This document shows positions 1 to 64,000 of a stretch of 64,000 bases of DNA, piece by piece. A model generated the notes under the pieces. That model saw nothing but the letters and a program-made list of their open reading frames with translations. It had not been told where the DNA came from and made no database searches. This DNA is from Chiloscyllium plagiosum (lineage: Eukaryota), in contig NC_057719.1 in NCBI RefSeq assembly GCF_004010195.1, positions 39,670,252-39,734,251 of the forward strand, in the 5' to 3' direction. Within the stretch, counting starts at the first letter, position 1. The number at the start of each line of letters is the position of its first letter. The position numbers and the translations under genes are program-made.

Positions 1-590
1 AAATTCCCTATCATTGATATCCTCAGGTTACATTTACAAGAAACTTAGTTGAACCAGCTATATAAATACTTAAGCTCCAAGATCAGAACAGATGTTAGAT
101 GTTTTGCAGTGAGTCATTAAGCTCCAGACTCCCAAATGCATATTCACATTTGTGAGGTGCCTTGGAAGAGTGATAGAATACTCTTCACTTAGGCAAAAGT
201 GAGGACTGCAGATGCTGGAAACCGGAGTTTAGATCAGTGTGGTGCTGGAAAAGCACAGCAGGTCAGGCAGCATCCAAGGAGCAGGAAAATCGACGTTTTG
301 GAAGGACGTTTGCCCGAAATGTCAATTTTCCTGCTTCTCTGATGTTGCCTGACCTGCTGTGCTTTTCCAGCACCATTCTGATCTATACTCTTCACTTGCC
401 TAATGAGGGTAGCTCAAACAATATTCAAGAATCTAAATGCCATTCAAGACAAAGCCCTTGATTGGCACCCCCATCCACCACCTTAAGCATTCCTTCCCTC
501 CATCCCACCACCACAGCATTTTGGCAGCAGTATATCCTGTTTACAAAACACACTGCAACAACCCACAGCTGGTAGAACTAAAGGCTGCAG
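1..590 (+). mobile_element. Decayed L2/CR1-group LINE 3' part, interrupted by a PLE insertion at 191-384
   Basis: Similar to LINE fragments at 2190-2590 and 32505-32560 (CAAAGC...TTGATTGGCACC; CACTGCAxxAAC). Confidence 0.6.
191..384. mobile_element. Palindromic Penelope-like terminal remnant (family A), 13-bp TSD
   Basis: Inverted arms about 230-300 / 317-385 (GTGGTGCTGGAAAAGCACAGCAGGTCAGGCAGCATC and its reverse complement). TSD ATACTCTTCACTT at 178-190 and 385-397. Confidence 0.8.
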
Positions 591-1399
591 ACCTGTGGAT
601 AGCTATTTAACTTTAGTTACATTTGAAGCAGACTGTCCATCAGTTTAGAATTTATTGGTAAACTCTGAATTCAATCTGATATTGTGAATTTATGTGGTGT
701 TCAAAGAAGTTCTGTAGCGTAGAATTCTTTGGTTTAGTGTCAGAAAGTGCCTAGTCAGATGTATTACATGGCCAAGAGCAGAATAATGTACCCTGTGCTT
801 TGGAATCTAAACCACAAAGCCTCCTTGTATTTTCTTTTGAGTAGGAAAGTCATTTTCTTTTGCAATTTAGTGCCAAATTAAGGTAGTTTTGTTTTGAGAA
901 ACTGCTTAAGCTCAGTTTGCCTAAGAACCTTGCCAAACAGTGTGGGATTGTTTATCCATTCAGTTGTGAATGGGATTTGATCTTGTAGGTAAATAGTTTA
1001 GAAATTCAGGGGATGTATGACCTAGTTCCCAATGACAGATAATTTTTAAAGCATAATATTGTACTTAAACTTAGATGCCAGTGACTGCAGCATGAGTAAC
1101 ATTGCATATTAGTAACCCTATTTGCACATTTATTGAGAGTTGGAACTAATGAAAGGTTATCTGTGTATATTCTGAGCTGTGATTCTAGTAGCAGTGTTAA
1201 GGGGTTTATTGTGCTAACTTGCAATGAGCAACATATTAAGTCCACATGAAACAATTGTTTCTGCTACTGTATTCTTGACACAAGTTTCATTACATCCAAT
1301 AAATTAAAGTTGGATGCCTTGGCAGTCTAACTTTAACAGAATTAAAGCACTTGAACAACTAACAGAAGGGGAGCTAAGCACATTAGTGCAACAGACAAG

Positions 1400-2590
1400 G
1401 CTGAAGCAACAGCATTTATCCTCAACCAGAAGTAATGAGTGCATGATCCATCTTAACATTCTCCTGAGCTCCCCCATTGATCTAATCTCAATCATCAGCG
1501 AAATGGTGAATGAGGTTGTTGATGATATTTTCAAATGGTACTTGCAAACGAATGAACTGCTCACTGATGTTCAGTTTAAGTTCTGTAAAGAACACTGATA
1601 TCCTGACCTCTTCCCAGCTTTGGTCTAAATATGGACTAAAGAACTGAACTCCAGAGGTGAGGTGAAAATGACTGCCCTTGACATCAAGGCAGCATTTGAC
1701 CAAATATGGCATCAAAGAGCCCTTGCAAAACTGGAGTCATTGTGGAGAGTGGGGTGGGTAGAGGTGGGGAAATCCCTCCACTGGAAAGGACAAAGGAAGG
1801 AGACTAAGGAGGTCAGTCATCTTAGCCCAAGTTCTGAATCAGTGGTGCTGGAAGAGCACAGCAATTCAGGCAGCATCTGACGAGCAGCAAAATCGACGTC
1901 TCGGGCAAAAGCCCTTCATCAGGAATAAAGGCAGAGAGCCTGAAGCGTGGGGGAGAGATAAGCTAGAGGAGGGTGGGCGTGGGGAGAAAGTAGCATAGAG
2001 TAGGAAATGACCTGGGAGTTGCAGTGGGAGAGGGACTCCCTGAGATTCTTGTAGAGAGAAGAGGAAAACTTCTTCAAGGCAGGACCCAAGGACATCCCTG
2101 CAAAAATTCCTCATGTTAGTTTCCTAGGCTCAGTGACCCTCCTAAGGGTGCAATGCATGCACAATTTTCAATACTATTCATGACTCTTCAGATACTGAAG
2201 CAGTCTGTGTTCAAATGCAGAAAGAAGTGGACAATATCTGTGACACTTACTCTCTTCATTATTAACACAATTGCAGCAGTTGTGCATCCACAAGATGCAC
2301 TGCAGTAACTCGCTAAAGCTCCTCTGACAGCACCTTACAAATTCACAATCTCTACCAATTGAGGGACAAGGGCAGCAGCTGCAATGAAACACCTACACCA
2401 ACATGATCCCCTGCAAGCCACGTACCATTCTGACTTGGAACTGTTTTGTAATTCCTTCACTATCATTGGGTGAGAATTCTGGAACACCCTTCCTAACAGC
2501 ACTATCAGTGTACATACACCCCAAGGAATGAAGTGGTTCTAGAGGTTGTTCACCAACACTTTCTCCAGGGCAGTTAGGGATGAGCAATAA
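1400..2590 (+). mobile_element. Decayed L2/CR1-group LINE (RT fragment to 3' end), interrupted at 1832-2084
   Basis: ORF 1662 contains ALDIKAAFDQIWH (RT motif). A degenerate GVPQGSVLGP resumes after the insertion; 3' tail GGGCAGTTAGGGATGAGCAATAAA. Confidence 0.75.
1832..2084 (-). mobile_element. Penelope-like remnant (family A) with hammerhead-like motif
   Basis: Minus strand reads ATTC-CTGATGA-A-GGGC-TTTT-GCCC-GAGA-CGTC-GATT (about 1891-1926; GAAA mutated to GAGA). Short flanking direct repeat CCCAAG at 1826-1831 and 2085-2090. Confidence 0.75.
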
Positions 2591-2630
2591 ACATATTGTG
2601 AAACTTCAAAGAGTTAAGAGAAGACTTTTA

Positions 2631-3075
2631 AGGATTTGAGCTATAGGGAGAGGCTGAACTGGCTGGGGCTGTTTTCCCTGGAGCGTCTGAGGCTGAGAGG
2701 TGACGTTATAGAGGTTTATAAAATCATGTGGGTTATGGATAGGATAAATAGACAAAGTCTTTTCCCTGGGGTGGGGGAGTCCACAACTAGACAGCATAGG
2801 TTTAACGTGAGAGGGGAAAGATATAAAAGAGACCTAAGGGGCAACCTTTTCATGCAGAGGGTGGTACGTGTATGGAATGAGCTGCCAGAGGAAGTGGTGG
2901 AGGCGAGTACAAATTGCAACATTTAAAAGGCATTTGGATGGGTATATGAATAGGAAGAGTTTGGAGAGATATGGACCGGGTGCTGGCAGGTGGGACTCGA
3001 TTGGGTTGGAATATCTGGTTGGCATGGACGGGTTTGACCGAAGGGTCTGTTTCCATGCTGTACATCTCTATGACA
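2631..3075 (+). mobile_element. CR1 (HER1-like) LINE 3' end
   Basis: ORF SYRERLNWLGLFSLERLRLRGDVIEVYKIM...QRVVRVWNELPEEVVEA, the typical CR1 ORF2 C-terminus; 3' tail GGGTCTGTTTCCATGCTGTACATCTCTATGAC. Confidence 0.9.
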
Positions 3076-6000
3076 CCTTTATCCAGGGTAAATGCTGCCA
3101 GAATCATTATGCTGCAAATGTGGGCCTTTGGCCATCGAGTTCATGCCAGTACTCAGTCGAACAATCTAGGTCAGTTACATTTGCACTCTAACCCAGGAGA
3201 ACTTCAAATGCCCAACTAGTTTTAGTTTATTTTTGAAATCTTGTCTCCACTTCTAAATCCTTTCAACAAGTTTCAATCCATTCTCACACATTGTGTTTTA
3301 AAAAAAGCTCACCTCACATCCCCTTCCATTTCTCTTGTTGCTTTAAATCTGTGATTTGCTCCAGTCTTTGTACCATGAGCTGCTGGAGCAGCTTTACTTT
3401 GTTTGCCTTATCCTGCTAGACCTGTTGTTTTTGTGTAACACAGTGATTTCTAAAACAGTAGGTCTTAAGACATGGGTATTATTGACAATTCCTACTTACT
3501 CTTGGGATAGTGGACTTTGTTCAAGTGTTGTGGTGAAATTGCTCCCATGATATTGATGGATGGGAAGTTCCAGAATTTTGACACCATGGTAATGATATAA
3601 TGAGATTAGATGCTTAAGTTAGGATAGTGTGTGATTTTGAGGTTATGGTGTTCCCTTGTACCCACCTTCTAGGTATTGGAGTTTACCAATTTGAAAAGTG
3701 ATACTGAGGAAGCCTTGATAAGTTGCTGCAGTGTGCCCAGTGAATAATATACTATACATCTGGCATATGCCAATGATGGTGAAGAGAGTCTTTAAACTAT
3801 TGTATGGGGTAATAAAAAGAAGGACTGCTTTTTTTTGGCCAATGTTGTACTCTAGGAGCTGCAGCCATTCAGGCATTAACAATTATGGTTCACATTCTTT
3901 GCCTGTACCTTGTAGGCTTAGAGAGACTTCAGGGAGCCAGGAAGCAAATCACTCATCAGAGAATACCCAGCCTCTTGCTAGTGTTCAAGTTACTTCACTT
4001 GCATTCAATTAATGTTTTGAGTGTATTTAAACATAGTTGTGAAAAATATTGATCAAGGATAAATAAATAATTGCTTTATTGGTTTCAGGCATTTAAAATT
4101 GGAGTTTTATTGGACAGAATGGACACTGACCACTGTCTGAATTACTTCCTAATTAATGTAAGCTTTTTGTAATGTGTTATTAAGCAAAGACCAAGCAATA
4201 ATAAATGTGAATCTGTTTATGTTATAGCACTCTGAGAAGAAATATTTGTCAAATGAGCCTTAAATAGCAATTACTCTTGATAAGGTTTGTGTGACTTTCA
4301 GCTTAGTCTATGTACATTCAAGTTTCTTGAGGTGAAAAATAAATTATCAGTTCAATTGATGCACAGCTGTATTAAAGGTGGGACTGCTAGAAAAATGAGA
4401 GGTAACTTCAGGCGGTTTAATGTAGCACAGAAATAACTTTATAATGATCAAACTGGCATTCATTTTGAAACACTGAAGTTGAACGGGTATAAGGAATATC
4501 TCCTTTTGTATTACAAGTGTTATGGATCTAAAAATGTTTTCTAATTTATTACATTCCTGATATAAGAAAGTAGTATACACAACTAGCTAGCCTCTAGACA
4601 AATTCCTGTAATGTGCAAAACATACATTGTATAGTAGGCATGTGGAATATTGATCCCAACAAGATATTTTCTTTCATGCTGAAAGACTGCTGGAACTGTT
4701 CCCAGCAAGAAAATGCACTGAGGATTTAGAGTTTTAAAAATAGATAACATCACTTACAGTATAACCCATATATTGTAGTTATCAAGTACCCAGGTCAGTT
4801 AACCTTGCAACATTGACAAATCTTTACAAGCAGCAAATGTTTTGTTTTGAGTGCGTTTTGTGTACTAAATTATGCTAAGATCAGTTGCTATATATTTATT
4901 TGGCATTTATATCAATGCACTTGAGATTACCTTGGCACATTATTATTACAAAAAATGTTTTCAGAATATTCAATTGCAGTGTTATAAAAATGCTTGGTGG
5001 TATCACTTTGTATTTTTGTACAATCAACATAAAATCAGTTAGTTTTGTGTAGAGACGCTTATTTCTCAACTTGACATTAGCTTCCCTGTGTGTGTATATT
5101 ATGATTGAGTTTGTAATTTTAAGGAGTATTTGATAAGATGACCTCAGACTATTATTTAGTCTTGTATCTTTTTAATTTTGAACATGTGTTCAGGAAAGCA
5201 TCAAACTAGCTGTATAATACTTAGCTTCCAGCAAAAGACAAATATTGTACAGTATAGGCTGGTAATTCACCTAAAGCTGGTATTTCAGTATATGTAAACC
5301 AAATGGCCCATTGAATATCTATCAACAGTGCATACACAAATACTACTTTTATCATGCCAGCTTTGATATCAACCCTTCTTAATTGATGAATAACTCAAAA
5401 GACTCAATGAGGGGCAATATGTTGAATTTAGATGAACAATTTGTAAAACTAGAGAAGGGGCTATTTATATTTTATCAATTAGTTTCCTGTAATATATTTG
5501 TTATTTGGAACATTTTCATAGCTAATAGTTGAGAACTAAGTCTTGTCTGAAGATGTGCTTGAATATTGCTGCACTGCCTAAGGTTAAAAAAGCTGCTAAC
5601 ACAGATCAGCATCCTGCCTTCAATATAAGGCTTTAAGTTAAAGTTCTATCTTGGTGCAAAATTTGTTGAACCTTAAATCTCAGTAATTCCTCACGCTCCA
5701 TTTCATACTGCAGAGCATTATGGAATACTGATAAATCATATGCTTTTTGGAATCTTATTAGTTGAGAGAGGAGACATGATGGTTGGGAAAATATTTAATC
5801 GCAGGAACAATCAAAACTGTCATTTTACATCACAGTCTATCTACTAATGTGTTAATGAATGTTCTGTACACTTAATGCTGGAATAGAACTTATCAAGTTG
5901 ATTAAAATACGTCAGTCAGCTCTGATTTCCAATTAATCCAAAAATGAATAGAATGTTGTTTGGTGAACATGTTAATAAACTAATCATTATGGCAAAAGTG

Positions 6001-6224
6001 TCTGTGATGTATCTTTACAAAATATCATTTTTATATTTGTACAAAATGACTGCCTGTCTGAAAAATAAGACACTAACTTACACATTTTTCTTTTCTCATG
6101 TTGTTCACTGAATCTGCCTGGAATGATTTCAGTGGATAAATAAAATGCTTTTTTAAAGTCCCATCAATCTGAAAGATCCATTGTTTTTGTCTAAGTAGAG
6201 CAATTACTTTATATTATAAAATAG

Positions 6225-6425
6225 GACGTGCTAGGAAAATTCAAACTATCAGCATCTGTGGAGAGAATTAACATTTTGTGTCTGAAGAGTTCTGAAGAAC
6301 GGTCTTATCGGACTCAACCCAATACCTCTGTTTCTTTCTCCACACATGCTACCAGACCTGTTAAGTTTTTTTTCAGCGCTTTTTTTTGTTTAGATTTCCA
6401 GCATCCTCCATATTTTGGTTTTATT
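6225..6425. mobile_element. Old inverted Penelope-like remnant (family D)
   Basis: Arm CAGCATCTGTGGAGAGAA versus TTCTCCACACATGCT; degenerate CTGAAGA...GACTC hammerhead-like core at about 6291-6320. Confidence 0.5.
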
Positions 6426-6659
6426 CGAGTCCTTTTGATGTGTGGGAGTTTCCCAGAATGAGCATCTGCTTTTCCAGTTTGTACAGTGAGTGGTTGAGTT
6501 GTACAGATTACGAAGGCCATAAATTCATGTTCTTATCTGTCCTGAGTTATTTTATGTCAGAGGAAGAAAGATACCATTATTAGGTTTGTTTTATTTTGTT
6601 CTAGATTTGTGAATGAAAGCCAATAATTTCTTGTGATTGCTATCCATGACCTCTTACTG

Positions 6660-6725
6660 GAAGCATGGTTGGGTCAATGTTGGCACCAATATGAAGCATG
6701 GTTGGGTCAATGTTGGCACCAATAT
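6660..6725. repeat. Perfect 33-bp tandem duplication
   Basis: GAAGCATGGTTGGGTCAATGTTGGCACCAATAT at 6660-6692 and 6693-6725. Confidence 0.95.
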
Positions 6726-6737
6726 GACTGAGTTCAG

Positions 6738-6870
6738 TTGTAATAATTCTGCTCTTTATTCTTCCACCACTGCTTCTGCCTCCCAATCCTTGAATAATTC
6801 TTGAATAATTGTAATAATTCTGCTCTTTATTCTTCCACCACTGCTTCTGCCTCCCAATCCTTGAATAATT
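6738..6870. repeat. 62-bp near-tandem duplication with an 11-bp mini-duplication at the junction
   Basis: TTGTAATAATTCTGCTC...CCTTGAATAATT at 6738-6799 and 6809-6870; CTTGAATAATT repeated at 6789-6799 and 6800-6810. Confidence 0.95.
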
Positions 6871-8120
6871 GAAAAGCCAGCTAAAATGAAATTTATTTTT
6901 AAGACTGTCTTGAGTAAAGCTTTGGAGGTGCCTGGGATCTTGGGAGCTATACCCCAGCAAGGGAGAACAGCACCTTAATTAGAAACAACCCTAAATAGGT
7001 CAAGGATATGTGAGAACTTCTGTAATTATGTTTAGCTGCATTATTCAGTGTATCTGCTCGTGACTTACACTTTTTAAAAAAAATTAGAATTGCCAGATTG
7101 GTACTTTAAAACGTTTTCCCATATTTTCTGATGAATATTGATGCATAAATTATACAGCTTGATATTTTAGCTCTTTATATTTTAAAAAAAGTAGTTCTTT
7201 TATGTATTTCTGTTATCACCCTAACCTCTGACCAAGGATGGGAATGAATTTTCAGATTCTTTTGGATTGGGTTCCACAAAGTTCTTTTTCTTTCTTCATC
7301 CATGTAATGCTAATGTTGTTGGTTGACCCGAATTGTTTGCTCATTCCTAATTGTCCTTGACCTTAATGCCTTGCTGGACCATTTCAGAGGGGAGTTCAGA
7401 ATCAACCTCTGAGGCCACTTGTGTTACATGAGCTAAGTCACATTCAGAAAATGAATTCATAATGTAGGATAGACTCACTATTTGTTGCTAGCTGCCTGTG
7501 TGTACAGTGCTCTATGCTTGGCTGCCTAATTCTTTGATCTTATGTCTCAAATCATCAATGAGATATTAATGAAAGGGCAGGACATCAGCTTCAAGTGAAA
7601 ACACTATAGTGAAACTAAAGTGTTGTCTTTTTGCAGATGTCTTGGTTGCTTTGTTTTGACATGCTTCTGCTCCAGAGACTACTCTCATATACCTACTTTC
7701 AGCCCCTACTTGATTTACTGATATTTCTGGAAATAGTTATCAGTAATCCCAGTGCCAGAATACTTATGAATCACTTGTGAATCATTTGCATATTCACAAT
7801 TAAGTCTTTGAAACCATTTTGAAATCCATTGATTTTAAATATATTTGTGATTTTTTTTTAACGTGTTGTGCAACACCTTTATTGTGCCTTTGATATTTTT
7901 AAAAAAACCTACCAACTGAGTCACATACCTATCTCTTTTGCTCTCCCTAAGCCCTTGGACCTGTTAGATACTAATTTTACTCACTTCTGTAGCTCCAGCA
8001 TTGTTGTTTTTTGTGCTCAGGTAAGGGTACAAGAAATACATCAAAACTTGGTGGAGGAAATACAGTACCTCTGACAAAGCAACGTTCTGTGTGTACTGAT
8101 CTGGAATGTCAGTTGCCTTA

Positions 8121-9944
8121 AGTTTATTGGCTCAAGTTGTGGCATATTTCTTGAGTACGCAGCACAAATTTTAGTTGTAACCATTCTCTCTCCTCACCAT
8201 CAGAAGGTCAGATCTAAGTCCATTCCAGAGACCTGAGCATATAATATGGGCTGATATTTACAAAAGCACTGAAGGAGTGATGCATTGTTTGAGCTGACCA
8301 TTTTTGAATGAGACATTAAGCCAAGTTCCTTCTGTCTGCCTGAGATGGATTCAAGAATTTAGGGAATGAATGCATCAGTATTGGTTGACAAAATATTTGA
8401 ATCCACTGCTACATAGAAAGTTTTGAAAAACATGAGCTAGAATATTTTCGTACAATATTGTGAAGCCAAAGAATATTAGTGAACCATACTGGGTTTTAAT
8501 GGCAATGAATACAATATTTTGTTATACAATGTTTTGTATGTTAATTCTTTGGTAAATCTGTCTCCAAATTATTTTTGAGATGTGTTGTTTGATATTTCGT
8601 TACACAGTTAATTAAACATTTCCACTTTTGGATAATTTAATAAATATATATTTGCAAATATTTACTTTCTGCAACTTCTAACCCAACTAAAACCAATTTA
8701 CCCTATTACAAATATGTTTCATTTTTCTGCTTATACAGTGAGGTTTCCTAACAATCCTTTCTTCGTGTCCAATTCATTCTGGGTGTCACTGGTGCAGGAG
8801 AGTAGCATTGTTTCAGCTGTTGTCCACCCCATCTTTTTGTTTTTCTTCCCAAAGTGAATCACCTCGCACTTAGCTACATTGTATTCCATCTGCCACCTTT
8901 CTGCCCAGCTCTGCAGCTTCTCTATATCCTGCTGTAACCTGCCACATCCTTCCTCACTGTCAACAACTCCTCCGACTTTCGTATCATCCGCAAACTTGCT
9001 CACCCAACCTTCTAACCCCTCTTCCATGTCATTTATAAAAATGACAAACAGCAATGGTCCCAAAACAGATCCTTGCGGAACACCGCTAGTGACGGCCTCC
9101 ATGAAGAAACTTTGCCATCAACTACTACCCTCTGTCTTCTTCCATCCAGCCAATTCCTAATCCAAACCTCCAACTCACCCTCAATGCCATATCTCCGTAT
9201 TTTCTGCAGTAGCCTACCATGGGGAGGTAGGCTACTGCAGTTTATTGGCTCAAGTTGTGGCACATTTCTTGAGTACGCAGCACAAATTTTAGTTGTAACC
9301 ATTCTCTCTCCTCACCATCAGAAGGTCAGATCTAAGTCCATTGCAGAGACCTGAGCATATAATATGGGCTGATATTTACAAAAGCACTGAAGGAGTGATG
9401 CATTGTTTGAGCTGACCATTTTTGAATGAGACATTAAGCCAAGTTCCTTCTGTCTGCCTGAGATGGATTCAAGAATTTAGGGAATGAATGCATCAGTATT
9501 GGTTGACAAAATATTTGAATCCACTGCTACATAGAAAGTTTTGAAAAACATGAGCTAGAATATTTTCGTACAATATTGTGAAGCCAAAGAATATTAGTGA
9601 ACCATACTGGGTTTTAATGGCAATGAATACAATATTTTGTTATACAATGTTTTGTATGTTAATTCTTTGGTAAATCTGTCTCCAAATTATTTTTGAGATG
9701 TGTTGTTTGATATTTCGTTACACAGTTAATTAAACATTTCCACTTTTGGATAATTTAATAAATATATATTTGCAAATATTTACTTTCTGCAACTTCTAAC
9801 CCAACTAAAACCAATTTACCCTATTACAAATATGTTTCATTTTTCTGCTTATACAGTGAGGTTTCCTAACAATCCTTTCTTCGTGTCCAATTCATTCTGG
9901 GTGTCACTGGTGCAGGAGAGTAGCATTGTTTCAGCTGTTGTCCA
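8121..9944. repeat. 706-bp direct duplication (8121-8826 and 9239-9944) separated by a 412-bp insert
   Basis: Copies are colinear at offset 1118. Only two substitutions were noticed by eye (GGCATATT/GGCACATT; CATTCCAG/CATTGCAG). Confidence 0.95.
8827..9225 (-). mobile_element. Internal CR1 reverse-transcriptase fragment (CpG-retaining, one frameshift)
   Basis: PHGRLLQKIRRYGIEGELEVWIRNWLDGRRQRVVVDG / VTSGVPQGSVLGPLLFVIFIND...SKFADDTK...WQMEYNVAKCEVIHFG. No 3' UTR or tail. Confidence 0.92.
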
Positions 9945-9975
9945 TTTACTTTCATCCTGAAGCTGCCTGAGCTTT

Positions 9976-10061
9976 GGTCTTTGGAGGGTCGGTGTGGACT
10001 TGTTGGGCTGAAGGGCCTGTTTCCACACTGTAAGTAATCTAATCTAATCTAAATCTAATCT
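9976..10061 (+). mobile_element. 3' end of HE1-like SINE with (ATCTA)n tail
   Basis: GGGTCGGTGTGGACTTGTTGGGCTGAAGGGCCTGTTTCCACACTGTAAGTAATCTAATCTAATCT. Confidence 0.8.
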
Positions 10062-10729
10062 ACTCTGCTAAACTGATGTCTATTCTTTATCCAACAATTT
10101 CGTCTAGTGAGCTGTTTTCATCACAAACCATTAATTTTCTGAACCCAAAAGAAACTGTCATTTGGTCATGGGTCAAATCTATCCAGTGCCTTAACCAAAT
10201 TGCTCTATCCGTTCTCTATCCAAAAAAAAAGTCAGTGGTTTCTTTGTCTGTGTATCCACTGTGCCTCAAATGTTTTGGTATGGAAAATATTGTGCTGTAA
10301 ATATTGACAACCTCCCTGGGAAATATGGCCCTCCTAATCTAATACTGGAAATAAATAGACAGCAGAAATAATGTGCTCCTATGTTACTGAAAGGGAAAAT
10401 GGTAGAGACCATAACATTCTCTGAGACTGCACTGTGTTGGTGTGTAGAACACAGGAAACAGACATTACCTCAGTTTAGAAAACCTTTGACTGATCTTGGT
10501 AACTTGTTGTAAAACTGTATCAGTGTTGGGATAACAATTTTAACCAATGTTACACTCTGCCTTTCATATTGTAAATCAGCTCACTACCCCTTTCTGAAGG
10601 GTCAGTAAATTCTGGCCAAGCCAGTGAGGCTCGTGTTCTATGAATGATTTTATTTTAAGAAAGTATTAATCATTTGACTTAGACTATTTTGGAAGAATTC
10701 TGAAAACTAAGCATTCACATTTTTATTTT

Positions 10730-11070
10730 ATAGACTCAGAGTTAAACAGCACAGAAACAGACCTTTAGGTCCCACTCATCAACGCCTACCAGCTATTCGA
10801 AAGTGCCATTTGCCAGTATTTGGCCCATATCCCTCTAAACCCTTTCCTATTCACAAAACCATGCAGATGCCTCTTAAACATTGTCCACCACTTCCTCTGG
10901 CACCACCTTCTGTGTGAGAAAGTTGTTCTTCAGGTTCTTTTTTAAATCTATTCCCTCTCAACCTTAAACCTATGTGCTGTAGTTTTGGACTGCCCTACCC
11001 TGGGAAAAAGACCTTGCCTATTCTCTCTATTTATGCCCCTCATGATTTTATAAACTCCTATAAGGCCATT
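10730..11070 (-). mobile_element. CR1 LINE 3' end
   Basis: Reverse complement of the family at 2631-3075 (GCACAGAAACAGACC...CCCTCATGATTTTATAAAC). Confidence 0.8.
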
Positions 11071-11552
11071 CTATAATTTCTGTAACCTCAATTTTCTGAG
11101 AGTCATCTCTGGGAGAGGTTGGCTAATTGCTAGTTCCATTGATACATTGGTGCCACTGAATAGAACATGCAGTGGCTGCATCAGTCTGTACAACTACCAA
11201 AAGACTCACCCTGACAGTGAAAGAGAGTCATCCTTGTCTGCAAGGGACCGCCGATGGTGATGGTGGTGCTAACACCATTTTGTTTCAGATAACCATTATT
11301 CATGTATGAGTCGTGCCATCTGGTATTGGAAGGTAATTAACTATGCAAATGAGAGGATTGTAGAATTAGGCATATGAATCCAATTCTCATTAATTTAAAA
11401 TTGAATGGCGACCTTTCTTCCGTGTGTTTACTCACTGTCCTATTTTTAAGAATCTATTCCAACATTGATAGATTTGTTAAAACATTAGAGCATTGGTCCT
11501 ATTCTTCTTTTAAGATTCATTTGTGCAAGTTGTCTGGAACAGGTTTTTTTTT

Positions 11553-11849
11553 GATTAGATTACTTACAGTGTGGAAACAGGCCCTTTGGCCCAACAAGTC
11601 CACACTGACCCGCCAAAGTGCAACCCACCCAGACCAATCCCCCTACATTTACCCCATCACCTAACACTACGGGCAATTTAGCATGGCCAGTTCACCTAAC
11701 CTGCACATTTTTGGACTGTGGGAGGAAACTGGAACACCTGGAGGAAACCCATGCAGACACGGGGAGAATGTGCAAACTCCACACAGTCAGTCGCCTGAGG
11801 CAGGAATTGAATCCGGGTCTCTGGCACTGTGAGGCAGCAGTGCTAACCA
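11553..11849 (-). mobile_element. HE1-like tRNA-derived (V-type) SINE
   Basis: Minus strand: GGTTAGCACTGCTGCCTCACAG...CCGGATTCAATTCC (A/B boxes), TGTGTGGAGTTTGCACATTCTCCCCGTGTCTGC core, CR1-like tail plus TAATC repeats. Confidence 0.88.
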
Positions 11850-12159
11850 TTTACTTCCAGAGTACTTAAGTATTATTACACACTATTTGAGGAGATTTTC
11901 CATTATTCTTCCTGAAATTCTGACATGGTAAACTGTCTGTCTCGTTTCTAAATAAAGATAATGTGACTTAGATAATTAACAATCTTGCCTTGTCTCTGGA
12001 TATCATGGTTAAATGGATCAATACTTTGCTTTTACTCTCTCTTTGCTTTTTCCAAATATTTTTGTCTTTTGATTTTTTTCTTTACCCCTCTTTCATACCA
12101 GAGGTCCTCACTTAAAGTTGTGGTTGTGTGTCTGAAAATAACAACTTTAAATGAATGAA

Positions 12160-13200
12160 GCAAAAACTGAAGTTTCTGGAAAGAACTCAGCAGATGTGGC
12201 AGCATCCGTGATTAGAAAGCAGAGTTAACATTTCAGGTCCAGTGACCTTCCTTCAGTACTGATTGTAGCTGGGAAACAGTTAGTATATATGTCGAAGATG
12301 GGGTTGGGAGAGGGAGGAGAGTAAACGGTAGGGAGATTTGGAATGCAGAGAGAGAGAGAATAGCAGTTGGGCAGTCAAAACAATAGGTAAAGGTCAGCCT
12401 AGTATAATCCATGTTTTCTCATTGGGACCTCAGTGGTTGACAATGTGTTGTTTGAAGACAAGGCCTGGTGTTTGGGTTTGAGGTAAGGACATAAGAGAAT
12501 ATGGATTAGTGGTGCTGGAAGAGCACAGCAGTTCAGGCAGCATCCAAGGAGCTCCTCGGATGCTGCCTGAACTGCTGTGCTCTTCCAGCACCACTAATTC
12601 AGAATCTGGTTTCCAGAATCTGCAGTCATTGTTTTTACCTCATAAAAGAATATGCTCAGGCCCTAAAATTTATTGAACTTGATTTGAATCCTGAAGGCTG
12701 CAAGGTCCCCAAGCTGGAAGAACAACATCTCATTTTCTGCTTTTGCTGAGCTTCACTCGAGTATTGAAGCAAGCCTGAGAAAGAGATTTTGGTCAGGGAA
12801 CGTGATGGTGTGTTGAAGTGGCTCTGAACAATATCTGTGTCTCAGGGTTGCTGCAGTGCTCCAGTGAAGCTCAGCACAAGCTGGAAGAACAGCATCACAT
12901 TTTCTGCTTGGGCAATCTTTGGCCTCCGAACTCAATATTGAGCTCAATTTTTTTTTTAGGGCCTAAGCACCTTCTCCCATGTCCTTATCTAACATGCACA
13001 CACCAGATATTGTCATCACATGGGCTGCTACCACAAACAACCACTAATTAGTCAGCCACTAATGGTCCCCCTTAGCAGCTATTGATTCTCCCAAGACTGA
13101 CTTTTAGCCATTTCTTTATCCGACTCTTGTTCTCTGTATTTGGGCTCTATCTCCACATATCGTTTACTCCCCCACCAGCCCCCTCTCGGATAATCTTCAG
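12160..13200. mobile_element. Older Penelope-like element (family D): two GIY-YIG C-terminal/3' segments in inverted orientation
   Basis: + arm encodes ICVSGLLQCSSEAQHKLEEQHHIFCLG (PLE endonuclease end; ORF 12818). The - arm has the same region plus a degenerate hammerhead core CTGAAGG-AAGGTC-ACTG-GACCT-GAAA-TGTT (12226-12256). Confidence 0.7.
12504..12640. mobile_element. Nested palindromic Penelope-like remnant (family A), 14-bp TSD
   Basis: 94-bp loopless palindrome at 12505-12598 (47-bp arms, 1 mismatch). TSD CATAAGAGAATATG at 12490-12503 and CATAAAAGAATATG at 12641-12654. Confidence 0.85.
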
Positions 13201-13999
13201 CAGATAACCTTGGTTATCCAAACAAGATCGCAAGGTTAATTCAACATCTCAATTGAATTAGGAAAATTCTGTTCCTCATCCACTCAATGCATCATTTTGT
13301 AAATTTTGAACAGGAATATAGATGCAAGTATGCTTTAATAAATAATTAACTTCAAATATATACTCAAGATGTGACGTTAGGGTTAAGCCTTACAATTTTC
13401 ATAAAAGGCTGTCCGTTACTCTCTTCCTCCTCGCCACCCCCACAATCTTCAGCAATTTTCATTTGTTTCTGATTTCTAGTACCCATAGGTTTTTGGGGTT
13501 TTTTTGCTGAGCTTTATATGAAACATTGATTTCCCCTAGGAATAAATGATAAACTGAATTCAAGTTCCAGTGGACCTTCCTTAGCAGACAAAAACTAAAA
13601 CATTAAAGCCACAGCCTATAAATTGAAAACTGTAGTTTAAATAGCTAAATTCAGACATTGACAGATGAAATATGTTTAAAATACATTTTTCTTGTATATT
13701 TTTAAATTTAACATGGTACTGTTTTTGCATAATTGCCTGTAGTGAAGCAGTCAAGAGTGGAACAGGCGCACTGGTGACCAGTGATTGTGTGAAGGGCCTA
13801 TACTTATTGGTTCCTGGCTGCTACTTGGGTCATTGCTTACTCCTGATATCATCCTACCATTATTTGGTGTTCTTTTCCTCTCAGGTTTTATCGGGCTGTG
13901 CTGTAGTAAAGAGTGTCCATTCTTCTAAATTTGTATGTAACCTTTAGCTGTGAATTTCTAAATGTCCTACTATAGTGGAATAATAAGAGCAAATATTGA

Positions 14000-14419
<420 letters not shown>

Positions 14420-14904
14420 TGATGTAAAAATTTGCAATCTTGGATTAGAAGGGATATCCATGCATATTGCAAAGTTATTTATAATTTCAAATTTTCCAAA
14501 GCATGTTCGTTCATCTTGGATGTGGAGCTTCAATTGCTCACTTCTTATGTTTAATTTTTGAGCATGACCATTTTCATATCTTCTCAATGAATTACAGTAG
14601 AAACTGAATGCTGCATTTCTTGTTTAGGACTATGAAAAGTTTTACAGAAATAACTTATTCATCTTGCATGGCACACTTGCTGGACATAATTATATATTAT
14701 TATACTCTGAACTCTGCATCTTTAATGGAAATGTTAGAGTTTTTTCTATATGGTTAAATAGTTATTTAAAATCTCGTGGATTTGTAGGGTAAGATCGCTT
14801 CCTCCCTCAAACCAGTATCATTTAAATACTATATTTAAAAAAAACCTTCTGACTAGTGTTATGTTGTTGTGGAATATTGCTACTGCAAATGTCACTACTG
14901 CCAG

Positions 14905-15390
14905 GAAGATGGAGTACAAAAGTATAGGATTCTTGCTACAATTATATAGGGCATTAGTGAGATCTTGAATACTGGTCACACCTTTTACTTAAGCAAGGAT
15001 ACACTTGTATTCAAAGCAATTCAAAGAAGGTTGATTCCTTGGATGAAGGGGTTGCCTTGAGGAAAGGCTGAGGAGGTTGGGCCTATTCTTATCAGAGTTT
15101 GGACCAATTCTCATTGGAGTTTTGAAGAATGAGAGTGAGACTGGTTTAAATCAATGGCCTCCTATTTAAGATGGATTTGATGATTAACTTCTCATCATAG
15201 TATTGTTAATGACAGCAGTGGAGGCTAGGTCATTGAATATATTACAGTTAGACATTTTTTTGACAAGGGAATTGTGGGTTTTTTTTTTAAGGAGACTAGC
15301 AGAAAAGTGTAGGTAAGGCCACAAATCAGAGCAGTCATAATCTTATTGAATGGCAGAGCAGGCTGGAAGGGCCAATCAGCTCCTATTTCT
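14905..15390 (+). mobile_element. Old CR1 3' fragment
   Basis: ATGGAGTACAAAAGT...TATAGGGCATTAGTGAG...TTGAATGGCAGAGCAGGCTGGAAGGGCC, CR1-type 3' end. Confidence 0.6.
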
Positions 15391-15589
15391 TTTATGAATA
15401 GTTCTATTTGTTTGCACTCCAAAGGTAATTCACGTTAAGTGCTTTGATGTGTTTTGTTACATAAATGCAAGTGTTTCCTTGGACCCTGCCTTATGGAGTT
15501 TATAACCCGTTACGTCTTATGAGACAATTCTGTTTTGCTTCTTTACTTTGTGGTATTAGTTGAGGCTGAACTGGATTTAACTTGTCTTA

Positions 15590-15853
15590 GTTGGCTGCCC
15601 TCAACCTGTCCCTCTTCCTTCCCGCCTACCTATTGCACATTCGGTTACTTCCGCCCCCATCAAGCCCCAGCCCCAGCTCCACCCCCCTCCCATTTATCTC
15701 TCCACCCCCTCGACTCGCAGCCCCATTCCTGATGAAGGGCTTTTGCCTGAAATATCGATTCTCCTGCTCCTCAGATGCTGCCTGACCTGCTATGCTTTTC
15801 CAGCACCACACTCTCGACTCTAATCTCCAGCATCTGCAGTGCACACTTTCACC
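15590..15853 (+). mobile_element. Penelope-like remnant (family A) with hammerhead core
   Basis: ATTC-CTGATGA(15729-15735)-A-GGGC-TTTT-GCCT-GAAA(15749-15752)-TATC; consensus CGTC decayed at the CpG. Same flanks as the copies at 1832 and 55495. Confidence 0.8.
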
Positions 15854-16899
15854 TTGTTGCTTTTAATCTTTATTTTTCCATTTCAGTCTCAATTTAATGT
15901 GCTTTACTTTATTGAGAATATACTTTGAATACGAGGTTACTTAATTCATGAGGAAATATGTCATCAATTTTAAGATGACCTGAGGTGCTCAGACTTCTGT
16001 GTTGCAAGTTCAAAGTTTCATGGCAATCTGAAATGAATAGAGGAAATTTACTTAAAAAAATGAAAAGAAGATTAAAGGAAATGTCAACTTTTAGTCTTCC
16101 ACAGCTGTCTTGAGCAGTGTTGTCAAATTACCAGAGTAATGTTTTATTCTTGTTTTGGGTGGAATATAATGTCTGATACAGGAGACCAATAGGATAGAAG
16201 AAAATAACTTATTGAAAGTAGAGACCAAGTGAATAGGTACTTTAGGTACAGTTGAAGCAATTATGGAAATTACAGGAGAAGGTAGCCAAAGTCCTTGCAA
16301 GTATTTACTTATGAACATAAGAGTCTTAAATCAGTAGTGTGTCCAAATTACATTCAATCTTGTTTTTACACTGTACCATACTCAGAGCAATTTTATTTTT
16401 CATTTCAGTCTTGTATTGATTACAAAACTGATCTAATAGTTCAATTTTTTTAAAACAAGGAAGACTTGCACAGCGCTTTTTGAAGAATCAGATTTCCCAA
16501 CGTACTTTATGCCAATGGAGTACCTTTGTTATGTAGTCACTATCAAAAAATAAATTCTCAATACCTAATTTGTGTCTCTAGGACAAGATTGGATGTCTTG
16601 AAAAAGAAAGGAGAGTACTTAAATATAGTCTATTAAAATCTATTATAAAAATGGTGATGAGAGCTTGCTGTTATTTGCAAACTGAACAGAAATTTCCAGT
16701 GATGGCACCTGCAGAGTCAAACATGAAATTCTTGAAATTGCAGTGAGATACACAGCTTTTCCATGGCACTGTGAAAATGGCATATCATTGTCTGGTTAAA
16801 TACTTAAAGAAACTTAGTAACATTACATTTATGTACTAGCTATGTTGATACAAGTCAAAAACACCAAAAAGGTTCATTCTCATCCCTTCCACTGACAGT

Positions 16900-17745
16900 A
16901 CCTGGTTAATTGCATGATATCACAAAGATGGGCAGAGGGATATGTTGTGTCAAGAAAGGCTTCAGACTTAGGAGAGTGAGCAAAGAAGTGGCAGATCGAA
17001 TGCACTGTGGAAAAGTATGAGGTTTTGCACTTTGGTGGGAGGAATCGAGGCATATATTATTTTCGCAAAAGGAAGGCTTTGGAAATCTGAAGCACAACGG
17101 GACTTGGGAGTCCTAGTTTCTGAAGCTCCGAAAGTTAACAAGCAAGTTCACTTGGCAGTTAGGAAGACAAACACAGTTTTAGCATTCATTTTGAGAGGGC
17201 CAGGATACCAGTGCCGTGATGTACTGTTGAGATGTATAAGACTCTGGTCAGATTGCATTTGGAATATTGCGAGCAGTTTTGTGCCCCAAATCTCAGTTGT
17301 TGGCCTTAGAGGAGCTTTGTAAGAATGATCCTGGGGATGAAGAGCTTGTCACATGAGGAGCAGTTAAGGAATCTTGGTCTGTATTTGATTAGAGTTTAGA
17401 GGATGAGAGGGAACTGATTGAAATTTGCAGAATACTGAGGGACCTGGATAAATTGGACATGGAGAAGATGTTTCCACTAGTAGAAGAGACTAGGCCCCAG
17501 GGCACAGCCTCTTTTAGAACTGAGATGAAGAAGAATTTCTTCAAGCAGAGTGTGATAAATATGTGGAACTCATTGTTGCAAAAGACTGTGGAAGCCAAGT
17601 CAGTGAGTGAGGCCAAGACCTTGATTAGTAGAGGATCAAGGGCTATGGGGAGAAGGCAAGAGAATGGGGTTGAGAATCTTATCAACCATGACTGAATGAC
17701 AGAGCAGACTCAAATGGGCTAATGCAGCTCCTGTATCTATGATCT
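16900..17745 (+). mobile_element. Decayed CR1 LINE 3' part
   Basis: QRDLGVLV, and DMEKMFPLVEETR...KKNFFKQSVINMWNSLLQKTVEA, in the ORF track. Confidence 0.8.
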
Positions 17746-19384
17746 TACGTTTTAATTATTTCTAAACCTCCTCTGTGGCACTGGAATGCAATTTTAATAA
17801 GTTTATTGGTGATGCTAAACTTACTCCTTTGTCTCTATGTATGTGTGTAAGTCTTTTTGCTTGCTCGCTCGCTCACTCTGATTGCTTACTGCACCCCCTC
17901 CCCTCCATCCAATCTATCTTTCCCATTACTTATTTAGGTTTTCATAGATATTTGAATTCACTATTCCAATGTAAACCTCCCTGGATCAGATGCCAAAGTG
18001 CTCACTAGCATTTTGCAATTTTGTTTGTGAAGGCCTGTTCACAAAAATCCCAGATCCCTTTTAGAAGACAATACGTTATTTGGCTAATTGCAACTTACTG
18101 TGTTCAAACCTGAGGAGAATCTGTAGGTATGTTAAAGTTGAACAAATGGCTAGTGCTGTTTATTCACCACTCACAACAAAATCTGACCAAATAAGAATGA
18201 GCTCTCTAATTGAGTTCCTGGTCCATTTTATTTTACATAAAAAGAAATACACCAAATAAATTTAGATGTGAACAGTATCTAATACTTCACAAAAATAATA
18301 ATGAAAATAAGACCCTTAAATAAATCTTTCTTCTTCATACATAACTCAAATGATGAAAATCTAGTTGACTTGTTTCCCTCCAGAAAGTTAGCAGAATGTA
18401 CAATATGTATATTTTTCAAAAGAAAGTTTTGTATTATCACCAGAAATGCAGCGATGTCATTTTGAGCATTGTTTTATCTAATCTAATCTCAAATTCTAAT
18501 GATCATGAACACTTTTTTTTTGCACATTGAAAAACTTCTTCAAAATTTAATAAATATGATCACTGTTTAACTTTCCTGCTGTGTATAGAGTTTCACTAAG
18601 TTGAACTAGAAAGAAAGTTACCCAAAGTAAGAGTTAAACTATTTCTCCTGCATGTGTGTAGGAGCGAAGATCCAAGTTGAGGATATGCAGGAAGCTATTC
18701 TTCTTCTAACAATAGTCTGTATGTGCTGCCAGATACCTGATACCTTGTCCAGAAAGAGCTTAAAAAATGTCCTTGAGAGTGAGATATTTGTTGTAGAAGG
18801 TCAGACCTTTCTATAGGTAGATTAGTTATTAAAAGAATGCAGCATAAAACTGAGTATTGCCGAAGGGAATTCATGTGACTTGTGCTCTGAACAAGGTGAT
18901 ACAATGCAATAACATTCGTTAAACAACAGTATTCACCTAAATGAAAATAATAGGCTAGATAAATATCCATACCAACTAGACTGACTTTACTTCAATCTCA
19001 TTTATACATTTTTAAAAAAAATATTGTTCCTTTAGGGAGTGTAAAAGACTAAATTTGTTTTTTTTTCCTCCATAATATATTCAAGAAAAGTTCATGGGTC
19101 AACCTATTTTTATATGGATGTAAATCTATTAGCCAAATTTAAATATGAGCTCTTATTTACCAATGATAATTTTGATTGAAAGAGTAAATGAGACTGATGA
19201 GTCTGTATGAGGTCTCTGCAAGAACAACTGTTAATCCCACTCTGCTAGTCCCAATCTCCTGCCTATTCCCATAGCCGAGTTTTTTATTTCTGTATTGCTG
19301 AAAAGTGACATGTTGCTGAAGGTTTTTGTCTTGCACTCCTTCTCAACAAATACTAGAATGCTAAATTTCAAATGTTCACAACAA

Positions 19385-20165
19385 ACGTGAGGTGATGCAT
19401 TTTGGAAGATCCAATTAATGACTGAACTATACGGTAAATGGAAAAGCCCTGGGAAAAATTGATATAGAGAGAGATCTGAATGTTCAGGTCCATTGTACCC
19501 TGAAGGGTACAATGCAAGTCGATAGAGTGGTCAAGAAGACATACAGAATGCTTTCTTTAGATGGGGTATTCAGTACAAGAGTTGGCAGGTCATGTTACAG
19601 TTGCATAGAACTTTGGCTCAGCTACATTTGGAATACTGCGTACAGTTCTGGTCACCACATTACCAAAAGGATGCTTTGGAGAGGGTGCAGAGGAGGTTCA
19701 CCAGGATGTTGCCTGGTATGGAGGGTGCTAGCTATGAAGAGAGGTTAAGTAGATTAGGATTATCATCATTAGAAAGACTGAGGTTGAGAGGAGACCTGAT
19801 TGAGGCCTACAAAATCATGAGAGAGGTAGTCAAGGTGAATAGCAAGGAGCCTTTTCCCATAGTGGGGGACTCATTTACTAGGGGTCACAGGTTCAAGGTG
19901 AGAGGGGAAAAGTTTAAGGGCAATATGCATGGAAAGTTCTTTATGCAGATGGTGGTGGGTGCCTGGAATATGATGCCAACAGAGGTGGTAGAGGCGGGCA
20001 TGATGGCGTCATTTAAAATGTATCTAGACAGACATATGAATCGGCAGGGAGCAGAGGGATAAAGATCCTTAGAAAATAGGCAACAAGTTCGGATAGAGGA
20101 TCTGGATCCTCGCAGGCTTGGAGGGCCAAAGGGCCTGTTCCTATGCTGTAAATTTCATTGTTCTT
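19385..20165 (+). mobile_element. CR1 LINE 3' part
   Basis: ORF 19592: HLEYCVQFWSPHYQKDALERVQRRFTRMLPGM...SLERLRLRGDLIEAYKIM... Confidence 0.92.
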
Positions 20166-20589
20166 TGTAATTCTTCGACAAAAGGGTGCAGTTTGTTTGC
20201 AGGTTAATTCTGGCTGAGGCATTGCAGTGCAGAAAGTGCAGAGAACGGCAAGTTATTTGAGCTCCTGGGTGACTCAAAAGGAGTGCAAAGCTTGAACATA
20301 CTGCAGGAATGGCCTGTGAATGACTGTTGCCACTTCCAACAAGTGTAAATGAACCACATTACGAACTTGACTGATGATCGAGTTACGTCGGACATTAGTT
20401 GTAAGATATGATTTGGTGGGTTTTGCTATGTTAAGTTCTGGGGCAGCTCTACCATTTTTCTTTCACTAACGCAGAGGTCGACACTGCAAGGTCAACCTGG
20501 CATGGTGTGTTTTTGTTGTTTGAGATCGATGCCAGGTAGTCAGTCCGGTTTTGTTGTTGTTTAATTTTTCTGTAGCACTTTGATACACC

Positions 20590-20870
20590 TGAATGGCTTG
20601 CTCTTTCAAAGGTTGCTTTAAGAGTTAACTACACTGATATCTCACATAACCCGACTGGTTAAGGAAACAGATTTTCTTCCCTGAAGGAGACAGCTGAGCC
20701 AGTCATTTTATGACATTCCAGCAGTTTCTTGTTCACCATTGAAATTAGTTTTATTCCAGATTTATTAATTAATTTGAATTTAAATTCCCTTAACTGACAT
20801 TGTGAGATTTGAACTTTGTTTTGGAGCATTTTTCTGAGTCTGTGGATTTCAAGTGGACACGATTACTACG
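20590..20870 (-). mobile_element. Degenerate copy of the second tRNA-derived SINE family
   Basis: Shares TTCTTCCCTGAAGGA...TTCCAGATTT...TTGAATTTAAATTCC with 23685-23973. Confidence 0.5.
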
Positions 20871-23109
20871 TTTTCATTCCGTCTGCATTATTTTGACTTC
20901 AAATTGAGAAAATAAATTGAGTTTGTTCTTTCCTGTAGTCTTGAAACCTTGCACAAATTCTGATTACTTTGCATCCTCCTAAAGATGGTACTTCCGTGAA
21001 TATTTGGGAGAACAGGAATGGTTAGTATTGCTGTCAGCCTTTTATTGTTTTATGAAAAACTCCTGAAAGCTGTGGTCTCAGATGGTGGCTGGGTACTGAA
21101 ATCTACAACTTGATGAGTCTCTTCACCTGGAAGAGATGGCCCTAGGATTGCCCACAAACAGTTTGAGCTTTACATAGCATTGAGAAAGCATTCTTTCTTT
21201 CGTAGGTATTCCAAACCTAGAAAACACTACTGTATAGATAGTTATTAACCGTTTCTTTATAAATGTGGTTATTAACTAAATTATGTTACCAACATTATGG
21301 CCAGAACTACGTAAACAGCTTAGCGAACGTGATAGTTGAGGGATTTCCAAACACAGATGAAAATTTTAGTTGGTTTGCTGCTGCTTTTCTACTTCTGTTT
21401 CCATGTTGTACAGCTCTATGGCTCCAGTCTTTAAAAAAAATTTGCAACGATGTCAATGTGGCCATATACTTCAGAACATCAGTCATATTGTGTACAAGTG
21501 AGGTATGGAATAAATGTGACTTAGTTCTGGATTTTTCAAGGTAAAATCACTGTAACATTAATCCTACACATTTTGAGGCTTTGATTTTACAAAATGGCAG
21601 GCCAAGTCATAATGGCATGGTGATACAATTTTTTTAATTACAATAAATTCATACTCCTTCATTGGCTAGGAATTGACCAGCAGTTAAATGATTTAGTATT
21701 TGTTTTTGTTCTAGGCAGAATATTTTTATAAATAAAATTCTCTTTGCAGGACTGTTCCATGTATTTATTTGTCACATATTTGCTCAAGTACATTTCCTTC
21801 ACCTTGACACTTGTGTAAATGCATCTGTTCAGAGTTGCATACTTTTAGGTTAAACACTTCTCAAATTTGTTGCCAACATACACCTTGTTATTTTTTTCAC
21901 CTACAATAGACTTTAGTATTTTACCAGCAACTGACTAGTAACTTAGCAGTAATCGTCTCATTTTGAAGACGTTACATTTGACACTCTCCAGTCCCTTAGC
22001 ACAGAATTTTGAAAAGTTAAACCTGGCCTCCATGATTTCTTACCCAATTTCTCTTTCAGGCCCCCCTATTTTAAGGATTTACATCTGTAAATCATAACAG
22101 TTCAATTAATTGGTTTACCTTTTGGCTGTGTGACTTATTTGTACTATTTCTTTTGAATAGTATTGGGTAATTGTTATAAAGTATTCTAATGAATCTGTCA
22201 TCCCAAATTGCTATGAGAAAACAGAGACAACTGCTTTATTTGGAATTCTAGAATGGAATCCATTTGACCTGTTGTGTCCGTGCCAAATCCCTGCAAAAAT
22301 AACTAACTTTTGCACTCCTTCACTTTGTAGAATTATCAAATATTGTATATTTGATTGTGTTTTTCATCCCAAGCTTGCCTGCGTCATTTCTTGTCTTACA
22401 ACTAATGTATATATTGAAAACCACTTATTGCATTTTCATTTTTCCTAATTGCTTTTACTTTCTCAGAATTTCTATCTTTCACACACTTCTCTTGACATTC
22501 ATTTGTATTATTGTGCCTATATGTATTAACTAAGTTTAAGTTCCAAACTTCAAACTCCAAACTTTACATTCATTTTTTATCCTGCTGAATGGTAGTTAAT
22601 TTGCAGCTTTTCTGTCTGCTTAATCAATTCTATTGTTGATGAATAGTATTATTTCATTTCAGTCTCGGCACGGTCTCTTGCCTTGCTGCTTTTCCTCCCA
22701 GTAAAATAAGTTTGTCTTCAACTCTTTAGCTTTTACACTGAAACTGTTGTGCTCAGGAATGTTGACAAAAGTGTACTGATTTCTTTTCTGATGCAGAAAA
22801 TCTGAAAAGCACTCTAGGTTTGAAGTTAAATGCATTTCGATTTGTTTTCTCAGTTGTCATGGCTTGTCCAAGTTCCAAGTCTGCTTTCAATTTAACCCAC
22901 TTGGGTTTGGTTTCTGTTCAGCAAAGCTTGATGCTTACCAGTTGTACTATTTACCTCCAGGTGCTGAGTCAATGTTATTCATTAGAACACCACTGGGATT
23001 ATTTTTGAATTCTACTGAATATTTCCCTAGGCAATAGGCAAAGTTCCAGCTCCTGTTAATCAACAACTGCACTTTTACAGCATAATAATAATTTTATTAA
23101 TGTGTTTTA

Positions 23110-23973
23110 TTCATTCATGGGGTGAGGGTGTCACTGGCAGGCCAGCATTTATTGCGTAGAGTTCTGGTCGCCACATTACCAGAAGGATGTGGATGCTTTG
23201 GAGAGGGTGCAGAGGAGTTTCGCCAGGATATAGCCTGCTATGGAGGGTGCTAACTGTGAAGAGGTTGAGTAGATTAGGATTATTATCATTAGAAAGACTG
23301 AGGTTGAGAGGAGACCTGATTGAGGACTACAAAAATCATGAGAGGTATAGACAGGGTGGATAGCAAGAAGCTTTTTCCCCAGAGTGGGGGATCAATTACA
23401 GGTCATAAGTTCAAGGTGGGAGGAGAAAAGTTTAAGGGAAATATGCATGGAAAATTCTTTATGCAGAGGGTGGTGGGTGCCTGGAACAAGTTGCCAGTGG
23501 AGATGGTAGAGGTGGGCACTGTAGCGTCATTAAAAAGATGTAAATAGACAGATACATGAATGGGAAAGGAGCAGAGGTATACAGATCCTTGGAAAATAGG
23601 AGGCAGGTTTAGATAGAGGATCTGGATCGGTGCAGGCTTGGAGAGCCAAAGGGCCTGTTCTTGTACTGTAATTTTCTTTATTTATCTCTAATTGCCCAGG
23701 TAAGAGTCAGCCATATGGCTGTGGATTTGGAGTCACGTAGACCAGATTGGGTGGTGATGGCAGTTTCCCTTCCTGAAGGATATTAATGATCCAGATGGGT
23801 TTTTCCATCAATCAGCAGTGGATTCATGATCATCTTTTGACTCTTAATGCCAGATTTTTATTGATTTCAAATTCCACCATCTGCTGTGACATGACTCAAA
23901 CCTGGGTGCCCGGAATATTACTTGGGTCTCTGGATTAACAGTCCAGCGATATTACGTCTAGGCCATCTCCTCC
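23110..23973 (-). mobile_element. Second tRNA-derived SINE (resembles shark SacSINE1, from memory), split by the CR1 at 23156-23684
   Basis: Minus-strand head GGGGGAGGAGATGGCCTAG...GGTTTGAGTC (A/B-box-like). 3' tail GCAATAAATGCTGGCCTGCCAGTGACACC...CCATGAATGAATA is shared with the L2/CR1-group LINE. Confidence 0.65.
23156..23684 (+). mobile_element. CR1 LINE 3' part, same subfamily as 19385-20165
   Basis: Long stretches are nearly identical to 19645-20165 (e.g. GTAGATTAGGATTATTATCATTAGAAAGACTGAGGTTGAGAGGAGACCTGATTGAGG). Confidence 0.9.
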
Positions 23974-26104
23974 CCCTAAAATATGAATCACATCAAGTTG
24001 GTAATTTTCTTTCCATAAGTCCTGCAATTTGATAGCGATGTAATAAAATTGAGTACTTGCCACAAGCAGGTCAATACTGATGAAAATCTCCCTTTTCTGA
24101 CTACTGTGTCCAACACTGTTGACTTCATCTTCCCTCAACTTCGATATTTGCATAGGGTGATGATGGACAACTTTATGGTGTGAGAAATGAATCATAAAGG
24201 AAAATATGTAAAAATTCAGTACTTAAATCAGGAAGACCAGTTTTGTTATTATTGGTTTCTGTTTAGCACAGTCTTGGTAGGCTGACGGGTCTGTTCCTAT
24301 GCTGTATTGTTCTTTGTCCTTTATAAAGCTGCACAACGCTTTAATTTCCTTCTCTACCACTATTGCTGCAAAGCTTTTGCCATTTTTCATGTGAAGATCT
24401 TTGCTGTGTTAAAGTGGCCTAACAGAAGGTTGCTTTTGTTGTTTGTTGTACTTCCATTACTTCACTCAAAATGTTTTAAAACTGATGCTTCATACTTTTT
24501 TAATAGGAGTTAGTATCCAATTGGAAAGTTTGCTAGCTAACCTCTACTGACGAATGATCCACAGTTTACTTCTGGTTTTATTACATGGAAATAGAGAAGT
24601 TCCACAAATTGTCTAGTGCAGAGTGCCATCTACTTTTAAGCAGTTCAAGGAACTAAAATACAAAGAGCTACTTTTTCTTCCTTCCTAGGCAAAAGATGTA
24701 ATGGCTCAGTGAGGCCATATGTTAGCCCTGTGCATTGTGTCTTTAAAACCAAAGAGCTAACTGCAATAATAGGTCATTCACCCCATTGTGTTCAAGCTTG
24801 CCCTTTACTAAAGGAATCCATAACTAATGACGCTATCCCACTCTCTCCATAGAATACTGCAGTAATAAGTACCACAAGGTATAATTAATCCTCTTTTCTG
24901 TTAAATCTATGGGATGATAGTTCAACTAGTCATTACTTTTCTGCATGTGAAAATATGTCAAACTTATAAAGCTCTGGTACAGAATTTGGTCAGTTTTGAG
25001 CACCCACATGAAACAAGAAGTTGAAGTGAAAGGGTTTTCCTGGAGCAAGTAAATACTGAAAGAAGCAGTGATAAAGGTTCTTTGAGTAATGGGCTCTTAA
25101 GTAGATCTATTGTTTGACAGAAGTAGGATATAGTCAAAAAGAAAGCAATTATTTTAATTTGTCAGCAGTGCATGTCAAATTCAATTAGTGCAAAATTAAG
25201 AAAAATAGATTTTAAAAATCTAAATGTGCTGACAAGTGGATTCTATTTTAATTCAAGACTGCATTGCAGGTATTCAAAAATATCTCAATCATCACGGCTG
25301 TTGGTAAATTTCACCACAAGTTAGTCTGACTAGGTGCAGAGATGAAATATGTAAGCGTTTGACGGTTGTCCTTTCTTCAAGCAGCTGCTTAGTTCCATTG
25401 CAGAATTTACAGATTTGACAACAAAATCGTTTACACATCCAAGTGCCAAATCAAACTGAATGTCTGCCTGCAGAATAGGTTTTGTTTCACGACATTTGAT
25501 AACATGGTTAGGAAGGAAAGACTTGTGCTTAAGGTTGGTTGATTATGTAAACATATGTAAGTGAGCATGATGTCAGTTTTTTTTTAAGCTTGATCATGTG
25601 ATCCTACTGGAGATATGCTCAAGTGGTGCTCACAGATGGTGCTTTCAGAAGCAGCTGACTTAATATATGAATATAAACAAGGAGAAGCCCCTTGTGTATT
25701 GGATTGAGCTTTTGAGGAGATTTTGAAACAAGGCATGGTTTAGTATAAACTAGATTTTTTTTGATATTCTGTTTAGTATGGTATTTTACAGATGTTGAGT
25801 TTGCATGAACTACTTGATGTTTAACTGGCCAGGTTTTATTTTCATGTCCCCCTAATTAACCCTATGTTATGTCATGGTCTAAAAGGGATATTTTAAAGAG
25901 CTAGAGAGATTTACAGAGGGAATTTCAGAGCTCAGGTCTGAACTGTTGATGGCAGACCTACCAATGCAGTGCAGATAAAACCAAGGACACTCGAGAATTA
26001 GATTTGGCATGGATCTCTTGGAGTGTTGTGGGAATGGAACACATTAGAGATAGGGTAAGCTAAAGCCACAGATGGGACTAAAATGTAGGCATTGTCTAGA
26101 GGCG

Positions 26105-26243
26105 GAGAAAGTGCAGACTGCAGATGCTTGAGATCAGAGTCAAGAGTGTGGTGCTGGAAAAGCACAGCAGGTCAGGCAGCATCTGAGGAGCAGGAGAATC
26201 GATGCTTCAGGCAAGAGCCCATCATCCTGATGAGACATTGACT
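26105..26243 (-). mobile_element. Penelope-like remnant (family A) with a short inverted tip, about 15-bp TSD
   Basis: Same GTGGTGCTGGAAAAGCACAGCAGGTCAGGCAGCATC arm. TSD CATTGTCTAGAGGCG at 26090-26104 and CATTGTCTGGAGGTG at 26244-26258 (2 mismatches). Confidence 0.75.
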
Positions 26244-27145
26244 CATTGTCTGGAGGTGAGCTAATGTAGATCATTAAATAGGAATGATGATGGTGAGTAT
26301 GACTTGGTACAAGTAAGTTGGATAAATTTTGCCATAGGTACTACCATAACATAGGATCAAAGCATATGATGGAACATGGAACGTTACAGTACAGTACAGG
26401 CCCATCGGCCATCAATGTTGCGCCGACCTGTGAGATTAATCAGATGCCCATCTAACCTACACCATTCCATTATTATCCATATGTATGTCCAATGCCCATT
26501 TAAACACCCTTAACGTTGGCTTGTCTACTACTGTTGCAGGCAGTACTACTCTCGCCACTACAACTCTCTGAGTAAAGAAATTACCCCTGATATCTGATTT
26601 AAATCTATCAACCCAAAATTTAAATCTATGCCCCCTTGCATTAGCCTTCACCATCCAAGAAAAAAAAAGCAGTCACTGTCCACCCTATCTAACTTTCTGA
26701 TTATCTTAAATATCTCGATCAAGTCACCTCTCAACCTTCTTCTCTCCAACAAAAACAATCTCAGTTCCCTCAGCCTTTCCTCATAAGACCTTGCTTCCAT
26801 ACCAGGCAACATCCTAGTAAGTCATCTCTGAACCCTTTGCAAAGCTTTCATATCCTTCCTATAATGCGGTGACCAGAACTGTACACAATACTCCAGATGT
26901 GGCCTTACCAGTGTCTTGTTCAGCTGAAGCATGACCTCATGGCTCCAAAACCCAATCCCCCTACCAATAAATGCATATGCCTTTTTAACAACACTCTCGA
27001 CCTGGATGGTAACTTTCAGGGATTTATGCACCTGGATACCAAGATTTCTCTATTCATCTACACTGCCAAGAATTTTACCATTAGCCCAGTACTCTGCATT
27101 CCTGTTACTTCTCCTGAAGTGAAATGCCTCGCACTTTTCTGCATT

Positions 27146-27383
27146 AACCCATACTCCTACATTTACCCCTTCACCTAACACTGCAGACAATTTAGCATGG
27201 TCAATTCACCTAACCCGCACATTTTTGGATTGTGGGAGGAAACCGGAGCACCCGGAGGAAACCCACGCAGACACGGGGAGAATGTGCAAACTCCACACAG
27301 AGAGTCGCCTGAGGCGGGAATTGAACCCGGGTCTCTGGTGCTGTGAGGCAGCAGTGCTAACCACTGTGCCACCGTGCCGCCCA
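27146..27383 (-). mobile_element. HE1-like SINE, intact 5' head, 3' tail lost
   Basis: GGGCGGCACGGTGGCACAGTGGTTAGCACTGCTGCCTCACAGCACCAGAGACCCGGGTTCAATTCCCG on the minus strand; CpGs largely retained. Confidence 0.9.
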
Positions 27384-28051
27384 CTGTTCCTTAAATAAGC
27401 TCCACATTTCAAATGTGTCCATCCCCTGCAATTTCCTTCCCCATCCTATCCATCCTAAATCTTGCCTAATTGCATCATAGATGCCTTTCCCCCAGTTATA
27501 CCTCTTTCCCTGCAGTATATACCTATCCCTGCCCATTGCAATTGTAAACGTAACCAAATTGTGATCACTATCGCCAAAGTGCTCACCTACCTCCAAATCT
27601 AATACCTGACTGGGTTCATTCCCCAGTACCAAATCCAATATGGCTTCGCCCCTTGTTGATCCATCTACATACTGTCAGAAAACCCTCCTGTACACATTTA
27701 ACAAAAACTGACCCATCTAAACTACTTTAACTACAGGATTCCCAGTCAATATTGGGGAAGTTAAAATCCTTCATAACAACTACCCTGTTACTCTTGCTCC
27801 TATCGAGAACCATCTTTGCTATCATTTCCTCTACATCCTTGGAACAATTTGGAAGCCTATAGAAAACTCCCAACAGGGTGACCTTTCCTTTCCTGTTTCT
27901 AACCTCAGCCCAAACTACCTCAGTGGATGAGTCCTCAAGTGTTATCTCAGTTGCTGTAATACTAGTTTTGATTAATAATGCCCACCCCACCTCTCCAAAC
28001 CGTACCATCTTCTCTGTTCTTACTGAAACATCGAAATCCCAGAATCTGCAA

Positions 28052-29016
28052 ATGGATCCTCATTTTCCTGACCCACATGCCGCAAACAGTGAAGATTGGG
28101 GACAATATTTCATCACCACTAACACTCAACTAGCCCTCTACTGTATTCACTGTATACCCATGACTGCATCGCCAAATACCAGACTAATGCCAGTTACAAG
28201 TTCGCTCATGACCCCACTATAGTTGGTTGAATCTCCAGATGGCCTCAAACCGATAAGGCGGGAGGTGGAAGACCTGGAAAAATGGTGCGCTGAGAACAAC
28301 CTAGCTCTCAAAGCCAGCAAAACCAAGGAACTCATTATTTACTTTTGGCGGGATGTTACTCATGCCACCCTACATGTTAACAACACAGAGGTGAAATGAA
28401 TGGGAGTGGTCATCCACAACAAGCTTTCTTGGACTCTTCATGTGGACACACTGGTCACAAAGGCCCAACAATATCTCTTCTTCCTCAGACAGCTGAGGAA
28501 ATTTGGCATGATGGCGAACCCCTTTGCCAATTTTTATAGGTGCACCATTGAGAGCATTCTGTCTGGATGTGTCGCTACCTGGTATGGCAACTGTATCATT
28601 CAAGATCCGAGATGGTTACACAGAGTGGTGAACTTGACCCGGACAATTACAAAGGCCAACTTCCCATCTATAGAATCTATCTACCAGGCCCGCTGTCAAG
28701 GAAAGGCTGCCAGCATTCTCAAAGCTCTATCCCACCCTGGCAATGTTTTTCTACAACCTCTACCATCGGGGAGAAGGTACAGAAGCCGGAACACGCACCA
28801 GCTGGTTTCATAACAGTTTCTACCCTACTGTTGTTAGAATACTGAATGGACTCACAAACTCTTAACGTTCGTCTGTACCTGTGTTTTTGTTTTTGCCATG
28901 TTTTACCTATTATTTATTATCTATGCTACTTAACCCTGTGATCTGCTTGTATTGCTCGCAAGACAAAGCTTTTCACTGTGCCTTGGTACACATGACAATA
29001 AATTCAATTCCATTCA
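28052..29016 (+). mobile_element. Rex1/Babar-type non-LTR retrotransposon 3' part
   Basis: Degenerate KFADDTT at about 28200, then KAQQYLFFLRQLRKFGM...FYRCTIESILSGCVATWYGNC...HPGNVFLQPLPSGRRYRS (DUF1891-like C-terminus); tail AATAAATTCAATTCCATTCAA. Confidence 0.8.
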
Positions 29017-31043
29017 AACATTCCTGTCCCTCCTCTAGCCATGTCTCTAAAATGGCCACAACATTGAAATCCCAGGTACCTACCCATGCTGCAAGTTCAC
29101 CCACCTTATTCCGGATGCTCCTGGCATTGAACTACACACGTTTCAAACCAACATCCTGATTGCTGGTCATTTATTTTTCTGTATCATTCATTTTTCTGCA
29201 GGGAGAAAATATGGGTTCTTTTTACGCTATTTACACTAATCCAGAATGCTAGTTGCTTGCAGTATTGCACAGAAATCCGTTTTATTTAAAACATTGTATA
29301 TTTTTTACAAATTGCGTGTTTTATAATTTAACAGCAACACAAGTGTTTCAGATGCGCTGGAGTTCTAAACATTTTTAAGCTCGTTTGTTTTGAATGCAGT
29401 GTATCTGGACTGGTGAGGTAAGTATTATGTTCAGTTTAACTTCAAGAATAGTTGCACAGTTCAAATTACATTCTGAATGGATTATTTTTACTGAAACTTC
29501 AAACATCTGCAACAGTCTTGAACTTCATTCATGCACTGATTTCCATTTCAATAGTAGGCTTTGAATCAACGTTGTATTCTTGGCAGTACAGAGAACAAAG
29601 GGTCTTAACTTGAGGTTCACAAGATGCAACAAGTGAGCATTAAATGGAATTTCTGAGAGTTGTAACAATACTGGGAAAATGTGTGTTTTGCACCTGCTGC
29701 TACTTTATGATTAGTCTCCCAGTTTGAACAGCCTAAGCACAAACCCCCACCCACCCAACCCCTGTCTGCCATGTTCAAACTGCATTTGGTTTTAAATAGG
29801 ATTGTTTTTGTGGCGTTAGGGCTCCTGATTTCTGATGCTTCATTGATAATAATCCCAAAGTAAATCTGGCAGGCTCACTAATACTGCCAGCCGTAAAGGC
29901 CCATTTTTACCGAGTTTCACCATATCTTGTTGTTAAAGGCTTTCCTTTACCCCGTACAGTCATGGTATTTACTACTTTGCCTGAAGAGTATTATCACATT
30001 TTTAAAAACTTCATTGCATCCCAAAATAACGCTATGAGAGATTTAAAGGGCAAAGAATGTCCATTAGTCACTAGCTATAGAGGTATTTAAAAGTTAAGCC
30101 AAGTACTTTAGAAGAATTGGTGGCTGAGGAGAGATGTCTATGAGCAGAAGAAACTGGAGGTGTAGACAGACAAACAGGTATTACAAGCATGAGAGCAAGT
30201 TAATGAACTTAATAAAATAAAAGCAGAATATTTACCAAATATGATGGATAATGTTGGTGTGGCAACATTAAAATATGAATGAGATGGTAAATAGCTAAGA
30301 CAGTGAAAGCTCCTGTCCAAGTAAAATATTGAGAAGATTGAATAAATGTTAAAAGAGGTAGACAAATGAATCATAGGATTAGAACTAAATTGCTGAAAAC
30401 CCAGTGAAAATGATAATTTCATACAAAGTAAAGGAGAGTCCGCTTTCACATACAGAAACACCTTTCCCAGTCCAATTCTAAGCATCTGTATCCAATATGT
30501 TCACTTTTTACTTCTGCTGAGTTCAATATTTATCTGCGAATTTTCCTGTAAATAAACTAGGTTCAATCTGAAGTTATTGACGTTAATGTTCAGATCAGAG
30601 TGCTCAGAAAAACAAAAATGCCATTCTTGAAACTTGTTTTGAGTTCAATTAGTTGCTGACTAATTTTTGCTACCCACATCTAATTGACTTGCAAAAGCAC
30701 TGATTTAGGTATGCCCAGTTTAAGATGTTTAAACCCAACAATTGATTCCTTTTATTGATACAGGTGCAACTTATGTACTGAGAAACAGTCTTTCACCATG
30801 CCAGACAAGTTGCACATTCAAATATGTTATTAAAATGCAGTAGAGAAGCAGACCCAGAAGCCATTTTATCCATAACATCATGAATTATTTTTATGTACCT
30901 AGTCATATTGTTAAGACTTTACCCTACCTGGAGTGGGGGATGGGAACATGCCCATGACCTGTCCCTTTCATCACTATCTTTTCCTTTGCATTGCTAGGAG
31001 TTCATTTTTCAATTCTGCAAAGTATTTTTGTTGCGTGGTGTAG

Positions 31044-31526
<483 letters not shown>

Positions 31527-31759
31527 TAAACATGTCAATTGAATATCTTTCTCCTGATGGTCAGCTGTTTGTCAAGGAGGTTCCTTGTGGCTAATGAAAA
31601 GGATCCAGAAAATTAACCAGGTATTCAAATGGTTTTGCTGATGGGTCCAAAATCCATTCCAGATGTTTTTTCTCCCTCTTGTCCTATAATATTTGTTTTT
31701 AATATCAGTTTATAATATTTGTTGTTTCTTGCTCTCATGCACATTCTCCATTTCTTTGA

Positions 31760-32090
31760 GATGGTGGAGATGGCAATGTCACTGGGCCAGTCATCAGGAG
31801 GTTTGTACTGAGTTCACATCCTATCATGGCAATTCATGGAATAGATCATGAGTTCAAATCTAATGTCAGTAATGTCAACCATGAAAATAAAATAAACCAT
31901 TCTATTCATTCATTACTTTTTAGAGAAGGAAGTCCTGACCCAGTCTGGACTACGTGTGATACCAGGCCCAAAGCAATGAGGTTGATTCTTAACTCCCCTT
32001 CTGAAATGGCAAAGCAAGGGTAATCACTTCAAGGCCAAATAGGGACATGCCACAAGTGCTGGCCTTGCCAGCAGCACTTATATCCTGCAG
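31760..32090 (+). mobile_element. Degenerate copy of the second SINE family
   Basis: TTTAGAGAAGGAAG...GTCTGGACTACGTGTGATACCAGGCCCAAAGCAATGAGGTTGATTCTTAAC...GCTGGCCTTGCCAGC. Confidence 0.55.
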
Positions 32091-33879
32091 CACTTATAAC
32101 ATTAAGAAGCAGCAGAATGGAACAATTAGACTCTCCAGCAGAGTCTGCTTTGCATGTTCATTGGCATTTTGAGTAGTAAAATAGGTTCTACTGAGTGAGT
32201 TTGTTTCAACTTCTGAAAAGTTACTGTGCTTCTGTAGAAGAGTTAAATTCAAAATGGTGTCAGAATACAAATGTGCACTGCCACTGTGTTAAATGGGACA
32301 GACTTCAAACAGATCTAGCAGCTCAGAAGTAGATATTCATGAGACACTGGGCTATTACCAACAGTGCAATCGTATTGAACCACAATCTTTAAAAGGAACC
32401 CATCAAAATGAACATCAGCAAAATAACTGTAATGAAGAAAGCAATTACATTAATGAGTGACATCCCGCAGAATTCAATGGCCTTCATTAGCCAGGAAATC
32501 AAGAAACTTGACATGAACCAGGACAAAGCAGCCCACTTGATTGGCACCACATCCTCAAATTTACTTTTCAACCTTGATATAAAAAGGAATAATTCTCTCT
32601 AGTCTTTATCAACCACTGAATGCAAGCAGTCCATTTGCCTTGATTTGAATAGTTTTTGGTTTGAATGCCCTTGTCCCTTTGTTTTAATACTGTATTTATT
32701 TTTTCTTTTAAATCGTGAATACCTTTTGAGTTCCTCCTGGAGGTTGGGAGGGTCAAACAATCATTTTTCTAATATTTGTGGACAATCATTTGGCGGTTTA
32801 CATGGTATGTCCGGGTAAGTGATTCAGGATGACTTAGTATTTATCAAATTAAGTTTTCCACCTATTCACTGTAAACTTGTAGACTATTTAGATCCTGATT
32901 TCAAGTCCTCGGAGTTTTGGGGGATTGGTGGATGTTCAAGGTACTGGTTTCCTACAGTTTTCTTTCAAATCTGAAAAGTGAGGTAAAACTTTTGGTGGCT
33001 GAATTCAGTGTGAACTTAGTCTGAATGCCATTTCCTATGTTTCCTTTCTCCTATATATTTTATAATCAACCTGTGCTAGAAATAGTTAAAAGTTATTTGA
33101 ATCTGGCCTAATCGGTGCTACAATTACTATATACAGTACATCAAAGAAATTGTATCATTTAAAAATAGAATTCTGCATTGGTCGTAAATATCTGCCATTT
33201 GATAGAGCCTGTAATTTCCAGAATTGCCAGAACAGATTCTTTGATTATAGTCAGTGGGTTGAAGTACACTTGCTATTTTCAAATGTAATTTAGGGTGATT
33301 ATAATGCAGTCTTTACTCAAGCAACTGATGACAGCAGGCAAATCTTATCTAAAGTCATTGTTGCTGCTAAATTCTGTTGAGCTGAACAAAATATGATTTT
33401 GGAATATTTGCCCTGCAGCAACACTGTTTCCAAAAGGAATAACTATTTTAACTTGCCAAAATGCCAACATTTTGCTACAATTTTCCTGCTTACTGATAAT
33501 CAAGTTTAGTAAAATTACACTACTTTTGAATAAGTAATCCAAATGGGATATGTGTCTCTAGCTGAGGATTTTGTTTTACTGTCCTATATGATGATCCTTC
33601 ATCTCATTTAGGATTGACTTTATAAGTAATCTCTCATATCAGTCACCCAAGGAATGACTTTGAACTCAGACAGACAAAACAAAAGGTTTATTAAAGGAGA
33701 TAGAACTTTTGAGAGTATTTCCTCGGATTAGCACCTTTCTTTCTCCATACTGCTGCTTTAAAATATAAAATGTTAAATTTATTTAGTAGAAAGCATTAAA
33801 TAAATATGCATTTCACTTAAAATGTTAACAGCCTGGGCAAAAATGTTATTTTAATTATGTTGTTGGATTGCTATATATA

Positions 33880-33972
33880 ACTCCACACAGACAGTTGTCC
33901 AAGGCTGGAATCGAACCCAGGTCCCTGGCGCTGTGAGGCAGCAATACTAACCACTGAGCCACCATGCCAGCC
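33880..33972 (-). mobile_element. 5' head of HE1-like SINE
   Basis: GGCATGGTGGCTCAGTGGTTAGTATTGCTGCCTCACAGCGCCAGGGACCTGGGTTCGATTCC on the minus strand. Confidence 0.8.
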
Positions 33973-34578
33973 CTCTTGGGCAAGTTTCTGTTTTTGCATT
34001 TTAGGAAGGTAAGTTGTCTCATTGTCCTTTTCAGTAGGACTTTGATTCAGCTCACTGTGAAAATAGTATTGACTGTGGGGGTGTAATATGCCAATACATT
34101 TTATTTTGGAGTGCAGTATGCCATGCAATCCTAATTGATAGTGAATGGATTTTGAAGTCAATTCTGATCTATTCCACTACTCCTGTTCAGGTCCCATCAT
34201 ATGGCTGTGTTCAAAATATGTGGCAGGGCATCATCAAATTTACAAAACAGTTTGAATTTTTCCAAGATTAATTTGCACTCTTGATTTTTAATTCATTCCA
34301 CTACCCTAGAGTGTCAGAGGCTAAGGGGACTCTCTGACTGTACATCAGGTTGTCACCTGTACAAGAGGAGAGGACCTTGAGAGTGAGAGGAAGAAAAGAG
34401 TTGTGATCGTGGTCATGTAGAATTAAACATAATGATTGTAGTCAGTCAATATGAATTAAAGGTGAAGGTGCTGAAAAGATGAGAATGCAACGGGTGCTTT
34501 AAACCTGGTGGAAAGGACAAATGAGAAATAAATGAACGAAAGGAAAAAAAAAACACAAATGCTTTAAAACTAAAATAG

Positions 34579-34968
<390 letters not shown>

Positions 34969-35279
34969 GCATCAAGTAATGCTATTTTGAACATTTTATT
35001 TTCTTCCAAAAAAGCTTGAACCTGGAATCCAATTCCACAGGGATTTGCATTTATCAAGAGCTGTTCCAATCAGTATTGGCAAACTCTTAACCTTTTTATT
35101 TTGTTTTTGCAAAAACTGTCAGAGAAACAGCAATGAATTGAATGTAAAATCAGATCATGGGCTGTAAATGGTATGAACCAGTGGGCTCTAAACCACTTAT
35201 AAATTCCATGTGGGCAAGCTGCGCTGGCCTCCTTTCATCTGTCCTTTATTTCTTGATTTTTTTATTTAACTAATTTTCT

Positions 35280-35285
35280 AATAAA
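35280..35285 (+). promoter_or_regulatory. Candidate polyadenylation signal AATAAA for TRMT61A
   Basis: AATAAA about 310 nt after the stop codon, with U-rich sequence upstream and GU/U-rich sequence downstream. Not verified by transcripts. Confidence 0.5.
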
Positions 35286-36826
35286 CATTTTATAAGCAAG
35301 GATATTAAGTGACTTTTCTTTACATACTGGTATGATCTGATACTGGGACTGAAGCCATGTGCACTCATAACATTTAAAATTGAATAGAATTTATTGAAGA
35401 TTGAATTTGGTGATGGACACATGGTGGTGTTTGTACTAGTCTATAAACAATGTGCAATACTGTAATACCTTTGTGAAAACCCTCAAACTTTCCATTTGTG
35501 TTGCAAGACCACATGATAGTGTTTGGAAATATTGACAGCTAGTAAATTCATTTAAGTTTATTCATGGCATATTTGAGTTAAGTGTTGCAAGGCAGTAAAG
35601 TTTTCCAGACGAGGATGATGAATTGGTTCATGTAACCAAACTTCATTTCATAACTCCATTTCGTAACATGTTTGAATGACTGGAGTTCTGGTCTCATATC
35701 CAGAAGACCTTCTGGGTAGCAGGTCTTATTGTGAAAAATATTCCTTGACGCATGAGCAATGTACTGAAAGAAACTAGCTGATCTATCAGGTTTGCCCCAT
35801 TCACAATATCCCAAAGTACTCTTTATGCAAAAGAATTACCTTCTTAACATAGTAATTGTTATAATACAGAAACATGCCAGACAAATATCCCAAAACCAGT
35901 GATAATTTCAATTAACAGGATCATCAGTTGTTAGCTATGATGGAGGATAAATTTTAGCTAGATACCTGGAGAACTTCTTTCTCTTCTCAGGTGCTGACAT
36001 CCACCTGTGAGTTGACAGGACTTAAGTTTAATCAGAAATGTGGCACTTTCAAAAGTGAAACATTTCATACTAATTTATGATTTTGAGTCTTTGAAGTTGA
36101 ACTTAAACCTGACTGTAAAGATGGGAGTGCTGTCTCTAAGCCAAAACTGGCTATGTACTTGATACTTAATCCAAAGATTAGAACAATCCAAACAATTTAA
36201 AATATTGTAGATTTAAGTTCAATACTTGAGGCTGAAAAAGTTAATCTGCTAAAATCATAATGTAACATTTTAAAGGTGAAATTCCTAAAGCTAAATGCAT
36301 TTTGTAATCTTTGCCTAATCTTTAATATTTTGGGACTACTTAAAGAAAATTGTATGAAATTTTAAAGGAATACAATATCCTTCAAAACCCAAAGTGCTTC
36401 AAGATGCTACATTGTTTGTAAATCACTGTTGTAAATTGGAAATGTAACAGCCAATTTGCACACAGCAAGCTGTAACAAACTGAAGTAAGACAATGACCAG
36501 ATAATCTTGTTATTTGATGGCTAAATGTTTGCTAGAACAACATAGATAATTTCCCTGAAAATGTTATGGAATTCTTTAGATCCATCCAAATAAACAAATG
36601 GTGCCGAAATGTTAAAGGATTATAGGAAAGACAGAACTTCTAAGTGTGCAGCACACACTCACTATTGTGCTGGTGTGTTGGCCTACATTTTGTGCCTGAA
36701 AGTGTTAGCAACTAAGCTGTCACTAAAATATTAATGAGAAAATGTCACATTGCTGCCATGGGTCAAATACAGCAATTGTTTCATGAACTTGGGACACTGG
36801 GAAATGTTGACCCCTCAAGAAAAATA

Positions 36827-36969
36827 CAGATGTGCCTTGATTATCCGGCCTTCGATTATCCAAATTTCGGATTATCCGGCAAGATCTCAAGGTTCCGATG
36901 CTCGGCTAAACTATGTTATCCCAAATTCGATTAATTGAACGAAATATTGAATGAATTGAGGTTCCTCTG
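36827..36969. mobile_element. Small Tc1/mariner-superfamily (pogo/Tigger-like) MITE
   Basis: TA at 36825-36826 and 36970-36971. Imperfect TIRs CAGATGTGCCTTGATT / reverse complement CAGAGGAACCTCAATT; internal GATTATCC repeats; locally CpG-rich. Confidence 0.6.
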
Positions 36970-37579
36970 TAGATCAATTTTTTTTCAATGTAACTACAGA
37001 CTGCTGAAAAATACCTCTTTAAAAATTGGAATTTCAATAACTTTAAAGTGCTTATGTTGCCCCAAGATAAACCTAAGTACATTATGTTAATTCGATAATA
37101 TTCTGAAGCTAAAGGCTTTCATGTAATAATTATCTCACCAATCAAACTGTAAATTAGTGTTTTTGAGAGAAACCATGTTTGATTTCCAAATCTGATTGGA
37201 GATCCAGTTGAGAAAATAATTGAAGATTGATTTTAAGGTGCTCCGGAAGTTTTGAAAACCAAGCTCAGGTCAGCAAATTAGAGAATACTCAAGATTAATG
37301 CTATCTTGGTGCCTAAGCCTTTTTAAAAAAAAAATTGAGAATGAAGATAAGGCATATACAAGACATATCCTCAGGCTGTATCTTGTAGGAATTAATCAAT
37401 GATAATTGTGCTGAATATCAGATCTACATGGAATGGCTCATGTACCCTAACTGAAAAGACTCCTGCCTGTCTTTATGTTGCTGGCCTTGGTAAGAATGCA
37501 CGTCTAAGATGTCTATTCGGACAGGAGACCTGCTATATTGTATCTCACCACATGCACCTCCAGCTCAGAGTGGGCAAAA

Positions 37580-38150
37580 ATAAAAACAGTAAATGCTGGA
37601 AATACTCAGTAGGTCTGGGATCATTTGTAGCGACAGAAATGTTTTCATAAAATGTAATAGATGCAATGCATTGTAAGCAAATGGAAAGTTTGTAGAAAAC
37701 AAAATTTTGTGAAGGGGTGATAGACAGAAGAGGTTAACTGACAAAAGCATTGGTGATGCAAAGGCTGTTGCAGAACTCTTCTGATATTTAGTTTATCTTG
37801 GCTTTTACTCTAACATGAATTTCTCTCATTGTTCTTCTTTCCATTTATCTCCCTGCTCTACTTCAAACACTTCTTCCTGCTTAAAACCTATTACATTTCT
37901 AACTTTATCCAACTCTGATTAAAGGTCATCAACCTTTAATTTAAGACTGAGATAGACAGGTTCTTGATTGTCAAGGGGATCAAAGGTTACGGAGAGAAAG
38001 TGGGAGAATGGGGTGGAGAAACCTATCTGGCATTGTTGAATGGCAGATTGTCTTATTTTAGTTTTTATATTTAACTTTTCCATGAATGCTGCCTGACCTA
38101 CTGTTTTTATTTTGGATTTTCAGCATTTGAAGTATTTTGTTTTTACATCA
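37580..38150. mobile_element. Old inverted Penelope-like remnant with a small CR1 piece (about 37940-38050)
   Basis: AAATGCTGGAAATACTCAGTAGGTC arm versus ATGCTGCCTGACCTACTG...TTTTCAGCATTTG arm. Confidence 0.45.
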
Positions 38151-38754
38151 GTTGAACTACTTGATTGTGGAGCCAGTTTTTAAAAAGCTAGATATATCGA
38201 TTGGAGTTCCAGACAATTTTATTTTTATTAACTAGACAGTGACAAATAATCCATGAAGTTGTATAATTTGTCTTGCATTCAAAATGGTCATAAAGTCAGT
38301 GGAGTGACTGTTCCTTTCCGGCCTAAGGTCAAAACTGATTTGTTTCAATGTTATTTTAATCCGAAGCTGCGAAATGGCACCTCATTGTAACTCAACAGTT
38401 GCAGGCAGGGCAGAAAATTGGCCTGCTTTTACGCTGAACTGACCAGCAGTTTGGGAGGTGGGATTTCCAGAAGGTGAGCCAGAGTTATTGGTTCTGTAGG
38501 AAAACATAACCTTGCCTTGGACTGACAAAACTGAAGGTTGGATGCTATGTTTTGAGTCATCTTCAGTGTTCCATTTAAGGATTGTCAGCCACATGATTCA
38601 ATGCTGGGTTTTAAAAAAAAATCTGACAAATCTAAAATTAAGAATCGAGCATGTCTACAGCCCAAGATTCACTGGATAATGTTTCTATTTTGAAAAGCAC
38701 TCCCGGCAGATGAGAGAAACATAATTATACTTAGAAAGTTAAACAAAAGAAAAA

Positions 38755-39000
38755 TGCAAGAGCTGTGGATGCTGGAAATCAGAAACAAAAGCAGGAATTG
38801 CTGGAAAAACTCAGCAGGTCTGTCAGCTTCTGTGGAGAGAAAGCAAAGTTAATGTTTTGGGTCCAGTGACCCTTTCTCAGGTTTGATTTTAGCAAGGAAA
38901 AGTATATATGGTGAAGATAGGGTTGGGCATTGGGGTGGGTTGGGGCAAGTGGTGACGAGGACATAATAGGTGGTGATGAAGACAGAGAAAGAGAAAAATA
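38755..39000 (-). mobile_element. Penelope-like 3' remnant (family D)
   Basis: Minus strand CTGAGAA-AGGGTC-ACTG-GACCC-AAAA-CATTAAC, a degenerate hammerhead-like core at about 38848-38880; flanks match 12160-12310. Confidence 0.6.
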
Positions 39001-39024
39001 AAACTAAAACAAGACAATCCGCCA

Positions 39025-40630
39025 TTTAACAATGCCTGGTAGGTTTCTCCATCCCATTCTCCCATGTTCTCTCCGTTACCTTTGATCCCCATGACGATCA
39101 AGAACCTATCTATCTCAGTCTTAAATGCACTCTATGACCTGGCCTCCCCAGCCTTCTATGGCAATACATTCCATAGATTCACCACTCTCTGGTTGAAGAG
39201 GTTTCCCCTTAGCTCCATTCTACAAGGACTTCCCTTTACTCCAAGGCTGTGCCCTTGAGTCCTAGTCTCTCCTACCAATGGAAACATCTTTCCAACATCC
39301 ACTCTGTCCAGGAAATTCAATATTCTGTAATTAGATCCCCCCTCATCCTTCTAAACTCCATTGAGTAAAGACCCGGAGTCGTCAAACATTCCTCATATGT
39401 TAAGCTTTTCATTCCTGGGACCATTCTTGTGAACCTCCTCTGAACACAGTCCAGGGCCAGTACATCCTGACACATGGGGCCCAAAACTGGACATAATACT
39501 CCAAGTGTGGTCTGACCACAGCCTCAGAAGTACATCCCAGTTTTATATTCAAGTCCCCTCAAAATAAATGCCATTATTGCAATTGCATTCCTAACTACTA
39601 AGTCAACCAGTCTTGAGAGAATCCTGGACTAGAACTCCCAAGTCTCTTTTGCACTTCAGACTTCTGAATTTTCTCCTCATTTAGAAAATAATCCATGCCT
39701 CTATTCTTCCCACAAAAGCACATGACCTCACACTTTCTCACATTGTACTCCATCTGCCACTTTGTCCACTCCCCTGTCCAAATCCTTCTGCAGCCTCCCC
39801 GCCTCTTCAATGCTACCATCCCTCTACCTATCTTTGTATCATCTGCAAACCTGGCTAGAATGTCCTCAGTACCTTCACCTAGATCGTTAATGTATAAAAT
39901 GAAAAGTTGTGGTCCCAACACTGAGCCTTGTGGAGCACACTTGTCATCAGCTGCCATCCTTTTATCACCACTCTCTGCTTTCTGCCAGACAACGAGGCTT
40001 ATATCCATGTTAGCACCTTGCCTTTAAAACCATGGGCCCTTATCTTACTCAGCAGCCTCTTGACAAAGTCGAGATAGATAACATCCATTGGCTCTCCTTG
40101 ACCTAACATGCTCGTTACTTCCTCAGAGTTCTAGCAGATTTGTCAGACGTGACCCCCCCCCCCCCCCCCCCCCTTGATGAAACCATGCTGACTTTGCTCT
40201 ATTTTACCATACACTTCCAAGTATTCAGAAATCTCATCCTTCACAATGGATTCCAGTATCTTACATTTGTCTGAGGTTGGGCTAATCGGTCTGTAATTTT
40301 CCATCTTTTGCCTTTTTAAACAGGGATGTCACATTAGTGATTTTCTAGTCCTCTCGGACTCTCCTTGACTCTAGCGATTCCTGAAAGATCACCACTAGCG
40401 CTTCCATTATTTCTCCAGCTATCTCCCTTAGAACTCTGGGGTGTAGTATATGTGATTTATCCACTTTTAGACCACTCAGCTTTTCTAGCACCTTCTCCTT
40501 AGCTCTGTTCCCTCACTCTTTGAGTTTTTGGAATACTATTCATATCCTCCACTGTGAAGACTGACACAAAATAATTATTCAGTTTCTCAGCCGTTTCCTT
40601 GTTCCCCACTACCACCTCTCCAGTGTCGTT
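39025..40630 (-). mobile_element. CR1 LINE, RT through 3' end, decayed
   Basis: PQGSVLGPQLFILYINDLGEG...FADDTKIG...WQMEYNVRKCEV in ORF 39598; contains a C21 run at 40153-40173. Confidence 0.88.
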
Positions 40631-40639
40631 TTCCAGCAG

Positions 40640-41270
40640 TCCAATGTTACTGGGAAAATCTCGGCAGGATGTGCCAGCATCTATGAAGACAAAGTAGAGG
40701 TAATGATTCAGATCCAGTGACTTTTGTTCAGAACTGCTTTATAGGGTTATAGTGAGCTTGGTGATTATATATGCTGAAGGTAGGGTGGGGGAAGGAGTAA
40801 ACAGTAGGTGGAGGTGAAGCCCAAAGAGAAAACAGTAGGTGGAGCACTGCAGTAAACTTGAGACCTGGAAGAGCAGCATCTCATTTTCTGCTTGAGACTC
40901 TTGTAGCCTTCAGGACTCAATATTGATTTCATTAACTTTAGGGCCCCAAGTACATTTTCCCATGCCCTTACCCCAACTCCCACATTCCAGATCTGATCAT
41001 CACGGGTTGCTCCCACAAACAGCCACTAATTAGTCAGCCACTAATGGTCCCCATTTTAGCAGCTCTTGAATCTCCCAGGCTGTCCTTTACTCATTAACTT
41101 TGTATGTCCAACTGTTTTCTTCTCTTTCTCTGGGCTTCATCCCTTCCTATTGTTCAATCTCCCCACCCCCACCTCAATTTCAGGTCTGAACATTGGACCT
41201 AAAATGTTAACTGCTTTGTCACCACAGATGCTGCCAAACCTGCTGAGTTTTACTAGCAATTTGTGTTTGT
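40640..41270. mobile_element. Inverted Penelope-like remnant (family D)
   Basis: + arm encodes LEEQHLIFCLRLL*PSGLNIDF (about 40865-40930) and ends GGACCTAAAATGTTAAC...ATGCTGCCAAACCTGCTGAG. The left part is the reverse complement of this 3' end. Confidence 0.65.
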
Positions 41271-42296
41271 TTATACTTTCAAAGTTATTCATTTGTTCTC
41301 TAAAATTTTTGGATTATAAATCAAATCAAGTTTGTACATTTTTTCATTTGTAGAAGAGAGCTCTTTGAAAAATATGTATTCCAGATAAGGTGACAACAAG
41401 CGGTGATTAGATCTTCAGTTCATGTACTTAAATGTACTTCAATTCAACCTCATCTGTTATCTGACAATGGAGCTTTTCCTCAATACTGCACTGAAGTAAT
41501 CAGCCTGGATTATACAGTCAAGTTATGGTCTGGTGTTCAGAGGATATGGGCTGTATGCAACAGTTACTAGTGCCAGCTTCTTCTTATGCAGGAATGTAAT
41601 TCTTTGAATGTAATTGGTTTATTTAGAATATTGCTATTGTACTGATTTTTTTTTTAAAAAGCGTGTATATAGTAGCTATTCTTTGTAATTACCTACATTG
41701 GCCAATGTGCTTATTCTATATTGGTCATTTTCTTTCTTTTAAATGGGCTCTGTTTGTAGAATATGCTGACAGTGCACTTTGCTGAAAAGATTCACAAATG
41801 TAGCACAGTCTATTGCTTTATCATAGTTTCCATGCTGACAGCTGAGGTACTAAAAAATCCCGAATTGTTACAGTGCAGAGAAGCTCTTCAAGTGAGAATC
41901 ATTATCTAGTACCAATCTCCTGTTTCTCCCCTCAATATCCTTGCACACTATTTCTATCCAACTAATGCCTTTTTTAATGCCTCAATTGAATCTGCCTCCA
42001 CCACAATTCTGGGCAATACATTCCATATCCTAACGACTCACTGTCACTTTTTCTCCCATCACTTTAAATCTATGATCTCTTTTGTTTTACAAGCCAGAAC
42101 AGTTCCTTCCAATCTGCTCATGCTTTTGAAATTCTTAATCAAACATCTCCTTAAATAAAGAAAAGAACTACCGATAATGGAGTTCTGAAATGAGAATAGA
42201 AATTGCTGGTGGAACTCAGCAAGTCTGGCAGCATTTGTGGGGAGAAAGCAGAGTTAAGGTTTCTGGACTGTTCTTGTTATTCCTCCCAGCTGCCTT

Positions 42297-43810
42297 AGAG
42301 TCATAGAGTCACAGAGGTGTACTGTTGAGAACAGACCCTTCGGTCTAACTCGTCCATGCCATATCCTAACCTAATTAGATTATCTAAATTGTGGAAACAG
42401 GCCATTTAGCCCAGCAAGTCCACACCGACCCTCCGAAGAATAACCCACCCAAACCCATTTCCCTCTGTCTAATGCACCTAACACTGTGGGCAATTTACCA
42501 TGGCCAATTCACCTAACTTGCACATCTTTGGATTGTGGGAGGAATCCCACACAGATACGGGAAGAACGTGTAAACTCCACACAGATAGTCACCTGAGGTG
42601 GGAATCGAACCTGGGCCCCTTGCACTGTGAGGCAGCACTGCTAATCTAATCTACTTGCATTTGCCAGCACTTGGCCCAGATCCCTCTAAACCCTTCCTAT
42701 TCATATACCCACCCAGATACCTTTTAAATTGTACCAGCCTCCACCAATTCCTTTTGCAGCTCATTCCATACATGCACCACCCTCTGCATAGAAAGGTTGC
42801 GCCTTAGGTCTCTTTTATATCTTTCCATCTCAATGTGAACCTATGCCCTCTAGTTCGGGACTCCCTCACTGCAGGGAAAAGAACTTGTCTGTCTATCCTA
42901 TCCATGCCCCTCATGATTTTAAAAACCTCTATAAGGTCACCCCTCAGCCATTGATGCTCCAGGGAAAACAGCCCCAGCCTATTCAGCCTCTCTCAATAAC
43001 TCAAATCCTCCAATCCTGGCAACATCCTTGTAAATCTTTTCAAGTTCCACAACACCCTTCCAATAGGAAGTAAACCAGAATTGCATGCAATATTCCAAAA
43101 GTAGCCTAATCAATGTCCTGTACAGCTGCAACATGACTTCCTGTACTCAATACTCTGACCAATAAAAGAAAGCTACCAAACGCCTTCTTCACTATCCTAT
43201 CTACCCACGACTCTACTTTCAAGGAACTATGAACCTGTACTCCAAGGTCGCTTTGTTCAGCAACACTCCCTAGGACCTTACCATTAAGTGTATAAGTCCT
43301 GCTAAGATTTGCTTTTCCAAAACCTCACATTTATCTAAATTAAACTCCACCTGGCACTCCTCAGCCCATTGGCCCATCTGATCAAGATACCATTGTAATC
43401 TGAGGTCACCTTATTCTCTGTCCACTACACCTCCAATGTTGTTGTCATCTGCAAACTTACTAACTATACCTCCTATGTTCACATGCAAATCATTGCCCCT
43501 TCGGTCCCTTTTAAATCTTTCCCCCCTCATCATAAACTATGCCCTCTAATTCTGGATTTCCCCAGGGAAAAGACTTTGTCTATTTATCTTATCCATGCTG
43601 CTCATGATTTTATTAACTACTGTAAGGTCACCCCCCCCAGCCTCCGATATTCCAGGGAAAACAGCCCTAGCCTATTCAGCCTCTCCCTTTAGCTCAAACC
43701 CTCCAACCCTGGCAACATCCTTGTAAATCTTTTCTGAAACTTTTAAAATTTCACAACATCCTTCATATAGCAGGGAGACCAGAATTTCAAACACATTATT
43801 CCAAAAGTCT
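42297..43810 (-). mobile_element. CR1 LINE 3' part with a second overlapping CR1 segment (about 43495-43810) and a nested SINE
   Basis: (AGAGTCAT)n tail at 42297; GTCATCTGCAAACTT (KFADD on the minus strand) at about 43444; 43495-43810 repeats the content of about 42800-43100. Confidence 0.85.
42374..42645 (-). mobile_element. HE1-like SINE nested in CR1
   Basis: TGTGGAAACAGGCC...AAACTCCACACAG...CTGTGAGGCAGCACTGCTAA. Confidence 0.85.
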
Positions 43811-44964
43811 TGTATAGTTTTGTTTAGTTTTTTTTCTTACACTTATTTTGGTGAATCTTAAATATTCTTCAATTGATTTATAATTTGTTTAAAGGCAAAG
43901 TAGATTATTTACAAATGTAAGTTTACAACTATGGAAAATAGCCAACGTACATGGAACTCAAATATAGCCGATTCCAAAACTGCTGATTCTCTAAAGTCCA
44001 AGTGATGAAGCAGAATATATGAGACAAACTGAAGTTTATTATTTTAGATTTATGACCAGAATATCAACAATAAAGTGTATTTGTCCAGTTTGCTGGTATT
44101 TGGCTACTCAAGAGTCAAAAACATTGTAAAGAGTTCTATATTAATAATAATGTTAAAATTCGATTTTCAGCCTGTTACAAAACATAGAGTTATATTCTAC
44201 ACAAATAACACAGTAATGTATTTGGCACAATTTATATTCTGTGCTTGGTGAATCTTTAATTTGCCTGCAACTTCTAAAATTGCAGTACATTTTTAAAGGT
44301 CCTGCTTGTGCTGAATGCTCAGAAGTTACAAGTTGATAATTATACCAATTAATTGTCAAAATTAATGGTTGATAATTGTAAAAGAAATTATGGTTTCCTT
44401 GTTAATTTGTCAAAATTTATAATCTCTTGCTCATTCAAATAAACTCATAATACTGCTTATAATACATACATATTTGGTTACTTTGCTTTTGCCTTAGTTC
44501 ATAAGCAAAAAGGATTAAAGTTGGATTATTTATAAATAGCAAAACGTCTTGTAGTTTGTACTTTGCACCTTGTGGTATCATATCTTTTGTGCACTCTATA
44601 ATTGTTAAGCTTTACTTTATGTAATCGCATGACACCTTACCTATAAATGGTAAATGACTTATTCAAATGTTGTCAAGCCCAAAATGCTTAGTTTACAAAA
44701 GAACTGTCATTGCCAGAAGTTCACCTTGTTTGGCAAGGTTAACATTTTATTTTACAATCCTTTTCTAAGCAAACAGTAATTAAGATTCTAAGAATGTAGT
44801 ATCCTGGCTAGCTGTCAAGATAGCCTAAAATTTAGAAACCCATGTATCAGATGTTTATCTGAAACTTCCTTCCAAATTGCACCTTGCTGCTAAAAATTAT
44901 AATTTCTATACTTTATCTGGAAAGTTTACTTATCCACACTTTATGACTATCATCAAAACTTCTT

Positions 44965-45620
44965 GTTTATTCACTCATGGGATGTGGGTATGACTGTCAA
45001 GGCCTACAATTATTGCTTGTTTTTGATTAGCTTGAGAATGTGGTGGAAAACTGCCTTAAGTCACTGCAGTCTTCATAGTGCTGTCATGTAGTGAGTTTCA
45101 GGATTTGGATCTAGCTACAAAGAAAGAAGAATGATATATTTCCTAGCTAGGCTGCTCTGCAACTTAGTTCCCATACATGTCTTACTCTTGCCTTTCCGGG
45201 CTATAAAGCTGATGGGTTTGAGAAGTACAATTGAAGAAGCCTGAATGAGTTGTTGCAATGCATCCTGGGTGGTACACACTGCAGTGTACAGCGTGCCATT
45301 GGTGAAGGGACTGAGTATACAAAGTGGTGAATGGTGCGCTGATCAACCAGGCTGCTTTGCCCTGAATTCTTGCTGATGATTGTCATTGCAATTGTTAAAA
45401 TGCAAATGTTACTTCCCCATATAATTATGATGTTTATGTCTCACTGGAAATCGCTTCATTATCTGAAGGGTTGCAAATGGAACTAAAAGTCATGCAATTA
45501 TCAGCAAACATTCCCACTTCTGGTCTTATGATGGAGGGAAGATCATTTAGGAAGCAGCTAAAGGTATTTGGTACAGGACAATATCCTCAGGAGCTTCTTC
45601 AGTGATGTCCTGGGACTGAG
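44965..45620 (-). mobile_element. Old L2/CR1-group LINE fragment
   Basis: 3' tail TATTCACTCATGGGATGTGGG; CCCACTTCTGGTCTTATGATGGAGGGAAGATCATT, shared with about 51490-51545. Confidence 0.55.
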
Positions 45621-46369
45621 ACGCTTGGTTTGCTACTTCCTACCTCTATAATCCACTTGGAACCTCTCAGGTTTTTGATATGTTTGCACTTCTCTTAATC
45701 TGGTTTCCTGGTTTTAATCAATCCTCCATTGGTGACCATGTCTTTATTGTCTCGACACTATGCTGTGGAATACCACCTCCTATGTCTATCTACTTTGTTA
45801 TATCGTAGTCCTCCTTTAAAGTGCTGATTAATATCTCTTTGACCAATCTTTAGTCATTCATCTAACATTTATTTTGTGACTCAATGTTACATTTTGTTTT
45901 ATAATACCCATGTGAAACATCTTGGGATGTTTTAATAGATTAAAGGTGCAATGTAAATATATATTCAGTGTGCTCAGTCATTTCTTTACGTTAGGCAGAA
46001 TGAATTTAATTGACTAAAGAAGAATCAACCATTTGGCACTTTTGGATGAAGATGATTGCCTTGTCTTTTGAAAAATTGTGAAGATCTAACTTGTTTCCAC
46101 AGGAACCATGCAGTGGTCACTCTTCCCAATACTGTAATGGATAGATCCACTTTCAGCAAGTAACTTGTTGAGGATAAGGTCTCCCTTGCAATGGTTCTTT
46201 CACCACGTATTTCAGGGTCAGTTTACCTCCTATGCTTCAGGACTCTGATAGTAATGGTGCTGTCAACCCACTCGTGTTGATAGATACTGGAGTTCCCCAA
46301 CCAAAGGTTGTTTGTAAAGCTCAGTGTTACTTTCAGGTATTCAGCATGGAAGAGTAACAAGGTGGATGA

Positions 46370-46990
46370 AGCAGAAAAGATGAATGTTGCCTATTTGTAA
46401 TTTAAGAAAGACTTCAAGAAAGTACCACATTAAAAGGCAGGGTAACAAAGTTAATGCTAAAACAAAACCAGAATCGGAGGACGTGTCGATTTGCATTAAG
46501 GATTGGACTTAAGCACAGAAAGCATTGCATCGTGTTAAATAGTTGATTTTAAGACTGGAAGATAATACACTCTGGTGTTCCCCAAGGGTCAGTGCTGGGA
46601 CTATTGCTTTTTTTCAAATGACTGATCATATAAATATTTGCAAGCAAAGTAAAATTTTATATTTGCTGACTATTCCAATTCTGGAGATGTGGCTGACAGT
46701 GAGGGTGATACCGATCAATTGCAACAATACATAGATATGCTAGTACAATCAGCAGACAAGTAGCAGATGGAATGTAATAGAGATGTTTGATGTAATGCAT
46801 TTGGCAGAATGAATACACAGAACCAATATAGACTAAAAGACATAGTTTTAAAAGTGTAGGAACCAATGGACCTTGGTGGTTCATACACATTAATCTTTGG
46901 TCGCAGGATCTATTGAGAGAGTAGTTAGCAAAGCGTATGGGGCTTCATAGATAGAGGTATTAACTACAAAAGCAGGTCAGTTATTCTAAA
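46370..46990 (+). mobile_element. Old CR1 RT fragment
   Basis: GGTGTTCCCCAAGGGTCAGTGCTGGGA (GVPQGSVLG), TTTGCTGAC, GCAGATGGAAT. Confidence 0.65.
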
Positions 46991-47382
46991 ATAAGAACAG
47001 AAAATCTGGAAATACTCAATAAGTCCCTTGGTACCAGTGGAGAGAAACAGTTAGAATTTGAGCTTATGATGACGCTTTAGCATTCTACTTCTGTTGCTTT
47101 ATACAGACATAGACAGTTCAGTGATTGCACAGCCAACATTTTAGATCAAAGCTTTGAAGTAAAAATGCATCCATAGCTTTGCCTAACTCATGAATGCAAC
47201 TCATTGAGGTTTCTTCAATAGTACCTTCCAAATTCATGACCTCACCCTTTTAACTTAGAACTATATATTTGACACCTCACTAAAATGGATTAGTCATAGA
47301 ACTCTCCTCTTAACAACACTGTGGGTGTACCTGATTGTCCCCTCCCAACTCCCAGCCATGCACTGCAACTCACTCTTTTTTA

Positions 47383-47693
47383 TTAGATTAGATTTTCTAC
47401 AGTGTGGAAACAAGCCCTTCGGCCCAACAAGTCCACACTGACCCTCCAAAGAGTCGGAGACCCGTTTCCCTCTGATTAATGCACCTAGCACTATGGACAA
47501 TTTTAGCATAGCCAATTCACCTGGCCTGCACATCTTTGAATTGTGAGAGGAAACCAGAGCAGCCCAAGGAAACCCACGCAGACACAGGGAGAAGGTGCAA
47601 ACTCCACATAGGCAACCGCCCAAGGCTGGAATCAAACCTGGGACCCTGGTGCTGTGAGGCAGCAGTGCTAACCACTGAGCCACTGTGCCGCCC
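47383..47693 (-). mobile_element. Full-length HE1-like SINE inserted in an L2/CR1-group LINE tail
   Basis: Head GGGCGGCACAGTGGCTCAGTGGTTAGCACTGCTGCCTCACAG and TAATC tail; LINE tail continues at about 47694-47770. Confidence 0.88.
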
Positions 47694-48529
47694 CCATTCT
47701 CAAGGGTAATTGGAGATGGGGGAATAAATGCTAGCCTAACCAGCGAGGCCCACATTCCATGAATAGATGAAAAAGATGTGGCTTGCAATGCATTTATAAT
47801 CATCTTTCTTTTATTAAGGTGCTGTGTTGGTTTGAAGCATAGATTTCAAAATAGTATTAAGGTTTTTTTTAATCAGTACTTCAAAAGCTAGCATAACAGG
47901 GGAATAAGTCACCTTGTAGTTAATAATTATTTGTATTTATATGTATGGCTAAAAGCTTGTGATGCTTTTTATCTTGAATAAGAGAATGTAAAATTTACCA
48001 CAAGGTGACAGCCAATTCAGTTATTTCCTCTCAGCCTCGAGCAATTTATCAAATGAAGGGACATGATAGTGACGTGACATGTTGAAGTAATGTTGTACAT
48101 ATCATTGTGCTAAGATTATGTGTAATACAACTTCTGTAAAGTGTGTAGTCCCAATGAATTTCCTGATGATTGACTTATCCAAGTACATCCCAAAATATTT
48201 GGTGAGAATTTCCACAGAGGCTTCCCAAATCTACCAAGATTGGTCAATATCCTGAAGAAAAGGCCTGAACAGACAAGATTTGTGTGAAACTCTTGAGGTA
48301 TGCATCAAGAAGCGAGGGGAGAGAAATAGATTATGTTGTAAGGTGGTAACTGGTGTCGATAGATACTGAGTACAGGAAGATCCAGGTAACAGAGGCAGAG
48401 AGAAACTAGGCACCAAGAAAATGTGAAAATATGCAATAAGGTCAACAATAAAATGAATGAAAGGTAAAACTTTGGAATTATGAAATCAACCAGACATTGT
48501 AAAGACAGTAGGGAAACTGAATCTAAGGA

Positions 48530-48678
48530 TTAAAATTTACACAACACCAGGTTTATTTGGAAGCACTAGCTTTCGGAGTGCTGCTCCTTCATCAAATAAA
48601 CCTGTTGGGCTATAACCTGGTGTCATGTGAATTTTAACTTTGTACATCCTAAACCAACATCGGCATCTCCAAATCATG
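48530..48678. mobile_element. Inverted Penelope-like remnant (family B) with hammerhead core
   Basis: Minus strand TGATGA-A-GGAG-CAGCA-CTCC-GAAA-GCTA-GTGC (48563-48594). Arms CACCAGGTTTATTTG versus CAAATAAACCTG...CCTGGTG. Confidence 0.7.
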
Positions 48679-49819
48679 AGTCATAAGAGTAAGTGTTTGA
48701 AGGTTATCTAAAACATAAGTGATCACTGAAAATGTTAATGTTCACAACATACTGGGTAAGTGAAGAGATAGGTGAATGTTGGGAGGTAGCTCTATGTTTT
48801 AGGGACAGCTGCCAGGTTAAAGTCTAAAAAATTAGCTGCTTCACAATGTTTTAGCCATTTCTTCTAGATCTCTTTATCCTGCAGTTCACTTATGTTTTGT
48901 TCTAGCAAATGGTGTATTTATTGAAAACTGATAACTAAGTTAACTAAACCATCTTTAATGATTTTTAACTGCAAAGACTTAAAGCTTGTCAATAAAAAGA
49001 ACAAGTGTCTTTAAGGCAATGTGGCTACAAATGACATTCAGCAAGGGACATGTAAAGTGCTTGATATCTACTTTCAGATAATAGGTTTTGTAATAATTGA
49101 AATATCATTTTAATATATAGCTCAGCCATTTCTGAACAGGCTTTGAGGTTTTAATGAGTAAGGGTAACAATGCAGACTATATGTTCTCATAAACCTGACA
49201 ATACCTGTCTCACCATTGTCATTGATATTAATTACATTGATCGTTAAGGTCAACTAGGTAAAAAGCAAGGTTCTCTTACTATTATATTGAGTCACAATGC
49301 TTCAGTATGCAAGAACAGGTGCATGCTATTCTGGAAATGCAGGCTATGTAATGTCAATTCTTGATGGAGTACTTGTCATTTTGTGTTAAGATTTAAGAGT
49401 AATGTCTGTTTTATAGTTTATTAATCTCTTAAAATAGACCTACATACAATTTTGCAACTACCCTTGTCATAAGTTGCACATATTCTAAAGTCACATGATT
49501 AAAGATTATCATCTAATTAGAATAAACATTGATAAATGTTGAACTTTAGATTTTACTGCCATTGTAAAACTACAAGGTATGCAACATATTGTTCTCCTTG
49601 TGCACGTAAATGTGTGGTATTCAGTATCAGTTGCCTTATTGTGTAAACTGGCTAAGATTTCATAATACTGTTTCTTGGTGACCTGTACTAAGTGATCAGC
49701 AGTAGATTTTATGGTAAGATTTTGATGGAGGGTAAGCCAACAAGATTGCTTAAGAACCAAAATGAGCAGCTTCCTCTGAATCGGAATTTGGTTGAGAGTC
49801 TTTGTGTTCCATATTAAAA

Positions 49820-50290
49820 ACTTAGACATGGGTATATAGGACACTATTTCAAAATTTGCAGATGTCACAAAATTTACACTTATTGTAAACTATGAGGAAG
49901 ATGGTGATAGAATTAAAGCATACTTATTCAGACTGGTGAAATGGATAGACACATAGCAGATGAAATTTAATGCAAAAAAGCATTACTTGAGTGATACAGA
50001 GATGTGATATATATTGGAAGGCAGAATGTGGAGAGACAATATAAACTAAAGGGTATAATCATAGAGAGGGCACAGGGACAGAGGGACCTGAGGTTATCAG
50101 AGCACAATCACTAAAGGTGGCAGAACAGGCTGAGGATATGTTTGAAAAGACATACAGGATTCTGGGCTTTATCACTGAACAATGAGTACGAAAGCACTAA
50201 CGTTTTGATGAGTCTTTATAAAACATTGGTTCCATCTCAACTGGAGAATTATGTCCAGTTCTGGGCATTAAAATTTAGGAAAATTCTTAA
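49820..50290 (+). mobile_element. Old CR1 fragment
   Basis: AAATTTGCAGATGTCACAAAA (KFADVTK), AGAGGGACCTG, GTCCAGTTCTGG. Confidence 0.65.
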
Positions 50291-50609
50291 AAATCCAAAT
50301 GTATAAAATGAAAGTTAAGAAACATGGATTCCTCATTCTCATGGAATAAAATCTTTGTAAACATGCGTGAAGAGCTTAACTTTGAATAACAAACTATTTA
50401 CAAAGGACATATGTGATTGAGGGTTGACCTCTTGATTTCTCAATAGCCAGGCAGCAGGGTTCATTTGATGGAGCTCCTTTTACTAACTTCTCATAATCAT
50501 ATGAATCAGACTATCTTGTCTCCCAAACATGAAGGAAGTTTTGTTCTCCTTGTAATCTTTTAGACACAGGGAAGCTCTCCAGGTGGTGCAGCATAGGTTT
50601 CCAATGTTT

Positions 50610-51560
50610 TAATTCATTGACAGAATGTGGGCATCACTGGTTAGGCCAGTCTTTATTTTTCATTACTCATTGACCTTGACAAGATGGTGATGAGTTGTCT
50701 TCTTGAACTACTGCAGTCCTTGTATGGTCGCAATATTCACAATGCTGTTAGGGCGGGATCTTCAGGATTATGAAGGAACATTGATATTGTTCAAGGCAGA
50801 ATGGTGTGTGGTTTGGAGGAAAACTTGCAGGTGGTGGTGTTCACATCTAATTGCTGTCTCTGTCCTTCTATGCAGCAGTGGTTATGGACTTTGAAGTTGC
50901 TGTCTATGGAGGATTGTTGAGTTTCTGTAGTGCATTTTGTAGATGGTACATGCTGCTGCTCATGTACGTCAGTGCTGGAAGAAGTAAATGTTGAAAGTGT
51001 TAGATGGGGTGCCATTCAAGTGGGCAACTTTGTCCTAGTTGGTGTTGAGCTTCAAGAGTGTTTTGTGGCACACTCTATTCAGGAATGTGGGAAGTATTCC
51101 ATCAAACTCTTGATTTGTGCACTGTAGATGTGGACTGGTATTGGGGAGTCAGGAGGTGAGTTGCTTGGTGAAGTGTTCCAGGCTCTGACTATTCTTATAG
51201 CCACAGTATTTATATGGCAGGTCCAGTTCTATTTCCCATGCGTGGTAACCACTGAACGTTAATACTGGGAGTTTCAGCCATGGTACTGCCACTGAATGCC
51301 AAGAGGCAATAATTAGTTTCTTTCAGTTTGCAGACTGTCATGGCCTGGCAATTGTGTGGTATTACAGTTACTTGTCACTTATCAGCTCAAGCCTGACACT
51401 CGTCAAAGGTTTGCTACATTTGGACATGAATGTCTTCAGTGTTTGAGGAGTGGCAAATGCTGCTGAACATTATGAAACCGTCATCAAGCATCCACACTTC
51501 TGACTTTAGGATAGAGGGAGAGTCATTGGTGAACCAGCTGAAGATGTCTGAGATGAGGAC
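50610..51560 (-). mobile_element. L2/CR1-group LINE 3' ~1 kb, decayed
   Basis: Tail ATTCATTGACAGAATGTGGGCATCACTGGTTAGGCCAG; the body is the reverse complement of fragments at 1-590 and 2190-2590. Confidence 0.65.
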
Positions 51561-51589
51561 ATGACCTAGTTCTGCACTGAGCCACAAGA

Positions 51590-53340
51590 GAAGACATCCT
51601 TTTCAAATCCACCTTATCAAGACTATTCAGGATCCTGTACACTTCAATCAAATCTCCTTTCACTTTTCTAAACACCAGATGAAACATGTCCAGCCGAGCC
51701 TATCCTTAGACAACCCACTAACTTCAGTCATCAGTCTACTAAACCTTCTTTTAGCTACCTCCAGTGCATTGACTTCCTACCAAAAATAAGGAAACCAAAA
51801 TTTCACATAGTTTCAAGAAGCTTAACATCCTTACTCTTTTATTTTGTTACAAAAGGATTAGCCTTCTTGACTACATACTGTTTACAAACTTTTGGTGACT
51901 CATGCACTAGAACATCAAACTCTGTCTGCACCTTGGAATTCCACAGTCATTCTCAATAATGCACTGTTTTTTCTATTTTTCCTGCGAAAGCGAGCAACTT
52001 CTCACTTTCCCATATTATACTCCATCTGCTAGATTTTTGCCTATTCATCAATCTATTTATATCTGTCCACAATCTCTTTATGTCATTGTCAAAGCATACT
52101 TACCTAATGTTCTTGTAATCTGTGAATTTAGCTACCATGTCCTCATTCCACCTATCTAAGTCATTGATTTAAATTGCAAAGAGATGAGGCCCCTGCCCTG
52201 TGGGATTTCACTTGCCACATCCTGTCAACCAGACAAATTCCAGTTATGCATTCTCTCTGTCTTCTGCCAGCTAGCCAATCTTCTATTCATGCTAATATTT
52301 TACTACTTGTACTTAAGCTTTTATTTTACATAATAACCTTATCGAATTTCCTTTGGAAATCTTTCAAAAAAGTCCAATAAATTGGTTAAACATGATACCT
52401 CTTTGACAAAAGTATGCTAACTCTTCCTGATTACTTGAGTTTTTCTAAGTGTGGAACTACAATCTTTTCAATAATTGATTAAAAATTGACCTGCCCCAAG
52501 ACAAGCCAGTTAGGCAATAAGTTTCCTGTTTTTCTGCCTATTTGCCTTGAATCCAGGAACTATATTTGTTATTTTTCAGTTTGAAAGAACATTTCCTGAA
52601 TCAATGAAATATTGAAAAATTAACATTGATTCATGTTCAACTCATTAACCACCTCTTTTAAGACTCTGGAAAGAAGTCTGTTTGGATCCAAAGACCTGTC
52701 AGCTCACAGTTCGACCAGTTTGCTTAGTACCAATTTACTTATGACAGTACTTTCTCAAACTTCATTAACTTCATTCATTTCATTAACTTTCCTTGCACCT
52801 CCTGATTTACAACTATAACCAAAATTTTTTTGTATTCCCTATAATAAAGACAGAAAATAAATCCTTTTTCATTTTATCTGCCATTTCCTTACTATCTACT
52901 ATTACTCCCCGTTCTCACTCTCAGGAGGATCAACTCTCACCTTAATCTTTTCATTTTAATTACATATAAAAACACTTGGTATTCATTTTCACAGTCATAC
53001 CTAGCTCCAGCTCATTTTCTACTTTCTTTCTTCTGATTAACATTTTAGTTATTCTCTGCTATTCTTTATATTCTGACCAATCATGTGATCTGCCATTCAC
53101 TTTTGCTTTTTCTTTAAGTTTGTTGCTTTCCCTAACTTCTTCAGTTCCCCACAAATAGTGAGTCTTCCCTTTAGAATTTTTCTTTATTGTAGGAATATAC
53201 TTATTCTGAGTCTTCTGAAATATCCCCTTACATGTCTGTCACTGCATCTTTGCAGATCTATCCCCTAGTCCTAGTATACTGGATCATTTTAGTAAACTCT
53301 GCTTTCAAGCACACTTATTATTTAGATGTAAAATATTAAG
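51590..53340 (-). mobile_element. Highly decayed CR1 LINE
   Basis: Colinear similarity to 39300-40630 (ACACTTCAATCAAATCTCC, CCCATATTATACTCCATCTG, CCTTTGGAAATC, TCTGCCATTTCCTT). Confidence 0.55.
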
Positions 53341-53859
53341 CTTGGACAGTTCTCTTTTCCAAATTAGATGTCAGTAGTCGGGACACAGGAAGGATGAGAA
53401 GGTCTTAAAGAATGTGGAGGGAAGACTTAAAAGAATGGTTGCAAAAATTGCTGAGCTGTAGAACACAACAAAGGAGTGGGACAAGCTGACTAATTCATGC
53501 AGAGAGCTGATGTGGATGTGATAGGCTCAATGGCTTCCTTCTGTGCTATAATCATGCCGTGATTCTATCAACAGTGGGTTGCACGTTTTATGGAAGTCAC
53601 AGGCTGCCTCCAAAAGAAATCAAATGTATTTAGAAATAATTACACATTTATTCAGAACATTGTGATGTAGTACTCTTTTAAAACCCCTTCAATCTGTCTC
53701 CTACAATAGGTGTAACCACTGTCAAAATAATGCCAACCCGTATGTTCAATATCAATGCCAGCTAATTGCCAATCTGAACAAGAAATATGAAAACTCTTTC
53801 AACTTCCTATGTCTTGAAATGAAATGACTTGCAATTGTAGTTGAGATGCGGTTTTGTTC

Positions 53860-54330
53860 TTTGTATCTAAATTTCCACTCTCCTTTTCTCACTTGGTCTT
53901 GATTGTGCTGCTCTCTAACATTTGTTCCTCTCATACTGCCCTGGTTTCTCACTCACTCCCCTCTGTCAGTTATGTTGGTCTCATCCTTCACTCTTTTATT
54001 CTTTCCTCCACCTCTATTTCTCTTACTCTTTCTTTCCTTCTGCTTTTCCCCTCTTCTTCCACTGTTTTGCTGTTGTTCACCATTTTTCCCATACCTAAAC
54101 TTCTACTTTTCATTCTTTTGCTCACTTCTGACTTTTCTCCACTTTTGTTTCTCACCTCCTTTCCCTTCATTTCTACTCCCTCACTATGGTTCCTCTGTCA
54201 TCTCATTTGTGTATTATTATTCTCTCTCACATTTTTCATTATACTTTTCTCACCCTTTATTTTCCAACACTATTTTTCACTGACTCAGAATTCCACCATT
54301 CAAATCTATTACTGATCATTCCTGCCTTTA
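53860..54330. repeat. Pyrimidine-rich (CT) low-complexity tract
   Basis: Strong C/T bias on the + strand produces spurious Leu/Phe/Ser ORFs. Confidence 0.7.
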
Positions 54331-55058
54331 CCAATGTCCATTGACTATTTTGTTCTTCAGCATCTCAACTACGAAATCCTAATTTTCATTTGCAAGTTGT
54401 TACACCATGGATCTGCAACACCTTTTAGTTTTGCATCTTCTGTTCTTCCTATTTTGGTCAGCTGGGTGATCTCTCCCTTTTCCCAGCCATCCTTCAGTAC
54501 TGTCACTGGTGATTCAACTTTCAGTTACCTAACTTTATTGTCTAGAACTCACTGTGTCAGCAATTTCCTCCCTCGAGAAATTTTTAAAAGCCTGAAAACC
54601 TGAACTGACCATTTCTTTGCCCATTCCCTCCTCCAGGTTTGAAATGAACTGCAAACTTTTATGTTAATCTTGCTATGCAAATAGTTGACTTTATTTCAAA
54701 GAAAGGGAGACTGATAAGATAATTATCATGTTTGATTGTAAATGTGTCTACCATAAGATTTTACTGGCCAGCCTGGCTCTCAGGGTCACTTGTGCAGTTC
54801 CAGTTAAAATAACGTTGGAGTCCAAATCAGACCATGAATTTTAATTATTTGAGACCTCCCTGCATCAATTACCTGCCAGTAACAGGGAGCCTGATGTTGC
54901 TCAAAAGTTTAAGATGGTGGCAAACCTGAATGAGCAGAAATATACCATATAGCAGAAAGCACTGTCATTTTATAATGTTATACAGCCAGGATTTGCAGCA
55001 ATAGTGTTTGAAAGTGTTGTGATGAATCTAATCAAAACATTTACAATATATGGATATA

Positions 55059-55371
55059 GGGTGTAGGTTTGCTCGCTGAGTTGTAGGTTTGGTATCCAGA
55101 CGTTTCATTACCTGGCTAGGTAACATCATCAGTGGCGACCTCCAAGTGAAGCAAAGCTGTTGTCTCCTGCTTTCTATTTATATGTTTGTCCTGGATGGAG
55201 TTCCTGGGGTTTGTGGTGATGTCATTTCCTGTTAGTTTTCTGAGGGCTTGATAGAAGGTAACTAATTCTATGTGTTTGTTTATGGCGTTGTGGTTGGAGT
55301 GCCAGGCCTCTAGGAATTCTCTGGCATGTCTTTGCCAGATGTCTTTGCCAAACCTTCACAAACCTTGCAAA
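55059..55371 (-). mobile_element. Penelope-like element 3' fragment (family C): GIY-YIG C-terminus plus near-intact hammerhead, 14-bp TSD
   Basis: Minus strand about 55221-55334 translates QRHAREFLEAWHSNHNAINKHIELVTFYQALRKLTGND. Hammerhead at 55096-55135. TSD AATATATGGATATA at 55045-55058 and 55372-55385. Confidence 0.85.
55096..55135 (-). ncRNA. Minimal type I hammerhead ribozyme motif
   Basis: RNA: CCA-CUGAUGA-U-GUUACCU-AGCC-AGGUAAU-GAAA-C-GUC-UGG. Stem I CCA/UGG, 6-7 bp stem II, intact CUGAUGA and GAAA, GUC cleavage triplet. Confidence 0.75.
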
Positions 55372-55494
55372 AATATATGGATATAATATTAGTGTTCTGG
55401 TCACTATACCTCCTCCTTGGCAACTCCTGGACTATGTAAGTCATACATTGGATACTAGTTGAAAATAAAGTTGAAAACATCACTGTGGGAAGAG

Positions 55495-55691
55495 AAAGTA
55501 AGGACTGTGGATGCTGGAGATAAGAGTTGAGAGTGTGGTGCTGGAAAAGTACAGCAGATCAGGCAGCATTCGAGGAGCAGGAGAATCCACATTTCGGGCA
55601 TAAGCCCTTCATTAGGAATGCCCGAAATGTCGATTCTCCTACTCCTTGGATGTTGCCTGACCTGGTGTGCTTTTCCAGCACCACACTTTCG
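55495..55691. mobile_element. Palindromic Penelope-like remnant (family A), 13-bp TSD
   Basis: Arms about 55525-55600 / 55619-55692. Minus-strand core CTAATGA-A-GGGC-TTAT-GCCC-GAAA-TGTG (mutated). TSD ACTGTGGGAAGAG at 55482-55494 and 55692-55704. Confidence 0.82.
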
Positions 55692-57522
55692 ACTGTGGGA
55701 AGAGTGCAACCCAGTGTTAGAATAAAAAGCCAGGACAAACAAGAAATGGTTTCTCTCTGTACTACTATGGAATGTTTAAGGAGCCCTCAGCACAATTCCT
55801 TGATGTCTTGTCAAATGCTATGCTGGAGTGGTAACAAGAGGACCTGATCAATTTTGAATATTTATTGAGAATATTAAACTAGAATAAGTACCTCCTAAAT
55901 TCTACAGGGAGGCTCTACAAGTACAATGTAAGGTTAAATTATTGTCCATAAAATATGTTTGTAAATGTGGAAGTGAATACAAGTTGACTATTTAATTTCT
56001 GTTTTAGATAGATGAAAAATACTTTTGATTTTTGTTTTAAAAGTGTGAATGAAAGAAGTTGACTGAACTAAAGGTTTAGAACTGAATAATTAGCACCATA
56101 ATAAAATTGGGCATATTTCCCCAGACTTGCTGCTGATCTGACATTTGCATAAACTTATACCCAGCTGGATTTGCTTCACAACAGTGAAATTTAGCAACCT
56201 ATTTCTGCAATTATTGCTGCATGTATTTTTAAATGTTACATAAACACAATATATAGCACTAGGCAGTTTATATTTTTAAATCTTTTTCATAACTAGTAAA
56301 AGTTGTTTCGTTGGCAATGACAACCAGTGCTTTACATTGATCTTGTTTTGAAGCATTTTAAAGGTTTTTATTGTCATGCAAAACATATAATTACCTTAAT
56401 AACAAGCAGTGGAACTGTCATGTTTTGTGCTGAATAACACCATACACTTTGTTTTACCTCAGATATTCAAGGTCAAACAAAGTCACAAATGTAATATAGA
56501 GGTGTAATACTCCAATAGGTTTACCTTCCCACACAAAGCCTCAACAGATTAATTAATACTAACAATGAATTGTTGATTATATTTCTGATTTACACTGTAC
56601 ATTGAAATCCAGGAAACAATTTACCTGACTGGAATATAATTATAATACAACCAACCAAAGTCTTCTGAAAGTGTTTATAATGTACTCCTAAGACTGAAGA
56701 ACCAGAATGGGAAGGAACAACAAAATAAAATGACCTTTCCTGGTTATAGAAGAAAACAGTCCAAGGACTATTCAAAGTCAATGCAACAGAAACCCAATAC
56801 AAAAGTAAAATGTGATGGATACATAAAATCTGAAATAAAATGTATGTAGGTATGCAATACTAATTATAGTGAGATTCTGAGTTAATTTTTTAGGTTGACA
56901 CTGTTTGATTAAACTGAAAAAAACTGGAAATGTAAAGGGTCTGTCATCTGGATTGATGATGTCAGCTTGTTCTCCCAGTTGTGTAAGAGTTGAAGGGTCT
57001 GAAAGTGTTAATACTGAAGAGTGCTTTAAACACCAGCTGCTACAACGATGTCATATGGACTTCGTGGGAGAATAGCTTAGAACTTCAAACAAGTAAGACC
57101 TTCCATCTAGATCCTCTTGATAATCTTGGTAACAATGTCTGTCACATCAGTTTGACTACTACATGATTACTAACATACAATAAATAACGTCTGATTTAAG
57201 ACAAGATTATTCACTTTAAGGTAGCAAGTGGTTTTCCTCTTCTACACCACATGAATTGGGCCCTGTAGATTCCTACTCTAAATGATAGCAGCATAATCCC
57301 ATGGTGAACAATAGTGCAAATGGCCTCATCCAACATGGATTGCTTGTACAACAACTTCAACTCGAATTTCTCCCCTTGTTCAATCTCTTCCACTAATCTT
57401 TCAAAGCCCTCCACCACTTTCAAGTTTTCATGTCCTAGCAGTCTCCTTTTCAACATAGATATCCTGTCCCTCTAAATCTCCAGCCCCACTAGTATGACCC
57501 AATAACCCATCACTTAGTCAGA

Positions 57523-57757
57523 GAGTCATAGAGATATACAGCACAGAAACAGACCCTTCAGTCCTACCCATCCATGCTGACCAGATATCCCAACCCAATT
57601 TAATCCCACCTGCCAGCACCCGGCCCATATCCCTCCAAACCCTTCCTATTCATATACCAATCCAAATGCCTTTTTAAATGTTGCAATTGTACTAGCCTCC
57701 ACCACTTCCTCTGGCAGCTCATTCCATACACATATCACCCTCTGTGTGAAACAGTTG
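57523..57757 (-). mobile_element. CR1 3' end (same subfamily as 2631-3075)
   Basis: GAGTCATAGAGATATACAGCACAGAAACAGACCCTT...CCACTTCCTCTGGCAGCTCATTCCATAC. Confidence 0.88.
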
Positions 57758-57899
57758 TTCAAGGCTACCCGAGCTCCTCTTTGTCACCTCTGTTCCTGGT
57801 ACAGGGATTACCAATCAGTACCACTAGCTGCTCTCGCCCAAAATTAGAAAATTTAGTCAATTTTGCTTCCAATCATATACATACAGACTCTTGTCTTCT

Positions 57900-59095
57900 C
57901 TTTCTCTACTCTGTTAGCTCCATTTCTGTAAGGAGTCTATGAGCCAACATCTAAAAACCCACTGACTTTCACAGCTACAGGCACAGATACTCTTTGCCAT
58001 CCATTTACAATAATTACCCTATTCTGTTCTCCCAGTTTCTCCATCTCTTTTCCTGTTCTGAAAATCCTGCCTTCCCAATGAGTTGTTCTGCTAAGTCTTG
58101 CTTTTTCCTCAACTGTTAACAGGGCCCTGGATTCCAGCTATTCCATTTCCTGCATATCTGCTTCTGTTCCAACCTCTCCCTCCCACAAAAGTCATAGTAT
58201 TTTCCTTGAACTCCACATTCTGTGCACCAGCATTGGGATTCAAATGGATATTTCTCTGCCACCTCCAGCCTGATGCCACCACCAAGTATATCTTCACAAC
58301 CCTTTCAGCATTCTGAAGGATGTGCTCCTTCTGTGAACACCTTGCCCACTCTGTAATATACTGTAATAATCACCTATAATAGTTCTTCGCAATTGCATAG
58401 ATCCTGCCAGTGTAAATACAGGAGATGCATCATCTGCTCTTTCACCTCCCCTATTCCCACCATACAAGGTCCCAAACACTTTTCTCAGGCGAATCAGTGA
58501 TTTGCCATTACTTCTTTTAATTTGGTATGTTGTTTTGCTGTTCATGATAAGGTCTCCTTCACCGGGGAGACCCAACACAGATGAAGTAATTGCTTTGGCA
58601 AACCCCTGCTGTTCTACTGCCAAGCATGTCCCTGATGTTCCAGTTGCTTCTCATTTCAATTCTCTGTCCACTCTAACTTCAGTCTCTTAAATCATTCTAA
58701 TAAATCTTAATAGGAAAGCAAGAAACAGTGCCACATCTTTTGATCAAGCACTTTCCAGCCTTCCAGACTCAATTTTGAGTTAATTCATTTCAAATAAGTA
58801 CTGCTTACATTTTTTTTCAGACAGCAGTGGTTCATAAAGATTCTATGCGTAATTTTCATCTCTTTCAGACCCATTTTTAATTTTTTTTCCATTAGCAACC
58901 ATTTTGCCTGGCTGTACCATCTGTGTTGTCATTTAATCATTTCTGTTCTCCTATTTCTTCCTTCTATGTCTCCCAAATCCAACATTTTCCCTTCTTCTCT
59001 ATTTGTTTCCAATTTCTTCTAGTTGTCATAAAGTGATACTAAACTGAATTTCTAACTGTTTCTCGCTCCACAGTTGCTGCTACATTTAGTGAGTA
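57900..59095 (+). mobile_element. Old Penelope-like element: RT C-terminus, GIY-YIG endonuclease, 3' end
   Basis: TTCTCCCAGTTTCTC (FSQFL) at about 58028; degenerate GGGGAGACCCAA (GET) and PDVPVASHFNS (ORF 58502); CAGCCTTCCAGACTCAAT (QPSRLN) at about 58756. Confidence 0.6.
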
Positions 59096-59399
59096 ACCTA
59101 ATGTGTTGTCTGCACAATTTTTTTTCAAAAATTGATTATCCTAGCAATAGTTCTTCAAAGTTTGTCGCAGAGGTTTCCAAATGTCTCTGTGTAAAATTCA
59201 TGCTTTGCTGATAGTGTATACCTATCGCCATCCAGGTCTGACAAATCCTGGACCTCCTTTTTTCATCAACAAATGGAATACCAACGTTTACAATATATCA
59301 ATAAACATTTTCTTCTTAATGAGAAGCTGTCTATACTGGTTCAAGGCTGTGGATCAAATCTGTTGCCAAGGATTGTCAGAAAAAAGAAGGATATTGGAC

Positions 59400-59505
59400 A
59401 AGTGCTGGCAAATAGGACCAGATTAATTTCGGATATCTAGTCAGTGTGGACGAGTTGGACCGAAGGGTCTGCTTCTGTGCTGTGCATCTCTATGATTCTA
59501 TGGCT
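59400..59505 (+). mobile_element. CR1 extreme 3' end
   Basis: GGACGAGTTGGACCGAAGGGTCTGCTTCTGTGCTGTGCATCTCTATGATTCTATG. Confidence 0.75.
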
Positions 59506-59684
59506 CTAAATAGAGACATGAAGAAGTTAATTCTCAACTTCTCAGCCAGAAATGCTAAAATTGAACTTTCAAGAACTGTTTATTTAGTTGCCATCATCCT
59601 AACTAGTTTCATCAATGTGACTCAACTGGGATAAGCTGGGAGCTTGCAATAGTACAGAACAAATGGTCTGTAATGTGTTAACTT

Positions 59685-59900
59685 ACTGAGTTAATTTGAT
59701 TTGATTCATTGTTGTCACATGTACCTAAGTACAATGAAAAGTTTTATTTTGCCTGCAGTACAGGCAGATCATGACATATAGGGTGATGAACAAAACGAGG
59801 CATACAAAGTTACAGCTGCACAGGAGGTGTACAAAAGCAAGATCAACATTAGATTTGAAATTTGAGAGGTCCATTCAGCAGTCTACTAACAGCAGGAAGA
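59685..59900 (-). mobile_element. 3' UTR of Rex1/Babar-like LINE
   Basis: Reverse complement matches 28820-29016 (TTTCATTGTACTTAGGTACATGTGACAACAATGAATCAAATCAAAT). Confidence 0.6.
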
Positions 59901-62859
59901 ATTTGTTACTCAGAGTTACTACGACCCAGCACAAATAAAATTTACAACAAAGTTCATGTATCAGCTTTTAATATTGTACACAATATATAATTTTGTACAA
60001 TATTCAGAATCGCAGTAGTTTCTTGTTTTCATCATATTTATTTAGGATAATACAGTAATGAATGACACTAACTGAATGAGTTTCTCATTTTCATTGCTTT
60101 TGCTGTACTTTGTGAATTTGCTAAGTTGTGAAATCTGGATTTAGCTTTCTGTCTAAGGCAATTTAATATTTCTACTTAATTTGTAAGCACTGAAAGAAAT
60201 CCTTCGTCTTTCAAAACTGACAATGACAATTAGACCAAATATAGACTAATCTGTTGGGCGTGACACACAGAACCTTCTGACAAATTGGAATTGTTTTATA
60301 TGCTCTTTACTACGGGGTTTTGTTAGTGTGCATATTGTTGGTATCTTATGTAGTAATAAAAGGCACATAAATCAATATGACAGCACTTGAATACTAATTA
60401 TCACAGTCTAATTTGTAACTTTTCTTGACCCAGTTCTGTGCCAGTATCTAAAATTGGAAATCACAAAATTAGTACACAATCTATGCCTTCTATAGGGCAC
60501 CTTCACAGTTGTCCTAATATCTGTTTATTTGTACATGCGTGCATTGCTGAACTACATTGGTAACACAAGTTGCTATAGTAACTAGCAAGATGACGATAGA
60601 GTTGAATATGTGCCAAATCTGCAGCCTGCTGCCTGCAAATTCATTCCAGCATGAAGCTGTCCTTGGGGTAATGTTCCGTCATGCAAAAATGACTTTGCTT
60701 ATAACTTATAAAGTTTACATCATTTAAAAAATAATTTGTGCACAGACAACTTCATTTGACATCAGAAACACAAAGTAAATGCTTTTATTTCTATGAAATA
60801 ACAATAGCTGTCATGTGCTGGTACCTGCTACAGGCCTCATAGATCTGTAGCTTGTGTTTCAATAAAAAACCATATTGAGAGAGGAAGTACAGCCATTAAT
60901 GCAAAGCATTAAACAATTATAATTGCATTTTAGAAGTAAACTAGTTGAAGAATAAAAACACAATTTACATTAAATACAGTGGAATTAATTCACTATTAGA
61001 ATTGATCATTCATCTGAATTAAAACAATAAATATTTCAAGGAACAGTAAGTGTCACTCATGTTCATACTTGATCACTTCCAGTTATGAAATAAAATGTGT
61101 CTTTTTAAGGCCACGACTATTTTTCTTTGAATTACAGTAATAGCACACCAAATGAAAGGAGCACTTTCTTCATAAGAAGTAATTGACAAAGCCTTTTTAA
61201 ATTGGAAAGAGTCAAGTGTCCATGATGATTTCCCTGTAAGTGACACAAGGCATCTATTAGCAAAATTTGTTTCATCTGAAGCTAAGCAAACAAGAGATGT
61301 TCTGAATCTTTTTTCTTGAAATTTGTATGTGTTTAAAAATTAATCTAACAGCATTCTAAAGAATTTTACCTGCGATATTGTAGTGACCTACACTAGAAAT
61401 CTGAATGTCATGCAGCTTGGCTGAAAATACTGATACGTGACTCTTAGCGTGAGTTATTAAGAAGCTGTTTAAGTCCCCTCTAATCAAATGTTCACCAGTG
61501 GTCATGTGTCTGATATGTTTGCTCAGGAGTATGTAACCTGGTACTGGAATGTTTTTAGTGCAAGCAGACAACGTAACACCAGTGAAAGATGTCTGCTTCT
61601 ATAGATTAATACATTGACATTGAAATAGATTCATATTCTTTTAAGAAAGGTCATGAAAGATTAAGCCAAAATGTCTTCATTGACTAATTGCATTGTAAAT
61701 TTAGCACTTAATAGTTTTCCATGTTTTTTCTTCAAAATGAAAATGCCTGATTTTGCTTTGGAGCTTAATTATAGTGTGCAATGTGAAATTTGATTGTAAC
61801 TTTCAAGATGTTAAACGAGGCTAGAAACTAAAGTAAACAGGCCTGAATTTGTGGAGTACCCATTTTTTGGTTGAAAATACCAACATATTATCATAGGCTG
61901 GTAAAACTACAGTGATAGAAATAAGAATGAATAATAGTCTTGTTACATATAAAGTTTCCATATATCACTCCTGAGTTTTTTTTTAATGCCAGTTTTCTTC
62001 TGTTCCATGCTGCCTTGAAGACATTGAAGCCTCACTGGGGAATGTTTCCATGGATACTGGCTACCCTCTGCTGCGTCACCAATATCCATGTGTGGCTCAT
62101 AATAATGATCACTGGCAGTGTGTTTAGCTACAGGAAACAATGCAATTGAACTAGTCCTGTCCTCACCCAATATCCCCACAGACATGTTTCCAACAGGGGT
62201 TTCTCAATAATGGTTATGTGTAGCATCAAAGCTGGTATTACATTCCCTAATGCATGAGTACAGAGGCAAATTGTAGCCTTTTGAGATCAGCTATTCAGCA
62301 TAAACTATGAATTGGAATCTTCCTGTTCTATATGGCTCTGCTGTCAATGGATAATCTGGCTGGATCACAAGGTAGGCCTCACCTTCCAGATTTAACGTCA
62401 ACTAATTTTTGCTTTATGATACAAATATTATTCTCGTCCTAGGATTTCTGACAATAAAAGGTCAAATAAATAATACAACAGATCCATAATAATGAGAAAT
62501 GCAAAAGGTTGTTTGCATTGATCACTTCAAGCCTGGGCATAAGTTATTTTCTATTCTCTTTAATTACTTCAGTTCTATGCTTGGGTTTCTCAATGTGTGA
62601 ATAGAAAAAGAATCACCCCAAGGCCTCTACCAATCTTTGTGTTCAGTAAATAACTGAGTTGCAAGAGTAACACAGATTGTTATTTTTGAAGATTTTATCT
62701 TCCTCCAGTAATGTTTGTCAGCTGGGTTGCTGTATTAAGTAAATTGGATAACAAATGGAACTCAAGCCATTGAAATCACCTCACAAAAAATAAATTGCAA
62801 AGATATGTGTAAATAGAAGGTGAAAATGAGAAATTGGCCCAATGTAATTTTTAAATTAT

Positions 62860-63470
62860 TACTTCACTCGATGTGGACATTATGGCAAGACCATGCCTAA
62901 TTGCCCTTGAACCGAGAGGCTTCAGAGGCCATTTCTGAGGGCATTTAAGAGTTTAAAACGTTGCCGTTGCTCTGGAATCATATGTAGGCCCAACTACAAG
63001 TCAAGAATGGCAGATTTCCTTCCCTAAACAACATTAGTGAGCCAGATGTGTTTTTACAACATTCAATGATAATCTCATTGTCACCATTACTGAGACCATA
63101 TTTAGATTAGATTAGATTAGATTACAGTGTGGAAACAGGCCCTTCGGCCCAACAAGTCCACACCGACCCGCCGAATCGAAACCCACCCATACCCCTACAT
63201 TTACCCCTTACCTAACACTACAGGCAATTTAGTATGGCCAATTCACCTGACCCTGCACATCTTTGGATGGTGGGAGGAAACCGGAGCACCCGGAGGAAAC
63301 CCACGCAGACACGGGGAGAACGTGCAAACTCCACACAGTCAGTCGCCTGAGACGGGAATTTATTTATTATTAAATATATTATTACATTTAAATTGCACTA
63401 GCTGCCAGATCCCCACCGCATTAGCTTGGATCTCTGGATTAGTGCTGCAGTGATATTACCACTATGTTAC
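62860..63470 (-). mobile_element. Second SINE family copy, interrupted by an HE1-like SINE
   Basis: GGCAGATTTCCTTCCCTAAACAACATTAGTGAGCCAGATG and TCTCTGGATTAGT...GTGATATTACCACT match 23685-23973. Confidence 0.6.
63102..63360 (-). mobile_element. Young HE1-like SINE, 5'-truncated
   Basis: (TTAGA)4 tail then CAGTGTGGAAACAGGCCCTTCGGCCCAAC...GTCGCCTGAGACGGGAATT; CpGs retained. Confidence 0.9.
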
Positions 63471-64000
63471 TATCTTACCCAATTTCTAGTGCAAGTGTCT
63501 AAGGTTGAACCAGATTGATCAAAATTTTCCAACCACATATCTACACAATTATTAGGACCACCTATCCATAACATCACCTGACTCCCTTCCTGTTTCAAAT
63601 CATCCATATTGTTGTTACCTCGAGATTTAACTATTCCAATGCAGTTCAGGCCAGTCTCCCCCAATCTGTAAACTTGAAGTCTGTAAACCTATTGCTTTTA
63701 TCCTAACTTGCATTAGGTTCCATTCACCTATCACCACGGTGCTTACAGGCCTACATTGTCTACTAGTTAAGTCACACCTCACTTTTTAAATAATTATTAT
63801 CCTCATTTGAAACACATCCATGGCCTTGCTCTTGCCAATTTTCATAATCCCCTCCAGTGTCTTAACCTTGCAAGATATCTGCACTCCTCTAATTCTGGGC
63901 TCTTGGGCATCCCTAATTTCAATCACTCCATTATTGGTGGCTGCACCTAAATCTGCCAAGGCCTTAAATCCCCCTGGAATTCCCTTTCTGAACCTTTCCA

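Follow-up and report, generated by a model that had tools for sequence, protein, structure and literature searches.

In the 64-kb window (the whole stretch of DNA analysed), three exons on the plus strand at 14000–34968 match Pfam GCD14 (tRNA m1A58 methyltransferase) and are the only matches among the 7 ORFs scanned for a host gene; we take them to be TRMT61A-like. About 20 kb beyond the last GCD14 coding exon lies the insert considered here, 313 bp between two identical copies of the 14-mer AATATATGGATATA, at 55045–55058 (86% A+T) and 55372–55385. The copies are exact, as the initial annotation had stated, and their match cannot be extended at either edge. The body of the insert (55059–55335, minus strand), delimited by read depth relative to the flank, comprises an endonuclease C-terminus, a pLTR with a hammerhead motif and a short, tail-less 3' end. 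No second copy of the family found at 55045–55385 is present within the 64-kb window. A palindromic element of another hammerhead family, with a decayed core and 77-nt arms that are 87% complementary, is located 97 bp from the insert (55482–55704) and lies between two exact copies of a 13-bp direct repeat of its own; motifs related to this second family occur at 1922 (minus strand) and 15729 (plus strand).

None of 5000 random pairs of zones at equal spacing had at least 13 letters in common (maximum 12). Pairs of identical 14-mers are not rare by themselves, 11 having been found in 30 simulated 64-kb windows, and the pair described here is significant because it is placed at both edges defined by the repeat family. 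Reads from 4 of the 24 listed runs (X5, from organism A; X9 and X10, from organism B in two studies; X21, RNA from organism A, of which ~2% was read) were aligned to 54650–55490 at 85% likeness. Summed contig depth was 1e5–1e6 at 55056–55345 versus 3.6–12.6 on the single-copy flank, a difference of 4–5 orders that marks a very abundant family but is not equal to copy number. The read depth of the repeat climbs and drops at both 14-mer edges. On the left, family contigs start at 55057 or 55059 and have unrelated, A+T-rich flanks, while family homology on the right ends at 55335, where the reads run on into upstream endonuclease sequence. The final 2 nt of the left copy (55057–55058) also match the short end of the family, possibly representing a priming microhomology. 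It is nearly certain that the insert is a 5'-truncated Penelope/Poseidon-type element (PLE) of a very abundant family. The 14-mer thus flanking it behaves like a target-site duplication (TSD), as had been claimed, although direct proof by an empty allele was not forthcoming: neither an empty site nor a joint skipping the insert was seen in the 4 runs, in all of which the right flank was uncovered.

A single-copy contig of organism B, seen in two runs of two studies, spans 54650 to 55080 with 15 differences and enters the element by 22 aligned nt, which is below the 31-letter bridging rule of the tool. An empty site would have run on into the right flank. The left junction is common to both species, organism B carrying the insert, which likely predates the split of organisms A and B; a recent or polymorphic insertion was rejected on this ground. 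In X5, 17 places were changed in at least 10% of the depth, with 10 majority differences and 2 near 50%. Four majority differences from the family fall within 11 bp at 55256–55266, inside a short inverted pair, and this cluster may have arisen in a single templated event instead of by point mutations.

The endonuclease reading frame

The minus strand contains a 79-codon open frame ending in DDVT-stop (stop at 55118–55116), confirming the stop-free peptide noted initially. The initial 7 residues are made by the junction and lie outside the element, as family reads diverge after 55335, and the remainder (55116–55334, minus strand) corresponds to the last 72 codons and stop of an RT–GIY-YIG ORF. 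This end keeps the FLEAW and IN motifs, without GIY or YIG. We take these two motifs to contain the metal-binding Glu and the conserved Asn. Since GIY, YIG and the entire RT are missing, this copy encodes nothing functional.

A Pfam scan of the peptide alone matched no family and a same-length homolog search gave no match; a peptide search against 1.84 billion representatives yielded 20 matches at E ≤0.001, and in a family profile search 120 of 6280 candidates matched. The best peptide matches were gene models of carpet sharks (Hemiscyllium, Chiloscyllium, Stegostoma and Rhincodon), followed by flatworms. The zebra-shark protein P0028 could be aligned across all 72 element-derived residues (58% identity, with the same DDVT motif), compared with 45% for P0019. 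P0016, in which 20 of 30 residues agree with the peptide, contains both RVT_1 (E 9.7e-9) and, likewise above the cut-off, GIY-YIG (E 3.2e-5). P0028 has RT motifs, a linker without Zn finger and a Cys-containing GIY-YIG motif, with Pfam scores below the cut-off; in both P0028 and P0033 an RT motif is followed by a linker without Zn finger, the motif YKIPC..C...Y(V/I)GQ and a DDVT or EDVT end. An RT followed by a C-terminal GIY-YIG is the order in the closest long relatives (P0028, P0033 and P0016), of which the window holds the C-terminal 72 aa. The relatives have the CCHH motif, in which GIY and YIG are separated by a stretch holding two Cys; in the insert copy the region concerned is truncated away. 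Judged by eye, the RT–EN linkers of P0019, P0028 and P0033 lack an extra Zn finger, which in the available text of bioRxiv 10.1101/2021.04.23.441226 sets Neptune and Nematis apart. By the clade criterion of that preprint, the 72-aa fragment is the endonuclease C-terminus of a Penelope/Poseidon-type ORF, and the earlier view of the peptide as a PLE endonuclease end is borne out by its alignment with the C-terminal ends of RT–GIY-YIG proteins from sharks and flatworms.

Several carpet-shark gene models (P0002, P0003, P0004, P0027, P0031 and P0032), bearing names such as CUEDC2, WBP2-like, EYA3-like and MAP3K7, end in this PLE endonuclease fragment, either because family copies were exonized or because the annotation is at fault. 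Among named relatives, PLE proteins of tapeworms and flukes come next after the sharks, and the published stem II most like that of the insert belongs to Clonorchis. As many of the matches are cestode and trematode proteins, a flatworm origin by horizontal transfer was weighed but dropped; identities of ~40–60% over short stretches give it no support.

The far junction and the mode of insertion

Two small reiterations reported at the right-hand junction are both present: ATGTCTTTGCCA occurs twice (55326 and 55339), as does CAAACCTT (55349 and 55359). They differ in origin. The former belongs to a junction duplication (55336–55348) with a 13-nt period, made up of the last 10 nt of the body and the first 2 nt of the adjoining piece, such that 55326–55337 equals 55339–55350. 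The latter lies in a 23-nt piece (55349–55371, plus strand) that belongs to the family. Depth at 55346–55374 is still 557–1383, and X5 contigs of other loci have joints from 55076 to 55349 and from 55080 to 55349; in one of these joints the bridging letters repeat the last bases of the element in sense and lead directly into the 55349 stretch. Moreover, 40 RNA reads run beyond 55057 into sequence whose reverse complement holds CAAACCTTCA. The family thus has a tail of ~40 nt past its short end, in keeping with the 30–40 bp tail of PLEs, and the distal 23 nt of this tail are inverted at 55349–55371, whose best match to the body is 8 nt. This piece is therefore the inverted distal tail, absent from the body of the insert copy. 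The doubling of CAAACCTT is native to the tail rather than a local reiteration, CAAACCT is part of the inverted family tail instead of a local inverse copy of the element, and the sole true scar of the junction is the 13-nt-period duplication.

Both 3' ends of the family face outward and abut the TSD copies. In L1 twin priming, two opposite, non-overlapping segments of one RNA, separated by a short gap, lie between TSDs, and the internal priming site shows a short match. The insert resembles this arrangement in its opposite, non-overlapping segments between TSD copies, in the gap and in the match at the internal site, but it has no poly(A), its internal site is a fixed family end and a different class of enzyme is involved.

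Among PLEs, the endonuclease-bearing (EN+) elements PAc of the anole (PMC11167929) and Pen2a of rotifers (PMC3846280) share with the insert, as far as their available descriptions go, a C-terminal GIY-YIG end of the ORF, a pLTR hammerhead, an ATG at the start of stem II, 5' truncation, an A+T-rich target, a TSD, and an inverted copy with a tail at one end only. In contrast to PAc and Pen2a as described there, the inverted copy in the insert is cut down to 23 nt of distal tail with no overlap with the body, and the TSD is 14 bp versus 8–10 bp in the rotifer examples (PMC3846280). An inverted truncated copy with a 30–40 bp tail at one end, all inside a TSD, is the PLE layout given in the accessible parts of PMC3846280 and bioRxiv 10.1101/2021.04.23.441226. 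The anole enzyme is described as cutting and extending both strands in vitro at A+T-rich targets, with two RT start sites that bound the tail (PMC11167929).

These features suggest, tentatively and with somewhat less than even confidence on our part, that the insert is a record of twin priming, in which one RNA was primed at both start sites, one for each strand of a 14-bp stagger. The GIY-YIG endonuclease would have cut both strands of the A+T-rich target 14 bp apart. The plus-strand end would then have served as primer at the short (internal) family start site via the 2-nt match, with 277 nt copied, and the minus-strand end as primer at the tail end, with 23 nt copied. The two cDNAs may have been joined with a 13-nt slip, skipping ~17 nt of the tail, and fill-in would have produced the TSD. 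The step of both-strand priming is read from junction geometry only. A search for literature tying Penelope to twin priming returned, by title and start of abstract and mostly among papers free of subscription, none on PLE mechanism.

The same element could have acquired its inverted tail by self-priming or fold-back on an antisense template, by template switching to a second RNA, or through a minor insertion or conversion at a later time. For inverted PLE junctions, Arkhipova et al. favour the self-priming route in the available text of PMC3846280, and a small inverted pair, TCTGGC (55320) and GCCAGA (55334), is indeed present at the junction; in addition, one X5 family contig has overlapping rather than abutting arms, which a single RNA primed twice would fit less simply and which speaks for such a route in some copies. 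On the other hand, body and tail piece have at most 8 nt in common, so that the latter is not a fold-back copy, the outward-facing 3' ends abut the TSD copies, and both-strand extension has been described for the anole enzyme in vitro (PMC11167929). We regard these other routes as less likely than priming from both target strands.

The hammerhead motif and its activity

A minimal type I hammerhead motif was identified by inspection of the sequence and by a fuzzy scan at 55096–55135 (minus strand), and fits the PLE min-HHR of PMC4209133. The core boxes CUGAUGA and GAAA (55106–55103) are intact, with C3 at 55132 and an unpaired U at 55125. Stem I consists of 3 bp (CCA/UGG) and stem II of 7 bp (55124–55118/55113–55107) with G55124·U55107 as its base pair, and C-GUC is located at 55102–55099, giving a predicted cut between 55099 and 55098. 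Core, stem I, GUC site and the G·U pair are all as initially annotated. The motif had also been called complete and best preserved. It matches the family majority across 55096–55135, and among 7 hammerhead candidates found by the fuzzy scan of the window it is the only one with both boxes intact, but it is not complete: GAAAC abuts GUC without a loop, a palindromic ACGU standing there in place of helix III, so that the loop-closed helix III within one molecule that characterizes a canonical complete type I hammerhead is absent. An Rfam scan of the entire window at the gathering score gave no match, a motif scan of metagenome contigs likewise gave none, and the folding z-score was only -1.87. 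As no nucleotides are present between 15.2 and 16.2, helix III is possible only between two molecules via the ACGU palindrome.

The min-HHR of Cervera and De la Pena (2014; PMC4209133), in its available description, shares with this motif the CUGANGA-H-G start, a 7-bp helix II, a short helix I, the palindromic 15.2/16.2, an unpaired nucleotide between 9 and 10.1 and the lack of helix III. Stem II in its Clonorchis(1) row (Fig. S3) is almost identical to that of the motif, down to the G·U pair, whereas G-C is the commoner published state at 10.1/11.1. The motif is thus the published dimer-dependent minimal form of PLEs. Its host is shark-like, and the 40 species of Fig. S3 of that paper include no cartilaginous fish. 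Canonical type I hammerheads and those of non-LTR retrozymes have the same catalytic boxes; unlike non-LTR retrozymes, the insert is a single dispersed copy with an ORF remnant and a TSD, without tandem array or helix III. Retrozymes are held to derive from PLE pLTRs and to be present in 1 chondrichthyan genome in the accessible part of bioRxiv 10.64898/2026.07.22.740005.

The pLTR hammerhead follows directly on the end of the ORF, the endonuclease frame passing through the ribozyme core and terminating at the top of stem II. A putative ORF start in the pLTR, with an ATG formed by A9-U-G10.1 and a frame open to the element end, was assigned at 55058–55126 (minus strand) by analogy with the anole element, for which an ATG is described where stem II begins (PMC11167929). 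The putative N-terminal peptide matched none of 138 stored proteins. The segment 55106–55132 (minus strand) has three readings: it forms the ribozyme core, it carries the final codons and stop of the endonuclease, and it would open this second frame (ATG at 55129 or 55126), with U11.1 belonging to another in-frame ATG at 55108. The second frame meets no stop before the element end, nor is there one in the tail piece, the open stretch being too short for significance alone. The G·U pair could represent a coding constraint.

The G·U pair had been ascribed to CpG decay. This is contradicted by the X5 reads, in which 55107 is unchanged and no majority difference falls inside the hammerhead; G·U is the majority state of the family, not decay of the insert copy. 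The 6 A>G places in X10 all lie elsewhere than 55107, the corresponding tally for X9 and X21 including 1 and 2 places, respectively, of unlocated position, with 22 difference rows hidden. The neighbouring CpG positions 55101 and 55136 vary in only ~3–10% of the X5 depth. Decay may still have taken place in the family ancestor, or diverged subfamilies bearing C may have been lost to the 85% filter. By our count G·U at 10.1/11.1 is present in 8 of the 56 motifs of Fig. S3 of PMC4209133, among them Schistosoma mansoni(1) and one from Clonorchis that closely resembles the present motif, and its being a novel variant was thus rejected; in the accessible hammerhead literature, no kinetic rate was found for G·U at this position. 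One subfamily, altered within stem II and the loop that caps it (55109–55118), accounts for ~4% of the X5 DNA depth and ~20–25% of the X21 RNA reads, in small numbers, and may be the more expressed one.

That self-cleavage was retained at this locus by a nearly complete hammerhead, weakened by a single CpG-decay change, is improbable. All core nucleotides are intact without majority differences from the family, this is the sole intact motif of the 7 candidates, and an assayed schistosome motif family bearing G·U showed low cleavage of dimers and trimers in the available text of PMC4209133. In the same text, however, single minimal motifs do not cleave, and dimers and trimers do so weakly; helix III is absent here, and G·U is the state of the family. 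According to the accessible sections of PMC11167929, the anole motif cleaves only with protein, insertion is independent of cleavage and no RNA-seq reads end at the cleavage site. In ViennaRNA, the probability of a hammerhead-compatible monomer fold was ~0.003, with the core predicted to be paired away, and a double hammerhead scored -22.5 kcal/mol, whereas two misfolded monomers had -28.8 and the best dimer had -36.3; these nearest-neighbour energies omit tertiary core contacts and do not demonstrate inactivity. Folding energies were no better in an in-silico G-C control of the stem II base.

The X21 RNA gave 166 reads on the repeat (5 of them at ≥99%), with a depth of ~3:1 toward the direction expected of element-sense RNA, and none on the unique flanks, which is weak evidence from a 2% sample of one run. 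Family RNA reads traverse the predicted site without an end pile-up, itself a weak indication for this type of library. As to a partner, the neighbouring motif at 55615, which belongs to the other family, was rejected owing to its broken core, lack of a cleavable triplet and incompatible stem I, and no compatible motif was found in the window. The motif had been put forward as the best candidate for residual activity, which is not supported: it is a single copy, partnerless in the window, whose core is predicted to be sequestered. It is likely that the hammerhead cannot cut itself alone; by analogy with the published motifs, cleavage would require a second copy, with the protein of the element probably needed too. 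Lacking helix III, a near partner and any sign of transcription of the locus, it is likely a silent passenger of the pLTR. Chance occurrence of the 14-mers and hammerhead boxes, or a mis-assembled unit, fits the number of 14-mer pairs in simulated windows, the silence of Rfam and the modest z-score, but is scarcely credible given that repeat depth rises and falls where the TSD copies lie, that a second species has the left junction and that the protein homology is clear.

Implications for Penelope-type elements

We consider it highly probable that the insert is a 5'-truncated, non-coding PLE insertion, likely primed on both strands, with a hammerhead that would require a second copy, and probably protein, to cleave. 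The tie between ribozyme and Penelope-type ORF drawn in the initial annotation is upheld, since the endonuclease C-terminus runs into the hammerhead; such a link is already the published rule for PLEs in the available text of PMC4209133 and is not new. A literature search found no published description of this shark PLE family, to which the hammerhead class is hereby extended; being of the ordinary minimal form, the motif matters little as a ribozyme. Reading G·U as decay is a tempting error that the family reads corrected. The useful part is the geometry of the junction, which bears on how the PLE tail and inverted ends are formed. With its many copies and its fixed short and long ends, the family makes both-strand priming testable by junction counts. 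If twin priming is true, it would explain why PLE insertions have a tail at only one end, and this abundant shark family would supply thousands of junctions for testing it.
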